A stretch of 64,000 nucleotides of DNA from a virus, in the IMG/VR virus record IMGVR_UViG_3300047089_000152, positions 1-64,000 of that record; one strand, 5' to 3'. Positions 1-64,000 of this stretch are shown here, piece by piece (the stretch's first letter is position 1; each line of letters begins with the position of its first letter). The translations under genes and the position numbers were made by a program. Under the pieces are notes generated by a model, which was given only the letters and a program-made list of their open reading frames with translations, was not told the origin of the DNA and made no database searches.

Positions 1-110
1 GGTGTGGGTGGGTGGGTGGTGACGTGGGTAGGTGGGTGATGTGTGAGTGGGTGTGTGAGGTGAGTGGGTGTAGTGGGTAGGGTGGGCATGGAGTGTGGGG
101 TGGTGTAACG
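1..110 (+). repeat. G/T-rich low-complexity tract of GGGT/GTGG/GTGAG units at the window start
   Basis: Almost C-free run of ggtg/gggt units over the first ~110 nt; non-coding. Confidence 0.8.
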
Positions 111-144
111 TAAAGTAGTTGTGGATTGGTCTAGACCGGTGGTC

Positions 145-371
145 TGACCTGGCACTATGACGGTACGTGCACAGCTGTGACCTGGCCTTATGTACGTGAC
201 GTGGGTCACACTGCGTCATGTGACTGGTGTGACTGGTGAGGCGATTAGATATAGCATTCGATGCCTCGCTGGCCATGTCACGCTGTGTCACTGTTGATCA
301 TGGGCTGACCTGGCCTTATGACAGTGCGTGACATGGCCTTGACCTGGGCATACGCGCATAACCGCAGGTCA
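145..371. repeat. Cluster of TGACCTG(G) motifs in non-coding DNA, possibly packaging or genome-end protein-binding sites
   Basis: tgacctgg at ~145, 178, 306 and 340; tgacctggccttatg exact at 178 and 306; inverted gcaggtca at 364. Confidence 0.6.
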
Positions 372-390
372 GAGGGGGTGTATACGGCCA

Positions 391-406
391 TGGTACGATA
401 GAGGTA
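391..406 (+). promoter_or_regulatory. Putative phage promoter (extended -10 TGG-TACGAT followed by AGAGGTA)
   Basis: Same TGn-TACAST-AGAGGTA pattern at 35137, 39129, 40158, 43468 and 46262. Confidence 0.55.
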
Positions 407-432
407 GTTCACGTTCCGATCGGAGGTTGGTT

Positions 433-834
433 ATGGATACGCACACAACGCGCGACACGGTTACCGTCACGCTGGTAAACGTCAAGTGCGCATGTGACGA
501 GTGGGTCATGTGCCCCACCCATGAGGCACAGAACGACGCAGTCGTGGCAGGTCAAGACATGTTCACGACCATGATGGGTGAGGCTGGCATCACCCGCATG
601 GCCAGGCACTACCGCACGTACCGTAGCGAGGTTGCTGCGGCCGGTAGCTTGGACGCTCAGTTGGAGCGGTACGAACTGTTTACGGCCATGGTCTCGGAGC
701 GTCCGTGTACCGCTCCGATTGACCCCATGGCTCGTAGGTGGAATCGGACGCGCACCGCGCGTACGGCTCCTGCCGACGCTAGCCTGACCGACAGTCCGGT
801 TGCCGTGACCGACCGCAGTAAGCGCACCTGGTGA
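433..834 (+). CDS. Hypothetical phage protein
   Basis: ORF with GGAGG RBS at 422. Confidence 0.6.
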   Translation: MDTHTTRDTVTVTLVNVKCACDEWVMCPTHEAQNDAVVAGQDMFTTMMGEAGITRMARHYRTYRSEVAAAGSLDAQLERYELFTAMVSERPCTAPIDPMARRWNRTRTARTAPADASLTDSPVAVTDRSKRTW

Positions 835-843
835 ATCCCGGTT

Positions 844-874
844 TGACCGGCCACGTCTCGGACGTGGCCGGTCA
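844..874. repeat. Perfect 14-bp inverted repeat (intergenic hairpin)
   Basis: tgaccggccacgtc-tcg-gacgtggccggtca. Confidence 0.8.
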
Positions 875-923
875 TGCTGGCAGTCATCCGACCGTCAGTT
901 CCCCGATTCCTTTTGGAGGAATC

Positions 924-1334
924 ATGTCAGAGTCCACCGACACCACAACCACGATCGATGCTGAGCAGTTCGCTCAGTTCCAAGCGTTCCAGGCAAAGCA
1001 GGCCGCTGACAAGGCTAAGGCTGAGGCTGCCAAGGTCGCGCGCAAGCGTGCGAACAACCGGCCGCTCGACGCTTCCGGTGAGGAAATGCCCGCTGGACAG
1101 TCCTACGTCAAGATTCAGGCCGACTACCTGGCCGCCGTGCTCGACGTCTACCAGAACGACCCCGACTCGCTGGTCAGGTCACTGACCGACGTCCTGCTCC
1201 CCACCATGCAGCGTGTTGCGCATGCCCCCCGGCTCGCGCAGGCCAGCACCTACGATCAGGAGCGCAAGGTCATTCTGGCCGGCTCTCCTCCGGAGGGTAC
1301 GCTGCCCGTCCCTACCCCGAAGTCCGGCAAGTAG
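924..1334 (+). CDS. Hypothetical phage protein
   Basis: GGAGG RBS, strong GC3 codon bias. Confidence 0.75.
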   Translation: MSESTDTTTTIDAEQFAQFQAFQAKQAADKAKAEAAKVARKRANNRPLDASGEEMPAGQSYVKIQADYLAAVLDVYQNDPDSLVRSLTDVLLPTMQRVAHAPRLAQASTYDQERKVILAGSPPEGTLPVPTPKSGK

Positions 1335-1342
1335 TCACCCCG

Positions 1343-1379
1343 CTAGGGTGGGGCACCGTGACACGGTGCCCCACCCTAG
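1343..1379. repeat. Perfect 18-bp inverted repeat after a stop codon
   Basis: ctagggtggggcaccgtg-a-cacggtgccccaccctag. Confidence 0.85.
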
Positions 1380-1500
1380 GTCGACCGCGTGTCCCGTGTT
1401 TTGACAGTCACGGTCGGGCATCGGCACCTTACGTCCTATGGTGCGTGTCCGACCGTGGCTGTAGATGCACGTTCATCCAACCCGCATGGAGGTATCCGTT

Positions 1501-1695
1501 ATGTCCACCGACCCGACCGACCTGTCGGAACTGACCGACCTGTCGGAAACTCAGACGGGTCGGTGGCATCGCACTGTGTTCGACATTCTCATCCGTGACG
1601 AGATTGTCGCGCACCAGATTGTCGACTACCTGCCGGATGGCACGGTGGAATCCCGGACTGTCCAGCGCTGCAATCCGTGTCGCTGCTGGCAGTGA
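1501..1695 (+). CDS. Small hypothetical protein
   Basis: GGAGGT RBS; internal 18-nt tandem repeat (TDLSE x2). Confidence 0.55.
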   Translation: MSTDPTDLSELTDLSETQTGRWHRTVFDILIRDEIVAHQIVDYLPDGTVESRTVQRCNPCRCWQ

Positions 1696-1708
1696 CACGT
1701 CCTGACTG

Positions 1709-1742
1709 AATCCCCGCAACCCGCGTGGTTTGCGGGGATTTT
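1709..1742 (+). terminator. Putative intrinsic terminator
   Basis: aatccccgcaa...ttgcggggatt stem followed by tt. Confidence 0.55.
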
Positions 1743-2179
1743 CGTCGTCGTCCCCAACCTCACCTGTGGAGGTGAATCCGTAATGTCTGAAAATCCCCTG
1801 CGTGTCCTTGTCGCTGCTGGTGATCAGGATGCGCGTCGGCTCCTGGCCGACGTGCCTCGCATGGATACGCGTACGTGGCCGCGTTGGCTGCGCGAGCGTC
1901 CGATCGGCTGGGAAGGTGCCCAGCAACAGCAAATCGTCCGGTGTGCGTCGTGAACGCCAAGTCGTGCACCGCTGGTATCAGCGTTTGTGACGGTAGCTGT
2001 AACCGGGAGTGGGTGCAGATCACCCCGTCGGGGTGGTGGGCGACGTGGTTGTCGTGTCAAGACGGTGGCCAGGTCATCAGCGGTTCCGGTGTGACGTACA
2101 CGGGTACTCTGCCTGACGGTCGCACGGTCGCGCGGACATTCGACGGTCGAGAGTGGACCCAGGTTCGGGTGCGTGCGTG

Positions 2180-2560
2180 ATGCCCGCCCCGACGCTGGCC
2201 GACGCGTACCTGGATTTGCGTGTGTCGCTGGCCGACGCGCGTGACGAGTACAACATGGCTCTCATGCGTGCGAAACGTGCCCAGGACCGGGACGTGCGTA
2301 ATGCTCACCTGCGGTGGTCGACCGCGTGTAAACGGGCGCGTGACGCAGCCCGGAAACGCCGTGCGTGGCGTGCGAAACTGCGCGGGTTCGACGACGCTCA
2401 GCTAGCGCAGCTGTCCGGGACTATCCAGTGGAATCTGGGACCCGGAAATGCTCTGCGCCGCACACCTGAAGATTCTGCGCGTGACACCCAGAACCTGGCG
2501 ATGGTACGCGCGGAGATTACCCGGCGGTGTGAGAACCCAGGATCGGAGGTGATTCTGTGA
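2180..2560 (+). CDS. Hypothetical protein
   Basis: ORF in an overlapping gene chain. Confidence 0.55.
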   Translation: MPAPTLADAYLDLRVSLADARDEYNMALMRAKRAQDRDVRNAHLRWSTACKRARDAARKRRAWRAKLRGFDDAQLAQLSGTIQWNLGPGNALRRTPEDSARDTQNLAMVRAEITRRCENPGSEVIL

Positions 2561-2781
2561 TATCTGCCCTTGTGCATGAGTGTGTCTCAACCCGGGCTGC
2601 GTGTAACCGCGCGGATGTCCGTGAACGTCTGCGGCTCCGTGAACCCAGGTTCGCTGCGCAGCTTGACTACGCGGTGCGCGCATTGACGTGCATCCACCCG
2701 GGTTTGTTCGCGGCTTACCCACCCAACGCGACGGAGCATTGCTGGTATTGCAACCAGGATGTGCCGTACACCGAATTGTGA
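2557..2781 (+). CDS. Hypothetical protein
   Basis: GGAGG RBS, GTGA overlap. Confidence 0.55.
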   Translation: MISALVHECVSTRAACNRADVRERLRLREPRFAAQLDYAVRALTCIHPGLFAAYPPNATEHCWYCNQDVPYTEL

Positions 2782-2858
2782 GAACGCTACGGCAAGCGCC
2801 GGGGCATCCCAACCCAGTACGGGGGCGGGGATGCCCCGGGGTGTGCCGCATCGTGGCA
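2782..2858 (+). repeat. Intergenic structured repeat family A, copy 1
   Basis: gaacgctacggca-[hairpin]-ggtgtgccgcatcg. Confidence 0.7.
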
Positions 2859-2885
2859 TAACCCAGGATCAAGAAAAGTTCGGAG

Positions 2886-3524
2886 GTGACAATCGTGGAA
2901 GTTGATGCTGCACAGTACGCGGAGTTCCTGGCATACCAGTCCGGTGAGGCTGCGCGTGAACAGGAACGTGTAGCCGCCCAGTGGGCGGCGTGGGCCGGGC
3001 AGGTCGGCGGTGAGCCGTGGAAGATAGGCCGGGCGCATGACTTGGCGGTCGCGTTGATGGCCGACCATAGCGTGTCCGCGTGGACCCTGAAATTCGGGAA
3101 TGCGCTAAGGAAAGACGGTTCGGTCCATTACCTGCACAGGCCAGGTAGCCGCATGTGGGACGGGAAGCCCGGGACGCTCACGCTGTCCGGGCCGCTGATG
3201 TCGCTGTGGACCGCAGAGCAGCAGCGTGAAACGATCCTGCATGAGATCGCTCACATCATGTGCCCGGACAACGGCCACGACGCAGTGTGGGGATACCACT
3301 GCGCCCGGCTGGGTATCGAACCGCGTACCTGCTGGGACGAATCCCGGATGGCGTCTGCGCCGCCCGTGAAACAGCGTGTGCGCCCGTGGGTGGGTACGTG
3401 CAAAGGCGGGCACGCGCACAAGCCGCGTGCCCGTAAGCCGACCGCGCGGTATAGCTGCGCTGCGTGCAGCCCGGGCCGGTTCGACCCGGGTGCTCTTGTC
3501 ACGTGGGCGCTGAGGTCGCCGTGA
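2886..3524 (+). CDS. SprT-like zinc metalloprotease with C-terminal Zn ribbon
   Basis: ETILHEIAH (HExxH), GHDAVW, C-terminal CxxxH/CxxC. Confidence 0.8.
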   Translation: MTIVEVDAAQYAEFLAYQSGEAAREQERVAAQWAAWAGQVGGEPWKIGRAHDLAVALMADHSVSAWTLKFGNALRKDGSVHYLHRPGSRMWDGKPGTLTLSGPLMSLWTAEQQRETILHEIAHIMCPDNGHDAVWGYHCARLGIEPRTCWDESRMASAPPVKQRVRPWVGTCKGGHAHKPRARKPTARYSCAACSPGRFDPGALVTWALRSP

Positions 3525-3682
3525 AATGCGGGAAGCTGTGCTTCGCGACGGCAAGCCAGGCACGCGCGGCGATGCGTAAGGTACCAACCGATGCTAACGG
3601 CAGGTTCCCCACGCACGTGTACAGGTGCGGGCAGTGTAAGGCGTGGCATTACTCCAGCAGCAAACAGCGGAGGCGACAGTGA
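3521..3682 (+). CDS. Small Cys/His zinc-binding phage protein
   Basis: CGKLCF...YRCGQCKAWH. Confidence 0.65.
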   Translation: MKCGKLCFATASQARAAMRKVPTDANGRFPTHVYRCGQCKAWHYSSSKQRRRQ

Positions 3683-3900
3683 TGATCCCGATGGAATCCG
3701 ATGGATGGTGGGTACCCGTGAAACCTCGCAGGAACGAGGTAGCGAACCCGTCGTGTGAGTGCGGTCACGCGCAGGACGGGCACTGGCGGCGGGGCGGTTT
3801 CTGCCTGCGGCTGCATGCCCTGTATAAGGGTGCGCCCCTGTGCGGGTGCAGGCAGTTCACCAGGCGTGCCGCACCGGCCGTATCAACCCGGGGAGGTTAG
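3682..3900 (+). CDS. Small Cys-rich hypothetical protein
   Basis: CECGHxxxxH...CGC motif. Confidence 0.55.
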   Translation: MIPMESDGWWVPVKPRRNEVANPSCECGHAQDGHWRRGGFCLRLHALYKGAPLCGCRQFTRRAAPAVSTRGG

Positions 3901-3902
3901 CC

Positions 3903-4346
3903 ATGACAGCGGAGACAGCTCAGCCTGTAGTGCACCTGTCGTTGTTCTGCAAGCTCCAGTTCGTCCACGATCAGGATCGTGGACACCGGCAGTGTTCGGG
4001 TACGTGCGACGGTCACGGTTCCGGGATGCCATGCAGGCGGCGGTGCGCGTGCGTGTGCCACGCGCGCGGACAGAATCCCGAACAGATCACCCGCGAGTCT
4101 TTCCTGTCGCTGGTTCACGGTGAGCTGGAATCGTGGCTTCCGCGTGAACCCCGAACCCGTACGTCGTGGTGGATGTTCGTGCAGGAGATCGCCGCTGCCC
4201 GGTTCAACGCGGCGTACGCGGAGGATTTCCCGAAGGAACGGGACCCGCAGGAAGTAGCCGCTATGCGCGCGGAACGCGGGCGCGGACGTGAAAGCCTGCG
4301 GCCGGGTGACAGGGCCTCAACGAGGCAGGTCCCGCCCAAGGAGTAA
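3903..4346 (+). CDS. Hypothetical protein
   Basis: GGAGG RBS; CACVCH motif. Confidence 0.55.
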   Translation: MTAETAQPVVHLSLFCKLQFVHDQDRGHRQCSGTCDGHGSGMPCRRRCACVCHARGQNPEQITRESFLSLVHGELESWLPREPRTRTSWWMFVQEIAAARFNAAYAEDFPKERDPQEVAAMRAERGRGRESLRPGDRASTRQVPPKE

Positions 4347-4480
4347 CCCCCTAGACGCGGGCGGGGATCTGGTGGCTGTGAATAATCCCTGGTACGCGCC
4401 CCCATCGTGTCCGGGGGCGGAGGTTAGCCCCAGTTCCCCGCCCGTCCACGCAGTTTTCACCCCAGGAAAGGTATTTAGTC

Positions 4481-4918
4481 ATGTCGAAGGACAGGACCAA
4501 GGATGGTCCCAGCAGCGTCGACGACTACCGGTGGCGGGTAACTGTCCGTAACAACGTTACGGGGTTGCTGCGTGAATACCGGGTAGCAGCCACGTTGATC
4601 GCGTTGGCGTTCTGCGTGATGGTCACGGCTGTCGTGGCGTTCCCTGACAGTTTCGCCGGGCCGTTTCTGTTCCTAGCCGGGTACGGCATAGCCGTGTCCG
4701 GTTTTATCAATTTCGCGATACGTGAACTCGGCACGTTACAGAAACGCTGCGGCACAGCTGGGCACCGCCCATCACGCGCACTGATTCGTGGTGATGGGCG
4801 GTGCCCAGGTATGCCACATCGGTGTATCAATCCAGGGGAAGGAACCCCGTGTTTCGTCACCCGCTTATCGGCAGCGCCGACCCTGTCCAGGACGTGCGGT
4901 TCGTCGGTGTGCTCGTAG
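4481..4918 (+). CDS. Membrane protein with 2 TM segments; C-terminus reads through repeat A2
   Basis: Two hydrophobic segments; in-frame CAG at 4739 where sibling repeats have a stop. Confidence 0.55.
   Translation: MSKDRTKDGPSSVDDYRWRVTVRNNVTGLLREYRVAATLIALAFCVMVTAVVAFPDSFAGPFLFLAGYGIAVSGFINFAIRELGTLQKRCGTAGHRPSRALIRGDGRCPGMPHRCINPGEGTPCFVTRLSAAPTLSRTCGSSVCS
4742..4830 (+). repeat. Intergenic structured repeat family A, copy 2
   Basis: aaacgctgcggcac-[hairpin]-ggtatgccacatcggtgtatcaa. Confidence 0.8.
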
Positions 4919-5022
4919 AATCCGCCCTCGTATGCAGATGCGGCGGGGAGCCCACCGTGACTCTACCTGGCCCGGACGGCGACCTGCATGTCTGTAACGA
5001 GTGTGCTACTCGTCTCGTCTAG
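4849..5022 (+). CDS. Small zinc-finger-like protein
   Basis: GAAGGA RBS; CRC...CNEC. Confidence 0.5.
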   Translation: MFRHPLIGSADPVQDVRFVGVLVESALVCRCGGEPTVTLPGPDGDLHVCNECATRLV

Positions 5023-5097
5023 AACGCTGCGGCACGCGGGGCGCAGCCCGAACCCTGCACCGGGTACGGGCTGCGCCCGGTATGCCACATCGTGTAT
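5022..5097 (+). repeat. Intergenic structured repeat family A, copy 3
   Basis: gaacgctgcggcacgcg-[hairpin]-ggtatgccacatcgtgtat. Confidence 0.8.
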
Positions 5098-5129
5098 GCC
5101 GAATTCAACACTGCTCATCGGAGGACCCC

Positions 5130-5483
5130 GTGAAAATCAGGAGCCTGCTCATCGCCGGTACGATGCTGGCCGGAACCCCGCTTGGTTTCGCTGCGCTGGC
5201 CAGCCCCGCGGACGCGGCTGTCGTGTCCTGCTCGACTATCCACACGGACAAGACGTCGACCACGTCGACCGGGTCGTGGTCCCACACCGTCACGAACGAG
5301 AACAAGTGCGGCCGGGACTACGACAAGTGGACTGTGCGGATCTCCCACTCCTACACCGGCGCGCACTCCGTCACCCACACGTACAGGGACGAGGACTACC
5401 CGCGGTACAACCAGACCGCGGTCCGGGACTCCTGGTCCAAGACCGGCCGTTACACCCACACCGTGACCGTCACCGTCGGCTGA
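5130..5483 (+). CDS. Secreted Thr-rich protein
   Basis: Sec-type signal peptide ending PADA. Confidence 0.7.
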   Translation: MKIRSLLIAGTMLAGTPLGFAALASPADAAVVSCSTIHTDKTSTTSTGSWSHTVTNENKCGRDYDKWTVRISHSYTGAHSVTHTYRDEDYPRYNQTAVRDSWSKTGRYTHTVTVTVG

Positions 5484-5565
5484 CAGCGTGCGGCCCCCGG
5501 ATCACTCAGGAGCGAACCGTGCCGATCCGGGGGCCGCCGCATCACCACATCTGAGGAGGTGAAAT

Positions 5566-5835
5566 ATGCTCACCAGGCATTTTTACGCGCGTCGGCTCCG
5601 AGCCCACTTCGACGACGAGGCACACGCCAGGACTTCGATGCTCGCTTCTTACTGCGACTGGTGCGCCGGCAGGCGGCAGGTTCGTGTCGTTGTGGACGGG
5701 CAAATCAGCGGGCAGGCTTGCTACAACCACCTATCCCGGGTGATGTACGAACTCATACAGGCAAATCCAGGTGTCGCAGTGCACCCCGAATTCAAGGAAA
5801 CTAAGCGGCCACCCAGACCAGTCATCGTCAACTAG
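5566..5835 (+). CDS. Hypothetical protein
   Basis: AGGAGG RBS. Confidence 0.55.
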   Translation: MLTRHFYARRLRAHFDDEAHARTSMLASYCDWCAGRRQVRVVVDGQISGQACYNHLSRVMYELIQANPGVAVHPEFKETKRPPRPVIVN

Positions 5836-5913
5836 CACGAACGACAGGCGGGGAGCCGCCCGGGTGAGCCATATCGCCCGGGCGGTTCCCGGTATGCCGG
5901 ATCGGTGTATCAA
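5836..5913 (+). repeat. Intergenic structured repeat family A, copy 4
   Basis: [hairpin]-ggtatgccggatcggtgtatcaa. Confidence 0.75.
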
Positions 5914-5933
5914 ACCAAGGAAAGGAGCCGGTT

Positions 5934-6161
5934 ATGGCTAGGGCCACAGGTACGAAGCGCACCGAGCCGATGCCCGCGCACAGGCTGCTGGCCGCACTCA
6001 TCAGGGCGATGGAGGCGGGCGTGGACAACCAGGAAATCCTCATGGCCATGAGGTTCGCCGACAGGGCCGAGGGTGTGAAGCAGTCCCCCGTGTGGGGGAT
6101 GGTCACCGACGACATGAACGCAGCCGCCGACAAGATGAACGCGCTGCAAGACCCCACGTAA
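5934..6161 (+). CDS. Hypothetical protein
   Basis: AAGGAG RBS. Confidence 0.65.
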   Translation: MARATGTKRTEPMPAHRLLAALIRAMEAGVDNQEILMAMRFADRAEGVKQSPVWGMVTDDMNAAADKMNALQDPT

Positions 6162-6250
6162 CGCTGAACGGCACGCGGCGTGCCACCCGGTCCCACCAGA
6201 ATGTGCAGTGGGCCCCGGGTGGCACGCGGTACGCCGGGTCGGTTGTGCCA
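6160..6250 (+). repeat. Intergenic structured repeat family A, copy 5
   Basis: aacgctgaacggcacgcg-[hairpin]-ggtacgccgggtcggttgt. Confidence 0.7.
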
Positions 6251-6272
6251 CAGGTTAAGGAAGGAGACAGTC

Positions 6273-6413
6273 ATGCCCAGGTTTTCGTACATGGTGGTGT
6301 CCGCTGTCTTGGACGACCATGTATCAGATGAGGAAGCCAGACGGACCGTCCGGGACATTCTTGGCCCGGACTACGTCGTGACCGAAGGGATTGTCGATGA
6401 GCCAGCAGCTTAA
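6273..6413 (+). CDS. Small hypothetical protein
   Basis: AAGGAG RBS. Confidence 0.55.
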   Translation: MPRFSYMVVSAVLDDHVSDEEARRTVRDILGPDYVVTEGIVDEPAA

Positions 6414-6705
6414 CCTCCGGTACAACGCCGAGGTTGAACGTACAGGTGAGGACCCTTCCACGCAGAACTACATCACGTACTCGGCGGCAGCGACGCTGCT
6501 CCGGTCCCTGCGTGAAGGTGACGCCGCCGTCTTCAACGCCGTCGCCGGGCCGGGCGCGGACGAGATCTGATGCCAAGGTTCGTGGTCCTGGATTGTGAGA
6601 CAGGGCATCGCAGGGCGTGTCATTCTCGCCCGTGGCGGATCTGGAGCATCACGTATTGCGTATGTGACTGCCACGCGTGGTGGTCACGGAAAAGGAGAAG
6701 GAAAC

Positions 6706-7065
6706 ATGCCAAGGACGAGAACTGACCCTGTGATGGTCCACCTGGAAAACTACACGTACAAGCCACGCGACGAAAAGGTGAACGAGCCGCTGGTTGATCA
6801 CATGCGCAGCGACCACCCGTCAGCGTGGGCCCGTTGGATGGTGGGTGACACGCTGGGTGACATCGAAGACCAGCATTACATCGAACACGGGAAGCTGACC
6901 AGCGAAGCTGAGATGGCCCGGGAGATCGAAGCTGACAACCGACGCGAACAGATCCCCAGCGACCAGTGCCCGCGTTCCGCGGAATGCGACTGTCGGCCGG
7001 GCGCATGCAGCATGCTCGACGCGTCCGTCGCCCGGCACCCCGCCGGTAAGAACAGGAGCATGTGA
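6706..7065 (+). CDS. Hypothetical protein
   Basis: AAGGA RBS. Confidence 0.6.
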   Translation: MPRTRTDPVMVHLENYTYKPRDEKVNEPLVDHMRSDHPSAWARWMVGDTLGDIEDQHYIEHGKLTSEAEMAREIEADNRREQIPSDQCPRSAECDCRPGACSMLDASVARHPAGKNRSM

Positions 7066-7370
7066 TGCAGCAGGTTCCGCAAGACACAGTGACACGCGTC
7101 GTCGTCGGTGACGACTTCTACGGGTACCGGATGCCGGTCCCGTCGGAGTTCACCCCGGACCCGATGGCAGACCTGGACGAGAAGTGGTCCGTGCTGGAAG
7201 GCATCGGGATCCCGCGTCGCGACGAAACGACACCGCTGCGTGCGTGGCGGGATGCGGTAGCCGACGAGACCGGTGTGCCCCGCGCGCAGCTGGACACCGA
7301 ACAGGGGGGTGTCCTCGACCTGGGGTTCACACCCATGTACGTCCGCACGTTCGTCCTGTTCCTGGCCTAA
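7062..7370 (+). CDS. Hypothetical protein
   Basis: Overlapping start and stop. Confidence 0.6.
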   Translation: MMQQVPQDTVTRVVVGDDFYGYRMPVPSEFTPDPMADLDEKWSVLEGIGIPRRDETTPLRAWRDAVADETGVPRAQLDTEQGGVLDLGFTPMYVRTFVLFLA

Positions 7371-7522
7371 GCCATGTCTTCAAGGCGTAAGGCCATCAGG
7401 AACCTGAAACGGTGGAACAGGTACTTCTCGCATTACCGCGGGCATGTGCCCACGCCAGGTTTCTGGCGGGCTTTCAACCGCACGTGACATCATCGCGCGC
7501 CCGGCGCGTAATCCGGGCATAT

Positions 7523-7599
7523 GCCACTGGCACATGGCGCCGGCCTCGTACGTGGGTATTTGCCCCTGGGGTGCAGCTGTTCGATCCAGCTAGGTGGCA
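7523..7599 (+). ncRNA. tRNA-like element (acceptor stem plus T-arm; non-canonical D and anticodon region)
   Basis: agctg-TTCGATC-cagct T-arm followed by aggtggca, which pairs with 5' gccact. Confidence 0.3.
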
Positions 7600-7685
7600 C
7601 GAACCGGGCGCGCACGATCTCCGTGTTAACAGCACGGCATCTCACGTGCGCGCCCGGTCCCCACATAGAACGAAAGGAGGACAGC

Positions 7686-7952
7686 ATGGCCGACAAGATC
7701 GTGGACGGCGAAACCTATGACTGGTCCACGGAAAGAACCGGTGGCGGGCGGACCGCTAAGGGGTATACGAAGTACCTGCATCTCCTCGACGGGAAAGCCC
7801 GTGAACTCGACATCTACGACTACGGGCACACGAACCCGGTCAACTTCCTGATCGCGCTGCGGAGGGTCGCGCGTGTGCACGGTCTCGCCGCCAAAACCAA
7901 GGTTGTGGACGACCACACCGTCGCATTCCAGATCACCGGGAGACGTAAATGA
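7686..7952 (+). CDS. Hypothetical protein
   Basis: AAGGAGG RBS. Confidence 0.7.
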   Translation: MADKIVDGETYDWSTERTGGGRTAKGYTKYLHLLDGKARELDIYDYGHTNPVNFLIALRRVARVHGLAAKTKVVDDHTVAFQITGRRK

Positions 7953-8353
7953 ACGCGTCCGTGTTCGACGCGATCCGGGTCGCGCAGGACCTGACCACAC
8001 CGGACTCCACGAACTACGAATACATCCGCGGGCAGGCAGACCTGATCTGTCACCTGTTCGGCCTGTCCACGGACGAGTGGCGGGACGAGGTGATAGCGGA
8101 GATCAGGCAGCAGTCCGGCAAGTACGTGAATGTGGAGCCCGTCCGGGAGCCTTTGAACGTGACCATCACGCCGGATGCGCGTGATCGGATACGCGACCTG
8201 CACAAACCCAACACTGACCTGTCACCTACGCCCTACTGCACCAACGCGAACGGCATCCCGGGTAACCACAGGGACGTAACGGCGTGGCCGTGTGTGGTGA
8301 TAACGCTCCTAGAAGCGCTGGAAGCCGCAGAGAAACAGCTAAGCCTCGACTGA
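7949..8353 (+). CDS. Hypothetical protein
   Basis: ATGA overlap. Confidence 0.65.
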   Translation: MNASVFDAIRVAQDLTTPDSTNYEYIRGQADLICHLFGLSTDEWRDEVIAEIRQQSGKYVNVEPVREPLNVTITPDARDRIRDLHKPNTDLSPTPYCTNANGIPGNHRDVTAWPCVVITLLEALEAAEKQLSLD

Positions 8354-8370
8354 AAAGGGGATACAGGCAA

Positions 8371-8688
8371 ATGGAAAAGAACACTGAACTGGCATACGAG
8401 ACGCTGGACTACATCCGCGAGCACCCCGAGGAATGGGACCAGAATCAGTTCGTCTGCGGTACTACAGCGTGTTACGCCGGGCGTGCCGCGCTTATCAGCC
8501 TGGGACTTCAAAACCAGTCCCAGTACCATGAATACCGGATAAATAACGGCTTCGACACCGAAGCGATCGCAACGCGTGCGCTCGGCTGGACCAAACAGGA
8601 AGCCTCTCACGTGTTCTACAGGTTCACGAAGGACTTCGCGGTGCTGGAACGCGCCGTCAAGGAAGTACTCAACGGTGAGGTCCACTGA
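8371..8688 (+). CDS. Actinophage-type hypothetical protein
   Basis: IREHPEEWDQ...CGTTACYAG motif. Confidence 0.7.
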   Translation: MEKNTELAYETLDYIREHPEEWDQNQFVCGTTACYAGRAALISLGLQNQSQYHEYRINNGFDTEAIATRALGWTKQEASHVFYRFTKDFAVLERAVKEVLNGEVH

Positions 8689-8786
8689 ACCTCCGGTGAC
8701 ATTCAGCATCGCCACCCGCCCCCGTCCGGTCGGGTGGTGTTGCTGTGTGCCAGCCGGTGCGCAAACGATAGAAGGGAGGGGCAGTT

Positions 8787-9275
8787 ATGCCCCACCGATT
8801 TGACCCGTTCGGGGTGGACGAACCAGGAGACCAGGAAGAGGAAACGCTCCGCCGCCTCGACGCGAACCTGCTTGGCGGCGGCCCGCTGCCGCCGCGTGGG
8901 ACGATCGAGCAGTTCATCCAAGCTGCGGGCATCGTCGGCGACGGTGAGCAGATCCAGTTCATCGGGATCGCTGTCGGTGTCTCCAGCATGCCGGGCGTAG
9001 CCGGGCGTTCCCTCTCGTGGGATGCGGGTGACCCGCTGCCGCACACGTCACGGACGTTCGACGACCCGCCGTTCGCGTACACACCGTCCGAGTGGCGGGA
9101 CATGCTGATCCGGGGGGTCAGCCTGGCTGAGGACGAAGACGATTTCACGTTCGACCTGAAAGCGTCCCTCGGCCAGGACATGATCCACTCGCATCACGTC
9201 CCCGTCGACACGGCGATCGACGGGTGCGGCGAGTTCGCCGCGTGGCTGTGGTCCGAGTTCCGTACGGTGCCGTGA
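8787..9275 (+). CDS. Acidic hypothetical protein
   Basis: GGAGG RBS. Confidence 0.65.
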   Translation: MPHRFDPFGVDEPGDQEEETLRRLDANLLGGGPLPPRGTIEQFIQAAGIVGDGEQIQFIGIAVGVSSMPGVAGRSLSWDAGDPLPHTSRTFDDPPFAYTPSEWRDMLIRGVSLAEDEDDFTFDLKASLGQDMIHSHHVPVDTAIDGCGEFAAWLWSEFRTVP

Positions 9276-9487
9276 TGGTGCTCAGGCCGAAAGAACGTGA
9301 GATCAGGGTGCGTGAGATACGCAACACGCTGCTGATCGCCACGCGGGCGCAGACACCGAGCGGTGCGCTGAAGCTTCTACGTGAGGCCGCGGATCAGCTG
9401 ACCGTACTGCTCAAGCTGGAAACGGGAGGAGAGACAGCGAACGAGGCGGACGGGAACGTACGGGGAGCGCACGCAGCGCAGCCGTGA
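9272..9487 (+). CDS. Hypothetical protein
   Basis: Overlap chain. Confidence 0.5.
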   Translation: MMVLRPKEREIRVREIRNTLLIATRAQTPSGALKLLREAADQLTVLLKLETGGETANEADGNVRGAHAAQP

Positions 9488-9759
9488 AAGGTAAACGGTG
9501 TCCTGACTGCGGCCAGCCTATGACCCGGTATGTTACTGGCTGGAAGTGCATGAACGTCAAGGCGCACGCCAAGTCGCTCCGTAACCCGAACAAGGGTGCT
9601 GCCAGGAATCCCCGCGGTGTCAACCAGACCGCACAGAAGAAACCGTCCAAGGGCAGGTACGTTCTGACAGACTGCCCGAACTGTGAGAACGGTCAGCGTC
9701 TGAACCCTAAACGGTGCACACTGTGCAAGAAGCGCGGACGGGTCTGGACGATTAAGTAG
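9484..9759 (+). CDS. Basic zinc-finger protein
   Basis: Three CxxC pairs. Confidence 0.55.
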   Translation: MKGKRCPDCGQPMTRYVTGWKCMNVKAHAKSLRNPNKGAARNPRGVNQTAQKKPSKGRYVLTDCPNCENGQRLNPKRCTLCKKRGRVWTIK

Positions 9760-9761
9760 CA

Positions 9762-9828
9762 GCATCCTGCCAGGAGGAGCGTGCAGGTCCACAATGGACC
9801 TGCACGCTCTGCTTGCCAGAGAGGCAGC
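9762..9828 (+). repeat. Intergenic structured repeat family B, copy 1
   Basis: atcctgccaggag-[hairpin]-ctgcttgccagagaggca. Confidence 0.8.
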
Positions 9829-9852
9829 ATCAACTAGGAGTTTGAGATAGTC

Positions 9853-10428
9853 ATGAACATCACAGAACCGCCGACCACACCCATCGCGACGTTGCCGCCG
9901 AGACCAGACCATCACAACCGTAATCGTGTCCTCGCAGGCGCGGGCGCGGTCGTGGCGCTCGTGATCGGGATCGCTGTCGGTGCGTCAGCTAGCGGCACTA
10001 CCACCGTTACCAAGCCCGTTCCCGGTCCGACAATCACCGCGACACAGACGGTTGCAGGTCCCACGCCGACCGTCACGCAGACGACCCATGTCAAGGTCAC
10101 CCAGACAGTCAACGTGCCGCCGCCCGCGCTGACCGTGGCGTCGTACCACGGTACGGGTAGCTGGAACAGCCCGCAGTTCAACGTGTCCGACGGTGCGGTG
10201 CTGACCGTCCGGTTCTCCTACTGGAACAACACCAGCGGGTACGGCGGTGACAACTTCATCGCCGACATCGTGTCCAGCGGCGACAACTTGTCGCTCGCCA
10301 ACGACATTGCCGTCTCCGGTGGTAAGACCACCACGGTGTATCCCGACACCAGTCTCGGTGGCAGCAACCTGTACCACCTGGAAGTGCAAGCGACCGGTCC
10401 CTGGTCGGTCACCATCAGCTCCAACTGA
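9853..10428 (+). CDS. Membrane-anchored extracytoplasmic protein
   Basis: One TM segment, T/P-rich linker, beta-rich C-terminus. Confidence 0.75.
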   Translation: MNITEPPTTPIATLPPRPDHHNRNRVLAGAGAVVALVIGIAVGASASGTTTVTKPVPGPTITATQTVAGPTPTVTQTTHVKVTQTVNVPPPALTVASYHGTGSWNSPQFNVSDGAVLTVRFSYWNNTSGYGGDNFIADIVSSGDNLSLANDIAVSGGKTTTVYPDTSLGGSNLYHLEVQATGPWSVTISSN

Positions 10429-10502
10429 ATCCCTGGCAGGAGGAGGGGACACGCGCGCTCTGACCGGTGGTGCGCGTGTCCCCTCTGCTTGCCACGGAGG
10501 CA
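10427..10502 (+). repeat. Intergenic structured repeat family B, copy 2
   Basis: atccctggcaggag-[hairpin]-ctgcttgccacggaggca. Confidence 0.8.
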
Positions 10503-10519
10503 CAGCAGAAAGGACAACC

Positions 10520-10834
10520 ATGATGAGCAAGAGGACACGTTTGATTGCTGCTGGTGTGCTCGCAGCGTCCGCGTTGACAGCAGGCTGTTCCAGCCCGCAG
10601 CTGAAAGACCTCGGCGGGACCGGGCAGGCGAACCCCGACTACATCATCACATACCTGAACGTGTCAGAGTTCCCGAACATAACCCTGGTCTGCATCAAAG
10701 GCGTCGGGTTCGCGACCACAACCCGCGACTATGAGCCGCTCACCAGGATCCCCCAGTGGGACGCTTTCTGCGCCACGAAGGAACCAGCGAGCGGTCAGCC
10801 GATACCGACGCAGAGTCCTGCCACCACCGGCTGA
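10520..10834 (+). CDS. Lipoprotein
   Basis: Signal peptide with lipobox LTAG-C. Confidence 0.75.
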   Translation: MMSKRTRLIAAGVLAASALTAGCSSPQLKDLGGTGQANPDYIITYLNVSEFPNITLVCIKGVGFATTTRDYEPLTRIPQWDAFCATKEPASGQPIPTQSPATTG

Positions 10835-10847
10835 GGAGAACACGCAC

Positions 10848-11213
10848 ATGAAAGAAGCCCGAGAGATCTACGCAGAACTCCAGTCGGTTACGTATTTCAC
10901 GGTGACCGACGATCACCTCAAACTTATGCGCCGCGCCTACGTGTCCTGGGACGACTGCGAGTTTGGCGCCCCTGCTGTCGACTGCAAGCGCCCGTACGGG
11001 AACTCCGATGTCCTGGCCGACATAGCGGAGATCCTGGAAGTACCGGACGATCAGTGGAAAGACGCGGACGGGGAGCCGTTCCACGCGGCGGAGGCGCTCA
11101 TACGTTTGCATGCCGAGACGGCGGTCGTGCTGCAAATCGCGCTGTCTACCGGCCAGTTCAGCACCGGCCGTTACGTACGCGAAAAGTTCGGCACGTGGCG
11201 GCCACTAATCTAG
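10848..11213 (+). CDS. Hypothetical phage protein
   Basis: GAPAVDCKRPYGNSDV motif; AGGAG RBS. Confidence 0.7.
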   Translation: MKEAREIYAELQSVTYFTVTDDHLKLMRRAYVSWDDCEFGAPAVDCKRPYGNSDVLADIAEILEVPDDQWKDADGEPFHAAEALIRLHAETAVVLQIALSTGQFSTGRYVREKFGTWRPLI

Positions 11214-11310
11214 GCATCCTGCCAGGGAGAACACGCCCAGGCACGGCCCGCGCTTGCTAGCGGCTTGCACGGTACGGGTCTGGGCGTGTTCTTCTTGCCA
11301 GAGAAGCAGC
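11214..11310 (+). repeat. Intergenic structured repeat family B, copy 3
   Basis: gcatcctgccaggg-[long hairpin]-ttcttgccagagaagca. Confidence 0.75.
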
Positions 11311-11329
11311 GGACACGAAACGAGGAATC

Positions 11330-11569
11330 ATGAAAACGAGAACACGACCTATCCCGCATGTCCAACAGTGGCAGTGCGGGTTCTGCGGGCCTGGTGCGCG
11401 CGGTGACCCGCATGTCTGCCATGACAGCCGGGGCAGGTGCAGGGGCACGTGGGATTTCTTCGTACCCCATACCCTGGGAAACGAGTATGGTGCGGTGACC
11501 TGCGCGTGCGCCGCGTCTGGGCACCACAAGACGGTCGCCCGGGTCGTGAACTTTGCCTGGCTGTCATGA
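11330..11569 (+). CDS. Small Cys/His-rich protein
   Basis: GAGGA RBS. Confidence 0.55.
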   Translation: MKTRTRPIPHVQQWQCGFCGPGARGDPHVCHDSRGRCRGTWDFFVPHTLGNEYGAVTCACAASGHHKTVARVVNFAWLS

Positions 11570-11835
11570 GACAGGATGAGGCTGAGAGGCTCGCAGCGGC
11601 GCATGTCCGCACTATGAGACGGTTCGGGTTGCTGATGTGGCTTGTTATCCTCCCAGCGCTGGGACTGTTCTTGTACTTGGGGGTTTTCGCGCCCGGGTAC
11701 CACCCGCAGCGCCACTCAGCGCCCCCGACGTTCAGCTGCTCGTCTCAGCGTGCAGCGTCGCAGGTGCTGGGTGACGGCGGTGCGATAGCCCCGTTGTGCG
11801 GGAACACGCCATACCCTGACGCGCCGGGCACGTAG
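11566..11835 (+). CDS. Small membrane protein
   Basis: One TM segment, ATGA overlap. Confidence 0.55.
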   Translation: MRQDEAERLAAAHVRTMRRFGLLMWLVILPALGLFLYLGVFAPGYHPQRHSAPPTFSCSSQRAASQVLGDGGAIAPLCGNTPYPDAPGT

Positions 11836-12014
11836 CCCGCTGGGCGGCGGTAGAAGAGGAGAAATGAGATTCCTGGTCAAAGTGGATAGGTGGCTGCACC
11901 GCGTGATGCGCGGGCGCTGCTACTGTCCGTGGTTGTGCCTGAAAATTTCCTACTACCAGGCCATGAAAGACGAGAAGAAGAAAGGTAAGTAGCCGGTCCT
12001 GATCTGCGCATTAC

Positions 12015-12048
12015 ACCCGGATCCCGTTGTGTGGGGTCCGGGTTTTTT
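12015..12048 (+). terminator. Intrinsic terminator
   Basis: acccggatccc...gggtccgggt followed by a T run. Confidence 0.65.
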
Positions 12049-12069
12049 GCGCTCACCAGGAAGGTGAGC

Positions 12070-13722
12070 ATGTCGACAACAGAAAGGGCAGAAATGCCAG
12101 CGGATCGTAACAGTCGGGAACGGACACAGCTCGCGCAGATGTTCAAGAAGGAGATGTCCCGGGTCGCAGCCGAGCAGATCAAGGCCGCGTCCAGGCCGCC
12201 GACAGAGCAGGAGAAGCGCACCGCGGCGATCATGGCCAACCTGGACGAGCTGGGCGGCAAGATCGTCGGCGACGACAACATCGTCTTCGAGGGCACGCAG
12301 ATCAAGCTGCCCAGGGACATGGAGGGCAAACTCGACGAGGTCGTCGCGTTCATCGAGCAGTACGCCGAAAACCAGAACGCGCACTTCAACATGAAGCGCG
12401 CGTTCAACTACCGGCCACACGACGTGGCGGCTGCGTTCGGCCGCACGATGAAGAAGCTGTTCGGCGTGTCCGGGGTCGGGAAGGCGCAGTTCTCCATGTT
12501 CGGGATCATCCCACCGGAGTACATCAGCGTGAACTCCGGTCCCAACGGGGAAACCATCCAGGTCCCGTGGGGGAAGGTCGAGTTCTCGCTGCTCGAAGCC
12601 GAATTCTACATCGGTGCGACCAAGAGCGCAGAGTTCGGGACCGTCGGCGAGATCACCGTGGACGCACCGAAGAAGAACCGCAACAAGATCGACGGGTTCT
12701 TCAAGGTCCTCGCGGAGGAACTGCAACTCAGGTCGATTTACCGTGGCCACGCGATCACCGCGCACCCGAAGGAGCCTCAGTTCCTGGACCTGAACGCGAT
12801 CAACCCGGCGCGGGTCATCTACACCGAGGACGTGGAGACGCAGCTGCGGGTCAACCTGTGGGCGCCGCTCCAGTACTCGGAGACGCTGGCTGCGAGGAAT
12901 ATCCCGTTCAAGAGGGCCGTGCTGCTGTTCGGCCCGAACGGCACGGGTAAAACCCTCGCGGGTGGCCTGGCAGCGATGCTGTCCACGCAGAACGGGATCA
13001 CGTACATCCTGGTGCGTGCGCAGGACGACCCGATGGCCGCGCTGGAAACCGCGGCCATGTACGAACCGGCCGTGGTCATGGTCGAAGACATCGACACGGT
13101 CGCGTCTGCTAACCAGGACAGGAACCAGATCAAGCTGGTCCTGGACAGGCTGGACAACGTGGCCGCGAAGGGCCGCAAGATCATGGTCATCTTCACCACC
13201 AACGAAGTGGCCGACCTGGACCGGAACGTGCTCCGGCCCGGGCGTATCGACGCTGCGATCGAAGTCGGTGCCCTGGACCGTCCCGGGTACGAGCGGCTCG
13301 TCAAGGCGCTCATCGAACCGGAGTTCCTCTCCGACGACATCAACTACGACACGGTGTGCGAGGCGATGTACTACTACGACGAGGTCGCCAAGGAAAGGAA
13401 GGGGTTCCTGCCCGCGTTCGCTACCGAGGCGATCCAGCGGTCCATGCGGTACCGGATCATGGAGAACCATGGTGAGCCGGGTGTCATCACCACCGACAAC
13501 CTTGTGGACGCGTGCAAGGGCATGGCGTCGCACATCGTCCTGATGGACGCCGCGGAACGCGCCGACGACAAGAAGACGACGATGGAAGCCGCGTTCAGCG
13601 AGGCCATCGGCGCTGCCCTGTCGGACACGACAGGGACGTTCGCGGAGATCGAGGAAGGCGCAGGTATGCACTCCGTCTTCGAGAACGTGCAGGTGGAGTA
13701 CTCGACGGACGGCCATTCCTGA
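12070..13722 (+). CDS. AAA+ ATPase (classical AAA clade)
   Basis: Walker A GPNGTGKT, Walker B VMVEDID, sensor FTTN, arginine finger LRPGRID. Confidence 0.9.
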   Translation: MSTTERAEMPADRNSRERTQLAQMFKKEMSRVAAEQIKAASRPPTEQEKRTAAIMANLDELGGKIVGDDNIVFEGTQIKLPRDMEGKLDEVVAFIEQYAENQNAHFNMKRAFNYRPHDVAAAFGRTMKKLFGVSGVGKAQFSMFGIIPPEYISVNSGPNGETIQVPWGKVEFSLLEAEFYIGATKSAEFGTVGEITVDAPKKNRNKIDGFFKVLAEELQLRSIYRGHAITAHPKEPQFLDLNAINPARVIYTEDVETQLRVNLWAPLQYSETLAARNIPFKRAVLLFGPNGTGKTLAGGLAAMLSTQNGITYILVRAQDDPMAALETAAMYEPAVVMVEDIDTVASANQDRNQIKLVLDRLDNVAAKGRKIMVIFTTNEVADLDRNVLRPGRIDAAIEVGALDRPGYERLVKALIEPEFLSDDINYDTVCEAMYYYDEVAKERKGFLPAFATEAIQRSMRYRIMENHGEPGVITTDNLVDACKGMASHIVLMDAAERADDKKTTMEAAFSEAIGAALSDTTGTFAEIEEGAGMHSVFENVQVEYSTDGHS

Positions 13723-13788
13723 CCCCTGCCAGGAAGGTCCCGCCCAGGCGCACGCGGCCTGGGCGGGGCCTGCTCGACAGGAATCAGC
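13723..13788 (+). repeat. Intergenic structured repeat family B, copy 4
   Basis: cccctgccaggaag-[hairpin]-ctgctcgacaggaatca. Confidence 0.7.
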
Positions 13789-13841
13789 AAGTCTGCCCTA
13801 TGCCACTCATCAGGGGCTTCACAAGGAGGAGAAACAAGACA

Positions 13842-14942
13842 ATGGCACTACAAGATGTATCAGGAAGGACGGTCATCGTCGGCGGTGGTCTCCACGCAGC
13901 CGTGGTAGCCGCGACACTGTTCGCGTGCAATAAGCCAAGGCCAATCGTGGTAGAGCGACGGTCGAAGACAGGGGGCATATTCGCTGACCTGTCCAATTTC
14001 CGGATGAACTCCGCGAACGGTGCGGGTATCAGGTCGGTGGGCAGCCCGGGCCCGACCAGGATCCCGTCGATGTCACCGTCGGATGACATCAACTGGGTTC
14101 CCAACGCCACGCGCCAGGTCGCGTCCTCGTCGGGGATGGTGGAGTACCCGTACTCCTACGACATGGCCAAGCTGATCCAGGAAACACTAGCAGCGCACGC
14201 TCAGGTGTACACCAGCACCGAGATCACGTTCGACCAGTACGGTGGCTGCACTACGAACGATAGTTATATCGGGAACGCTAAACGGGTCATTTTCGCTGCC
14301 GGTCTCGTAGAACCCCCGGGCATGCCGACAGGCCCGGGGATCATGAGCGGTTACGCGTTCATGAAGAGTCCAGTGCGTAACCTGGCCGGTAAGAAGATCG
14401 CTCTGGTCGGTGCCGGTGACACCGCGTCGCAGGTCGCAGAGTTCATGGTCGGGCAGGGTGTATCAGCGCCTACCTCATTCCCTGATCGCGTCGACTGGTT
14501 CGGCGGTCTTTCCATGCCTACCACGAAACAGGAGTGGATGCTTAAAAGCCACGCCCGGTGGGCTGGGATCGGCCGTCACCTCCCCGACGAAGACAGGTCA
14601 AGGTCCGAAGGTGTTTTCAGCCCGCACATCGCACGGGGTGACGTGGCCTCGCTTGGCAGCGCCGCGTGGGTGAACGGGGAGGTTTACGACCTGGTCGTCA
14701 TGGCGACAGGTTTCGCCGTGGCCCAGTGCCCTGTCACGGCTGAATCTGCGATGAAGATCGGCGAGAAAATCGTCGCGAAATTCTACGACCTTGGTGACGG
14801 ATCCGCGCGCGTGTTCCGGGTCGGTACCTGCGCCTCGCTCAACGCGACGTTCAAGCCGTACCAGTCGCGTTTCCCCGCCGCGAAGGAAGCCATCTTCAAC
14901 CTCGGGCCGCGAACCGCGGCGTTCGCTGGGAGCCTGTCCTAG
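13842..14942 (+). CDS. FAD/NAD(P)-dependent oxidoreductase
   Basis: VIVGGGLHA and ALVGAGDTA Rossmann motifs, VVMATGF. Confidence 0.75.
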   Translation: MALQDVSGRTVIVGGGLHAAVVAATLFACNKPRPIVVERRSKTGGIFADLSNFRMNSANGAGIRSVGSPGPTRIPSMSPSDDINWVPNATRQVASSSGMVEYPYSYDMAKLIQETLAAHAQVYTSTEITFDQYGGCTTNDSYIGNAKRVIFAAGLVEPPGMPTGPGIMSGYAFMKSPVRNLAGKKIALVGAGDTASQVAEFMVGQGVSAPTSFPDRVDWFGGLSMPTTKQEWMLKSHARWAGIGRHLPDEDRSRSEGVFSPHIARGDVASLGSAAWVNGEVYDLVVMATGFAVAQCPVTAESAMKIGEKIVAKFYDLGDGSARVFRVGTCASLNATFKPYQSRFPAAKEAIFNLGPRTAAFAGSLS

Positions 14943-15006
14943 AAAACGAAGGAGTATTTTATGTCAGATCTCAATCTCACCGGCCTGGCTTAATACCAGA
15001 ACCGCT

Positions 15007-15077
15007 GAATCCTGCCAGGAAGGGCCACCGCATCGCTGTGTGCGCTGTGATGCGGTGGCCCTGCTTGCCAGGAGGCA
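15007..15077 (+). repeat. Intergenic structured repeat family B, copy 5
   Basis: gaatcctgccaggaag-[hairpin]-ctgcttgccaggaggca. Confidence 0.8.
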
Positions 15078-15102
15078 ATCGCATGCGAAGTGAAAGGAAA
15101 AC

Positions 15103-15669
15103 ATGATGGCGAAGAAGCCTGTGAGACCGCTGCGGAACCTCGCAGCGACCATCACTGTGCTCACCGACCGCAACGCAACGGTCGCGTCGGTGACCCTGGT
15201 GGACACGTATCTCGGGGTGCTGGACGGTGGGATGGGCACAGCGACCGGTTCGTGTAAACGGGAACAGGGCGACGTGTACGACGAGACGATCGCTCTCGAC
15301 CTGGCAGTTGGCCGGGCACTGATCAAACTAGGCTGGCATATGGTACGCCGCGCACACAGGAACGTCACCAGCGCAACGCTAGCTAAGCGGAAGAAGGAAA
15401 TACTTCGTTCTGTTCGCGGTCCGCGTCACGCCAAGCCCGGCGGGCAGATTCAGCTCCCGGTAATCCTGGAGGTGCGCGGCCTGGAAGCGGCTAAACGCGC
15501 AGCGCGGCGTCGCGGCGACAGGGCAGCCCTGGCGGCACTGGTAGCACAGGAGGCACTGATCCAGAACGCACCCCCGGACGCAGGCAGCGGACCGCAGGTC
15601 CCCGGCGGCGGCTACCACCGTGACAACGGCCTGCCCACCATCGAGTCGAACACCAAGGAGACATCATGA
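15103..15669 (+). CDS. DUF1876/Rv2632c-like domain protein
   Basis: GSCKREQGDVYDETIALDLAVGRAL resembles GxAxRxPxD...IG..LA..RAL. Confidence 0.55.
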   Translation: MMAKKPVRPLRNLAATITVLTDRNATVASVTLVDTYLGVLDGGMGTATGSCKREQGDVYDETIALDLAVGRALIKLGWHMVRRAHRNVTSATLAKRKKEILRSVRGPRHAKPGGQIQLPVILEVRGLEAAKRAARRRGDRAALAALVAQEALIQNAPPDAGSGPQVPGGGYHRDNGLPTIESNTKETS

Positions 15670-16394
15670 GTCCCCTCATCGGGATCACCACGTACAACGG
15701 GACGAACCTGCTGGCTGACCTGGACGATCCAACGGCGTACCTCCCGCGCGTGTACAGCGACGCGGTACGCAGGGCTGGCGGTCGGCCCGTCCTGCTCCCC
15801 GCGGGTGGCGAAGGTGATGAAGCCACCTGGACGGTCGGTAACGTAGACGGGATCATCCTGCCAGGCGGCCCCGACCTGAACCCGGCCCTGTATGGCCAGC
15901 CCCTGCACGACGAGACATCCCAACCTGACGATGAACGTGACGCGTGGGACATGGCAGTGGCGAAGAACGCGCTGATGTACGGTGTTCCGCTCCTCGGTAT
16001 CTGCCGTGGCATGCAGGTCATGAACGTGGCCCTCGGCGGTACGCTGCACCAGCACATCCCCGACCTGTTTGAAGACGTCGTCGACGAAGGCCAGCTTGTC
16101 GAGCATGACTTCTACGGGCGCGGATTCGGCGAGCACCTGGTCATAGTCGGAGGTGGCGGGCTGCTGGAGTCGATACTAGGCGGCGAACCGATGAACGTTC
16201 CCACCCACCACCATCAGGCTATCAACGAGGTGGGTAACAAGCTGATCCCGGTCGGGGTCGCGTCGGACGGAATCATCGAAGCGGTCGAAGTGGAATCCAG
16301 CGACCAGTTCGCGGTCGGTGTGCAGTGGCACCCCGAACGCGGCGACGACCCGCGGCTGTTCGACGCGTTCGTCATAGCGGCCAGCAATGGGTGA
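15666..16394 (+). CDS. Peptidase C26 / PuuD-like class I glutamine amidotransferase
   Basis: LPGGPD, LLGICRGMQ (Cys), HHQAI, GVQWHPE (His-Glu). Confidence 0.9.
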   Translation: MSPLIGITTYNGTNLLADLDDPTAYLPRVYSDAVRRAGGRPVLLPAGGEGDEATWTVGNVDGIILPGGPDLNPALYGQPLHDETSQPDDERDAWDMAVAKNALMYGVPLLGICRGMQVMNVALGGTLHQHIPDLFEDVVDEGQLVEHDFYGRGFGEHLVIVGGGGLLESILGGEPMNVPTHHHQAINEVGNKLIPVGVASDGIIEAVEVESSDQFAVGVQWHPERGDDPRLFDAFVIAASNG

Positions 16395-16614
16395 CACCAG
16401 CATCCCCGAACCGGAACGGCACTGGTTTTACCTCCGCTGCCCGGCGTGCCACACGCGGATCTGGAACCAGATGTTCACCACGGACCTGACGTACAAGATT
16501 CACTACCGGGGACACATCATCGAAGACTTGATAACCGCTGTAGATACCCTCGCGAAAGGAGGCGACCCGCGGTGCCTACCCCAAGACAGATACCTGACAC
16601 GCTGGCGACCCTGA
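16387..16614 (+). CDS. Small C2H2-like protein
   Basis: CPAC...HYRGH. Confidence 0.5.
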   Translation: MGDTSIPEPERHWFYLRCPACHTRIWNQMFTTDLTYKIHYRGHIIEDLITAVDTLAKGGDPRCLPQDRYLTRWRP

Positions 16615-17027
16615 CCCCGCTACCGGAGCGGAAGGACGGGTGGGAGCCGCGTCAGCGGCGCGCCAGGTCGAATGTGCGCGGCACCCGGGCGAACACCCTG
16701 CCGGATACCATGCCAGGTGAGAAAACGTGGCGTATCGTCCCAGACAATGCGACGATACGGACGTGGGGCAGGGGCAGAGGATACCGCGTGTCAGACCACG
16801 GCAGGATCTCCAGGTTCATCCGGTCGGAGTTCGCGGAGTTCATGAAGCTGAACGCGTCGTGGACCGTGAAGATAGTGTCCATCCAGCCGCCCGGCGCAAC
16901 ACAGGCCAGGGCGTTCTTCCAGGTGCGTCAAGGTTCGTACCTCGTCAAGCAGACCACCGACCTGTTCTACGTCAAACGTGAACTGGGTGAAGAAGTGTAC
17001 GCCCTGCTACAGGAGACGAGGAAATGA
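16572..17027 (+). CDS. Protein with Lsr2-type DNA-binding domain
   Basis: IRTWGRGRGYRVSDHGRIS matches Lsr2 IRxWA..NG..VS.RGRI. Confidence 0.7.
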   Translation: MPTPRQIPDTLATLTPLPERKDGWEPRQRRARSNVRGTRANTLPDTMPGEKTWRIVPDNATIRTWGRGRGYRVSDHGRISRFIRSEFAEFMKLNASWTVKIVSIQPPGATQARAFFQVRQGSYLVKQTTDLFYVKRELGEEVYALLQETRK

Positions 17028-17057
17028 CAGTCATAGCCATCAGAGAAGGAGGAGACG

Positions 17058-17243
17058 ATGCCACGCCCCAAGAAGCCGAAACCACCCCGGACCAGGGACA
17101 GTAAGAAACAGCCTGTCACTGTCGGGAAGCTTCCCGTCGTCAAGTGTGAGCTGTGCAAGCGGAAGATGGCGTTCCGGCCGGACAAAACGACAGGTCAGAA
17201 GGTACTGAACGACCACTACAAGCAGGTGCATGGCATTGGCTGA
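17058..17243 (+). CDS. Small basic C2H2 protein
   Basis: AGGAGG RBS; CELC...HYKQVH. Confidence 0.6.
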   Translation: MPRPKKPKPPRTRDSKKQPVTVGKLPVVKCELCKRKMAFRPDKTTGQKVLNDHYKQVHGIG

Positions 17244-17646
17244 CCAGCACAACCACGTAACCATGGACATCAAACCGCCCGGGGAGTGCCCCGCCTGCGA
17301 CGCGTACCACCGCAGCCAGGAACAGGGACACCGGGCGGAACCCCTGATCGGGGGGGAATCTCCTATCGGGGGGGAATCACGCGACGGGGGGGAAAATCAC
17401 TTCACCCAGCAGGCCATCGACGTCGCTGTCGATTACGCGCAGCGTGTCGTGCTCATCCAGTGGCTGCTGGATCTGGGCCTCGACGGTGAGGCGGACAACC
17501 TGCGTGACGCAACCGAAAGTGACGCCGCGCAAGCAGCCTACGACATCGCCGCGAACATCGTGGATATCTGCGGCAACGCGGAGCTACCTGAGCTGGCTGG
17601 CAAACTCCGTGACTGGGCTGACCAGCACGAAAAACTGGCACCGTAA
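17230..17646 (+). CDS. Hypothetical protein
   Basis: ORF with internal IGGES repeats. Confidence 0.55.
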   Translation: MALADQHNHVTMDIKPPGECPACDAYHRSQEQGHRAEPLIGGESPIGGESRDGGENHFTQQAIDVAVDYAQRVVLIQWLLDLGLDGEADNLRDATESDAAQAAYDIAANIVDICGNAELPELAGKLRDWADQHEKLAP

Positions 17647-17647
17647 C

Positions 17648-17706
17648 TGGCCGCTGGCCGTGCCACCCAAAGCGAAACTCTGGGTGGTGCGGGGAACGTC
17701 CAGTTC
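17648..17706 (+). repeat. Intergenic structured repeat family C, copy 1
   Basis: ggccgctggccgtg-[hairpin]-tgcggggaacg...gttc. Confidence 0.75.
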
Positions 17707-17728
17707 GCGAAGAAGGAGACCGAAGACC

Positions 17729-17968
17729 ATGAGTGAACCGAAACGTCCCGACTGGCCAGGTGAGGCTGACTGGAAACGGGCGCAGTCGGCTAGGAAGGCC
17801 ACCACCGCCGCTATCGGAGCTGAACTTATTAACGCCTTCAACCAGGGATGGACGGACCCGTCCGACATGGCGGGTCATGGTCACGAAACCAGCACCGGGT
17901 TCGAGTTCCACCTCGAACGTGACGGCGTGACCTACACGATCGCCGTGTCCAGGGACATGGGCACGTGA
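17729..17968 (+). CDS. Hypothetical protein
   Basis: AAGGAG RBS. Confidence 0.6.
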   Translation: MSEPKRPDWPGEADWKRAQSARKATTAAIGAELINAFNQGWTDPSDMAGHGHETSTGFEFHLERDGVTYTIAVSRDMGT

Positions 17969-18078
17969 CCTTGTGCCTATCACCGCGAGGTGCGGGAAGC
18001 ACTGCAAGTCGAAACGAATCGGCGGTCGGCTCGTAGAAAAACACTGCAACTGCAAACTGTGCCACGGGAAATACTCCA

Positions 18079-18330
18079 ATGGAGGAGATAAGAAATAACC
18101 CCGTGGACGCGTTGCATCATCACCCCGTGCGGGTGGTGGTGTTGCGTGCCAGCCGGCTGGGCATCGACCTCGACAACCAGCACCTCTACGGGTTCGCGTT
18201 GCTGATGCCCGACTCAATAGAACAGGAGGTGTGGGACGCGCTCGCCGAAGAGTGGCGGGACGAGATCGCGTACAGGACTACCACACGCGTCCCGGCCGCC
18301 GTGCAGGAGCAGCTGGTTCTGACGGGGTGA
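18079..18330 (+). CDS. Hypothetical protein
   Basis: ORF; start uncertain. Confidence 0.45.
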   Translation: MEEIRNNPVDALHHHPVRVVVLRASRLGIDLDNQHLYGFALLMPDSIEQEVWDALAEEWRDEIAYRTTTRVPAAVQEQLVLTG

Positions 18331-18652
18331 ACCCGGGGACTGGGGTGAGTACCTTACGCCGGGCGTATTCCAGCGGCCTGGCCTGTCTCACCTGGTTGCA
18401 TCGGTGCCCGCATTCCGGGCACCGATGCGGCCCCCCGTGGATGGGTCGCAGGTTGGTCAGCTCGAACCGCAAGTGCGGCGCTTCGCACACAGTGATGACG
18501 TGGTCGACCTGCCCACCGTCTACCCCGCCGGGTATCGGGTGGTAGCAGACGTGGCACACGGGACCGTAGGTGGCGTAGACGAGGCGGCAGAGCTGCTTCC
18601 ACCGGTACCCGCCGCGTCCCATCGGGCCCGTCCCGGCGGACTTGACTGCCAT
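18278..18652 (-). CDS. HNH endonuclease
   Basis: RWKQL...CHVC...VDHVI...NLRPIH...CN. Confidence 0.8.
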   Translation of the reverse strand: MAVKSAGTGPMGRGGYRWKQLCRLVYATYGPVCHVCYHPIPGGVDGGQVDHVITVCEAPHLRFELTNLRPIHGGPHRCPECGHRCNQVRQARPLEYARRKVLTPVPGFTPSEPAAPARRPGRVW

Positions 18653-18863
18653 GCCTAAAGGATAGAGGAAGTGGATGTGAGCTGTGAGCAACACGAACTG
18701 TACCCGTGGGGGTGAGTGCGGGGCGAATCACCGTGCGTACTGCAAGAAGTGCAGGGATGGTTTCCACTGCGGTCGGCATTTGAGGGGCTGCCACGATTCG
18801 TGTAGCAGATCGACAGGCTATCCTTCCAGGCGCAAAGACCCGCGAAGATAGGAGAACAACCAC

Positions 18864-19145
18864 GTGGAAGCGGTCAAGATACCCAAAGGTGACCGGGTAC
18901 TGCTCGTGAACCCGGAGCATCCCCGTCGTTTCCGGTTCAAACGGTGGGCTGGGCAACTACCAGACGGTGGCGTGCTCACCGCTACGGGACTGGCGGCGGG
19001 GTGCTGCGGTCACTACTCGTTCTTCCGCTGGCGTATCCTGCTTCACCGTCACCGTTACGACAGGCCGGTGCCTGAAGACATGAAAGCTGCGCTGCGCGGT
19101 GAAGCTCCAGTACCAGAGTGGTTCCTGAAAGGAGAACAACCATGA
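18864..19145 (+). CDS. Hypothetical protein
   Basis: AGGAG RBS. Confidence 0.5.
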   Translation: MEAVKIPKGDRVLLVNPEHPRRFRFKRWAGQLPDGGVLTATGLAAGCCGHYSFFRWRILLHRHRYDRPVPEDMKAALRGEAPVPEWFLKGEQP

Positions 19146-19252
19146 CGAAGAGGTGCCCTAACTGCGGTGCTCAGAATGATCTGAGAAACCTGGTATGCAG
19201 GGCTTGCAGGGCCTCCCTGCCCCCCAGCAGTACGTGAGAAAGGAGAACAACC

Positions 19253-20011
19253 ATGACTACACCTGCTAGTACGGCGCCGTGGCGGCAGATTATCGCCCCG
19301 GACAGGCTGCATCCCGGCCCGGATAACCCGCGTGAGGATCCGGGGGATATCCCGGCGCTGACCGCTTCGATCAGGCGGCATGGCCTGAAGCATCCTGTAC
19401 TGGTCGTGCCCCGGGGGGGTGAAAGCCAGGAATTCGACATCGAGGACGGGTGGCGTCGCTGGCTGGCGATGAGGGACTGGATGACAGGTATCCCTTGCGT
19501 GGTCATGCCTCAGCTGCCCGGTGAGAGGCGGCCGGTGCGGGCGATCTTCACCGCGCTGGTGACAGACGCGTACCGCAAGGACCTGAACCAGATCGAGCGA
19601 GCCAAGGGGTTCCAGCGGCTGCAAAAAGAATTCGGGTTCACCGCGACGGAGATCGCCGGGCAGATCGGCATGTCCGTGTCGACGGTGACGAACGCGCTGA
19701 TGCTGCTGGAACTGGCCCCCGAGACACAGCAGGCGGTCGCGGAAAAGAAGATCAGCGCCACCGAGGTAGGCGGGCTGCTCCGCAGGTACCGCGCGAAGCA
19801 GCGAAGGAAGCTGGGTAAGCAGCCGATCGCCCCGAAGTGGGAACCGGACTGGTTCACCCCTCAGCATGCGCTCGCTAAGCAGGCGGGGGAGCTGTGTGAC
19901 CGGCGTGAGCATAACATGCGCCGCCGCATCGGTAAGGTGGCGTGCGGCCAGTGCTGGGAGTCCGTCATCCGCCGCGACCAGGATAAGGTCAACGAGGCAC
20001 CCAGTGCCTGA
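19253..20011 (+). CDS. ParB/Spo0J-family protein with HTH
   Basis: NPR...LTASIRRHGLKHPVLV...DGWRRW; RKDLNQIERA; HTH TATEIAGQIGMSVSTV. Confidence 0.85.
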   Translation: MTTPASTAPWRQIIAPDRLHPGPDNPREDPGDIPALTASIRRHGLKHPVLVVPRGGESQEFDIEDGWRRWLAMRDWMTGIPCVVMPQLPGERRPVRAIFTALVTDAYRKDLNQIERAKGFQRLQKEFGFTATEIAGQIGMSVSTVTNALMLLELAPETQQAVAEKKISATEVGGLLRRYRAKQRRKLGKQPIAPKWEPDWFTPQHALAKQAGELCDRREHNMRRRIGKVACGQCWESVIRRDQDKVNEAPSA

Positions 20012-20183
20012 CGTAGTGCCAGCTGGGACGAAACTCCCTGCTGATGCGTATGCGCGGCTGCGGTGGCTCGCTTACAAGCGGAATACCACTGTCAGCGCGA
20101 TCATCGCGTCGTATGTGGCGCGGTGTCTCGCGGAGGAAGACCTGCGCGGGTTCGTACCCTCGGACGATCCGAAGGATTCCTGA
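20004..20183 (+). CDS. Ribbon-helix-helix DNA-binding protein
   Basis: LPADAYARLRWLA...TTVSAII pattern. Confidence 0.6.
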   Translation: MPDVVPAGTKLPADAYARLRWLAYKRNTTVSAIIASYVARCLAEEDLRGFVPSDDPKDS

Positions 20184-20434
20184 TGCCTACATGGCCGTGC
20201 CCTCAGTGCGGTGCGAAGAAAGGCGACCCGCATAAGCCTACGTGCAGCAGAGCGCGGGCCGGTCGCAGGAAACCTACATCGAAACGGGTGCAGCCCAGCG
20301 GCCTCCCCAGGGGTAAAGGCAGGTTCTCCACGTGCGTGAACCACAAACCTGTCGTGTACAAGACGCGGGGTGACACCGAGTACCTGCAATGCAGCACGTG
20401 CAGCAGACACCTCGGCAGCCGGAAGAAGAAGTAA
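20183..20434 (+). CDS. Basic zinc-finger protein
   Basis: CPQCGAKKGDPH..C; CSTC. Confidence 0.55.
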   Translation: MPTWPCPQCGAKKGDPHKPTCSRARAGRRKPTSKRVQPSGLPRGKGRFSTCVNHKPVVYKTRGDTEYLQCSTCSRHLGSRKKK

Positions 20435-20447
20435 GAGGAGGTCAGCC

Positions 20448-20738
20448 GTGGCGGATGAGCGTGACCGTTTCATGGTCGCGATGCACCAGATGCGGGACTC
20501 GTTCCAGGTCTTGAAGGAACACGCCGAGTGGGGTTACTACGAACAGGAGAACGGTGACTTCTACGACGGATACGCCGAAGCGAAGCGTATCTTCGGGGAC
20601 GTGCTGCTCCAGCGTGACACCCAGCCTGAGAAGGATGAGAAGTACTGGGAAGAGGTGGAACGTGCTGTCGGTAAAGGCACGCGGAGCATCCTGTGGGGCA
20701 CATCCACCCGTTCGCTGCGCAGGGCGCTCGCCCGGTGA
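20448..20738 (+). CDS. Hypothetical protein
   Basis: AGGAGG RBS. Confidence 0.6.
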   Translation: MADERDRFMVAMHQMRDSFQVLKEHAEWGYYEQENGDFYDGYAEAKRIFGDVLLQRDTQPEKDEKYWEEVERAVGKGTRSILWGTSTRSLRRALAR

Positions 20739-20739
20739 G

Positions 20740-21027
20740 ATGGTCATCTTCATGGCTTTCGCGTATGGGTGGAAGGGCAGGGACGACGAGGAACCCGGCG
20801 TGGACATTCCAGCACTTGCGATGCGCGCTTTCTTCGACGACCCGGGCGTGACCGAAGATGAGAAAGACAAACTCGCCTTCCGGTGGGCGTTGGACGCGGA
20901 GGAGTGGCTGAACAGGAACGTCGCACCCGAGGGGTACCTCTTTGGGTGGCACGATTTCGTGTTCTACCTGAATCCCACCCAGTGGTGGGAGCCGATCGGC
21001 GGACCCGACCAGCTGTGGCTCCCATGA
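20740..21027 (+). CDS. Hypothetical protein
   Basis: ORF in gene chain. Confidence 0.55.
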   Translation: MVIFMAFAYGWKGRDDEEPGVDIPALAMRAFFDDPGVTEDEKDKLAFRWALDAEEWLNRNVAPEGYLFGWHDFVFYLNPTQWWEPIGGPDQLWLP

Positions 21028-21302
21028 CCGTGTTCGGTGAAGACGGGATGGTCGTCTGGACGGAGGAGGACAAGCAGGAAGCTGACTGCGTACGCAGGAT
21101 GCGCGGTGTCAACACGGACATGCATGCCGTCGCGGACTATCACCGGAACCTGTCGGCTATCCGCAGCGTGCTGATCGGTGAGCTGGTACACCGGTTCGGC
21201 TGGTCGCAGCATGACGTCGCAGCCGAGCTGGGAATATCGCAGGCACGCGTCCACAAGATACTGAAGGAGCTTGATGAACGGAAACAAGAGGAAGTGGGCT
21301 GA
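21024..21302 (+). CDS. Helix-turn-helix protein
   Basis: WSQHDVAAELGISQARVHKIL. Confidence 0.7.
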   Translation: MTVFGEDGMVVWTEEDKQEADCVRRMRGVNTDMHAVADYHRNLSAIRSVLIGELVHRFGWSQHDVAAELGISQARVHKILKELDERKQEEVG

Positions 21303-21423
21303 GCGCCGGAAGCTTTTTGAGAAGCTGGCGAAGTCGCAGGCGCGTGCCAGGAGACTCGCCGAGAAGCAGGCCGCGGCGGACCGGAAACAAGTAGAAGGCA
21401 AGAAAAAGAACAGGTAGGGGTCG

Positions 21424-21750
21424 ATGGACCGTGAGGAACTGAGGCGCATCCTGGACCAGGTGACCGGTGAGATCCTGGACGAGATGCGACTTGATGGTTT
21501 CTACTACCAGGGAAGGAAGAGGTATGACCCGCAGGTGTGGGACATCAACAACGGGTACTGCGACAGCTGGGCTTTGCGCGCCGCGGAGCTGATACCTGGC
21601 GCGTTCACGGCGTGGATAGACCCGGACGTGGATCATTGTGTCCTGGTGTATGACGGGAAGTTCTACGACGCGGACTGCCCCGACGGCGTGGACAAGTGGT
21701 CTGAGCTGCCCATGTTCGCTGACCCGCAACAAGACAGACCGGATCAGTGA
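21424..21750 (+). CDS. Hypothetical protein
   Basis: INNGYC...HCVLVYDGKFYDADCPDGV. Confidence 0.65.
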   Translation: MDREELRRILDQVTGEILDEMRLDGFYYQGRKRYDPQVWDINNGYCDSWALRAAELIPGAFTAWIDPDVDHCVLVYDGKFYDADCPDGVDKWSELPMFADPQQDRPDQ

Positions 21751-21772
21751 AGAAGGGAACAAGAGACTTGAT

Positions 21773-21834
21773 CGCTGGCCGTGGCACCCCACCGGATATG
21801 GGGGTGCTGCGGGGAACGATCAACCGACGTTCCA
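21773..21834 (+). repeat. Intergenic structured repeat family C, copy 2
   Basis: cgctggccgtg-[hairpin]-tgcggggaacg...cgttcca. Confidence 0.75.
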
Positions 21835-21870
21835 CTGTAGTACACTATGCGCACAGAGAGAGGAAAAGCC

Positions 21871-22407
21871 ATGTTCAATGGTAGTAGCGCCTACGACGAC
21901 TCAGGCAGTGTCAGCCTCGGTAACAGCCACGCCAACAGCACCGGCCCCATGGGGTCCGGTCCGCGGTTGTTCAACCCGTATCCCATCGAGAAGTACGCCA
22001 CGGCATGAACGGGCAGGGCGGGTCCGGTGCGTCGACACGCGGCGGTTCCACAGAGCCGTTCTACATCAGGCTCCTCCGCCCCATCCAGCCCGGCGCGATC
22101 TGAGCACCTAGAAGGAGTCCCATGATGTTCGACTTCGCCCTCAACCCCAACGGGGAGTCAGGGACCAGCCGTGGCGAAGATCCCCGTCTCCTAGGATCCC
22201 GTCCCGCCACGCTCGGCGCGCGCGTCCTGTACGCCGGTGGTGAGGAACCCTTCAACCTGTAGGAGGCCCAACGTGGACAGCGGATTCAACGGGAACAGCT
22301 TCAGCGATTGCTCCCTCTGGGCACAGGACGCTCCCATCCGGCCGGTCGCACCCTACAAGCTGGGCATCAGCCAGGAAGCCATGCTGTACGGCCAGGGGAT
22401 GGTGTGA
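21871..22407 (+). other. Four tandem small ORFs (45, 32, 46 and 44 aa) at 21871-22008, 22005-22103, 22122-22262 and 22273-22407
   Basis: Each has an RBS or ATGA overlap; below the ORF-track cutoff. Confidence 0.5.
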
Positions 22408-22544
22408 CCTGGTAGCCTCACCCGTCCTGCCCCACCTGAGACTCAGTCGGGGCGCCGGGTGTCGATGACCGGTTAACAACAGTGCCCTGCTCAAGGTCAT
22501 GGATAAGGCCGGAAGGGTGATTAGCCCCGACTGAATGCCAGCGC

Positions 22545-22611
22545 TGGCCGCTGGCCGTGACCCCCGCCCGGATTGCGCGGGCGGGGGTCGCGGGGAACGG
22601 CCAACGTTCCA
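22545..22611 (+). repeat. Intergenic structured repeat family C, copy 3
   Basis: ggccgctggccgtg-[hairpin]-cgcggggaacggccaacgttcca. Confidence 0.8.
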
Positions 22612-22635
22612 ACGGGAAGAAAGGGATCAAAAAAC

Positions 22636-23019
22636 ATGAGCAGACGAACCAAGTTCTCAGCCGCGGCGATAATGGCTGGGCTGACCCTAGCAGGGTGCGG
22701 GACCGCGTCGTCCTCAGGTCCGGGAGCGGTCAGCTCCCAGCATTCGGTACTGAGGTCAGCAGAGGCAGACCCGAGCGTTAAGGCGGCCATCGACAAGGCC
22801 AAACGGGACGTAATCAACCCTTGCATCGACGGCAGCACCGGCGTCAGCTCGTTCATCGCCTGCGCCAAGGGCAAGGTGCCCAAGTCGCAGCGCGAGACGG
22901 TCGGCAAGTGCCTGGTCAAGGGCGCGCTGGCCGCCAAGAAGGGCCACACGACCTACGAGGTCGAGCAGGCGCTGATCAGCACGATCGGCCCGGCCTGCAT
23001 CGCCCCGGCCCTGCCGTGA
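22636..23019 (+). CDS. Lipoprotein
   Basis: Lipobox LAG-C. Confidence 0.75.
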   Translation: MSRRTKFSAAAIMAGLTLAGCGTASSSGPGAVSSQHSVLRSAEADPSVKAAIDKAKRDVINPCIDGSTGVSSFIACAKGKVPKSQRETVGKCLVKGALAAKKGHTTYEVEQALISTIGPACIAPALP

Positions 23020-23948
23020 ACACCCAGGCTGCGCCCGTCAGCAGTTACAAGCCGATACCGAAGATCAAACCGTGGTCCCTGCTGGGACTGGAATCGCTGG
23101 CCTGGGGTGTGGTGATCGGCCACGTCATCAAGTGGGCCGTGGACTGCTGGTACTTCATCATCAGCCAGCTCACCTGGTCTTTCACGTACGCCAAGGGCCA
23201 CGACACCATCAACTACTGGAACCTCACCGACATCTGGGACCGCCTGCCCTACTGGGTAGGACACACCCTGAATAACGTCGGCATCCGCACGAGCTGGACC
23301 GCCTGGCTCATGCTGGCATCGACCCAGCAGGGCTTCACCGAGCCCCGTCACCTGGCCCGTGGCGTGATCATCGGCCTGATCGCAGGCGTGTTCGTGCAGA
23401 TGCTGTTCGCCAAGCCGCAGCAGTACGGCGCGGAGGACGTGAGCACCTGGCAATACGTCCTGGCCCTGCCCAAGTCGCTGCTCTACGCCATTCCCGGCGT
23501 CGGGGCGATCGGCATCCTGGCCTACTACATGCCCTACCTGCTGAACCACGGCTGGCAGGTGCCCGGCAACAACCTGCTCAGCAACGAGATCAACGGCTGG
23601 GTGGCCGCCGGGAACTGGATCGGCATCGCCATGGGACTGGCCGGGTCACTGGTCTTCGCCAAGTACGCCAGCCGCAAGCCAGCCCAGGAAGCCCAGTGGT
23701 TCTACGCAGAGCGCAGCGCCGCGAAGATCAGCAGCGAGTCCACGCTGGGCAAGCTGCGCGGCACGCGGGTGATCGGCACGCCGTCACATCGGGTCCGGGT
23801 GCACTGGCTTATCGACAATGCGATCACATGCGTCGAGCGTGGCTCCTGGTCCGTGCGGCTGCTGGTCGGCGCGGCGTTCGTCATCCTGATCTCGGCGGGC
23901 GGTGGGGCCTTCATCACGCTGGCCGGGCCAGGGGCAGGGGCGCACTGA
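23016..23948 (+). CDS. Multi-pass membrane protein
   Basis: About 5 hydrophobic segments; coupled to the lipoprotein gene. Confidence 0.75.
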   Translation: MNTQAAPVSSYKPIPKIKPWSLLGLESLAWGVVIGHVIKWAVDCWYFIISQLTWSFTYAKGHDTINYWNLTDIWDRLPYWVGHTLNNVGIRTSWTAWLMLASTQQGFTEPRHLARGVIIGLIAGVFVQMLFAKPQQYGAEDVSTWQYVLALPKSLLYAIPGVGAIGILAYYMPYLLNHGWQVPGNNLLSNEINGWVAAGNWIGIAMGLAGSLVFAKYASRKPAQEAQWFYAERSAAKISSESTLGKLRGTRVIGTPSHRVRVHWLIDNAITCVERGSWSVRLLVGAAFVILISAGGGAFITLAGPGAGAH

Positions 23949-23965
23949 AACAGAAGGGATAGTTA

Positions 23966-24027
23966 GCCGCTGGCTGTGACGCCCGACCCTGGTATGGGCG
24001 GGCGTCGCGGGGAACGGCTACGTTCCA
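23966..24027 (+). repeat. Intergenic structured repeat family C, copy 4
   Basis: gccgctggctgtg-[hairpin]-cgcggggaacggctacgttcca. Confidence 0.8.
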
Positions 24028-24045
24028 CGGAAAGAAGGACAGAAG

Positions 24046-24255
24046 ATGGACAAGGTCATCCTGACCCGGGTCTACGTCGAAGCCAGGCAAGAAGGTCAAG
24101 AAGAAACAACCTGGACGGTCCAAATCTGGGAGTCGGCGTACGTCACGGAACCCGGCGTGCCCCCGGACATTCTCCGGCCGCTCCGCGGCTACGGAACAAC
24201 ACAGGAGGAAGCAGTCGCCAGTCTCCTCCACGACAGGTACGTGGAAGGAGCGTGA
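24046..24255 (+). CDS. Hypothetical protein
   Basis: AAGGA RBS. Confidence 0.6.
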   Translation: MDKVILTRVYVEARQEGQEETTWTVQIWESAYVTEPGVPPDILRPLRGYGTTQEEAVASLLHDRYVEGA

Positions 24256-24488
24256 GCTGGACTGAAAGGGCACCAGTGCCTGGCCTGCTCCTCTGAGATA
24301 CAGGCCGGGCAGGAAGAGGAACCGGTCCGGAGCAGGTCCGGTAAACCACGGCACCGGCACGTGAACTACCAGGACTGCCAGGCTGCACTGTCAGGTCGCA
24401 GCGAGATGAGCGCCGCGCTGCACTTGGATCGTGTCAAGCAGCGTGACGGGCACGTCGCTAACATGCCAGGCGCGGATGACATGGAGGA

Positions 24489-24749
24489 ATGATGGAAGAC
24501 CCTGCCACGTGGGGTGACGCGGAGAAGATCGTCCGGCGGGTCCTGGATGATTTCTTCAGGTACCAGAAGCTAGCGGCCACGGACCCCTTGAAGTTGATGC
24601 TCGGGTGGTCGCTGGAAATGCGTATCACCAGCGCCCTGCGCACAGCAGGGCTACTGAAGGATGAGGTGCGCGGTGAGGAAACCCCGGTGGCTGAAGTCCA
24701 GGAGGCGGAGGTCCGCGGAGAAGCAGGCCAAGGTGAGGCGGGACGCTAA
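24489..24749 (+). CDS. Hypothetical protein
   Basis: GGAGG RBS. Confidence 0.5.
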   Translation: MMEDPATWGDAEKIVRRVLDDFFRYQKLAATDPLKLMLGWSLEMRITSALRTAGLLKDEVRGEETPVAEVQEAEVRGEAGQGEAGR

Positions 24750-24825
24750 GGACAGGTACCGGCGTGTCAAGTCGAACGGTAACCCGGCCGCCACCAAATA
24801 ATACCTCGGAAGGGTTCTGGCCGTC

Positions 24826-25170
24826 ATGGGGCTGTTCAACAGCAGTAACTCCTGGACTGCGCAGGCGAAGGCTAACTCCCCGCCCGGTAACAAGGGGCAG
24901 TCCTGGTCTCAGGTTCAGGCTAAGCAAGCCAAGGAACGCAAGAAGGAGATCGTTGAGGCAAACAAACGTAAAAAGCAGGCGCGGCGTGACCTGGCGAGAC
25001 GTAACAGGAACCCGCTGCGGCGCACCCCCGGGTGGACGCAGGTCGCGAAGGGTGCGGACAAGAAAACCCTCAAGAAAGCCCAGGAGAAACGCGACAAGAA
25101 GCAACTAGAAAAGGACATCAGGAAGGCTGAGCGTAAGGCGAAGCGTAGAGCGAAGGGGTTCTGGGGCTGA
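24826..25170 (+). CDS. Highly basic K/R-rich protein
   Basis: Amino-acid composition. Confidence 0.6.
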   Translation: MGLFNSSNSWTAQAKANSPPGNKGQSWSQVQAKQAKERKKEIVEANKRKKQARRDLARRNRNPLRRTPGWTQVAKGADKKTLKKAQEKRDKKQLEKDIRKAERKAKRRAKGFWG

Positions 25171-25353
25171 GAACCCCGTAAAAGGGGGGAATCCCCTAGA
25201 CAGGAAGGTGTAACTTCAGTGAGTGAAGACAAGACGGGGAAAGACAAGCCTAAGCCTACTGGTCACCGAAAGCCTAATAGCGAGAACAAGGGCCGCGGGA
25301 CCAGGACCGGGGCGGGGAACCACGCGAAGCCGCAGCCGAAAGCGAAGTAGGCT

Positions 25354-25848
25354 ATGCCTTTCTTCCCGCCCCGGAAGACGGGGCCCTCGAAAAGCGGTGA
25401 CCTGTTCCGCACCGCAACCGGGAAACAGAGCAAACCGCTGCCACGTAAAACAGCCCAGCATCCCGGGTACCGCAGCCAGAAAGAAGCTGACCGTGGCGGT
25501 ACCCGCCGCGAACTGGCCAGGTACCGGGCAGAAGAAGCCAGAGATGCCGCCCTAGCTAAACTGGAACGTAAGAGGGTAGCGAGACAGTCGGCTCTTGAAA
25601 AAGCTGAGGAGCTGAAAGAGAAAGCCCTCCAGCGCAGGCGCGAAGCAGAGGATGCGGCCAACCGGAAACGGGAAGCCGAGAAGACCGCGGCGAAGGAGGT
25701 CGAGCGGAAGATAACCGCGAAGAATCTCCGCCTGCAACAGAGAGAAGCGAAAAGGAAACGTACAGCGGATCGGAAGGCACGACGCGAAGAAGCGAGGCAG
25801 CGTCGGAGGAACGCGGCCGAATTTAAGGCCGCCAGGAAGAAGAAATAA
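25354..25848 (+). CDS. Basic E/R/K-rich helical protein
   Basis: Amino-acid composition. Confidence 0.6.
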   Translation: MPFFPPRKTGPSKSGDLFRTATGKQSKPLPRKTAQHPGYRSQKEADRGGTRRELARYRAEEARDAALAKLERKRVARQSALEKAEELKEKALQRRREAEDAANRKREAEKTAAKEVERKITAKNLRLQQREAKRKRTADRKARREEARQRRRNAAEFKAARKKK

Positions 25849-25862
25849 GGAGGGTCGATTAC

Positions 25863-26210
25863 GTGCCCTGGCTTTCTAGCAGCAAGTCCTGGACTAACCA
25901 GGCGCGGGAGCCGCGGTGTAACCCGTCAAGGTCGGAGATGACGTTGACGCAGGCCGCCGCTGAGATGCGCAGGATCAACAAGGCGAAGGCCAACGCCGAG
26001 TCTAAACTTGTCAAGGCTGAAGATGACGGCAACCGGGGGGCTGCTGCCGCTTGGCGGCGGGAGATCAAGAAAATCGAAAAAAGAGCAGGTAGGCTGCGTG
26101 GGAGGTTAGGGTGGTGTCATGGAATATCTCTACGAGATGGCCGGGAAGAACCTGAAGTACAAGTACCGTGCCCGCAAGCCCGTGAGCGGTTACGGTTCCT
26201 CGTCTGGTAA
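25863..26210 (+). CDS. Basic hypothetical protein
   Basis: AGGAGG RBS; N-terminus resembles the 24826 protein. Confidence 0.5.
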   Translation: MPWLSSSKSWTNQAREPRCNPSRSEMTLTQAAAEMRRINKAKANAESKLVKAEDDGNRGAAAAWRREIKKIEKRAGRLRGRLGWCHGISLRDGREEPEVQVPCPQARERLRFLVW

Positions 26211-26307
26211 CAGCGGCAAACCGGTCCGCGGTACCCCGCCCAAGGGGATGCCACGCCAGTACCGGGGTAAGACACGGTTCACGTAAGCAACGCTGTGCTG
26301 ATGCTGT

Positions 26308-26547
26308 TCACCTACCGGGTTCGCGCCGCTGGGTGAACGGCACGAGGACAGCATGCACCGACATTACAGTGGCCGAGTCATACAGCAGTGCGGGCCTGCC
26401 CGGCCGACCAGAACGGCGGTACCCGCACGGCTCCAGGCCGACCGCGCGGACCATGTGGTGCACCTGCTCGACCGTGACAGGCGGGTCCAGCAGGTCCGCC
26501 AGCTCACCCAACGTCAAACCAGCACCCATCCTACGGAGGATACCCAA
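26308..26547 (-). CDS. Small putative DNA-binding protein
   Basis: LTLGELADLL...GRPALLYD. Confidence 0.5.
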   Translation of the reverse strand: MGILRRMGAGLTLGELADLLDPPVTVEQVHHMVRAVGLEPCGYRRSGRPGRPALLYDSATVMSVHAVLVPFTQRREPGR

Positions 26548-26917
26548 TGAAACTTAAGCTGATGATGTGGGCCGACGAGGTCGGCCACCGCATCCACCTA
26601 CCCCGGTGGGTTATCTGCGACCGGTTCGAGCGCTATATCAACCCGACCTCGAAGGATACCCCCACCCATGGACATTGAGACTGCGATCGTAGCGGCGCTC
26701 CAGCTGGCCGAAGGTGAAGGGTTCGAGGTTCCCGACCCGTTCCCCCGACCGGACGGGAAACTGGGACTCACCTACAAAGGCAAAGAATACGTGGTGATGA
26801 TCGAGGAGGTGCGTGCACGTGCCTCATAGAGGTAAATGTGAAGGTTGCGGGAAGTGGTCTTCGGTACTCAGACCGAAATTCGGCAAGTGGCTGTGCGTCA
26901 CCTGCCGCACAGGGAAG

Positions 26918-27568
26918 TTACTGGACCAGTCCGCAGCGCCAGACGAGTACGGCACGACCGTCGATCTTGCTGAGATCCATTCTTGCCTGCGGTGGGCGGC
27001 GGCCGTCGAGGTCCTCGCATGAGGGTCTGACGCATACCACGACCCCTGTCGACAGCGCAACCCGGAGAGAATACGTAGAGCAAAACGGGCACGTCGGCGG
27101 AAGCCCCCCAGGACCTGGGCGTATCCTTTCCCACTTCGGAACTTCGTCAATTGCAGGTAGCTGCCCGATACTTGTAGCTGCCCTGTCGATGAGCCGAGCG
27201 GCGAGCTGCCGTGCGTGCGGGCTGACTGCTTCAGCCAATCTTTCTATTGAATTGAGCGCTGCCAGGGTTGAGGAATTGCTTCCGCCTCGCATACGCCCGG
27301 GATGCCCTGCTACCACGATCCGCAGGCTCGCTTCGAGCCGCCGTATCATCTGGTGCGCGTCCATGAGCGCGTTGATGCAAGCGGTGTTCCCGGGTGTTTT
27401 CGATTCGGGTACAGACCGGCTGCCTACACTCGGCTCTGCGTCTTTGTCTACGATGAGAACACCCAAGGTAGGAAGTCCCCCGTCGGCCTGGTCGGAGTTC
27501 ACGTCGATGTCGTCGAACACTCGCAACTGATCTTTCAGTTCTGCACAGGCGGCGGTCAGATCTCTCAC
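26918..27568 (-). CDS. Actinophage-type protein with C-terminal Zn finger
   Basis: ESKTPGN; CPFCSTYSL...VCVRPSC. Confidence 0.7.
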   Translation of the reverse strand: MRDLTAACAELKDQLRVFDDIDVNSDQADGGLPTLGVLIVDKDAEPSVGSRSVPESKTPGNTACINALMDAHQMIRRLEASLRIVVAGHPGRMRGGSNSSTLAALNSIERLAEAVSPHARQLAARLIDRAATSIGQLPAIDEVPKWERIRPGPGGLPPTCPFCSTYSLRVALSTGVVVCVRPSCEDLDGRRPPQARMDLSKIDGRAVLVWRCGLVQ

Positions 27569-27707
27569 GCAGGGCCCTCACGGTCGGATGCTGGTGTGAA
27601 GCACCGGCTCCATCCGCGCCTCCCACCGGGGTCCGGGGCGGTGGCGGCTATGGCCGCGGCGACATGGACCCGGAGTCTAGCACGACCACATCAGAGAGGA
27701 TCACATC

Positions 27708-27911
27708 ATGTATTACGTAGCAACCGTTACCATCTACCGTCGCTCAGGCACAGAACCAGCAGGAGTGACCACGGTAGAGGTCACCACCGAGGTCGAGGCG
27801 TCGAACTGGGGTGAGGCGGCTAACAAGGCTACCGAGAACGTGCTAGACGACCACATTCATGGCGGCCTGGTCGGCAGCCGAATATTCTCAGTCGAGCTGC
27901 GTGCAGTATGA
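27708..27911 (+). CDS. Hypothetical protein
   Basis: GAGGA RBS. Confidence 0.55.
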   Translation: MYYVATVTIYRRSGTEPAGVTTVEVTTEVEASNWGEAANKATENVLDDHIHGGLVGSRIFSVELRAV

Positions 27912-28117
27912 GCAGGCCAGTGACTGACGCCGAGTCCGAGCAGGAGCAGCGCACCGCTGCGCGAGCAGGACCGGCTGAGAACGTGGTAAGCACCGCGTGC
28001 CCTGAGTGCGATGTCCGGTTCGCCATGCTGGCGCAGCGGTGCGCTACTGGCTGGCACCTGCGCTGCACCGAGTGCGGGTGGGCCGGTACCGGAGAGCTGA
28101 AGTCGGAAGCATCATGA
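27908..28117 (+). CDS. Small Zn-ribbon protein
   Basis: CPEC...CTEC. Confidence 0.55.
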   Translation: MSRPVTDAESEQEQRTAARAGPAENVVSTACPECDVRFAMLAQRCATGWHLRCTECGWAGTGELKSEAS

Positions 28118-28515
28118 AAGCAGCGCACATCCCTAAGATTGAGCGCAGGCTGGCGGTGGCCGTGGAGACGCTGCTGCCCGAGTCGACCAGCCGGGGCGAC
28201 GTGGAGTCGCCTGGTGACCGGCTCCGCCGGCTGCTCGTCCGGTTGGATTCCGCTGAGTTCGACGGTAAGGGCCGTCCCGAGGTGGGCTGGCGTGCTGCTG
28301 TGAACGACATCGTGGAGCTGCTGGACGTCGACGTGCCCGACCTAATCGACGCGGTACGCGAGGCGCAGGGTGCGCTACACAAATACTGCCGCCACTGCGG
28401 GGAGAGGCGGATCGGTCTGCTCATGGCCACCCCCGAGGACCACCACGTGTGGGAATGCCGGGACGTGGACGGCTGCGACACCAGGAAAGAGAGGAAAGGA
28501 CGAGATGAAGCCTGA
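28114..28515 (+). CDS. Hypothetical protein
   Basis: ATGA overlap. Confidence 0.55.
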   Translation: MKAAHIPKIERRLAVAVETLLPESTSRGDVESPGDRLRRLLVRLDSAEFDGKGRPEVGWRAAVNDIVELLDVDVPDLIDAVREAQGALHKYCRHCGERRIGLLMATPEDHHVWECRDVDGCDTRKERKGRDEA

Positions 28516-28754
28516 CACCTACCACCAGCCGGTCACCGGGATGTGGCTGTTCCAGGTCACGCGGTCCACCGTGGACGAGGTGGTGTCGTGACTCTTCAAG
28601 AAGAAGTGACCAAGTTCGTTAGGAGCGCGCTGGAAGAGGTGACCGAGGGGACCGAGACAGAGGTCACGGTACCTGCACGGTCAATTGGTGACCTGGTAAT
28701 CACGACACCAGGCTGGCAGGCCGTCCTGAAGATCACCCAGATGAGGCGAACTGC

Positions 28755-29144
28755 TTAGCCTATTTGCTGACCGTTCGCTGTCCTGGCTTGTGCTGCGCGT
28801 GCTTCGCGGAGGCTCTCTACGGTGGCGTTGACGATCATGTCGATCTCTTTCTGGGTGGGTTGCCAGGATGGGAACGGTCGGAACTGCATGATTTCCCTGC
28901 CTGGCCCGGTCAGGTCGACGCCGCGTATGGCGATCGCGACCCCGACCGTCATCGCGTTGACCATCGGTACGACGATGAAGTCCCACGCGCGGATTTCCAG
29001 GCCGAGCAGGGGGGTTTTCTTCAGCGCGTCGGAGATCATCGGGACGATCCGTTCCCGCATCGAATCGTAGGCGGGGGGTCCATGACCCAGCGTCTTCCCT
29101 GACAAGATGTGTTCCGGCCGGGCCGGCAGGTCGTCACGTTGCAT
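28755..29144 (-). CDS. Hypothetical protein
   Basis: Leaderless-type -10 (TAAAGT) just upstream. Confidence 0.6.
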   Translation of the reverse strand: MQRDDLPARPEHILSGKTLGHGPPAYDSMRERIVPMISDALKKTPLLGLEIRAWDFIVVPMVNAMTVGVAIAIRGVDLTGPGREIMQFRPFPSWQPTQKEIDMIVNATVESLREARAAQARTANGQQIG

Positions 29145-29527
29145 GCGTCTACTTTAGTCGCAGCCAGTCGGGTTCTTGTTCGGGGGGGAACCGTTCGGAG
29201 ACCTCACCCGGGTCGCAGTCAGGGTGTGACGCGAACCCTGCCTTGTACAGGACGGGGTCCATGGGACGGGCGCACACCCAGCAGCACCAGCGGCCAGTCC
29301 ACTCATCAAGTTTCAGGCCACCCAGGTGTGCTGCTGCGCGGCGCTGCGACCTGGACATGCGTACCCTGGACACGTTCCCGCCCCATCTTCTCGATCCTGT
29401 CAGCTGTGCGTTCCAGCACGCGGATAACCACACGCAGCGAGAACGGCCGTTTCTCCGGGCCCCGCGCTCTCAGCACCCACGCTGCGTCGCGTAGGGATCT
29501 AGCGTCGGCTTCGTTGGACCGCACCGG

Positions 29528-30397
29528 TCAGTCCATCCACAGTTTGATGCCTTTGGGGAGCGGGGTGTCCCACGGTTGCGTCCCGGTCAGGACACGGTCG
29601 AGCCACAAGCCAAGGTCGTTGCCGAACGTGCCGTAATGTATGGCGGTCATCCGCAGGATCGCGTTGGCGGGGTAGCCGAGTTTGGCGGCGATCTGCGCGA
29701 GGTTGAACATGCCCGCGGTGATGTACTCGCCGTGGAACTGGGTGTCGACCGGTGGTGCCGACCATCCGAGCGCGGCCAGGTCCGGGAGGGCACCGTGGTA
29801 GATGGACGTGTCGACCCGCCCGCACCCGGCCCAGGTGGTGATGTTCGCGCCCTTGATGCCGTCTGTGGACTGCCACAGGGTGTGCGGGAGCAGCCCCAGC
29901 TCGGATGACTGGTAGGCGGCGACCCAGGTGCGCCGGGCGGAGTTGAAGATGGGTGTGAGTCCGGTGGCGACAGCGAAATTCTGCCCAGAGTACAGCCAGG
30001 ACCGGACGTTCAGGGGCTGCGTGTCGAGGCCGTAGAACGCGTCGACGTGGGTCAGCCACGCGTCGGCGCGGCCAGCCTGGTTTCCGCTGCCCTCTTCCAG
30101 GTCGCAGATGAATACGGTACCCGGTGCGATAGCGGACCGGGGGCCAACCCAGTTGCAGAACTGGGTGGCCTGCGCTGTGGCGTCCTGGCTGCCGACGAGG
30201 TAGTGGTAGAGGCCGATGAAGCTGTACTTGTTGACTTTCAGCGCGGTGTAGTTGGAGACGAACATGTTGTCCAGATGGTGGCTGCCGTACCCTACCCGGC
30301 AGATGCCAGCCCCGCCGTTCTGCTTCTTGATACCCGCCCAGTCAGGGGCGGTAAGCCCAGCCTGGAATTCTGACACGTCCGGCAGTAGCACGGTCAC
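29528..30397 (-). CDS. Endolysin, glycoside hydrolase family 25 (muramidase)
   Basis: PDVSEFQ, GLYHYL, CDLEE (DxE), WVAAY, LWQSTD. Confidence 0.85.
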   Translation of the reverse strand: MTVLLPDVSEFQAGLTAPDWAGIKKQNGGAGICRVGYGSHHLDNMFVSNYTALKVNKYSFIGLYHYLVGSQDATAQATQFCNWVGPRSAIAPGTVFICDLEEGSGNQAGRADAWLTHVDAFYGLDTQPLNVRSWLYSGQNFAVATGLTPIFNSARRTWVAAYQSSELGLLPHTLWQSTDGIKGANITTWAGCGRVDTSIYHGALPDLAALGWSAPPVDTQFHGEYITAGMFNLAQIAAKLGYPANAILRMTAIHYGTFGNDLGLWLDRVLTGTQPWDTPLPKGIKLWMD

Positions 30398-30643
30398 GGT
30401 GTCTCCCTGCGGTGCAATAGCGTCTTGGTCATGCGCCAGATTTCGTGGCGTTCAGGGTCGGAGCGTGCAGCGTGGATGAACCCTCGGGTGAAGCCGTAGG
30501 TGAAGCAGGCTATGACCACGGCGGCCAGCATGAATGTCACCTTCTTACAGTATCATGGTGCGGGTCAGTTTAGGACAGGGGCACTACCCGCTGATACGCG
30601 CGTGGTACAATAGTGGTCCTGCTACCACGATTCTGGGAGAACA

Positions 30644-31774
30644 GTGACCCCCAACCCCCCCGAAGAGACCGCTGTCGCGCGCCGCGACCCCCAGCTTGAC
30701 CTGTCCGAGGTCGCGTTGGACGGGCCGCTGAAAAACATGGCGCAGGCGTGGGCCATCGCGAAAGTCCTCGCGCAGTCCTCCATGGTCCCCCACGCGCTCC
30801 GCGGTTCCCCGCAGAACTGCCTCGTCACGATGATGCTCGGGCAGGAACTGGACCTGACCTGGACCCAGGCCACCCGGGGTATCTACGTGCTGCCCAACGG
30901 CACCCCCGGGCTGCGCGGCCAGCTTCTCCTCGCCCTGATCCGCAAGGCCGGGCACCGGTACACCTTCGAGCGTACCGACGACTCGTGTACCTGCACGATC
31001 AGCCGCAAGGACGAGGATTTCAAGATCCCCCACGTGGGGTCGTTCACCCTGGACGACGCGCTGCTCGCCGGGCTGGTCTCCAAGAAAGACGGGAAGCTGT
31101 TCGCCCGGTCTTCCAGCGGGAACCCGCTGCCGTGGGAGCAGTACCGCCGTGACATGCTTCAGTGGCGGGCCGTCGCCCGCGCCGCTGGTATCGGCGCACC
31201 CGAGGTTATCTACGGGTTCGACATCGCCGGTATCGGTGACAACGCTGAAGGTCCCGCAGCTCCTGGCCCGGTTCCGTCACAGCCCTCGGCACCGGGCCAG
31301 GTTTACACCGCCGAGGTCGTCACCCCCGAACAGGACGCCCGGCAGAAGCTGGCCGAGCTGAACGCTGAGATGGCCGCGGGCACAGCCCAGACGCACGACG
31401 ACCCTGCTTTTCAGGGCGAGCATGGAGTTTCTGGCCAGGCAGATCAGGCTGATACTGCTCCTGCCGGGACGCTGAATTTCCAGCCCGCCGCACCGCCCGG
31501 ATACGACGACCTGGACCAGCTTTTGAAGCGGTCCGGGTTCCACGGTGACGCGCAAGACGACCTGGTGTCGGCGCTGGTCCACCGGAAAGTCAACGGCCTG
31601 ACCGACCTGTCCAAAGCTGAGGTGCTGATCACCCACGACGTGGTCACCAAGGCCATCCGTGGTGCTTCTACCACCGGGGCGAGGCGGGCAGCGCTGAACC
31701 AGGTAGCCTCAGCGGAACGCGACGCGATGGAATCCGCCACGGCCGAAGCTGACGAATGGACGGCGACGGAATGA
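30644..31774 (+). CDS. RecT-like ssDNA-annealing protein
   Basis: VPHALRGSPQNC...GQELDL...IYVL.NGTPG...PWEQYRRDMLQWRA. Confidence 0.75.
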   Translation: MTPNPPEETAVARRDPQLDLSEVALDGPLKNMAQAWAIAKVLAQSSMVPHALRGSPQNCLVTMMLGQELDLTWTQATRGIYVLPNGTPGLRGQLLLALIRKAGHRYTFERTDDSCTCTISRKDEDFKIPHVGSFTLDDALLAGLVSKKDGKLFARSSSGNPLPWEQYRRDMLQWRAVARAAGIGAPEVIYGFDIAGIGDNAEGPAAPGPVPSQPSAPGQVYTAEVVTPEQDARQKLAELNAEMAAGTAQTHDDPAFQGEHGVSGQADQADTAPAGTLNFQPAAPPGYDDLDQLLKRSGFHGDAQDDLVSALVHRKVNGLTDLSKAEVLITHDVVTKAIRGASTTGARRAALNQVASAERDAMESATAEADEWTATE

Positions 31775-32364
31775 GAGAAAGCCTGGTCATGGGGACACCG
31801 GTCAGGTTGTGCTGCTCCCGGCAGCACTGGGGTCCCGTCTGCCCGGACGGCAGGGTGATGTGCTGCGTCTGCTACGGCAGGTACGAACCTGACGAGCTGC
31901 ACGTCGACGGGACCGGTACGACGTGGGACATGTGCGCGAACTGCGGGAAGGACGTGGCCGGGTGATCTGTAAACCCTGCCGGAACCTGGACCACGACGGG
32001 TGCCCGGAGGTAGCCCGGCAGGCTGACCCGGACCTGCGTCCCATCGACAAGATCGCTGGTGCCGCGTGTTACTGCGCGCACCAGCCCGGTTCGTGCCTGC
32101 GCCCGGACCGGCAGGCAGACCCGAGGAGGGGAGCGTAGATGGCTAGGAAAATATGCCCGTACAAGTGGCCCAGCGCCGACGGGAAGCACACGCATTCCTG
32201 CAAGTACCTAGAAGGTCACAAGCACGGGCATGAGTGCCTGTGCGGGGCGCTGCCCCGGTGATGGCCACTAAGGATAAATGCTGCCGTGGATGGTACCGGT
32301 GCACGTGCGTCAAGACGTGTACCTGCCGGTGCGGGGCGTGCAGATGCTCCACGCGGAGACGCCG

Positions 32365-33396
32365 GTGAATATCCCCTCGACCGCCGAACTTCTACTCCGC
32401 GCCGACTGGGCGCGTCCCCGGTCTCGGCAGACAGCGCTGGGCATGTCCGACCTCGGTGGGTGTCGTCGCCGTGCCGGATATCAGCTGGCCGGTTACCAGC
32501 CGGAGAAACCAAGCGGATCAATTCAAGCTGTCATTGGCACGGCAGTGCATGATGCCGTGGATGCCGCGCTGAAAAAGATGCGCGAAGACGGGATCATTCC
32601 CGCCGACTCGGTCATCAACGAGGCCGTCTCGTTTGGTGGCGTCGTAGGGCACCCGGACCTTTATGTGGACGGGGTACTCAGGGATGTTAAAACTCTCGGG
32701 TATGGGGCGCAGCTGGCGAACGCGAAGCTGTACGGTCCGAAGCGGCAGCATCTGTGGCAAGTCATGACGTACGCCGCAGCCTGTATCCTCGCGGACCGGC
32801 CGGTGCGCACTGTCCAGATTGATTACCTTGTCAGGGATTCCGGTGAAAGCTGGATATGGGAAGGGCCGTTCGATTTCGGGCAGGTCCGCGAGGCGATGCA
32901 GTGGCTGGAATCGGTGCGGGAAACGCCGCTGGAATTCCTCGCCAGGGATTACGCTCCAGATTCGGCGACATGCAAAGGCTGCCCGTTCTTCAACGCCTGC
33001 TGGGACGGCCACGTGGTCGACCGTGACGAACGATCCGTCCTGCTAGTCACCGATGACGACGCGGTGCAGTGGGCGCTGCGACTGGAAGTAGCCCGGGAAC
33101 GGATCAAGACGGCGAAAGAAGAAGAAGCCCTGTCGAAAGGCGCGCTCGACGGGCTACGCCCTAACGACAAGGGAAAGGCGGAAATAAAATTGACTGGCTA
33201 CCCGAAGACTCTGCGCTGGACAGTCACTACGCGGAAGAATCTGGACACCGAAGTAATAAAGCAAGATTATGCGAGGGGCGGCATTATGCCGCCCCTCGCA
33301 TCGAGCGAAAGCGTCCGGTTGGAGTTGCTCGCGCCGCGGGATGAGGATTTATCCTGCCTATCCAATCCCGGCCGCTCCATGCCAAGCCATGCCTAG
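32365..33396 (+). CDS. Cas4-like / PD-(D/E)XK exonuclease
   Basis: SDLGGC, GTAVH, GHPD...DVKT, QVMTYA, CKGCPFFNAC (1+3 Cys). Confidence 0.85.
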   Translation: MNIPSTAELLLRADWARPRSRQTALGMSDLGGCRRRAGYQLAGYQPEKPSGSIQAVIGTAVHDAVDAALKKMREDGIIPADSVINEAVSFGGVVGHPDLYVDGVLRDVKTLGYGAQLANAKLYGPKRQHLWQVMTYAAACILADRPVRTVQIDYLVRDSGESWIWEGPFDFGQVREAMQWLESVRETPLEFLARDYAPDSATCKGCPFFNACWDGHVVDRDERSVLLVTDDDAVQWALRLEVARERIKTAKEEEALSKGALDGLRPNDKGKAEIKLTGYPKTLRWTVTTRKNLDTEVIKQDYARGGIMPPLASSESVRLELLAPRDEDLSCLSNPGRSMPSHA

Positions 33397-33413
33397 CCGC
33401 GCCTATCCCTTGC
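33350..33413 (-). ncRNA. Solo pentamer-code unit (putative guide RNA): 11 pentamers + GGCA + GGATA
   Basis: Minus strand gcaag ggata ggcgc ggcta ggcat ggctt ggcat ggagc ggccg ggatt ggata ggca ggata. Confidence 0.7.
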
Positions 33414-33420
33414 TACGTTC

Positions 33421-33450
33421 ATGGTATCATATAGGACGGGGAACGCACAA
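33421..33450 (-). promoter_or_regulatory. Putative promoter for the solo unit (TTGTGC-N18-TACCAT, extended TGn)
   Basis: -10 ends 7 nt before the first pentamer. Confidence 0.6.
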
Positions 33451-33462
33451 AAGGAGGTCGCT

Positions 33463-33690
33463 GTGGACGAGAGGGATGACTGGCTGGACCTGCCGCTGTC
33501 GGCTGAAGCGAAGCGGTTCATCGAGGCCACCCGGCAGGCCAGCATGACAGAACGCGAAACGATGATGGAATTCGCGGCCATCCTGTGCCGCTGCACTCCG
33601 TGGTATGACTACAGGAATCCGCGGGCTCCGCAAGAATCTTGCGTCGTGCATACAACAGTCATGTTTGACATGAAAGGCGGCTGGACGTGA
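33463..33690 (+). CDS. Hypothetical protein
   Basis: AAGGAGG RBS. Confidence 0.6.
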   Translation: MDERDDWLDLPLSAEAKRFIEATRQASMTERETMMEFAAILCRCTPWYDYRNPRAPQESCVVHTTVMFDMKGGWT

Positions 33691-33800
33691 AATGCAGGCA
33701 CGAGAAGTGCGGCATCTGCGGGAAATGCTTCATCCGCAGGTGCCCCGCCCGGGGCTGCACGTGCAACGTGCCGTGGCCCGGAGGTACGTAACCTGCTTTC

Positions 33801-34139
33801 TCACGCGGGATTACCCCCGATCTTCGCCATGAATTCCTTGATGCCCCGGGCGGCCTTGTCTCGTCCCGACTCCGTGTCGAGGTCAGCGACGATGACACCC
33901 GTGGCGATCTTCCATATCCCCGGGGGGACGGGCGTGCCGGGCTGGACCAGGGCGAGTATCGGCTTATCCAGCATGATCGCCATGCCCAGCTCGACCGCGA
34001 ACTTGATGTCGACCTTCCCGGCTTCGGGGATCAGGGACATGACGTACGCGGATTCCTGCATCGCCTTGACGGTGTGCTCACGCTGGTGGGCGACGAATCT
34101 GTCCCATTCTGGGCCCTGCGCCCAGTCGCCGTCGTTCAT
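33801..34139 (-). CDS. Hypothetical protein
   Basis: GGAGG RBS; VELGMAIMLDKPIL resembles the nucleoside deoxyribosyltransferase motif ExGxAxxxxKP. Confidence 0.6.
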   Translation of the reverse strand: MNDGDWAQGPEWDRFVAHQREHTVKAMQESAYVMSLIPEAGKVDIKFAVELGMAIMLDKPILALVQPGTPVPPGIWKIATGVIVADLDTESGRDKAARGIKEFMAKIGGNPA

Positions 34140-34155
34140 TGTTCCTCCGCTTGTT

Positions 34156-34497
34156 TCACCGTGTCAGGATTGAGACGGCCAGCGCGACCAGTACCAGGGT
34201 TACCGCCAGGGCGATGATGATGACAGCGAACGTCAGTGCGCGTGTCAGCGGGGGGGTGTCCGCGCTGGACCTCTTCCCGAGGATGGGCAGCCCCGACGCT
34301 GGCGTGGCGTTGGTGGCGACGGTCACGAAATCTTGCATTTCCTGTTCGGTCGGCGGGTCGTTGTTGAGCCGTTCCAGCGTGCGGACCACGGTGGGCTGGG
34401 ACACGCCGACCTCACTGGCGACCCGCCGGCCGGGCCATCCCAGGACCTTCGACAGAAGCCAGATGCGCATATCCACGGGGGAGGGCATCGTAGTCAT
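34156..34497 (-). CDS. HTH protein with C-terminal TM segment
   Basis: RRVASEVGVSQPTVVRTL plus hydrophobic tail. Confidence 0.65.
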   Translation of the reverse strand: MTTMPSPVDMRIWLLSKVLGWPGRRVASEVGVSQPTVVRTLERLNNDPPTEQEMQDFVTVATNATPASGLPILGKRSSADTPPLTRALTFAVIIIALAVTLVLVALAVSILTR

Positions 34498-35072
34498 TCA
34501 CCCTCCTGCTTTCCGCCTTCGGTGGCGTAATAGATGTCGTTTGAAGCTTCCTGGTACGCGGCGATTGCCTCGGCTTCTTCGGCTTCGCGGGCGAGGATGT
34601 CCCGTACGGGTTCGCCGTCGCGTGCTTCGGGGATGAGGACTTCGCCGGGTACCTGGAGGTCTTCGATGTCCAGGTTTGGTTTACCGCGTTCGGTGCGGGC
34701 ATAGTTCAGCGCGTCGATCAGCTTCCGCAGCGTGGTGATCTTCGGTCGTTTACGACCGCCGGTTTCCAGCTTGGCGATTTCGTCGCGGGACACGCCGATA
34801 CGCAGGCCGGGTTTGCTGAGGTCGACACCGGCTGCGGTGAGCATGGTGCGGAGGGTCTGGACGGCCTGGCCGGGGTGTTCAAGTACCTGTACCTGGTCTC
34901 CAGGCTTCACGTCGTGGGCTGCGGCTAGCTTGGCCAGGTCCAGTGCCTGGGATAGGTGTGCTAGCTCGATACGTTCAAGCATGGCGCTTTTACGGGCGGC
35001 AGCCATCCGTTCCGGGTCTACCATGACACCGATGGCTGGCCGGGTCAGGCGGGGCGCGTCTGGCTGTGTCAT
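34494..35072 (-). CDS. XRE-like HTH regulator
   Basis: GVSRDEIAKLETGGRKRPKITTLRKL; leaderless TACCAT -10. Confidence 0.65.
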   Translation of the reverse strand: MTQPDAPRLTRPAIGVMVDPERMAAARKSAMLERIELAHLSQALDLAKLAAAHDVKPGDQVQVLEHPGQAVQTLRTMLTAAGVDLSKPGLRIGVSRDEIAKLETGGRKRPKITTLRKLIDALNYARTERGKPNLDIEDLQVPGEVLIPEARDGEPVRDILAREAEEAEAIAAYQEASNDIYYATEGGKQEGE

Positions 35073-35190
35073 CCTTAAATGGTACCAGGTTGGACGGGGA
35101 CGGTACACGGCACGGTTTCCCTACCCTAGGACAGCGTGATACAGTAGAGGTACAAGACGGTATCCGCTACCGAGGAAGAAACCAACCCAC

Positions 35191-35565
35191 ATGGCACTCA
35201 CAAACGCCGCGTCCGGTGCAGACCACCTCGTCTCCCTAGACGACGAACGGCTGTCCTGCAAAGGCGACCGGCACAACTTCCCCAAACTCCGCGTCGGCAC
35301 CCTCCCCGCAGGGATGACCGCGCGAACCGTCCGCAGCGGCGTCTACCAGCTCACCTACATCTGCCCCGACTGCGGGACGGTACGACAGAAAACCACGCAG
35401 CGCGGCGGCCTCGTCGGCAACGCCAAGTACACCTACCAGCACCCCCCAGGCTACCTCGCCCCGAAAGGCGCGGGCCTCACCAAAAGCGACTACACCGCGG
35501 AACTCGCCCGCCGCGCAGCCCCCTACATCCGCGAAGCCGGGCGGCGTGAACAGGTGACAGCATGA
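35191..35565 (+). CDS. Hypothetical protein with CxxC
   Basis: CPDCGTVR...YQHPPGY. Confidence 0.65.
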   Translation: MALTNAASGADHLVSLDDERLSCKGDRHNFPKLRVGTLPAGMTARTVRSGVYQLTYICPDCGTVRQKTTQRGGLVGNAKYTYQHPPGYLAPKGAGLTKSDYTAELARRAAPYIREAGRREQVTA

Positions 35566-35969
35566 GAGAACTACAGCTCATCCTGTCCGACGACCTCACC
35601 TACGCGCAAACCGGTGAGCGGGTCCCCGCCGACGAAACCGTCGTGCTCGCTTTCGACGGGAAAACACGTGAACTGGACCTCACCAGCGAACACGCGAAAG
35701 AACTCCGCGACCTCATCGGCCCGTACCTCGAAGCCGGGCACCACCCCACCCCGCAGGCTTCCAAACCCCCGCCCGGCGTCGAAAGAGAAGAAAGTTCCAT
35801 CACCGTGGCCCGCGCCCGGCAGCAGCTCATCCGCGACTGGGCCGACGCCCGCGGGATGCGATCCCCCGACGGGAAACGACCCGTCTACCGGACTGAAAGC
35901 GGTGGATATTATTATTCGTATCGGCTGATGCGGCAATACGAAGCGCACCTGGCATCGCAAGGCGAATAG
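35562..35969 (+). CDS. lsr2: Lsr2-like nucleoid-associated protein
   Basis: LSDDL...ADETVVLAFDGKTRELDL...LGPYLEAG dimerisation domain; IRDWA. Confidence 0.8.
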   Translation: MRELQLILSDDLTYAQTGERVPADETVVLAFDGKTRELDLTSEHAKELRDLIGPYLEAGHHPTPQASKPPPGVEREESSITVARARQQLIRDWADARGMRSPDGKRPVYRTESGGYYYSYRLMRQYEAHLASQGE

Positions 35970-35971
35970 CG

Positions 35972-36184
35972 TCAGCCGAACACGGCTGAGCGGGCGCGGA
36001 GAAACTTGCGGGCGCAGAGTACGGGGTCTTTACCGATGCGGGCGAAGCCGATCGCAAGGTCGGCGGCTTTCTGCGGTGCGACTCCTCCCGCAACGAGCAC
36101 ATCGTATGCTTCTTCGACGCCCGGGGCCGGGGTGAGTATTGTGATGCCGCTCACCCCGGCCACGAATATCCGCATCCCGTCCAT
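35972..36184 (-). CDS. Hypothetical protein
   Basis: ORF. Confidence 0.45.
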   Translation of the reverse strand: MDGMRIFVAGVSGITILTPAPGVEEAYDVLVAGGVAPQKAADLAIGFARIGKDPVLCARKFLRARSAVFG

Positions 36185-36363
36185 CAGAACAGTGGCGTCT
36201 CTTCGTACCCTGGCATGACAGAGTTGACCCGCACCAGGTCCCAGCCGCCACCGGCGTCTATCTCAGCCTGGGCGGCCTCGTCGGTGACCGGTATCCACAC
36301 GTGGCCGGCGACACGGTACCAGCCGTCTTCCCGGGGAGCCTCGGGGATAGTCATGGGCCGATA

Positions 36364-36684
36364 CTACTCCGTCACCACGATCTGAATACCCGCACACTCG
36401 TCAGTCAACAGGACTGGCCCGGCAGGCCACAAGGTGTGCGCTACGGGTATCTCGGCTGGGTCCTGGTAGCGGCCGGTCAGCCACCCTTGCTCCAGCGCCT
36501 CGGCGGGATGACCATGAACCCACCTGTGACACGCCGCGCACAACGTGACACGGTTGCAGGCGCGTTCGTCGCTGCCCGCCGACCTGAGCATTCTGTGGTG
36601 CACGTGCAGGTCGCGTGTGCTCCCGTCACGTGCGCACCGGTTCCCGTCGCGTTGGCGAATCTCCGCGTCGGGCACGTTCACCAC
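36364..36684 (-). CDS. HNH endonuclease
   Basis: RDGNRC...HVHHR..RS.G...N.VTLCAACH. Confidence 0.8.
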   Translation of the reverse strand: MVNVPDAEIRQRDGNRCARDGSTRDLHVHHRMLRSAGSDERACNRVTLCAACHRWVHGHPAEALEQGWLTGRYQDPAEIPVAHTLWPAGPVLLTDECAGIQIVVTE

Positions 36685-37136
36685 AGCGTAACCACCCCGT
36701 CGCAGGTTATCTGTATAATGGTATGTATGAGTACCAAAGAAATCTGTGTGCGGAAGGCACGCTATTCTTCCGTGCTCAGCTGCAAGCACTACGTTCTAGT
36801 CGGCCAGCCTATCTTCCGTGTCGAGGGACGGTGGATCTGCAAGGAATGCTTCTGGGTGTAACCGGCCCACAGCCCGGTGCCGGGCGTCATCTGACGCCCG
36901 GTCAACGATGACCGCCAGCTGGTCTACGACTTTTTGCTGCGCGATCCTGGCCCGTTTGGCTTTACGCCGCTTACCGATCTCCACCCACCGTTCCCGTTCC
37001 TGTTCACGTGACCTGTCCATCGAAAGGGTCGACCGGCACTGCCCGGTGTGACCGGCGGGCCGCCCGCACGCGGGCGGGTCCAGGAGTGCACCCCAGATTT
37101 TTTCGTAACGGATCATTTCCCGGCCGCACCGTGGTG

Positions 37137-37589
37137 TCACGCCGTGCTGGTTGGGCATGCGCACCCCGCGACGTGAACCATGCCACCCAGCGGAGACCGG
37201 TAACACAACCGGTGCGGCTCCAACCGGGTCCAGTCCGGGCGGCCCGAAACCGCGGGGCGGGGAAGCGGAATACCCGGCCTGGCGTGCCGGTCACACTCCG
37301 CGAAATCCCACTCGTACACGGTGGCATGACACAACGGGCATTTGCGGTTCTGCCGCAGCTGCTGGTACCGCAGCGGGTGGCATTGCGGGCAGCGGGACAC
37401 CGTGTGCCCCATGTCGATCAGCCTGGTGGCCTCGTCACAGTACGAACACCAAGTTTCGGGTGCGCCGCGCGGGGTAGCCGGTGGTCGCGGTGCCTCGCGT
37501 GGCCTGGTGACCTCCTGCTGTTTCGCCTGCAACCGGGGGCAGTTCTTCCCCATGTGGTCGTCTTCGCCGCAGTAGAAACAGTTCGTCAC
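37137..37589 (-). CDS. Zinc-knuckle / multi-zinc-finger protein
   Basis: CFYCGEDDHMGKNC (CCHC); WCSYCD...CPQCHP. Confidence 0.6.
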   Translation of the reverse strand: MTNCFYCGEDDHMGKNCPRLQAKQQEVTRPREAPRPPATPRGAPETWCSYCDEATRLIDMGHTVSRCPQCHPLRYQQLRQNRKCPLCHATVYEWDFAECDRHARPGIPLPRPAVSGRPDWTRLEPHRLCYRSPLGGMVHVAGCACPTSTA

Positions 37590-38233
37590 AGGCTGGTCCC
37601 TCCGGGCTCCGGGTGGTACGGCGTCACGTGCCTGGGGCATTTGCACACGCCGGGCCGGATACCCTCCATGATCTGCCGGACCCGTTCCCTGGTCACGTCG
37701 AAGACCCCGCCGATCTCGTCCAGGGTACACCCCGCGGCGCGCAGCTCCCTGATCACCCGTTCCCGCACGCACACCGGCGTGGTAGCCGGTTCATATTCCA
37801 CGTAAGCCTGCGTGATCAGCAACTTCTGACCCCGCCGTTTCTCCCGCAGCTCCGCGTTCCGCTGGGCCACCTCCGCGTCCCGGGCTGCCCGCAGCCCCTC
37901 GGCCATACCCGACGCCAGGTACCCGACACCCTCCTCGGTGATGAACCACCGGTAGGTGGGAACGTTGTTGTAGTACGGGGACGGTTCCTTACCCCCCCGA
38001 CGGGTGCGGCCACGGCCGGTCTGCCGTTCCAGGATCTGATTCGTCCACGTCAACCGGCGTTGCAGGTTCGACATCGACGGGGTCGTGACCTTCCCCTTGA
38101 CCGGTTTGAACGGCGGGTCGGGGATGGTGAACTGCCGGGCCATGTCACCAGCGAGAAGACCCTGTTCGCCTGCTTCCTTCAACAGTTCCAGGACGCGGCG
38201 GGGGTTGGGTGGGTTGTGCGTTGACTCTGACAT
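37586..38233 (-). CDS. Protein with sigma-70 region-4-like HTH
   Basis: TLDEIGGVFDVTRERVRQI. Confidence 0.75.
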   Translation of the reverse strand: MSESTHNPPNPRRVLELLKEAGEQGLLAGDMARQFTIPDPPFKPVKGKVTTPSMSNLQRRLTWTNQILERQTGRGRTRRGGKEPSPYYNNVPTYRWFITEEGVGYLASGMAEGLRAARDAEVAQRNAELREKRRGQKLLITQAYVEYEPATTPVCVRERVIRELRAAGCTLDEIGGVFDVTRERVRQIMEGIRPGVCKCPRHVTPYHPEPGGTSL

Positions 38234-39082
38234 ACCGTTGACCGTAACCTCACCATGCTGGTCGTGTCAACCGGACGGGAACCGTAGCAGCGAAGAGAGG
38301 TAGCAGTGAGTACGAGAGAGTGTCTCAGCAAGAGCGGACAGTGCCTGAAATCCGTCTCCGCGAACGTCAGGGATCACCCTGCCTGCGTGGACGGGTGCGA
38401 GATGTTCCGGCATGTCCACGACGAGAACCTGAACTGCCTGGCCTGCTATTACGGTGAGCCGCCCCAGTTCTCGGACGACCCCCAGTTACTTGTCCTTGGG
38501 TTTCTTCTCCTGCGCAGGTTTGGCATGCGGGCCCTTCGGGCTGTCCGCGTCACGACGCCGCTGGAGGTAGCTGCCGCGCGTTTTCCGCGTGGACGCGCCT
38601 CCCTTGGTCTGCTTCCCCTTCTTTTTCTTACCCATGAGACCGCGCTCCCTTCCTGCGGCGGTGACGGATGACGACCCGGGCGTGCCAGCGGTTCATCTTC
38701 CTCCGCAGCCTGCGTTTCTCCGCTTTCACCCTGACTTGCCGAGCGTAGACGTAGCCTTGCATCACAACCTCCATGTACGTTGGTCCCCTGGTCCAGGTGT
38801 CCACCGTAACCCGAATCCTACGTTGACCTGGGTTTTCGCAAGTAAGCAACGCTCTTTGTTGCGCTGCTCTTAGGACCTTGACCTTGATGGTCAGCGGAGC
38901 TGACCGTTAGGGCAGAGCCGCGGCCCGCTGTTCAGTTGTCCAGGCATGGTGATCTGAGACACGGTGGCCGTCTCTTGTCCGTTCCGTGTCCTACGTGATA
39001 CTATGGGCATGCCGAAGTGCCAGCCCCATCTTCGCACGGTCCGGGGGCGCCCCGCAAGGGGTTCGGGCCGTGCTTCAACTTT

Positions 39083-39119
39083 TGGCAGGATCTCACGGTC
39101 GTGGCAGGATCTCACGGTC
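39083..39119 (+). repeat. 18-bp tandem direct repeat upstream of a promoter
   Basis: tggcaggatctcacggtc x2. Confidence 0.75.
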
Positions 39120-39143
39120 AGACGCCAGTGGTACACTAAAGGT

Positions 39144-39740
39144 ATGGCCGACGACTATGAGTTCTACAGGCGGGAAGGTCGACTCGATCACGCACAGCAG
39201 GTACTGCTTGGTGACCTAGAAGCGCGGCGAGAACTTCAGGAGTCGATCAACGATCTCCGCCGTGAGCATTGGGAGCTAAAAAAGCAAGTCACCGAAGCTG
39301 CCGAACAGCTGAGGCTGACACAACTCAAGTATCACACCGTCAGCACCGAACTTGCGATACGCATGCAGCTTGCTGACGAGCTACCACGCTACGAGCACTG
39401 GGCCATCGACCTGATCAGGTCGATGGCAACATTCGACCGGCGTCACCAGAAGTGGGAAAATTGCCCGGAGATCGAAGGTGTCTACGTCCTATACCAGGAC
39501 GAAGAACTACTCTACGTCGGCGAAGCCGCTAACATCCGCAAGCGACTGCGGAACCACCCGCAGCGCGGGTTCACGACAGTAAGGTACTGCGAAGTGCTCG
39601 GCGGCAAAGACGCTCGCTGCGCGACCGAAACCAAGCTTGTCAGAGCGCTGAACCCTGCTGGCAACGGTCGGGAGACCAGAGGCACTGTGATAGTTAAGCC
39701 CCTGGATGTTACGAGCGGTATGCGTATCCCAGTTCGCTGA
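39144..39740 (+). CDS. Coiled-coil plus GIY-YIG nuclease
   Basis: GVYVLY...LYVGEAANIRKRLRNH...E...LNP.GN. Confidence 0.8.
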   Translation: MADDYEFYRREGRLDHAQQVLLGDLEARRELQESINDLRREHWELKKQVTEAAEQLRLTQLKYHTVSTELAIRMQLADELPRYEHWAIDLIRSMATFDRRHQKWENCPEIEGVYVLYQDEELLYVGEAANIRKRLRNHPQRGFTTVRYCEVLGGKDARCATETKLVRALNPAGNGRETRGTVIVKPLDVTSGMRIPVR

Positions 39741-39768
39741 GTTTCTTGTCCCGCGTAGGCTGACCCGC

Positions 39769-40149
39769 ATGAAAACCTTGCTTCTCGCCGTCATGGTCAC
39801 GGTGTCGGCCGCTGCATGCTCCAGTAGCAGCACGACAAGCACCCCGCCACCAGCACCGACGTCCGCGACACCAAGCCTGTCGTCAGCGGCACCGTCGCAC
39901 ACCAAGACGCCCACACCGGCACCAACGCATACCCGCGCGGCAACTCCACCACCGACACGGACACGTGCCGCAGCGCCGCCTCCGGCCCCAGCTCCAGTGT
40001 CCTGCCACCCCACCAGCAGCACCGGGCACTGCTACAAGCCCGGCCAGTTCTGCCCGCAGGCTGACCACGGACTGACAGGAAATACCGCGTCCGGTGAGTC
40101 CATCACCTGCCGGTACGTCAGCGGCCGGTGGCACTGGGAACCATCCTGA
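39769..40149 (+). CDS. Pro/Thr-rich lipoprotein
   Basis: Lipobox AAA-C; C-terminal CYKPGQFC domain. Confidence 0.7.
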   Translation: MKTLLLAVMVTVSAAACSSSSTTSTPPPAPTSATPSLSSAAPSHTKTPTPAPTHTRAATPPPTRTRAAAPPPAPAPVSCHPTSSTGHCYKPGQFCPQADHGLTGNTASGESITCRYVSGRWHWEPS

Positions 40150-40209
40150 GACAATGATGGTACACTGTAGGTACGACAAGGGGTAAGTAGGTCGCCGCAG
40201 GGTGGCCGC

Positions 40210-40656
40210 ATGCCCCCGGATCTGGAGGAAAAAAAGATGGTGCGTGTATGGCAAGTTCGTCACACCTTCACATCCAGTAATGGTGAGACATACCGTAATG
40301 AAAAGGGAGGCGAGGTCGGTATAGAAACAAAGCCCGGAAGTCCGATCTGGGTCAAACCAGATGACCTCGATGAATTGATCGAGTCGCTCCTGGAAGTAAA
40401 AAACCATCCTGTGGAGCCATACAAGGCACCGGGATTCAGAGAAAGAACCAGCAGTGACGAGCAGATCGTGCGAGTGGATGGTGGTTACGCCTACACATGG
40501 CCAGGCGAGCCGCTCGCGATCGGTGACCGTGTACTGCTTCCCGAGAACTGGCTCAGTGCCGTGAAACACGGTCACGGACCGTTCCAGGGAACGGTAACAG
40601 GCTTCGGCACCGACTACGACGGTGTAATGTCAGCCGTTATCAAAAAGATCGACTGA
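40210..40656 (+). CDS. Hypothetical protein
   Basis: ORF downstream of a TACACT promoter. Confidence 0.6.
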   Translation: MPPDLEEKKMVRVWQVRHTFTSSNGETYRNEKGGEVGIETKPGSPIWVKPDDLDELIESLLEVKNHPVEPYKAPGFRERTSSDEQIVRVDGGYAYTWPGEPLAIGDRVLLPENWLSAVKHGHGPFQGTVTGFGTDYDGVMSAVIKKID

Positions 40657-40682
40657 CGGGGGCGGCGGGGGGCCTTACTTGC

Positions 40683-40730
40683 CTTGTGCGAAGCAACTAC
40701 CTGACCTGGGACGCTAAGCGTACACCTGTG
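40683..40730 (+). repeat. 48-bp direct repeat, copy 1 (promoter upstream element)
   Basis: cttgtgcgaagcaa-N6-gacctgggacgctaagcgtacacctgtg. Confidence 0.85.
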
Positions 40731-40748
40731 AAGGGGTATGCTGGTGAC

Positions 40749-41078
40749 ATGGCCAAAGGAAACCTCCCGTTCGAGTCCCTCACCGCGGCGACAGCCGCAG
40801 GTCCCGGAGCTGTGAACGACCTGCAAGACACCCTCGCGCTGCATTCGCTGACAGCCCAGATAACCGACTTTGCCGGTACAGGAAACTGGACGATCAGGCT
40901 GGAAGCCTCACTTGACAACGTAAACTTCGTGGCATTGCAGAGCCAGACCCTCAACGAAGACGTCAACATTCACTTCGTCGGCGTGGTCACCTTCCCCGCC
41001 CGGTACGTCCGCGCTAACCTACTCCTAGACTCCGGGGTGACGAGCATCACGGTTACCGCCTGGGTGGCAAGCGCCTGA
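40749..41078 (+). CDS. Beta-rich hypothetical protein
   Basis: LEASLDNVNF...PARYVRAN; leaderless TATGCT -10. Confidence 0.65.
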   Translation: MAKGNLPFESLTAATAAGPGAVNDLQDTLALHSLTAQITDFAGTGNWTIRLEASLDNVNFVALQSQTLNEDVNIHFVGVVTFPARYVRANLLLDSGVTSITVTAWVASA

Positions 41079-41081
41079 GCT

Positions 41082-41795
41082 GTGATGATCGCCCACTTCT
41101 ACCACACGTGGGTCGACGGCGAATGGGAACGCCCCGCTGCCGCGCATGTGATGGCTATGGGTGCGGCCGGTTTGCGCCCGGACGTGTTCGCGGTCGGGGT
41201 TGTGGGTTCGGCGGAACGACGTAAGGCCGCGCGGGGCTGGTGGCGTAAGGCTGCCGTGGCTGATTCGGTTGAGTTCACCGAAGCCGACGCCGGGTACGAG
41301 CAGGTGACGTTGCGGCGGTTGCGGGAATGGGTGGCTACAGCGGATCCGGCCACCCCAGTGCTGTACGCGCATTCTAAGGGTGCATACAACCTGTCACCGA
41401 TCACGGCGGTACACCGGGACGCTATGACATCAGGTGTGGTACGGCGATGGCGTGGAGCCGTCGCCGCGCTGACGGACCACGACGTGGCAGGCTGTTTCTG
41501 GAGCCTGGGGACACAGCCGCATTTCACGGGGAATTTCTGGTGGGCGCGGGCGGGGTATCTGGCTGGCCTGCCGGTGGTCGCGGATACGGACCGGTTCGCG
41601 GCGGAGTTGTGGTTGGGTCAGGATGACCCGGCTTGGTGTGAGCTGGGGGAATTCACTTATGCGGAGATGTGTGAAGCGGTGCTGGGGCGGCCAGAGTTGG
41701 ACGCTCCGGGGTTGGTGATGCCTCCGGGCGTGTCCCTGCTGGGGTCTCCGGCACCTGCCGCAACGATTCCGTATGGCCGGGCCGAGCGTATGTGA
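41082..41795 (+). CDS. Glycosyltransferase-associated phage protein (HxKG / GNFWW family)
   Basis: YEQVTL...VLYAHSKG...HFTGNFWWA...AELWLG. Confidence 0.6.
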   Translation: MMIAHFYHTWVDGEWERPAAAHVMAMGAAGLRPDVFAVGVVGSAERRKAARGWWRKAAVADSVEFTEADAGYEQVTLRRLREWVATADPATPVLYAHSKGAYNLSPITAVHRDAMTSGVVRRWRGAVAALTDHDVAGCFWSLGTQPHFTGNFWWARAGYLAGLPVVADTDRFAAELWLGQDDPAWCELGEFTYAEMCEAVLGRPELDAPGLVMPPGVSLLGSPAPAATIPYGRAERM

Positions 41796-41817
41796 GGTGC
41801 CAATAGTATTTGCTTTG

Positions 41818-41865
41818 CTTGTGCGAAGCAATTAACCGACCTGGGACGCTAAGCGTACACCTGTG
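41818..41865 (+). repeat. 48-bp direct repeat, copy 2
   Basis: Matches 40683-40730 except within the 6-nt segment. Confidence 0.85.
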
Positions 41866-41878
41866 GTACAATAGACCT

Positions 41879-42706
41879 ATGGCCACCTACAAGACGCTGC
41901 GCAGTGACGACCCGAAAGTCCAGCAAGCCCGGCAACGCGCCGGGAAAATCGTCGGGGCGATGAACGACCTCGCCGCCCTCGTCCAACAGTCGTGGGACGC
42001 GAAAGACTGGCGCGTCCTCGGCTATGACTCCTGGCAGAGTTACACGGTCGGGGAGTTCGGCCACGGCGACACCGCCATCAAAGCCCGGCAGGTCATCGTG
42101 TCCATGCTCCGAGGAACCGGACTGTCCCAACGCGCCATCGCCGCGGAGACCGGCGCGTCCGTCGCGACCGTCAACAACGACATTGCCGACCTGTCAACCG
42201 CACCCCCGGAGGGTGACCCTACGACGATCGACCGGCGACCCCGGCCGACTGTTCAGGAACCTGAACAGTCACTCAGAGTAACCGGGCTGGACGGTAGGAC
42301 ACAACCCGCCAGCAGAGGAGGCATGACAGGAGACCAGCGCAGAGAACGGGACCGGCTACTGCGGGCGCAAAGACGGCAAAGAGAAGCGGCCCTCCGCGAA
42401 ACCCACGCCGCCGACGCCGCCCGGCCGGTACCTGACATGATCCACGGTCACCCCGTGACCGTCACCTGCCCGATGTGCGTAGAACTGGCACGCCCAGCCC
42501 GCGAAGCACCCGTTGAACCACTAGCTGGACATTCCGTCGAAACCCGGCTTCGGCTGCTGTTCGCCGGGTTCCTCGACGGTCTCACCCCCGACCAGCTCAC
42601 CGCCCTGCACGACCACTGGGACGAGATCATGAACGAAACCGTCACAGACCGGATCACTAGCTGGGCCGCCGTCGGCCGTACCGTCGCGCAGGAAAGGGCA
42701 AGCTGA
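41879..42706 (+). CDS. HTH DNA-binding protein
   Basis: WRVLGYDSWQSY..GEF; GLSQRAIAAETGASVATVNND. Confidence 0.75.
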   Translation: MATYKTLRSDDPKVQQARQRAGKIVGAMNDLAALVQQSWDAKDWRVLGYDSWQSYTVGEFGHGDTAIKARQVIVSMLRGTGLSQRAIAAETGASVATVNNDIADLSTAPPEGDPTTIDRRPRPTVQEPEQSLRVTGLDGRTQPASRGGMTGDQRRERDRLLRAQRRQREAALRETHAADAARPVPDMIHGHPVTVTCPMCVELARPAREAPVEPLAGHSVETRLRLLFAGFLDGLTPDQLTALHDHWDEIMNETVTDRITSWAAVGRTVAQERAS

Positions 42707-43125
42707 TGAACGGTCAGACTGTCCCCCGGCCCCGGCCGTGCGCGTCGTGTCCGTACCGTAGAGACGTGCCGTCCGGTGTGTGGGCCGCGGAAGAATATGA
42801 CAAGCTACCCCGCTACGACGGGGACACGGGTGAGCAGGCGATGGCCGGGGCGTTCGGCGTGTTCATGTGTCACCAGGCTGACGGGCACCTGTGTTCAGGT
42901 TGGGTAGCCGCCCACGACATGCAGCACAACCTGGCGATACGCATGGCCCGCGACGTGGACATGCCAGCGGTCCTGTCGTACACCACGGACGTGTCGGTGT
43001 TTGGTTCCGGTGCGGAAGCCGCGGCGCACGGCAAGGCCGACATCGAGACCCCGGGGCCGGAAGCTATGCGGACCGTGGAGAAGATCACCGTGGTACGCGG
43101 TAGGCGCGGGAAAGGGAAAGGATGA
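42706..43125 (+). CDS. DUF6283-like Cys-rich protein
   Basis: PCASCPYRRDVPSGVWAAEEYDKLPRYDG...FMCHQ...CSGW. Confidence 0.7.
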   Translation: MNGQTVPRPRPCASCPYRRDVPSGVWAAEEYDKLPRYDGDTGEQAMAGAFGVFMCHQADGHLCSGWVAAHDMQHNLAIRMARDVDMPAVLSYTTDVSVFGSGAEAAAHGKADIETPGPEAMRTVEKITVVRGRRGKGKG

Positions 43126-43319
43126 GGCGGCCTAGGACGGAGCTGGAAGCGTACCGGTGTCCTGATTGCGGGTACACGGCGTTGATACAGCGGCTGGCTA
43201 GCCGGAGGAAGCTGACGGGGCATTTGAAGTGGTTGTGGTGTGTGCGGTGTGAGGTGCCCACGAATCATGTACTGGTCCCCTAGCCTGGACGGTTGTGGTA
43301 CGCTGTGGGTACAGCAAAC

Positions 43320-43453
43320 GGACCGGAAGGGAAAGGCTGGGCGCGGCAGGCATCGCAGCGGCCGGGATAGCAGCGGATCGGAGCGGCAGGACAGGATTGG
43401 CAGGGCACGGCTGGGCTAGGTGTGGCTGGGCTGGGAACGGAATGGATTGGACA
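43320..43453 (+). ncRNA. Upstream pentamer-code mini-array (13 pentamers + GGCA + 13 pentamers), putative guide RNA
   Basis: ggacc ggaag ggaaa ggctg...ggagc GGCA ggaca...ggatt ggaca; extended -10 TGG-TACGCT at 43296-43304. Confidence 0.75.
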
Positions 43454-43483
43454 CTAGCCGCACCGCATGCTACAGTAGAGGTA
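43448..43483 (+). promoter_or_regulatory. Promoter for the RAMP-like gene (TGGACA-N17-TACAGT-AGAGGTA)
   Basis: -35 overlaps the last pentamer of the mini-array. Confidence 0.6.
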
Positions 43484-43520
43484 TAGTCAACGGACGAGGG
43501 CATGAAAGGAACAACGCACC

Positions 43521-44186
43521 ATGCCACCACGCAAGACCACCACAGGCGGACCAGTCCAGCTCACCAGGCTGGCAGAAGAAGTCGCCCAAATCCACATCGC
43601 CGGGGCTACGCCACTTATTATTCATAAATGGTCGGAAAAGGCGCTCAACCAGATGCGGATCGCCCAGTCCGGGGCAATTAAGCCGCCCCGCGAACCCAAG
43701 AACGCCGAAGAAAACGCCCACGCGGCAACATACTGGGTCGACGTCGCCGAGACGATCCCCGGCATCCCCAGCGTCTCATTCAAGGCCGCCATGGTCGGAG
43801 CCTGCCGGTTCTTCGACGGCCTCCCCATGACGACAGCAAAATTGCTGTTCTTCGTCGACGGGGTCGTCAGCGAAGCCAAGGGCGACGCGCCAGCACGCGA
43901 CCTGCTCGTCCCGATTATCTCCGGCCCTGGGGAAATGCGGGAAGACACCCCGCGCAACGACAACGGAAACCCGGACCTCCGGTACAGGAATCAGTTCTTC
44001 CCGTGGAAAGCCGTACTCAACGTGCGGTTCATGCCCGCGAAGATCGCCCCCGAATCCGTCATCGCGCTAGCTGACGCCGCCGGTCGTGGCGGTGTCGGAG
44101 AATGGCGTCCATCCGCACCGAAAAGCGCGACTGGCACATACGGCCAGTTTCGTGTCATCACCCGGAAGGAATGGGAGTCGGCCTAA
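43521..44186 (+). CDS. Stand-alone RAMP/Cas7-like RNA-binding protein (Vipr-like effector)
   Basis: IHIAGATPLIIH (first RRM strand), PGIPSVSFKAAM (cf. Cas7/Csm3 PxIPGSSLKG), C-terminal G-loop GVGEWRP...GTYGQFRV; flanked by pentamer arrays. Confidence 0.75.
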   Translation: MPPRKTTTGGPVQLTRLAEEVAQIHIAGATPLIIHKWSEKALNQMRIAQSGAIKPPREPKNAEENAHAATYWVDVAETIPGIPSVSFKAAMVGACRFFDGLPMTTAKLLFFVDGVVSEAKGDAPARDLLVPIISGPGEMREDTPRNDNGNPDLRYRNQFFPWKAVLNVRFMPAKIAPESVIALADAAGRGGVGEWRPSAPKSATGTYGQFRVITRKEWESA

Positions 44187-44187
44187 A

Positions 44188-44745
44188 ATGGCGACCATCA
44201 CCGTCGAACAGCAGTGGGCGTTCAAATCGGGTGCGCGTGTCCCGGGTGGCGTCCACGCCGAGGATGTGGTGCGTGAGAAGGAACAGATGGAAGACCACCT
44301 GGGCCGCCTCGCCACCACGGAGGAAGCCGCGGAAATGGTCCTCCGCTGGCCTACCAAGTACAAGGCGCACCGGGCGTTCGCACCGGCAACCGAGAAAGAA
44401 GCACTCCACGAAGCAGTGGTACGCGGTGTTCGGAGCGCCTGGAGTTCCGTGATTCAGGTCGACGTCGAAATCACCGAGGTCACCAACCGGATTTCCGGTG
44501 ATATCGAGATCGCAACCAGGCGTGTCGACGCACCCGAAGTGAGATGGTTTCACGCCGTGCCAGCACGCGTCGGCGACACGCAACGAGTTTATGACTCGTT
44601 GCCGAATATCGCAGCCGATGCTGACAAGGAAGCGGCGCTGTCCGAAGATCTCGCCACGCAAGCACGCAACTTCTCCGCAAAAGTAGCCAGCGTCACTGGC
44701 GAGCTGGCGCGGTTGCACAAGTTGCGCAGCACCGCCGGAAATTAG
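44188..44745 (+). CDS. Accessory protein coupled to the RAMP-like gene
   Basis: Starts 1 nt after the RAMP stop; helical; directly precedes the array. Confidence 0.7.
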   Translation: MATITVEQQWAFKSGARVPGGVHAEDVVREKEQMEDHLGRLATTEEAAEMVLRWPTKYKAHRAFAPATEKEALHEAVVRGVRSAWSSVIQVDVEITEVTNRISGDIEIATRRVDAPEVRWFHAVPARVGDTQRVYDSLPNIAADADKEAALSEDLATQARNFSAKVASVTGELARLHKLRSTAGN

Positions 44746-44748
44746 ACC

Positions 44749-44786
44749 ACCAGGTTCCGGCCGGGGAAACTCGGCCGGAACCTGGT
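44749..44786 (+). other. Leader hairpin (16-bp stem, GAAA loop) immediately 5' of the main array
   Basis: accaggttccggccgg-ggaaac-tcggccggaacctggt. Confidence 0.8.
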
Positions 44787-44794
44787 CGGTAAGG

Positions 44795-46073
44795 GGAGTG
44801 GAGGGGCAGGGACTGTCGTGGCAAGGAACGGCAGGGCACGGAGTGGATTGGCAGGATAGGCTCGGCGCGGCCAGGCGGGGAGCGTTTCGGAGTGGCATGG
44901 ATTGGCTGGGACTGGCAGTATCGGATCGCAGTGGTCAGGGTAGGCAAGGCCCGGCCAGGCGGGGCTCGGTATGGCCTGCACTGGCGGGGAACGCAATGGA
45001 GTGGCAGGACCGGTGTGGAATGGCTGGGACGGGAACGGCGCGGTAGGGAATGGAGTGGCAGGAACGGTGGGGCCGGGCGCGGCGCGGCTAGGCTCGGCGC
45101 GGACGGGCATGGATTGGCTGGGCAGGACAGGATCGGAGAGCAGGGGGCTGGCGCGGCATGGCACGGAGAGGCAGGAGAGGAACGGTCGGGACAGGAGCGG
45201 CAAGGAGCGCACCGGCAGGCAGCGGCAGGGAATGGCATGGAACGGACTGGATTGGCAGGACAGGACCGGCATGGCCAGGAGGGGCATGTCCTGGAATGGA
45301 ATGGCAGGAATGGCTGGGTACGGCGGGGCCGGGCGAGCATTGGACAGGACCGGCAGTCGCGGAAGGGCTCGGCAGGGACCGGATTGCAGCGGCGAGGATG
45401 GGCTAGGCAGGAGCGGAACGGCAGGGCATGGCCTGGATCGGAGCGGCTGGGCAGGATAGGCATGGATCGGCCTGGGTAGGCAAGGAGGGGCTGGGACGGG
45501 ACCGGATTGGCAGGGCAGCAGTGGAGAGGCAAGCCGTGCAATGGCGGGGCGGGGCGTGGCATGGACTGGACCGGCAGGACTGGACTGGACTGGATTGGAG
45601 AGCAGGGCAGTGGCAGGGATCGTAGGGGTTCGGACGGGCAGGTTAGGCTTGGACGGGCTAGGCGTGGCATGGGCCGGCAAGGAACGGCTCGGAGCGGCAG
45701 GGATTGGCACGGCTCGGAGTGGCAGGACCGGACGGGTACGACGTGGCGTGGCTGGCATTGGCAAGGACTGGCAGGAGTGGATTGGCAGGGCCGGGCTTGG
45801 CATGGCGTGGCTGGGAATGGCGTGGCAGGACAGGTGGGGCTTGGCGGGCCGGGGATCGGCACGGATGGGCATGGCATGGCCCGGTAGGGCATGGCAGCAT
45901 TGGACTGGACCGGACCGGCAAGGCTTGGCTTGGCTGGGATCGGATGGGAACGGCAGGAGCGGAGCGGACTGTCGTGGCATGGCATGGCCTGGCGTGGCGC
46001 GGATCGGACGGGCAGGATAGGTCGGGCGTGGAATGGAACGGACGGGCTGGGCATGGAACGGCAGGATAGGAGT
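44795..46073 (+). ncRNA. Main pentamer-code array: 21 units of 8-17 G(G)N-NN pentamers, each closed by GGCA (putative multi-guide RNA precursor)
   Basis: 44795-46063 is exactly 237x5 + 21x4 nt; GGCA marks at 44850, 44914, 45003, 45057, 45121, 45170, 45254, 45303, 45352, 45406, 45450, 45514, 45573, 45637, 45721, 45770, 45824, 45893, 45952, 46011, 46060. Confidence 0.85.
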
Positions 46074-46130
46074 GACCCGCAGGGCTACTGTCGGGGTGGG
46101 CCGCGTGCCCCGGCAGAAGTTCGGCGGTGG

Positions 46131-46283
46131 ATGATCTTGTGCTCGTGCGGCCATCCTGCGGTCGAGCATGACCTGAACCGTTCGGAGACTAAGCGAACAG
46201 TTTGCCTGACCACCGAACGGACTACGAAATGTCCGTGCGTGCTATATTCACCAGACCTTCGTGATACACTAGAGGTACAATGA
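46131..46283 (+). CDS. Small Cys/His protein
   Basis: CSCGH...H...C...CPC. Confidence 0.45.
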   Translation: MILCSCGHPAVEHDLNRSETKRTVCLTTERTTKCPCVLYSPDLRDTLEVQ

Positions 46284-47149
46284 ACGAGACCATAGAACGA
46301 GAAGACCGCAGGGCCGTCACCGCGCTCACCTCCGGGGAAAACGCCACGAAGGTCACCGTCAAAACAAGCGACGGCAACTACGAAGAACGACAGCTAACCG
46401 TCCACGGGCTCGCACGGCTGATTCCCGTGATCGCACTGGGCGACATGGACCGGCTGATAGACGACGTGCGCGAACACGGCGTCCTCGAACCCCTGATCAT
46501 GTTCCAGGGACAAGTCCTTGACGGACGCAACCGGCTCGCCGTAGCTTCGGTCGTCGGCGTACCCGTGCAGCTCACCGAATTCGACGGAGACGAAGCCGCA
46601 GCCAGAAACTTCGTCTGGTCCGCGAACGCTGCGAGGCGGCACCTGTCCGTCCCCCAGATCGCGCTGGCCGCTGAACGGTTCGGTTTCGTCGACGCCGCCA
46701 AAGCCGAAGCAGGCCCCGACGACCCCAACCTGGATATCCGCTCGACGGTCGCACCATGGGCGCGAATCGCCGCGCGAAAGGTCGGTGCGATCACCCCGGC
46801 TACACTGGAACGGTTCCAGCAAGCCAGGATCCCCGAGGCACCCGACACGATGCGCCGGGTCGATTCCGGTGAGATCCGCCGGGTCGACGTCGCGGTCAAG
46901 GAAGCGGTCGCGGAGCGGACCGTGCTCACCGGCCGTCTCATCCAGGTTCCACCCCCGGTTGCGCGTACCGCGTGGGACCGGCTGGGCTGCGCGCGGGGTG
47001 ACGTTCTCGCCGCGGAACGCGCCATCCTGGCAGGGGACTGGGGTGGGATGGAAAGGGACCAGTTCGCTGTCCGCGCCCGTGAAATCCAGGGAGCCCTGAT
47101 CAGGATTCAGAATTTGTATCGTTATGGATCGGGCGGCAGGACCGGTTAG
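46280..47149 (+). CDS. ParB-like N-terminal domain protein
   Basis: DVREHGVLEPL...LDGRNRL...FVWSANAARRHLS. Confidence 0.8.
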   Translation: MNETIEREDRRAVTALTSGENATKVTVKTSDGNYEERQLTVHGLARLIPVIALGDMDRLIDDVREHGVLEPLIMFQGQVLDGRNRLAVASVVGVPVQLTEFDGDEAAARNFVWSANAARRHLSVPQIALAAERFGFVDAAKAEAGPDDPNLDIRSTVAPWARIAARKVGAITPATLERFQQARIPEAPDTMRRVDSGEIRRVDVAVKEAVAERTVLTGRLIQVPPPVARTAWDRLGCARGDVLAAERAILAGDWGGMERDQFAVRAREIQGALIRIQNLYRYGSGGRTG

Positions 47150-47207
47150 GACGGGCTAGGAATGGCTGGGCTGGGCATGGACTGGAATGGCAGGAATGGA
47201 ATGGCTA
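47135..47207 (+). ncRNA. Pentamer-code unit (GGCA + 10 pentamers + GGCA + 3) between the ParB-like gene and the next gene
   Basis: ggca ggacc ggtta ggacg ggcta ggaat ggctg ggctg ggcat ggact ggaat ggca ggaat ggaat ggcta. Confidence 0.7.
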
Positions 47208-47473
47208 AGCCGGATTTCGCCCACGGCGTGCAAGGCTACAACTGGCACAAGTGCCGGTGCGAACAGTGCCGGGCGGCTAACTCCGCCCGGTCCCGTACCT
47301 CCCGCGCTGCCCGCAAAGCACGCACCGCGGCGGGTGACCCCGCCGTCCCGCACGGGACCAGGGGCGGGTACACCAACTGGGCGTGCCGGTGCCTGCCATG
47401 CTCCCAGGCCAACAGCGAGGCGTGCCTGGAATACCGGAACGCCCACAGTAACCGTCAGGACATCGTGACCTGA
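47201..47473 (+). CDS. Small protein with two HG..gY...CRC..C repeats
   Basis: HGVQGYNWHKCRCEQC; HGTRGGYTNWACRCLPC. Confidence 0.7.
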   Translation: MAKPDFAHGVQGYNWHKCRCEQCRAANSARSRTSRAARKARTAAGDPAVPHGTRGGYTNWACRCLPCSQANSEACLEYRNAHSNRQDIVT

Positions 47474-47549
47474 CACCGTGGCCAGCCCCGTACCACTGGT
47501 GTAGTGTGACCGGGGTACGTTCAATGCTGGCGGAAACAGAAGGGCATAC

Positions 47550-48194
47550 ATGTTTACTTCTCTACGGCGCGGCCTCCTGGTCGCTGCTGCTACCGCTGTC
47601 GCGCTGGGTGGTTACGCCCTGAGTGCCAGCGCTGCTACACCTGGCTGTACCGCAGTGGCGGGGAACGCCTGCGGGTCCTGGAACACTGAGGTGCCGGGAC
47701 TGCCCGACCTCGACGTGCAAGGCGGCGCAGCGGTCAGCGGCAACAGCCTGATCGTCTTCACCCGCAGCAACCATGACAAGGCCGAGGATTTCATGGTCCA
47801 GATCGTCGCACCGGGAGCGACCTCTAAGTACACGGTTGGCGGCTTCACGGCCGGGGTCACCACTCCTCCCGCTGGCAGCGTGGCTATCCGCTACGCGCCC
47901 AATGGCGTGGACTCCGGGCTTTGCGTCTCGACGGTCAACCCGAACGGGCACGCTGCCGCGCAGCTTCGCGTGTGCAGCAATAACACCACCCAGTTCAACC
48001 CGTTCCAGACTTTCACCTCGCCTGTGGCGTCTGGTGACTTCACGGCGGTTCAGTTCACCGAGGTGATCCACGGCTACGTGATGACCGACCCCGCCAACAA
48101 CGGCTCGATTGGCGTCAAGGGCGCTCGCGTCCAGGTGATCTTCGCCAACAACCTTCATCACACCGGCCAGTTCTGGGGACAGAACGGCGCATGA
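47550..48194 (+). CDS. Secreted protein, ricin-B/beta-trefoil-like
   Basis: Signal peptide ASA; LCV...AQLRVC; Q.W. Confidence 0.65.
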   Translation: MFTSLRRGLLVAAATAVALGGYALSASAATPGCTAVAGNACGSWNTEVPGLPDLDVQGGAAVSGNSLIVFTRSNHDKAEDFMVQIVAPGATSKYTVGGFTAGVTTPPAGSVAIRYAPNGVDSGLCVSTVNPNGHAAAQLRVCSNNTTQFNPFQTFTSPVASGDFTAVQFTEVIHGYVMTDPANNGSIGVKGARVQVIFANNLHHTGQFWGQNGA

Positions 48195-48320
48195 CGAAAC
48201 GGCAGGCGGCAGCCGGCGTGGCCTACGTGCTCTGCGCGTTCCTCGCCATCGCCGGCTTCTGCCTGCTCATCGCCGCGCTGATCATCGCCATGCCCGGCAT
48301 CGACTAGGAAAGGTTCACGC

Positions 48321-48935
48321 ATGAGATTCAGGAAACGTATTCTGGTAACCGCGGCGGCCCTGGTAGCGTTCGCCGGCCTGGCGCTGTCCAGCCCAGCTGC
48401 CCACGCCTCGACACCGTCGATCTGCGGGAACGGCGGCACCGGGTACTGCCTCAACGCCTGGGGTGGCGGCGGCACCGACCTGCCAGTCAAGATGTACAAC
48501 GGCGGGGTAGCCAACGACGCCTACAACTTCCAGCAGATCGTGTTCATGTGCCACGACGGGCACGTCCACGCAGCCGCCCCGTACGGCCCGTGCCCGTTCA
48601 ACAACAGCAGCCTGGACTCGCAGATGAACGGCGCGGTGATCTTCGAGATCGCCTCTGGCAGGGACGGCCTGTGCGTCGGTTCAACGTCCTCAACTGTCGG
48701 CTCGACGGAGGAAGCCTGCCCCGATAGTTTCGGTAACTTCGGCGGCTGGGGCACGATCTACGCGCAGGCGGGTAACTCCAGCTGTCAGAGCCCGAAGTTC
48801 TTCGCGGAAAGCCGGTACTGGTCAGACGCCTACGGCGGGCTGTCCAGCCTCGCGTCCGGAGGGAACGTAGGCAAGCAGGCGTTCACCTCCCCGAACACCT
48901 CGGGGGCGACCTGCTGGGGATGGGTCAACACCTAG
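48321..48935 (+). CDS. Secreted Cys/Gly-rich protein
   Basis: Signal peptide ending PAAHA. Confidence 0.7.
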   Translation: MRFRKRILVTAAALVAFAGLALSSPAAHASTPSICGNGGTGYCLNAWGGGGTDLPVKMYNGGVANDAYNFQQIVFMCHDGHVHAAAPYGPCPFNNSSLDSQMNGAVIFEIASGRDGLCVGSTSSTVGSTEEACPDSFGNFGGWGTIYAQAGNSSCQSPKFFAESRYWSDAYGGLSSLASGGNVGKQAFTSPNTSGATCWGWVNT

Positions 48936-48948
48936 CCCACGACACAAC

Positions 48949-48982
48949 GAAGCCCCGCCGGTGGGAACACCGGCGGGGCTTC
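48949..48982. terminator. Terminator hairpin between convergent genes
   Basis: gaagccccgccggtg-ggaa-caccggcggggcttc. Confidence 0.75.
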
Positions 48983-49016
48983 ACTGTGTCAGAGGTCGCG
49001 CTGTACAGGGTTCACC

Positions 49017-49490
49017 CTACCAGACGCGGAAGAACATGGTGGGCCCTCCACCCCACCAGCCTATCCACCCGATCTGCTGCCCGGTGGAGTGCGCACCGAA
49101 AGTCTGATGCCACCACGCGGTCACCAGCTCCACGTGACCCGACCCGTAGAACGCCAAATCTCCACGCTGCGGGGCATACACGCGGTGCAGGTGCCCGGAC
49201 GCCAGCATCGAATACGTCGAATGCGGCAGGGAGATCCCCGCGTGGGCGAACGCGACCATCACCAGGCCGGAACAGTCGTAAGACGGCCCGGTGCCACCCC
49301 ACGCATACCAGTGGCCGTAAGCGTTGGCCGTGGCCCAGTTCAACGCCACGTTCCCCGCATGCGAACCGCCCAGCACCATCGCATGCGACGTGGCCGCGTG
49401 GGCTGGCGGGGCCAGTGCCGGGGTGGCGAACAGCAGCCCACCCAGTATCGCCGCGACAGCCAGCAGCCGGCGCGTCACTTGCACACCCAC
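49017..49490 (-). CDS. Secreted NlpC/P60 peptidoglycan peptidase
   Basis: YAWGGTGPSYDCSGL...GDLAFY..GHV; signal peptide. Confidence 0.9.
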   Translation of the reverse strand: MGVQVTRRLLAVAAILGGLLFATPALAPPAHAATSHAMVLGGSHAGNVALNWATANAYGHWYAWGGTGPSYDCSGLVMVAFAHAGISLPHSTYSMLASGHLHRVYAPQRGDLAFYGSGHVELVTAWWHQTFGAHSTGQQIGWIGWWGGGPTMFFRVW

Positions 49491-50296
49491 TGGGCGAAGG
49501 TGTCACCGGACGCCTTGAACTTCGCGACGGCGTTGAGGGCGTTGACGTACGGGTTGTAGAGGTTGCCCGGCACCACCTGGCCCAAAATTTGCCAAAGCGA
49601 GGTCGCCCCGGAGGGGTTGTATGCGTAGACGTTCCCGCCTGATTCGCATTCGGCGATCTCCGCGGCGTGCGCCGCCGCCCATGCGGGGCCGCCAGCGCTG
49701 ATCCACAGGGCTTCCAGCCCCGCGTAGGAGTAGTGCAGCGAACCGGTCACCGCGGACCGGCGGACACTGGACTGTCGGGCTACCGCGTGGGCAGCGGCGT
49801 GGCACGGCACGTCCCAGCCGTCCCTGTCGTTGTCACCGCACTCGTTGGGGTAGCCGTACGTGATACCCCACACCTTCCCGTTGCGGGTCACAGCGTGCCG
49901 TACAGCGGCATGCGGGGCATGGTAGGTGGACCCGAGGTGGAGCAGCTTCGGGGGGTCGGTGCACCGGGTCAGGTTCAGGACCTGGCCGGGGAAGATCAGG
50001 TTCGGGTTGCGCCCGATGGTCTTCTCGTTCTGGTGGTAGAACCCGGTCCAGTCGTTCGCGACCCCATGGCAGTACTGTACGGCCAGGCCAGCGAGGGTGT
50101 CCCCCGCCCGGACGGTGTGCTGTACGGGGAGTCCCGCGTGGACGGGCAGCGCAGCGACTGCCAGCCGCAAGCCGACAGTGTCCGGTGCAGGTCGCACAGC
50201 TACCGCCGCGGGCGACGCATACGCGGCCGGGATCAGGGTAAACGTGCTAACAGTGGTGAAAGCGAGGGCGAGTGCACCCGCCAGCATACGTTTCAT
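49475..50296 (-). CDS. Secreted LysM plus lytic transglycosylase protein
   Basis: HTVRAGDTL...NPNLIFPGQVL; IAECESGGN..A.NPSGATSLWQI. Confidence 0.85.
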   Translation of the reverse strand: MKRMLAGALALAFTTVSTFTLIPAAYASPAAVAVRPAPDTVGLRLAVAALPVHAGLPVQHTVRAGDTLAGLAVQYCHGVANDWTGFYHQNEKTIGRNPNLIFPGQVLNLTRCTDPPKLLHLGSTYHAPHAAVRHAVTRNGKVWGITYGYPNECGDNDRDGWDVPCHAAAHAVARQSSVRRSAVTGSLHYSYAGLEALWISAGGPAWAAAHAAEIAECESGGNVYAYNPSGATSLWQILGQVVPGNLYNPYVNALNAVAKFKASGDTFAQWVCK

Positions 50297-50457
50297 CGGT
50301 GAGGTTTTCCTTTCGGGAAAGGTACCTCGCTGAAACGTAGACCAGCGCTCCCCTCGCTGTCACCGTTTCGTGATGAGTCTTCCTGATTCACCCGATAGTC
50401 CACGATTCACGCAGGTCAGCCGTCTGGGTGAATCGCCGCGGTTCGGTTACAAGACGA

Positions 50458-50494
50458 GAAAATACCCCGCAGCGCAACGCTGCGGGGTATTTTC
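50458..50494. terminator. Bidirectional intrinsic terminator
   Basis: gaaaataccccgcagcg-caa-cgctgcggggtattttc. Confidence 0.8.
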
Positions 50495-50526
50495 AGGGAG
50501 CCCAGGGGCAGCCCTTTTTTCGAGTA

Positions 50527-50790
50527 CTAACGCAACCCGCTGAGTGGTCCGCCGGTCACCCCTGTCACGTCCGGGGTGTTGACACGAGGTCTCAGTCCCG
50601 GACGGGAAGTGTGCGGGGCCATGTATGCGGCCACGGTGTGACCGATCCAGGCGAGCGCGAACGGAAGCACGTCCAGGACCGGCTGCGGGACCCCGTTATG
50701 GAACGCCGGGATGTACGATACAAGCGCCCACACGACCAGCCCCGTCACGCCCCCTGCAACAGCCCCCGCCTTGACCTTGGTCTCTACCAT
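50527..50790 (-). CDS. Putative holin
   Basis: VETKVKA, 2 TM segments, AAYMAPHT.RP. Confidence 0.7.
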   Translation of the reverse strand: MVETKVKAGAVAGGVTGLVVWALVSYIPAFHNGVPQPVLDVLPFALAWIGHTVAAYMAPHTSRPGLRPRVNTPDVTGVTGGPLSGLR

Positions 50791-50797
50791 GGGCGCA

Positions 50798-51583
50798 TCA
50801 TAACCCGTGCACGAGGGTAATGATAGAGACAATCACCCCGGTAGCGACGATAAGCGCTACGACGATCGACACGACCGCGTTCTGAGACAGCCGCTGGTCG
50901 GTGCGCGCCTCCGTGTGTCCCCTGTCTGAGCCCTCACCCCGGTCGATGCGTTCTTTCAGTTCACTGATCCGGTCGGTGAGACTCTTATCCAGCGCGGTGA
51001 TCTGCGTCCCCACCAGGTCGATCTGCTTGGTGAAGTTCGTCTCCGTCTTCGTCGCGGCGGTGGTGTTCGCGTCGTTCTGCTGGGACACGGATTCTTTCTG
51101 GGCGAGGAGCGCAGCGTCCAGAGCCTCCTTGCTGGACTTCTTGTCTTGCTCGCCTCGCGTGTCCCGTTCGGTGAACTGCTGCTGGATCGCGTTGAACCGC
51201 TCCTCGTGGAGCTGACGCAGCCCTTCGACGGCGATCTTGATGTCTGTCTGGAGCCGTTCCCGCAGCGCGTCGGACTGCTCAGGGCCCTGGTTGATCACGC
51301 CATCCAGGATCTTCATGATCTTCTCAAGCCCGGCGATCCGCTGGGTCAGTAGCGCTTCCAGGGAGTTGACTGAGTTCGCGATGTCGATCTGCCGCTGGGT
51401 GGCACCTTCGCGGATGGTGACCTCGTTGCGGCCGATCCGGGCTTCCAGGATTTCTTTGACGGAAACCAGTTCGCGGCGCAGGTCATCCTTGGCCTGGGAG
51501 ACTGCGTTGTTGGTCAGCTCGGTGGGGTCCTGCGTCACCCACCAGCCTTGCCCCGGCGGTGGGCTTTGTCCCGGGTCGGTCAT
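50798..51583 (-). CDS. Coiled-coil protein with C-terminal TM segment
   Basis: Heptad-rich; hydrophobic C-terminus. Confidence 0.75.
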   Translation of the reverse strand: MTDPGQSPPPGQGWWVTQDPTELTNNAVSQAKDDLRRELVSVKEILEARIGRNEVTIREGATQRQIDIANSVNSLEALLTQRIAGLEKIMKILDGVINQGPEQSDALRERLQTDIKIAVEGLRQLHEERFNAIQQQFTERDTRGEQDKKSSKEALDAALLAQKESVSQQNDANTTAATKTETNFTKQIDLVGTQITALDKSLTDRISELKERIDRGEGSDRGHTEARTDQRLSQNAVVSIVVALIVATGVIVSIITLVHGL

Positions 51584-51628
51584 GCTTTTATTATCAGGGA
51601 CCAGCAGTCACGGCGGTGTAACGAAATT

Positions 51629-51934
51629 TTAGGCGGGGCCGCGGACACCAGCCAGCGCGGAATCGAAGTTGAACGTCGCGGGCTGCGTACCCACCCCGTA
51701 GTACACCTGAGCGACCGCGAACAGGTTGTTCGACTTCGTCCAGAACGTCGCCGCGTCAGCGGAGGAGAACCCGAGCGTTACCAGCGCCGCGGTCTGCGCC
51801 GCCTGGTCCGCGCCGAGCGTAGCGATCCAGTTCCACAGCTTCACGACAGCCGACATGTCGGCCTGCATCCCCTTCGCGACGCTGGTGAGGATGTTGTTGG
51901 CCTGGTCGCTGCTCGTAGTGACACCTACGGTCAT
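51629..51934 (-). CDS. Hypothetical tail-associated protein
   Basis: Coupled to the minor tail gene. Confidence 0.65.
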   Translation of the reverse strand: MTVGVTTSSDQANNILTSVAKGMQADMSAVVKLWNWIATLGADQAAQTAALVTLGFSSADAATFWTKSNNLFAVAQVYYGVGTQPATFNFDSALAGVRGPA

Positions 51935-54900
51935 TCAGTTCCTCCTCGTTTTCCTCGTACGGTACACGATCGCGGAGTGTCCGGTACCGACAGTGCTGGA
52001 CCAGTTGCAGTACATCGCGATGGAGTGGCTGGCGGTCGTGTCGAACGCGCAGTTGACGGCCACGTTGTTGATGGTCGCGAACTGGTTGGCGATACCGCCG
52101 ATGTTGACGCCTTTCCGTGTGACCCCGCCGTCTAGCGCGCAGTTTACGGTCCCACCGGCCCCGGTCGTCTGGACGGTGGCGCGGAGCCGCAGGCAGAACG
52201 CGTAGGTCAGTCCCGTCTGGTTGATGACCGTCCCGACCGTGACAGAAGACGTACCGCTGAACGCCACACCGTCAAGGAAAAGGTCCAGTGTGAAGGTGGC
52301 CGACGTTCCAGCCGGGGTCGTATACGTCCCGTCGCATTCAAGCTCAAACTCGGACCCGGCGATGGCCTCATTCGCCACGTAGTTCAGGGTGCTCGACAGG
52401 ATGTGCGGGATCGTCTGCGTGTTCATCGTGAAGTTCGTCAGGTCGACCACGCACCGGTCGATGATCAGGTCGTTCCCGGCGCTGGACAGGTACCGGAGCC
52501 TACCCTGCGAGCTGGTATACAGCTGGCTGGCCCCGGACAGCGCCGCGGGTGCGCCGGACTGGCTGACCAGGGTGAGCTGCTGACCCATGATCCCGACCGG
52601 GTAATTGTTCCCGACCGTGTCCGTGCCCGCGACCGGGGCGATCGACGTAATCAGGTTCCCCGCCCCGACCGAACCGGTGTAGGCCAGGTAGTCGGGGAGC
52701 GTGTCGGTGCTGACCGACAGGAATTCCGCCGCCTGGATGATCGTCGCGTCGACGAACCCGGCGTAGACCTGCCCGGCGGCGATCAGCGACGCGGTGAGCG
52801 TGCCAGTGGCGATGTTGGACGCGACGATGGTGCCCGCCGCGATCAGCGAAGATATGATCGTCCCCGCCTGGATCGTGTTCGTCGCGTTGAACGTGATCGG
52901 GTTCCACGCCGACCCGTTCCACTGGGAGATCAGGCCGGTGGCCGAGTTGATCCAGATGTCGTTCAAGTTCGGGTTGGCGGGGGCGTTCACGGAGATCGTA
53001 ACGGCGTTCCCGCCCAGGGTGTGGATGGTGATCCCCTGGTTCAGCATCGACGGGGTGATCGACCCGTTCGCGATCAGCCCGGCCAGGCCCAGCGAGCCCT
53101 GCGCCTGGGAGGAGACGGGGCTCCCACCGGGGATCTGCGCGGTCTGGATGGTCCCCGGGTTGAAACCGGTCTCCCACGGGGTTTCGGGGACTGCGTTGAA
53201 CGCGAACGTCCACTCCTTCGCGTTCAACGTCTCGTTGTAACCCCACACCAGCTGCTTGATGACCGTGCTGGTCAGGAACGACGGGGGGTTCGTGATCTGG
53301 AAGTAGTCACCCAGGTCAAGGTTCGGGAGGGTGGAGAACAGGGTCGCTGACGTCGACCTGATCATCTTGACGGACACGACCGGGAACCGGACCTCGTCGA
53401 CAGCCCCGACGTTCAGGAGGAAATTAGCTATGCCAGGGCATTGCGTGTCAACCGCCGCGTTGACGCTGCGCGTGTACCCGTAACCGTTCCCGATACCGTT
53501 TGGCGGGTTCAATATCGACATCGCACCGGCCGTCAAAATAGCCTGCTGCGTGTACCCCGTCCAGTTCGTGATCGTGATATTGTTCCGGGTCATCTGGTCG
53601 TCATACGCCGGGGCGAGGGACGCGTCGATGACCGCCGCGGTGTAGTTGAACGTGACCGACACGACCTGGTTCGCCATCGACGCGTTCGTCCGGTACCCCA
53701 GGCCGAACTGGTCTTTCGTCTCATACAGCAGCCCGCAGTCGGTGTCCTCAATCGACTGGAGCACGTTGGAGATCGTGTCGTCCAGCTGGGGCCCCAGCGA
53801 AGCTGACGCGGAACTGGTCCCGATCGTCTCCGTTGCTATGCCCTGCTCGGCGCAGACGCGGGTGAACCTGTCCAGCGCCTTCTCACCCACATACCCGTTC
53901 AGGGCTGTAGCAGCCGCGACCATCGACGTGGGGGCACCGTAGTTGACGTGGAGATGCCCGAACGCCGTGTCCATCAGCGCGAACGCACGCGAAACCTGAA
54001 TCCGGGTGACCGCGGCGATCGTCGCGGTGGTCAGCGTGCCCGTCACCGACTCGGTGATACCGGAGGCTCCCTGCTGGATAATCCTGAGCGCGAAGTTGAT
54101 GTTACCACCGGAAGGGACAAGTTCCATGGACACCAGGTACGATGCGCCTTTGACGTTCGTCGTGGTCGTCCCGGAGAACACCACCGCCCCACCGGAGTTC
54201 ACCCCCTGCATTTGCAGGGTCCCGGCCGCGTTCAGGTACAGCTCGAACTTCCGCACCGTCCCCGACGGGGAGTCGATCTCGACCAGGTTCCAGTTCGTGG
54301 TCCCAGAACCTGAATCACCCGCAGGGGGCACGGTAAGCAGGAACCGGGTCACGTTATTCGTCGGTGTCCCACCGGCAGGGACAGTCGCGATGATAGAAGC
54401 CCCGTTAAGGACCGGGATCGCGTCGCTGCCGTGGAACGACTCACTCGACGCCAGCGACAGTCCCGCCTGCCCCCCCACGAACTGCTGCAACGCGTTTGCT
54501 GTGCCAGCCGGTGACCCGAACGGTACCAGCTGCCCCGACCCTGTCCCGTCCTCGCACGGCCAGTACGCCTGCACCGCAGGGCCCGTCAGGTTGTCCACGT
54601 ACCGGCGGAACGCAGAACCTATCGTGGTCAGCTGCTGGGAGATGCGCCGCCAGATCCCCGACGCGACCACGTCCACGGACACGTCCCGGCCGGACGGGTC
54701 CCACCGGGGTGGCCACTCTGACACTTCACCCCAGAACCGGAAACCGGCATAGTTCTGACCCGCCGTCGACGTGGCCGACAGGAATACCCTGATCTGCGTG
54801 TTCCTAGTGATGTTCGGGAAATACGCCCCGGCGCTGTTTTTCGGGGTGAACCGGCCGTCCCGGTCGTTCAGGGTCAAAGTCAGCTGCGCGGGCTGGATTG

Positions 54901-55177
54901 TCGACGTCCAGTCCGCCCGTCCCATCCCCGTGATCTGCACCGGGTTCCGCTGGTACACGTACTGGGTGACGTCCGTCCACACACCGCCCAGCAGCAGGTC
55001 AACCCGCAGCCCAAGCCGCTGCGCGGGGAACGTCGACGCTGTGACAGTAGTACCCGGGATCCCCGCCAGCCCCGACGCGGTAGCCAGCTGAGCCAGCACA
55101 GCCGTGGTCGACACCGTCGACTGGAGGGCGGTACCCGCACCGGAAGCGAGCTGCGCGGGGGCATTGGTGGCTGGCAT
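51935..55177 (-). CDS. Minor tail protein (1080 aa)
   Basis: Follows the TMP; WTDVT...LTLNDRDGRFTP.N; AYWPCED. Confidence 0.85.
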   Translation of the reverse strand: MPATNAPAQLASGAGTALQSTVSTTAVLAQLATASGLAGIPGTTVTASTFPAQRLGLRVDLLLGGVWTDVTQYVYQRNPVQITGMGRADWTSTIQPAQLTLTLNDRDGRFTPKNSAGAYFPNITRNTQIRVFLSATSTAGQNYAGFRFWGEVSEWPPRWDPSGRDVSVDVVASGIWRRISQQLTTIGSAFRRYVDNLTGPAVQAYWPCEDGTGSGQLVPFGSPAGTANALQQFVGGQAGLSLASSESFHGSDAIPVLNGASIIATVPAGGTPTNNVTRFLLTVPPAGDSGSGTTNWNLVEIDSPSGTVRKFELYLNAAGTLQMQGVNSGGAVVFSGTTTTNVKGASYLVSMELVPSGGNINFALRIIQQGASGITESVTGTLTTATIAAVTRIQVSRAFALMDTAFGHLHVNYGAPTSMVAAATALNGYVGEKALDRFTRVCAEQGIATETIGTSSASASLGPQLDDTISNVLQSIEDTDCGLLYETKDQFGLGYRTNASMANQVVSVTFNYTAAVIDASLAPAYDDQMTRNNITITNWTGYTQQAILTAGAMSILNPPNGIGNGYGYTRSVNAAVDTQCPGIANFLLNVGAVDEVRFPVVSVKMIRSTSATLFSTLPNLDLGDYFQITNPPSFLTSTVIKQLVWGYNETLNAKEWTFAFNAVPETPWETGFNPGTIQTAQIPGGSPVSSQAQGSLGLAGLIANGSITPSMLNQGITIHTLGGNAVTISVNAPANPNLNDIWINSATGLISQWNGSAWNPITFNATNTIQAGTIISSLIAAGTIVASNIATGTLTASLIAAGQVYAGFVDATIIQAAEFLSVSTDTLPDYLAYTGSVGAGNLITSIAPVAGTDTVGNNYPVGIMGQQLTLVSQSGAPAALSGASQLYTSSQGRLRYLSSAGNDLIIDRCVVDLTNFTMNTQTIPHILSSTLNYVANEAIAGSEFELECDGTYTTPAGTSATFTLDLFLDGVAFSGTSSVTVGTVINQTGLTYAFCLRLRATVQTTGAGGTVNCALDGGVTRKGVNIGGIANQFATINNVAVNCAFDTTASHSIAMYCNWSSTVGTGHSAIVYRTRKTRRN

Positions 55178-55185
55178 CTAACGGC

Positions 55186-58100
55186 TCACCTTTCCTGTAA
55201 GTGACTGCCCCAGGCGCGCTGGACCGATCCGCCGCCCTTGACCTTGACGTTTTTCTTCAGCCACGAGATCAGGAACGCGTCGAACGCGTTCCCCGACGGG
55301 GTGATCTCGAACGTGACGGTGGGGCCACCTGAAGCGCTGACCGCCTCATTCCGCCCGGTCCCGTTGTACGCCATCGTCAAACCGGGTTTCAGCCATCCGC
55401 CCCGGTCATAATTGACCATCCCGCCCAGCATGAACGGTGCCACCGAGGAGATGAAAGCCCCCAGGTTCCCGGCGACGTCACCACCGTACGTGTGGGTCAC
55501 CGGGGGTAGCACCGGGCCGGGGGGCGGGGGAGTCACCCCGGGGTGCGCCGCGATGAACGCGTTCGAGTAGCCGAGCATCTTGGAGATAGCGTTGACGGTT
55601 GCCTTGTCCCTGCCTAGTTGCGCTTTCCAGCCCTTCACCGGCCCGGCCAGGGATTTCAGGCTGCCAGCCGCGCGGATCTCCTTGTCCAGGCCGAGTTCGT
55701 TCACGCCCAGCTGGCCGCGCCACGCACGTTCAACGGTCAGCTCGCTGCCCAGCACACCCAGACGGCGGGTCTCATCCGCGGCTGTCGCGGCCCAGAACTT
55801 GTGCTGCCCGGAGGATAGTCCCTTAGCCCCGGCCAGCGCCTTGGCCCGGCTGACCGCTGCTTGCATCGCTGCTATCTGCTGGTTCACCACGACCGGACCC
55901 CACGCGGCGCCGAACCCGCCCCCACGCTTAGACTGCCATGCCCTCAGATACGCGGACCCGCGTGACGCGACCGACCCGCCGGCAGCGTACCCGGGGACCA
56001 TGCCACCCGAACCGTAATATCCGACACCGCCAGGGTGCGCGTAATACTGGTTCCACGCGTTCACCGGGTTGCCGTACCGCTGCGCGATGTACGCGTACAT
56101 CCAGGACAGCTGCGGGCCTGCGTGCGACCCTCCAGCAGCCTGCGCGGCGAACGGCATCTTCGTCGGGGGCAGCGCCTGCGGGATGCCGTACGCACCCGAG
56201 GAGGGGTTCCGCGCGAACCGGTTGTATCCGGCCTCGTGCATTTCCAGGGTGTTGAACGACGGCCACATCGACGAAGGCCACGGGAACATGCTCCTGGCTA
56301 TGGCCAGGTTGGCTGCCGCATCCCCGCCGGTAGGCCCAGCACCGGACACACCCCCTGAAGCAGCCGCGGCAGCCGCGGCCTTCACCGCGGCGGCCTCGGC
56401 GGCTTTCAGCGCGGCCCGCATCATCGACACCATCGACGCTTGCATCGTGGTGCTGAACTGGTGGTACTTATTCACCGCGTACTGGCCGGAAAGCACGGTC
56501 CGGTCACCGGCCTGGACCAGGCCACCACCTGAGAACCCGGGTAGCATCCCCCGCAGGTGATCAACCGCACCGGCGTTGACCATCTTCGTCGGGACGACCA
56601 CCTCACCGGGCATCAGCATCGCCGCGACACTATCCTTACCGGGCGTACCCCCGGTGACATACCAGCCCGCCGCGGCCTGCTTCTGCTTCCCTGTCGCCGC
56701 GTTGATCTCCGACAGGGAAAACGAACCCTTACCCGTCATGAGCAGCTCGAACGCCGCGGACTTAGGTATCCCCAGCACCTTCGCGATCATCCCGGCGATC
56801 TTTCCGGTGCTGTCATTCGCGGCGCGGCCAGCGGTGACAATCTTGTTCGCCGTGTCCACCAGCGCCTGCGACCCGCTATGCGCGGCTGCGGGCAGCTTAG
56901 AACCAAGCCTCTGATCCATAGCGTCCAGGACCGCTGTCGCCTGCGGCCCCTTGATACCCAGGTCTGCGAGGTCTTTCAGCAGGGTCTGGCGGGCCCCGTG
57001 CCCGGCCGCTGTTGCTTGCGTCCCGTGAATGACAGATTTCGCGTACGCGTTCATCGCGCCCTGCAACCCGACCGCGTTCTCCACCGCGACCGCCATGTCC
57101 TTCGACAGGTCCTGAGCCAGCGTCGCACCCAGCTTCTGCGCGTCCAGGGACATGTTCGAGAACGAGATCGCCGCTGCCGCGGCGGCCTTCTGAGCCGCAC
57201 CCAGCGGGTCCTTCGTTTTACCCGCCCATTTAGATAGCAGCTGAAGGTTCGTGGTGGCCGGACCCCCCGCTTCCTGCGCCAGAGCAGAGATCTCCGCCGC
57301 GGCCACCTTCGATGTCCCGGCCATCGGGATCATCACCTGCACGACTTCCTTGATCGCCGCGATCTGCTGAGACGAAGCAGTCCCGGTCAGCCGGAACGCG
57401 TCAGCCATCTGCGTCGCAGCGTTGAACGTGTCCTGGAAGTCGGTTTGCAGCTGCAACGACGCGTCCGTGACCCTGCGGGACACACCCGTCAGGCCGGTGC
57501 CCAGCCCGGAAATCGCCGCGCCCGCCACACCCGCGTCGTTGCTGAACCGTTTCAGCGTGTTCGCGAACGTCAAGAACCCGGATACGGGGCCCGCCACGAT
57601 CTTGTCGAAGGTGTCAAACGCCGTGTTCAGCGACTGGACGTTCTTCAGCTGGTCGGACTGCGCGATAGTCAGCACGTTGATCGCGCTGCCCAGCTGGGTC
57701 GCGCCCACCCCCATGTTCGCGTAACCCTGAACGACACCGTTGATCTGAGTAAGTGCCTGCGTCCACTGCTTGCTGTTCCCCAGGAAATCGGAGACCTTCA
57801 CCCCGGCCAGCGCCGCCAGGGCCATCGCCCCGGACAGCCCGTCAGTCCCGAACGCGTGCGTGATACCAGCTAGCCGGCCCGTCACCAGGGTCAGCTGGCC
57901 CGCCAGCTTGTTATGCTCCTCAGCTAGCCGCTGCACGTCCTGCGCCGCGTTGGATATGCCGCTAGCCTGCAACGCGATCTGCAACGCGGCCAGGTTACCC
58001 CCGGACGTTTTCAGCGCGCCGCTGAGCTTGCCCGTCTCATTCGACAGTTTCGCTGTCGTCTGCGACAGGGCGTTACTGAGCGTGTTGATGAGATTCAGGG

Positions 58101-59928
58101 GGGTCGCGTGGGCGACCAGCCGGTCCATTGACTCGTTGAACCTGTCAACCGCCGACTTGCCCCGGCCCAGCCACAGGTACAGAGCCGTCAGCGCCGCGAC
58201 CGCGACCACCCCGATCGCGATCCACGGGTTAGCGGCGATCAGCCCCCCGAAAGACTTCGCCAAAGCAACCACCCGGCCCGGGAGAGCCTTAAGGTTGTTA
58301 CCCAAGTCGCGGAACGTCGCCCCGAGGACAGCGAATTTCGTCCCCCCGCCCGCCGCTGCCAGGTCCTTCACAGCGGTCCCGGCCAGTCTCGTCCCCACCG
58401 CCGTCGCGGCGAGCTGTTCCAGCGGTCGCAGCAACCCGATCAGCGCGGTTGTTGCCAGCCCTGACCACAACCAGATCCCGTGGACAGCCACGACCACCGC
58501 GAGTATCGGCAACGGCAGTTTCGTGAAAATGTCGAAGAGTCTCGCGGCGGCACCGACGATGCTCAGCAGAGCCTCAGCGATACCGGTCTGCTGGGTGACC
58601 CGGATCAGTCTCCCGAACGCGTCACCCAGCGACACGGCGATACGGCCGAACTCTTGCAGGTCACGCTTACCCGCGGCCAGGAAGTTCGACAGGCCGGAAC
58701 CGCTAGTCGTAGCCAGGACGGTGATCTTAGCGGCCAGCCGGTCGATGAAAGCGCCCGTATCGACGGCGAGCTTGTTGAAAAGCCCGGTCTTGGTCCCTAC
58801 GATCGCGATCGCGTCACCGTACAGCTGCCACACCTGCGGCCGGACCGTGTTGTGAAGCTTCTCCAGGTTCCCCGTCATCGGCGGGATCGTCGCGTTCAAA
58901 GCGTCGGAGACCGTGTGAATGTTCTGGAGCCTGTTGAACACTGCGCGGGCCGCGTCAGCCCCCGCGATACCGAACGCTGCCAGCCCCGCAGCTGCGGTGA
59001 CCAGCGCCGGGATGATCACGGCGAGGGTTTCTATAACGGTATCCAGGGCGATATGCCACCCCGACACGGCGGACAGCCCCCCGAACAGCGCCACCCGGGC
59101 GGTCAGCGCCCCGATACCGAACCGGCCGAACGCCCCAGCCCCCTGTATCAGCCTGTTGTTCGTCGCCGCGACCACAGGGTTGAGCCGTTTAAACGCCTCC
59201 TCCAGCCCGAGGAGCTGCCCCTCAGCCGCGGCTAGCCCCGCCAGGTCGACCTTCCCGCCCAGCTTCAGGTCAGCGGCCTCACGTTTAAGCTGATCTATCG
59301 CCCCTTCAGACACCGCGATAGCCGTTATCAGCGCCTTGGCGTCGGCGCCCACCACGATTTTCCTCGCGTAACCCTTCAGCAGCGCGATCTGCGCGAGGAC
59401 AGCGTCGAGTTCCTTCTCAGCCTTGTTCCTGTCGACGTCCAGGGGCAGACCTTCAGGGTCACCCAGCGAAGCGCGCAGGTGGAACGCTTTTTGTTCCAGC
59501 CTCGCGATCTGCAACAGGGCCTGCTTCGCGTCCGCGTCGATCTTCAGACCCGAAGCGTCCTCCCGCAGCTGCGCCAGGTTCGCGCGTTCCTTCGCGATCG
59601 CAGCGTCTATCTTCCTGGTGTCCGCGTCCATCGCGATTTTCGCGACCGTATCCGCTAGCCCCTTAAGTTGCAGCTGCAACTTGCGGATAGTAGCCTCTGC
59701 GGGTTTCCCGTTCGCCCCGATCTTAACCTCGGCGAGCTGCCTGTTCAGGTCAGTCATCCGCGCTTTCAACGCGGCTATCTGCCCGCGGGCCTGCGTGGTG
59801 TCCGCGGTGACAGGGATTTTCCCCTCAAGCCCCGCCAGGGCCTTCGTCACACCGGCGATCGCCTGGCTGCGGAACATCTTCGTGTCCGCCTCAATCGAGA
59901 CGAACACCTCACCGATACGGCTAGCCAC
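55186..59928 (-). CDS. Tape measure protein with C-terminal lytic transglycosylase domain
   Basis: 1580 aa, Ala-rich; GKDSVAAMLMPGEVVV; HEAGYN..ARNPSSGAYGIPQALP. Confidence 0.9.
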   Translation of the reverse strand: MASRIGEVFVSIEADTKMFRSQAIAGVTKALAGLEGKIPVTADTTQARGQIAALKARMTDLNRQLAEVKIGANGKPAEATIRKLQLQLKGLADTVAKIAMDADTRKIDAAIAKERANLAQLREDASGLKIDADAKQALLQIARLEQKAFHLRASLGDPEGLPLDVDRNKAEKELDAVLAQIALLKGYARKIVVGADAKALITAIAVSEGAIDQLKREAADLKLGGKVDLAGLAAAEGQLLGLEEAFKRLNPVVAATNNRLIQGAGAFGRFGIGALTARVALFGGLSAVSGWHIALDTVIETLAVIIPALVTAAAGLAAFGIAGADAARAVFNRLQNIHTVSDALNATIPPMTGNLEKLHNTVRPQVWQLYGDAIAIVGTKTGLFNKLAVDTGAFIDRLAAKITVLATTSGSGLSNFLAAGKRDLQEFGRIAVSLGDAFGRLIRVTQQTGIAEALLSIVGAAARLFDIFTKLPLPILAVVVAVHGIWLWSGLATTALIGLLRPLEQLAATAVGTRLAGTAVKDLAAAGGGTKFAVLGATFRDLGNNLKALPGRVVALAKSFGGLIAANPWIAIGVVAVAALTALYLWLGRGKSAVDRFNESMDRLVAHATPLNLINTLSNALSQTTAKLSNETGKLSGALKTSGGNLAALQIALQASGISNAAQDVQRLAEEHNKLAGQLTLVTGRLAGITHAFGTDGLSGAMALAALAGVKVSDFLGNSKQWTQALTQINGVVQGYANMGVGATQLGSAINVLTIAQSDQLKNVQSLNTAFDTFDKIVAGPVSGFLTFANTLKRFSNDAGVAGAAISGLGTGLTGVSRRVTDASLQLQTDFQDTFNAATQMADAFRLTGTASSQQIAAIKEVVQVMIPMAGTSKVAAAEISALAQEAGGPATTNLQLLSKWAGKTKDPLGAAQKAAAAAAISFSNMSLDAQKLGATLAQDLSKDMAVAVENAVGLQGAMNAYAKSVIHGTQATAAGHGARQTLLKDLADLGIKGPQATAVLDAMDQRLGSKLPAAAHSGSQALVDTANKIVTAGRAANDSTGKIAGMIAKVLGIPKSAAFELLMTGKGSFSLSEINAATGKQKQAAAGWYVTGGTPGKDSVAAMLMPGEVVVPTKMVNAGAVDHLRGMLPGFSGGGLVQAGDRTVLSGQYAVNKYHQFSTTMQASMVSMMRAALKAAEAAAVKAAAAAAASGGVSGAGPTGGDAAANLAIARSMFPWPSSMWPSFNTLEMHEAGYNRFARNPSSGAYGIPQALPPTKMPFAAQAAGGSHAGPQLSWMYAYIAQRYGNPVNAWNQYYAHPGGVGYYGSGGMVPGYAAGGSVASRGSAYLRAWQSKRGGGFGAAWGPVVVNQQIAAMQAAVSRAKALAGAKGLSSGQHKFWAATAADETRRLGVLGSELTVERAWRGQLGVNELGLDKEIRAAGSLKSLAGPVKGWKAQLGRDKATVNAISKMLGYSNAFIAAHPGVTPPPPGPVLPPVTHTYGGDVAGNLGAFISSVAPFMLGGMVNYDRGGWLKPGLTMAYNGTGRNEAVSASGGPTVTFEITPSGNAFDAFLISWLKKNVKVKGGGSVQRAWGSHLQER

Positions 59929-59931
59929 AGG

Positions 59932-60369
59932 TCACACCTGACCCTGGAGAGCCCACAAGGACTCCATCAAGAACGGGTACGGCCTCGCACCAGGATGATG
60001 CACGAGCGGCCCGAAATACCCCGTCGCGTAATTCGACAGCGACCAGGCCCCAGACGATTCGATGACGTGCGGTTTCGTGCCCCTCTCCAGGAACTGCGCC
60101 GCACCCGACGCGGACACCTCAGACCACGGCGTATCCGAACCGATCGCATGCAGATACGAATGGATCGAAGCGGCCGTCCCACCCGGTGGGGTCGACGTCC
60201 CCGGCCGCCCGCTCTTACCCGGCGACCCCACCACCCGCTTACGGACCTTCGCCCGGGCATACACCGCCGCCCGGCCACCCAGCTCCTGCATCAGATGCGC
60301 GACAGGGCCAAGAGGGTCATTCAGGAAAGCGCGGATCTCAGCCTCGCTGAACTTCACGCGTACACCCAT
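59932..60369 (-). CDS. HK97 gp10-like tail/neck protein
   Basis: FLERGTKPHVI...VHHPG...PFL. Confidence 0.75.
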   Translation of the reverse strand: MGVRVKFSEAEIRAFLNDPLGPVAHLMQELGGRAAVYARAKVRKRVVGSPGKSGRPGTSTPPGGTAASIHSYLHAIGSDTPWSEVSASGAAQFLERGTKPHVIESSGAWSLSNYATGYFGPLVHHPGARPYPFLMESLWALQGQV

Positions 60370-61084
60370 CAGACCTCCCCGTCCCATTCGACACCCAGCG
60401 AAGCCATATGCTCGCGGAGCTGATCCTTCGCCGTCGATTCCGCACCCTGATCTGCGTACAGCTCGTCCATGAACTGCTTCTTCTGCTCCTCATCCAGCGG
60501 GTTAGTGATACACGCCAGGGCTAGGTTGCACGCTTGCCGCGGGGTGAGCGACGTGATACCGCGGCCTGTCTTGTAGATCTGACCGCCGTCGATTTCCGCG
60601 AAGTGCTCTGCCGCCCAGCCGAGGAGCTGGAAGGCGACTCGGTAGGGCGCGCCGCGATCAGCTTGATCGCCTGGGCCACCACATCCATCAGTTCCTCAGC
60701 ATCAGCCTTGCACCGCACCGCATGATCCTGGAACCTGTCCCAGTCACCTTCACCTGCGAACGCGCAGTCCCGGGCAGCGGCACTTTTCCCCGCTTCCTTA
60801 CAGCCAGGGCAGTTACCGCACGGATCCTCATCTTCCAGGATCACGTCCCGCAGGATCTCATACATCGCCGCGTACGCCCGGTCATCATCGGTCCGCAGGT
60901 TCGCCGCGTGGCTGAACTTCAGCAGCGGCATCAACCCGACCTTCTCCGAAACGCGGAAAGACTCCCCGGCCAGCGTGATAACCCTGGCCGGGGAGATGAC
61001 TTCCCCGGACAGCTCCGGGTCTGTTGCCTGCTGTAGCTCGATCGCGCCGCGTTCCGCAGCGTCGTCCATCTCTTCGTAGTCCAC
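60369..61084 (-). CDS. Tail assembly chaperone: short form 60521-61084, long form via -1 frameshift near 60645 ending at 60369
   Basis: Lies between MTP and TMP; RPT motif cgc-cct-acc with an open -1 frame ending in a TGATG overlap. Confidence 0.7.
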
Positions 61085-61175
61085 CGGGACAGAACCTCCT
61101 TGCCTGAGTAGCATGAATGGTGCCGTTCCCCAGCGGCGTGGCAGCGCCCCTTACCGGGGCGCTGCCACTTACGGA

Positions 61176-61634
61176 TCAGGTACCAGCGATACCGGAAGAC
61201 GGGTAGCGGATGATCGGCGTTGCAGCATTCCACGTCGACTTCAGGCTGACCGCAGCGGAGACACCACCAGCAACCGAGTAGTCCGGCAGGACCGCGCCGA
61301 AGAAGTACTGGCCGGGGGCGGTGCCCTGCGCACCGATAGTCGACGGGTACAGGTACATGTTCCGCGAAAGACCATCCGTCGCAGCCACATACGTCTGCGC
61401 CGTGGCCGTGTCATAGAACCCCGAGAAGTCACCCGACGCGTCGGGCAGGCCAGCGACCCAGATCAGGTTCGGGTCACCCATCGCGGTCACGTCAACCTTG
61501 TTCACCACGAAGTTGATAGACCAGTCAGTCAGAAACGCCATCGGCGACGCGATAGCCGTACCGGTAGCGAGACCACCACCGGGACCGGTGACCCCGACGT
61601 AAACGATCCCGTTACGACCGTGGATACGTGACAT
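61176..61634 (-). CDS. Major tail (tube) protein
   Basis: RIHGRNG..Y...DWSIN...VDVTAMGD...VAGLPDASGDFSGFYD. Confidence 0.8.
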   Translation of the reverse strand: MSRIHGRNGIVYVGVTGPGGGLATGTAIASPMAFLTDWSINFVVNKVDVTAMGDPNLIWVAGLPDASGDFSGFYDTATAQTYVAATDGLSRNMYLYPSTIGAQGTAPGQYFFGAVLPDYSVAGGVSAAVSLKSTWNAATPIIRYPSSGIAGT

Positions 61635-61652
61635 TTGCTGTGCTCCTTCTAC

Positions 61653-62708
61653 TCAGTGTTCCAGGAGTTCCAGCAGGCGTTTCGCGTTGCTGGTGAACGT
61701 GCGGTCAGCGATAGCCTCACGCGCTTTGTATGCCGCCTGTTCCCGTTCACTATCGTGGGCGAGCCACCAGCGGATCTGATCCCCTGCCTCTTCCGGGCTG
61801 GAGAACGTAGGGAGCATGTCCAGCACCGAATCCCCCTCCGCGCGGGGATCGCGGAGGTAGAAAAGCCCGCACGCCGCTTGTTCCACCTCACGGGGCCCCA
61901 TCGCCCACGGGACGGCGGTGCTGTCAGCGTCCGCGTCGTCGTATTCGCGGCGGTAAAAGTTGATGCCGCACTTCGCGTTGCGGTACACCTCGGCCACTTC
62001 GCTGTTGTCGACACAGTCGTCAATGTCATGGCCCATGAACCTGCGCAGCGGAGACTTCGACGCCCCCGGCCAGCAGCCCCCCAGCAGCACGTCCAGGCCG
62101 TCCAGGTTCATCCGCTCGAAAAAGTCGATGCGGGACTGGAACCCCGTCCCGATGAACGCCAGGTCCGCCGCGAGGTCCACGTTGACAGGGCCCGTGCGAG
62201 GGTAATGCACGGAAGGCCGGTACGCGTGCGGCGCATACTCCGCGACGGCACCTAGCTCCCGGTACTGCTCAATGTTCACCGGGTCGTTCAGCAAGACGAT
62301 GTCGCTGCATTCCGCGCGTTCCAGCTGCATCTTTTCCTGGTACGGCGACTCGGTGGCGAGCAGGACAACTTTCATCCGCCGCTGCTGAAGCAGGGCCATC
62401 AGCCCCGGGGTGACGAAGAAACCGGAAACGAAAATAACCGCGTCTGGCCAGAACGTGAAAGCCGCATGAGAGATGCCCTGCATCGCCATGCGCAGCGCGT
62501 CCTCGTCGTTCATCGCCCGGCGTACCAGCGGGTGCCCCGACTCGTCCACGTCCCCCGTGGAAATCAAAGCATGACCGTAAAATTGTATACGATCATCAGA
62601 ATTAAAACTGGCAACTTCACACCCAAGCTCCCGCAGCGCCTCACACCAACCGTCATGCACATCAGCCACAGAAAAATTTGGGCCTGGATGTACCACTAGT
62701 ATGCGCAC
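61653..62708 (-). CDS. Glycosyltransferase (CgeB / Glyco_trans_1_2-like)
   Basis: DLAFIGTGFQSR...VAEVYRNAKCGIN...GPREVEQAACG. Confidence 0.8.
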   Translation of the reverse strand: MRILVVHPGPNFSVADVHDGWCEALRELGCEVASFNSDDRIQFYGHALISTGDVDESGHPLVRRAMNDEDALRMAMQGISHAAFTFWPDAVIFVSGFFVTPGLMALLQQRRMKVVLLATESPYQEKMQLERAECSDIVLLNDPVNIEQYRELGAVAEYAPHAYRPSVHYPRTGPVNVDLAADLAFIGTGFQSRIDFFERMNLDGLDVLLGGCWPGASKSPLRRFMGHDIDDCVDNSEVAEVYRNAKCGINFYRREYDDADADSTAVPWAMGPREVEQAACGLFYLRDPRAEGDSVLDMLPTFSSPEEAGDQIRWWLAHDSEREQAAYKAREAIADRTFTSNAKRLLELLEH

Positions 62709-62748
62709 GGAAGCATCATCCTGTCCTAAGTGTGGTAGGATAGTAATT

Positions 62749-62817
62749 GCATTGGAGGGGCATGGCATGGCACGGCCCGGAGTGCTGGGGTGGGGAACGG
62801 AATGGATGGGCAGGATA
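62749..62817 (+). ncRNA. Solo pentamer-code unit (12 pentamers + GGCA + GGATA), antisense within the tail operon
   Basis: gcatt ggagg ggcat ggcat ggcac ggccc ggagt gctgg ggtgg ggaac ggaat ggatg ggca ggata; TGG-TAGGAT -10 at 62733-62741. Confidence 0.75.
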
Positions 62818-62864
62818 GATCCAGGTTGGTGCGCATCTTTTACAGGTGCGCACCAACCTGGATC
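62818..62864 (+). terminator. 18-bp perfect hairpin immediately 3' of the solo unit
   Basis: gatccaggttggtgcgca...tgcgcaccaacctggatc. Confidence 0.65.
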
Positions 62865-63250
62865 AGAAATGAGCATCCCATGTATTGCTGGCCGGCGTAT
62901 TCGGTGAGTCCGTAGGTCATCACCTGCAATACGACCGTGAACTCCACCGCCCCGCCCAGGGTCGGGTCAGCCTGCACCGCCGCGTTGATGCTTTTAGTAC
63001 CGGACGTGGACACGTAGTCGTCGATTACGTCCTGGCCGGAAGCGTCGTTCGCGGCGGATACCAGCACGACGGCGAGGAGATTGACCTGGGTTTCGCCGTC
63101 CATCGTGATGCCGTAATTGACCGCTGGCCGGTTCGGGATTATGACCGCGCATGGCGGTATGACCTGCCCGGGTGCGATCGCGTGTACGTTCAGCCCGGTG
63201 GTGGATAGCCGGGTTGCGAGCGCGACCCTGATCGCTTTGACGTTAGCCAT
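62840..63250 (-). CDS. Tail terminator / completion protein
   Basis: IRVALATRL...SINAAVQADPTLGG; position. Confidence 0.7.
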   Translation of the reverse strand: MANVKAIRVALATRLSTTGLNVHAIAPGQVIPPCAVIIPNRPAVNYGITMDGETQVNLLAVVLVSAANDASGQDVIDDYVSTSGTKSINAAVQADPTLGGAVEFTVVLQVMTYGLTEYAGQQYMGCSFLIQVGAHL

Positions 63251-63331
63251 CTACGGGCGGTCCTTGCATGTATGGCCCTTCTTGGTCCAGTAGACCTTCC
63301 CGCATATGCCGCACGCTTTCGTCATCCCCAT

Positions 63332-63988
63332 CTATACGCCGACTTTCCCGCGGCCTCTGATGTAGCAGCGGAGCTGCTCCGCGATCCACGGGTTAGGATT
63401 CAACCGGACAATGCCGAGGTCAGCCATACCCATGACACCCCAGGGGGCGTCTTTCAGCTTGAACCAGTCCGAGGCGATCAGCAGCGCCGCCTGGGTAACC
63501 ACGGGCGGGACCTGCGGCCAGCCGAACACGCCGGTGATCTGGACCCGGTCGAGGTGGACGAACGGCCAGATGAACGGGAACCAGTTCGACTGCCCGATCA
63601 CCTGAACCTGCGTGTACGGTTTCGGTTCACCGGAGGCGAGCTGGTTGAACTGGCCGTCGCCGACGCGGAGCATGTAGTTGGTGTTCTGCGTCCATGTCGT
63701 CTCGTACACCCCGTCCCCGTCACTGTCGATTTTCAGGGACGTGACGGACACCAGGTCATCGACGGGGAGCAGCCAGATGTCCTGCGGCTGGTATGTGCGC
63801 GTGTCGGTGAACCGGAAGAAATGCCTCCCGCAGTACGTGTCAATCCACCGTGACGTCGCCAGGCAAACCGAAGCGATCACCGAATCGGTGGCAGGGTCGG
63901 TTTGCCCGAGTCGGTCTTTCAGCTCCTCGGGTCCCACGTACCAGCGTGGCTGGTCCAGCGCCAGTACCCGCCACGTTCCGGGCTGCAC
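63332..63988 (-). CDS. Head-to-tail adaptor (5' end probably beyond the window)
   Basis: YVGPEELK...ATSRWIDTYCGRHF...GWPQVPPVVTQAALL. Confidence 0.8.
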   Translation of the reverse strand: MQPGTWRVLALDQPRWYVGPEELKDRLGQTDPATDSVIASVCLATSRWIDTYCGRHFFRFTDTRTYQPQDIWLLPVDDLVSVTSLKIDSDGDGVYETTWTQNTNYMLRVGDGQFNQLASGEPKPYTQVQVIGQSNWFPFIWPFVHLDRVQITGVFGWPQVPPVVTQAALLIASDWFKLKDAPWGVMGMADLGIVRLNPNPWIAEQLRCYIRGRGKVGV

Positions 63989-64000
63989 ATCTGATGCGGT

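Follow-up and report, generated by a model that had tools for sequence, protein, structure and literature searches.

A stand-alone VIPR guide gene (solo vrRNA) probably occupies positions 62733-62864 of the window, by which we mean the whole stretch of 64,000 nucleotides analyzed here (positions 1 to 64,000 of IMG/VR record IMGVR_UViG_3300047089_000152, belonging to a 104-kb soil phage genome with 63% GC). Judged from its sequence, the guide would be directed against the tail terminator (TT) allele of relatives and be kept beside the phage's own diverged allele. The first-pass annotation had proposed that a distant effector uses, in trans, a complete unit of promoter, guide and hairpin, and this reading is supported at the sequence level by a shared pentamer grammar, a conserved -10 element, a hairpin that occurs only together with the cassette, and hairpin arms that covary with the TT codons.

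VIPR systems have been known only since 2026, mostly from enterobacterial phages, and comprise the RAMP protein Vipr, an accessory gene (vap) and vrRNA guides (bioRxiv 10.64898/2026.04.26.720920, 10.64898/2026.04.26.720927). Each vrRNA is built from 9-16 repeats of a pentamer whose GGY scaffold is fixed, and its NN dinucleotides pair with double-stranded DNA while one target base, usually the codon wobble base, is skipped per repeat; a cut-off of 80% NN match was used for natural targets, and silencing by the SUSP1 VIPR was demonstrated on reporters and lambda (bioRxiv 10.64898/2026.04.26.720920). VIPR itself, 'staggered' arrays, NNNGG repeats and solo vrRNAs are already described in the 2026 preprints, which also report targets on both strands and R-loop formation starting at the guide 3' end in SUSP1. 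An operational rule defines solo vrRNAs as those with no Vipr on the contig or with the nearest one beyond 20 kb (bioRxiv 10.64898/2026.10.15.759431).

Structure and distribution of the cassette

Each base and coordinate in the element list of the first-pass annotation was reproduced when positions 62400-63200 were read. The cassette is located between two genes of the - strand, the TT gene (62840-63250, 136 aa; phrog_17840, E 1.4e-27) and a glycosyltransferase (GT) gene (61653-62708; PF13524, E 8e-13), and is oriented opposite to the tail operon. The GT gene starts at GTG 62708, where the N-terminus MRILVVHPGP kept in all relatives begins, and the cassette thus fills an intergenic gap of 131 nt. 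The + strand TGG-TAGGAT that had been claimed between these genes was found at 62733-62741 (TGG at 62733-35, TAGGAT at 62736-41) and may act as an extended -10 promoter element. A 7-nt spacer (62742-48) separates it from the guide region (62749-62808, + strand), which consists of 12 pentamers of the form G-G-(A/C)-N-N with NN as the specificity positions; G1 is present in 12/12 and G2 in 10/12, the other 2/12 beginning with GC. GGCA punctuation (62809-12) and GGATAG (62813-18) follow, together forming a putative unit boundary or 3' handle (62809-62818, + strand).

The cassette is closed by a 3' hairpin (62818-62864, + strand). The 18-bp perfect hairpin described earlier was recovered with arms at 62818-35 and 62847-64, and its distal arm indeed consists of the last codons of the TT gene, whose stop lies inside the loop, the loop carrying the complement of the TAA that ends the - strand ORF. 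RNA folding gave a stem of 21 pairs including wobble pairs (18 of them perfect) with a 5-nt loop (z = -5.3), and 0/200 shuffled sequences folded as well. No U-tract follows the hairpin on either strand, so that it does not qualify as an intrinsic terminator despite its stem, and an Rfam search over the whole window returned no match.

A generic sigma-70 promoter and terminator scan made no -35/-10 call at the cassette, and any promoter function is therefore ascribed to the extended -10. The motif TGNTANNNT has only 52 occurrences in 208 kb, yet it is situated 8-20 nt upstream of 5/8 arrays, and TGGTAnnAT occupies an equivalent position in all three cassette-bearing loci (the window and the relatives L004 and L006). 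The looser form TGGTAnnnT is present in 24 copies in the genome, upstream of several arrays and genes (43296 and 62733 in the window, 79478 and 90430 in the genome, and about 20 others), and is probably the main promoter -10 type of this phage. The ORF extension 62708-62876, which the first-pass annotation had raised as a possible translated and conserved protein, contains stop codons in L004 and L006, and in relatives without the cassette the GT protein begins at MRILVV; the pentamers were accordingly rejected as a coding extension of the GT ORF.

Relatives were obtained from 14 IMG/VR loci and 3 additional metagenome loci, with TT proteins 59-82% identical, and the TT-GT synteny holds in all of them. 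At the syntenic site, where presence or absence had been proposed as a check, the cassette is present in 2 of about 10 distinct relatives, and only L004 (82% TT identity) and L006 (69%) carry it, in the same orientation. The TT-GT gap measures 8-22 nt in several loci, and some contain a small zinc-ribbon-like ORF, which was located at L006:2613-2760 and also occurs in L005, L008 and L009 without a cassette. Cultured phages yielded no match to 58-64 kb by megablast or to the TT protein by tblastn, TT relatives were not found in GTDB genomes, and a JGI metagenome search added only duplicates and three cassette-less loci.

The L004 and L006 cassettes keep the scaffold and differ in NN. A strong hairpin directly follows the repeats in all three cassette loci, and no hairpin was found at the TT-GT junction of the cassette-less relatives. 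Compensatory double changes affect 9/21 stem pairs among the three sequences, and one side of the stem matches the C-terminal TT codons of its own locus (IQVGAHL here, VQCGAHL in L004). The TT gene and the cassette of L006 are set apart by the small ORF, and the hairpin there holds a displaced copy of the TT 3' end. The arm that tracks the TT codons and the displaced copy in L006 support a stem built on flanking coding DNA. The hairpin is thus a selected stem with one arm of coding DNA, and the inverted duplication that the first-pass annotation had proposed as its origin is plausible.

Two further observations were made on these loci. The L006 hairpin contains a second copy of the last TT codons with the stop, which hints that the cassette moved or that the ORF was inserted by recombination at a short sequence. 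In the L004 cassette (L004:1043-1165, minus strand) the 5-nt register is lost after 8 units through a 1-nt insertion, and GGCA is absent, from which it appears that cassettes at this site can decay; its first half is similar to the GT-reading guide of L006 and its second half to the TT-reading guide of the window, and it is possibly a recombinant or decaying copy.

The VIPR complement of the phage

The source virus is a VIPR-positive, actinophage-like virus. Its pentamer arrays comprise a main array (44795-46063), a smaller array (43320-43463) and six single-unit cassettes at 33.4, 47.1, 62.7, 79.5, 86.6 and 90.4 kb. Phased GG runs (at least 8/10) were detected in only 9 places in 208 kb (both strands), all of which are pentamer arrays, so that the repeat run of the cassette exceeds what chance would produce. 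The main array is a staggered vrRNA array on the + strand, 1.27 kb in length, with 21 units of 8-17 pentamers, each closed by the four-base GGCA, and the same GGCA|GGA boundary is found between all 21 units and also ends most solo cassettes, whose common end is the conserved GGA(A/T)T-GGAT-GGCA-GGATA. Pentamer composition is the same in the main array (238 pentamers), the other solo cassettes and the cassette under study, with G1 in 100%, G2 in 83-96%, A/C at position 3 in about 90%, and positions 4-5 free.

The vipr gene (43521-44186, + strand) is situated directly upstream of the main array and encodes the RAMP protein expected to load the guide. When a profile of 40 Vipr homologues was searched against PDB, the sole match was 36pp, 'SUSP1 Vipr protein' (E 4.5e-6), and the G-loop GVG(D/E)WRP was aligned in this match. 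An AF2 model from the single sequence was unusable (pLDDT 34), and the protein was refolded with an alignment (pLDDT 86.5). With this model Foldseek gave 34 matches at E <= 0.001, those listed being CRISPR effector complexes assembled from Cas7-type subunits (Csm, Cmr, type VII and type IV-A), and the phage Vipr is therefore predicted to adopt a Cas7/RAMP fold. A candidate vap (44188-44745, + strand) was assigned by its position directly after vipr and has no Pfam or PHROG match. The effector had been placed about 17 kb from the cassette; this holds as an approximation, vipr ending 18.5 kb and the main array 16.7 kb away from it.

Homologues of this Vipr with 47% identity, annotated as hypothetical, are encoded by cluster F mycobacteriophages (Saal gp51, Gorge, Quico, Florinda and others) and some Gordonia phages. 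In Saal (L026, NC_023580.1; 36643-36815 and 36823-37569) a GGCNN array is located directly upstream of the homologue, beside the immunity region, and no detached arrays were seen in its first 50 kb. The cluster F phages are cultured on a tractable host and may offer a bench system.

The cassette shows 12 tandem pentamers with a fixed scaffold and hypervariable NN, within the 9-16 expected of a vrRNA; Vipr is encoded in the same genome; its target emerges only under the 1-nt skip, with the skip at the wobble base; and the guide has no self-target at or above 80% NN (79%). It falls short of the distance rule for solo vrRNAs (more than 20 kb), vipr ending 18.5 kb away in the same genome. With its own promoter-like element, a single unit and a position detached from the locus, the cassette would nevertheless work like a solo vrRNA.

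Compared with the SUSP1 type II VIPR, the phage system shares a small RAMP protein, phage-borne pentamer guides with a GG scaffold and free NN, and one-base-skip reading aligned to the codon wobble, and its main array, with 5n+4 spacing and the end of one unit being the start of the next, resembles the 'staggered' arrays. It differs in the third scaffold base (A/C here, a pyrimidine in SUSP1), in the location of the guide gene, which lies in the late operon at a distance of about 17-18 kb from vipr, and in the 3' tail, where no pseudoknot was found and its place may be taken by the GGCA-GGATAG boundary, joined in the solo genes by the long, covarying hairpin. The solo vrRNAs of F5 satellites and VIPR-null SUSP1-like phages (bioRxiv 10.64898/2026.10.15.759431) are analogous in being single genes away from vipr that would use Vipr in trans, borrowed in their case, and in matching self less well than competitors. 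Whereas the published solo vrRNAs reside in satellites or at a deleted vipr-vap site and target vipr, other vrRNAs, satellites and host REP decoys, the present ones, at least six, are scattered through a VIPR-positive phage, and the cassette under study reads the adjoining structural gene. In the 2026 VIPR preprints we found no description of guide genes scattered through a VIPR-positive genome, of a guide beside the gene family that it reads (including one antisense inside a tail operon), or of a codon-family recoding footprint in a resident allele.

Two other competitive systems are comparable. Virus-borne mini-CRISPR arrays (Nat Commun 2019, PMC6858448) likewise carry a minimal guide against close relatives, which are excluded, while the own allele is mismatched; they differ in using contiguous spacers between CRISPR repeats and host Cas proteins, whereas the present phage encodes an effector of its own and has a gapped code. 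Free-standing homing endonucleases in T-even phages cause marker exclusion with linked resistant alleles. As in that case, the element adjoins the gene whose foreign alleles it would attack, with a resistant own allele in tight linkage; their recognition is by protein and cleavage is demonstrated, whereas here it would be RNA-guided, and only silencing is known for VIPR.

Reading of the guide on resident and foreign alleles

The 12 NN dinucleotides were compared with both strands along the entire genome, allowing skips of 0, 1, 2 or 3 bases. Only the 1-nt skip exceeded the shuffled-guide null, with 19/24 against a null maximum of 18 (0/60 shuffles reached 19), the 3-nt skip merely recovering the cassette itself. 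The unique genome-wide best match, 63132-63166 (- strand), is located in the adjacent TT gene, 314 nt from the cassette. The read positions are codon positions 1-2 of TT residues 29-40 (QVIPPCAVIIPN), the skipped base is always the wobble base, and the guide, which decodes to QIVPPTGVIIPN, is complementary to the TT coding strand. Three other solo guides match a neighbouring gene in frame with the same polarity (18/20, 20/24 and 19/26), so that the best match lies within 1 kb for 4/6 solo guides (chance about 2e-6), while none of the 21 main-array guides matched the own genome above the shuffled null. As the solo guides match their neighbours and the main-array guides do not, the detached guides form a distinct class that reads homologues of the neighbouring genes.

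Several additional matches were recorded. Against a 119-kb relative (G001) one main-array guide reached 23/34 (68%), one position above the shuffle maximum, and the rest were at chance level. The solo guide 47139-47188 matches 47099-47127, at the 3' end of the upstream gene 46280-47149, at 18/20 (90%), which exceeds the 80% natural-target level of the preprint, and it may be self-targeting or autoregulatory; in the only relative found for this gene (L027/G001) it reaches 14/20 at best. Irrespective of cassette orientation, all five decodable detached guides (four here and one in L006) show complementarity to the coding strand, which is possibly a hint of an added effect at the mRNA level or just a matter of small sample.

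At the homologous TT site the guide of the window matches L004 at 22/24 (92%), the best natural allele, and the L005 group at 20/24, compared with 19/24 for the own allele and most other relatives and 15-17/24 for the lowest relatives. The own allele thus differs at 5/24 positions and that of the closest relative, L004, at 2/24, from which a role against relatives is likely, namely putative transcriptional silencing of the tail operon in related competing phages or satellites with a sensitive allele. Discrimination between self and non-self is thin for this guide, since its self match (79%) narrowly misses the 80% cut-off of the preprint and equals that of most relatives; no mismatch tolerance has been published for VIPR. 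A perfect or 23/24 TT allele was not found in IMG/VR, JGI metagenomes or GTDB genomes, and a single 18-base core match, in L018, was dismissed as chance, being out of frame and outside the TT gene.

The family-unique residues of the own TT within the footprint, I31 and C34, both lie at guide mismatches; the guide has the family majority state (V) at I31 and the state of L005 (T) at C34. Enrichment of window-unique residues in the footprint was not significant (2/12 vs 11/136, p about 0.25). The footprint contains no Leu, Ser or Arg, and escape by synonymous change is therefore not available to the TT gene. Among the self mismatches, 4/5 are in the 3' half of the guide.

The signal was clearest in a recoded footprint observed for the 17-unit guide of L006, which occupies the syntenic site and reads the GT gene, the other neighbour of the cassette. 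This guide matches the GT allele of L007 at 33/34, that of the window at 32/34 and those of six other relatives (L004, L005, L008, L010 and L011 groups) at 29-31/34, compared with 27/34 for L006 itself and 23/34 for the most distant relative, L017. The own GT allele of L006 encodes the same amino acids but has changed codon family at two Leu (CTN to TTG) and at one Ser (TCN to AGT), and such Leu/Ser codon-family switches are the only synonymous changes visible to a reader that skips the wobble base. Conserved six-fold-degenerate residues were switched in 4/4 cases inside the footprint vs 4-11 of about 60 outside (Fisher p 9e-5 to 1e-2 over eight comparisons), and 3/4 of the switches lower the self match.

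A similar relation holds for the solo guide at 79.5 kb (S79k), which reaches 22/24 in G001 (44709-44743) vs 20/24 in self. G001 (L029-L034), 97% complete and without vipr or pentamer arrays, is a candidate natural target genome.

Proposed mechanism, alternatives and implications

According to the proposed mechanism, transcription from the extended -10 on the + strand, antisense to the late operon, would yield an RNA of about 115 nt composed of a short leader, 12 GG(A/C)NN repeats, the GGCA-GGATAG boundary and the strong 3' hairpin, which would stop or cap the RNA in place of the SUSP1 pseudoknot. Vipr from the locus about 18.5 kb away would polymerize along the GG(A/C) scaffolds, forming a filament of about 12 protomers that exposes the 12 NN dinucleotides, and these would read double-stranded DNA while skipping one base at each repeat. 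Binding of this complex to a sensitive TT allele in related phages or satellites would block their late operon, and the position of the guide beside the own diverged allele would let guide and immunity be inherited together through recombination.

Three other explanations were weighed against a guide gene directed at relatives. The Vipr-RNA complex might bind the own TT gene despite the 5 mismatches and tune or time the late operon, for which the best match in the own genome being the adjacent gene, a self match close to the published threshold, the 90% self match of the guide 47139-47188 and the complementarity to the coding strand in all decodable cases can be cited. We nonetheless regard such self-regulation as unlikely: for three independent solo guides the relatives' alleles match better than self, the synonymous recoding in L006 lowers the self match, opposite to what autoregulatory selection would produce, and most of the self mismatches fall in the guide 3' half, where R-loop formation starts in SUSP1. 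It is still less probable that the cassette is a decayed or orphaned remnant, a once-working guide now without target or function that serves as intergenic filler. The failure to find a perfect target in any collection searched, the damaged L004 copy (1-nt insertion, GGCA missing) and the lack of any cassette in most relatives are in keeping with decay, but in the window copy the 60-nt register is unbroken, the boundary motif and the -10 are retained, and so is the perfect 18-bp stem, which moreover covaries with coding changes, and a missing perfect target means little when the databases hold only about 10 distinct TT alleles.

The position of the hairpin exactly at the end of the TT gene, its ability to fold on either strand and the perfect complementarity of a + strand RNA to the late mRNA over about 115 nt would also suit a plain cis-acting element, that is, a hairpin that ends or attenuates the TT mRNA and a + strand RNA that acts as antisense or by interference, the pentamers being incidental. 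This is very improbable in our judgment, because relatives without pentamers have no hairpin, in some of them TT and GT are only 8-22 nt apart, the pentamer grammar is that of VIPR arrays, no decoded match emerges unless the 1-nt skip is applied, and the G-U pairs of the stem exist only in the + strand RNA. A guide gene against the relatives' TT allele is thus the explanation we retain.

For the biology of these phages, the finding means that a VIPR-positive, actinophage-like virus carries single guide genes spread through its genome and beside the gene family that is read. A further proposal, which we put forward tentatively and with less than even confidence, is that the scattered guides and the neighbouring diverged alleles are linked 'poison-antidote' pairs, a form of RNA-guided marker exclusion. 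If this were true, each solo guide would silence the common allele of the adjoining structural gene in co-infecting relatives or satellites, and the resident allele would have evaded it through altered amino acids or through Leu/Ser codon-family recoding; survival would be limited to recombinants with guide and allele together, which would drive both through the phage population and leave a readable recoding footprint in phage structural genes. The recoding exactly inside the guide footprint of L006 provides in-sequence evidence of selection by the gapped code in nature, with self-avoidance through a few synonymous changes that alter codon positions 1-2. These observations suggest a rule by which a guide linked to an immune allele permits an allele-specific war on close relatives without self-harm.
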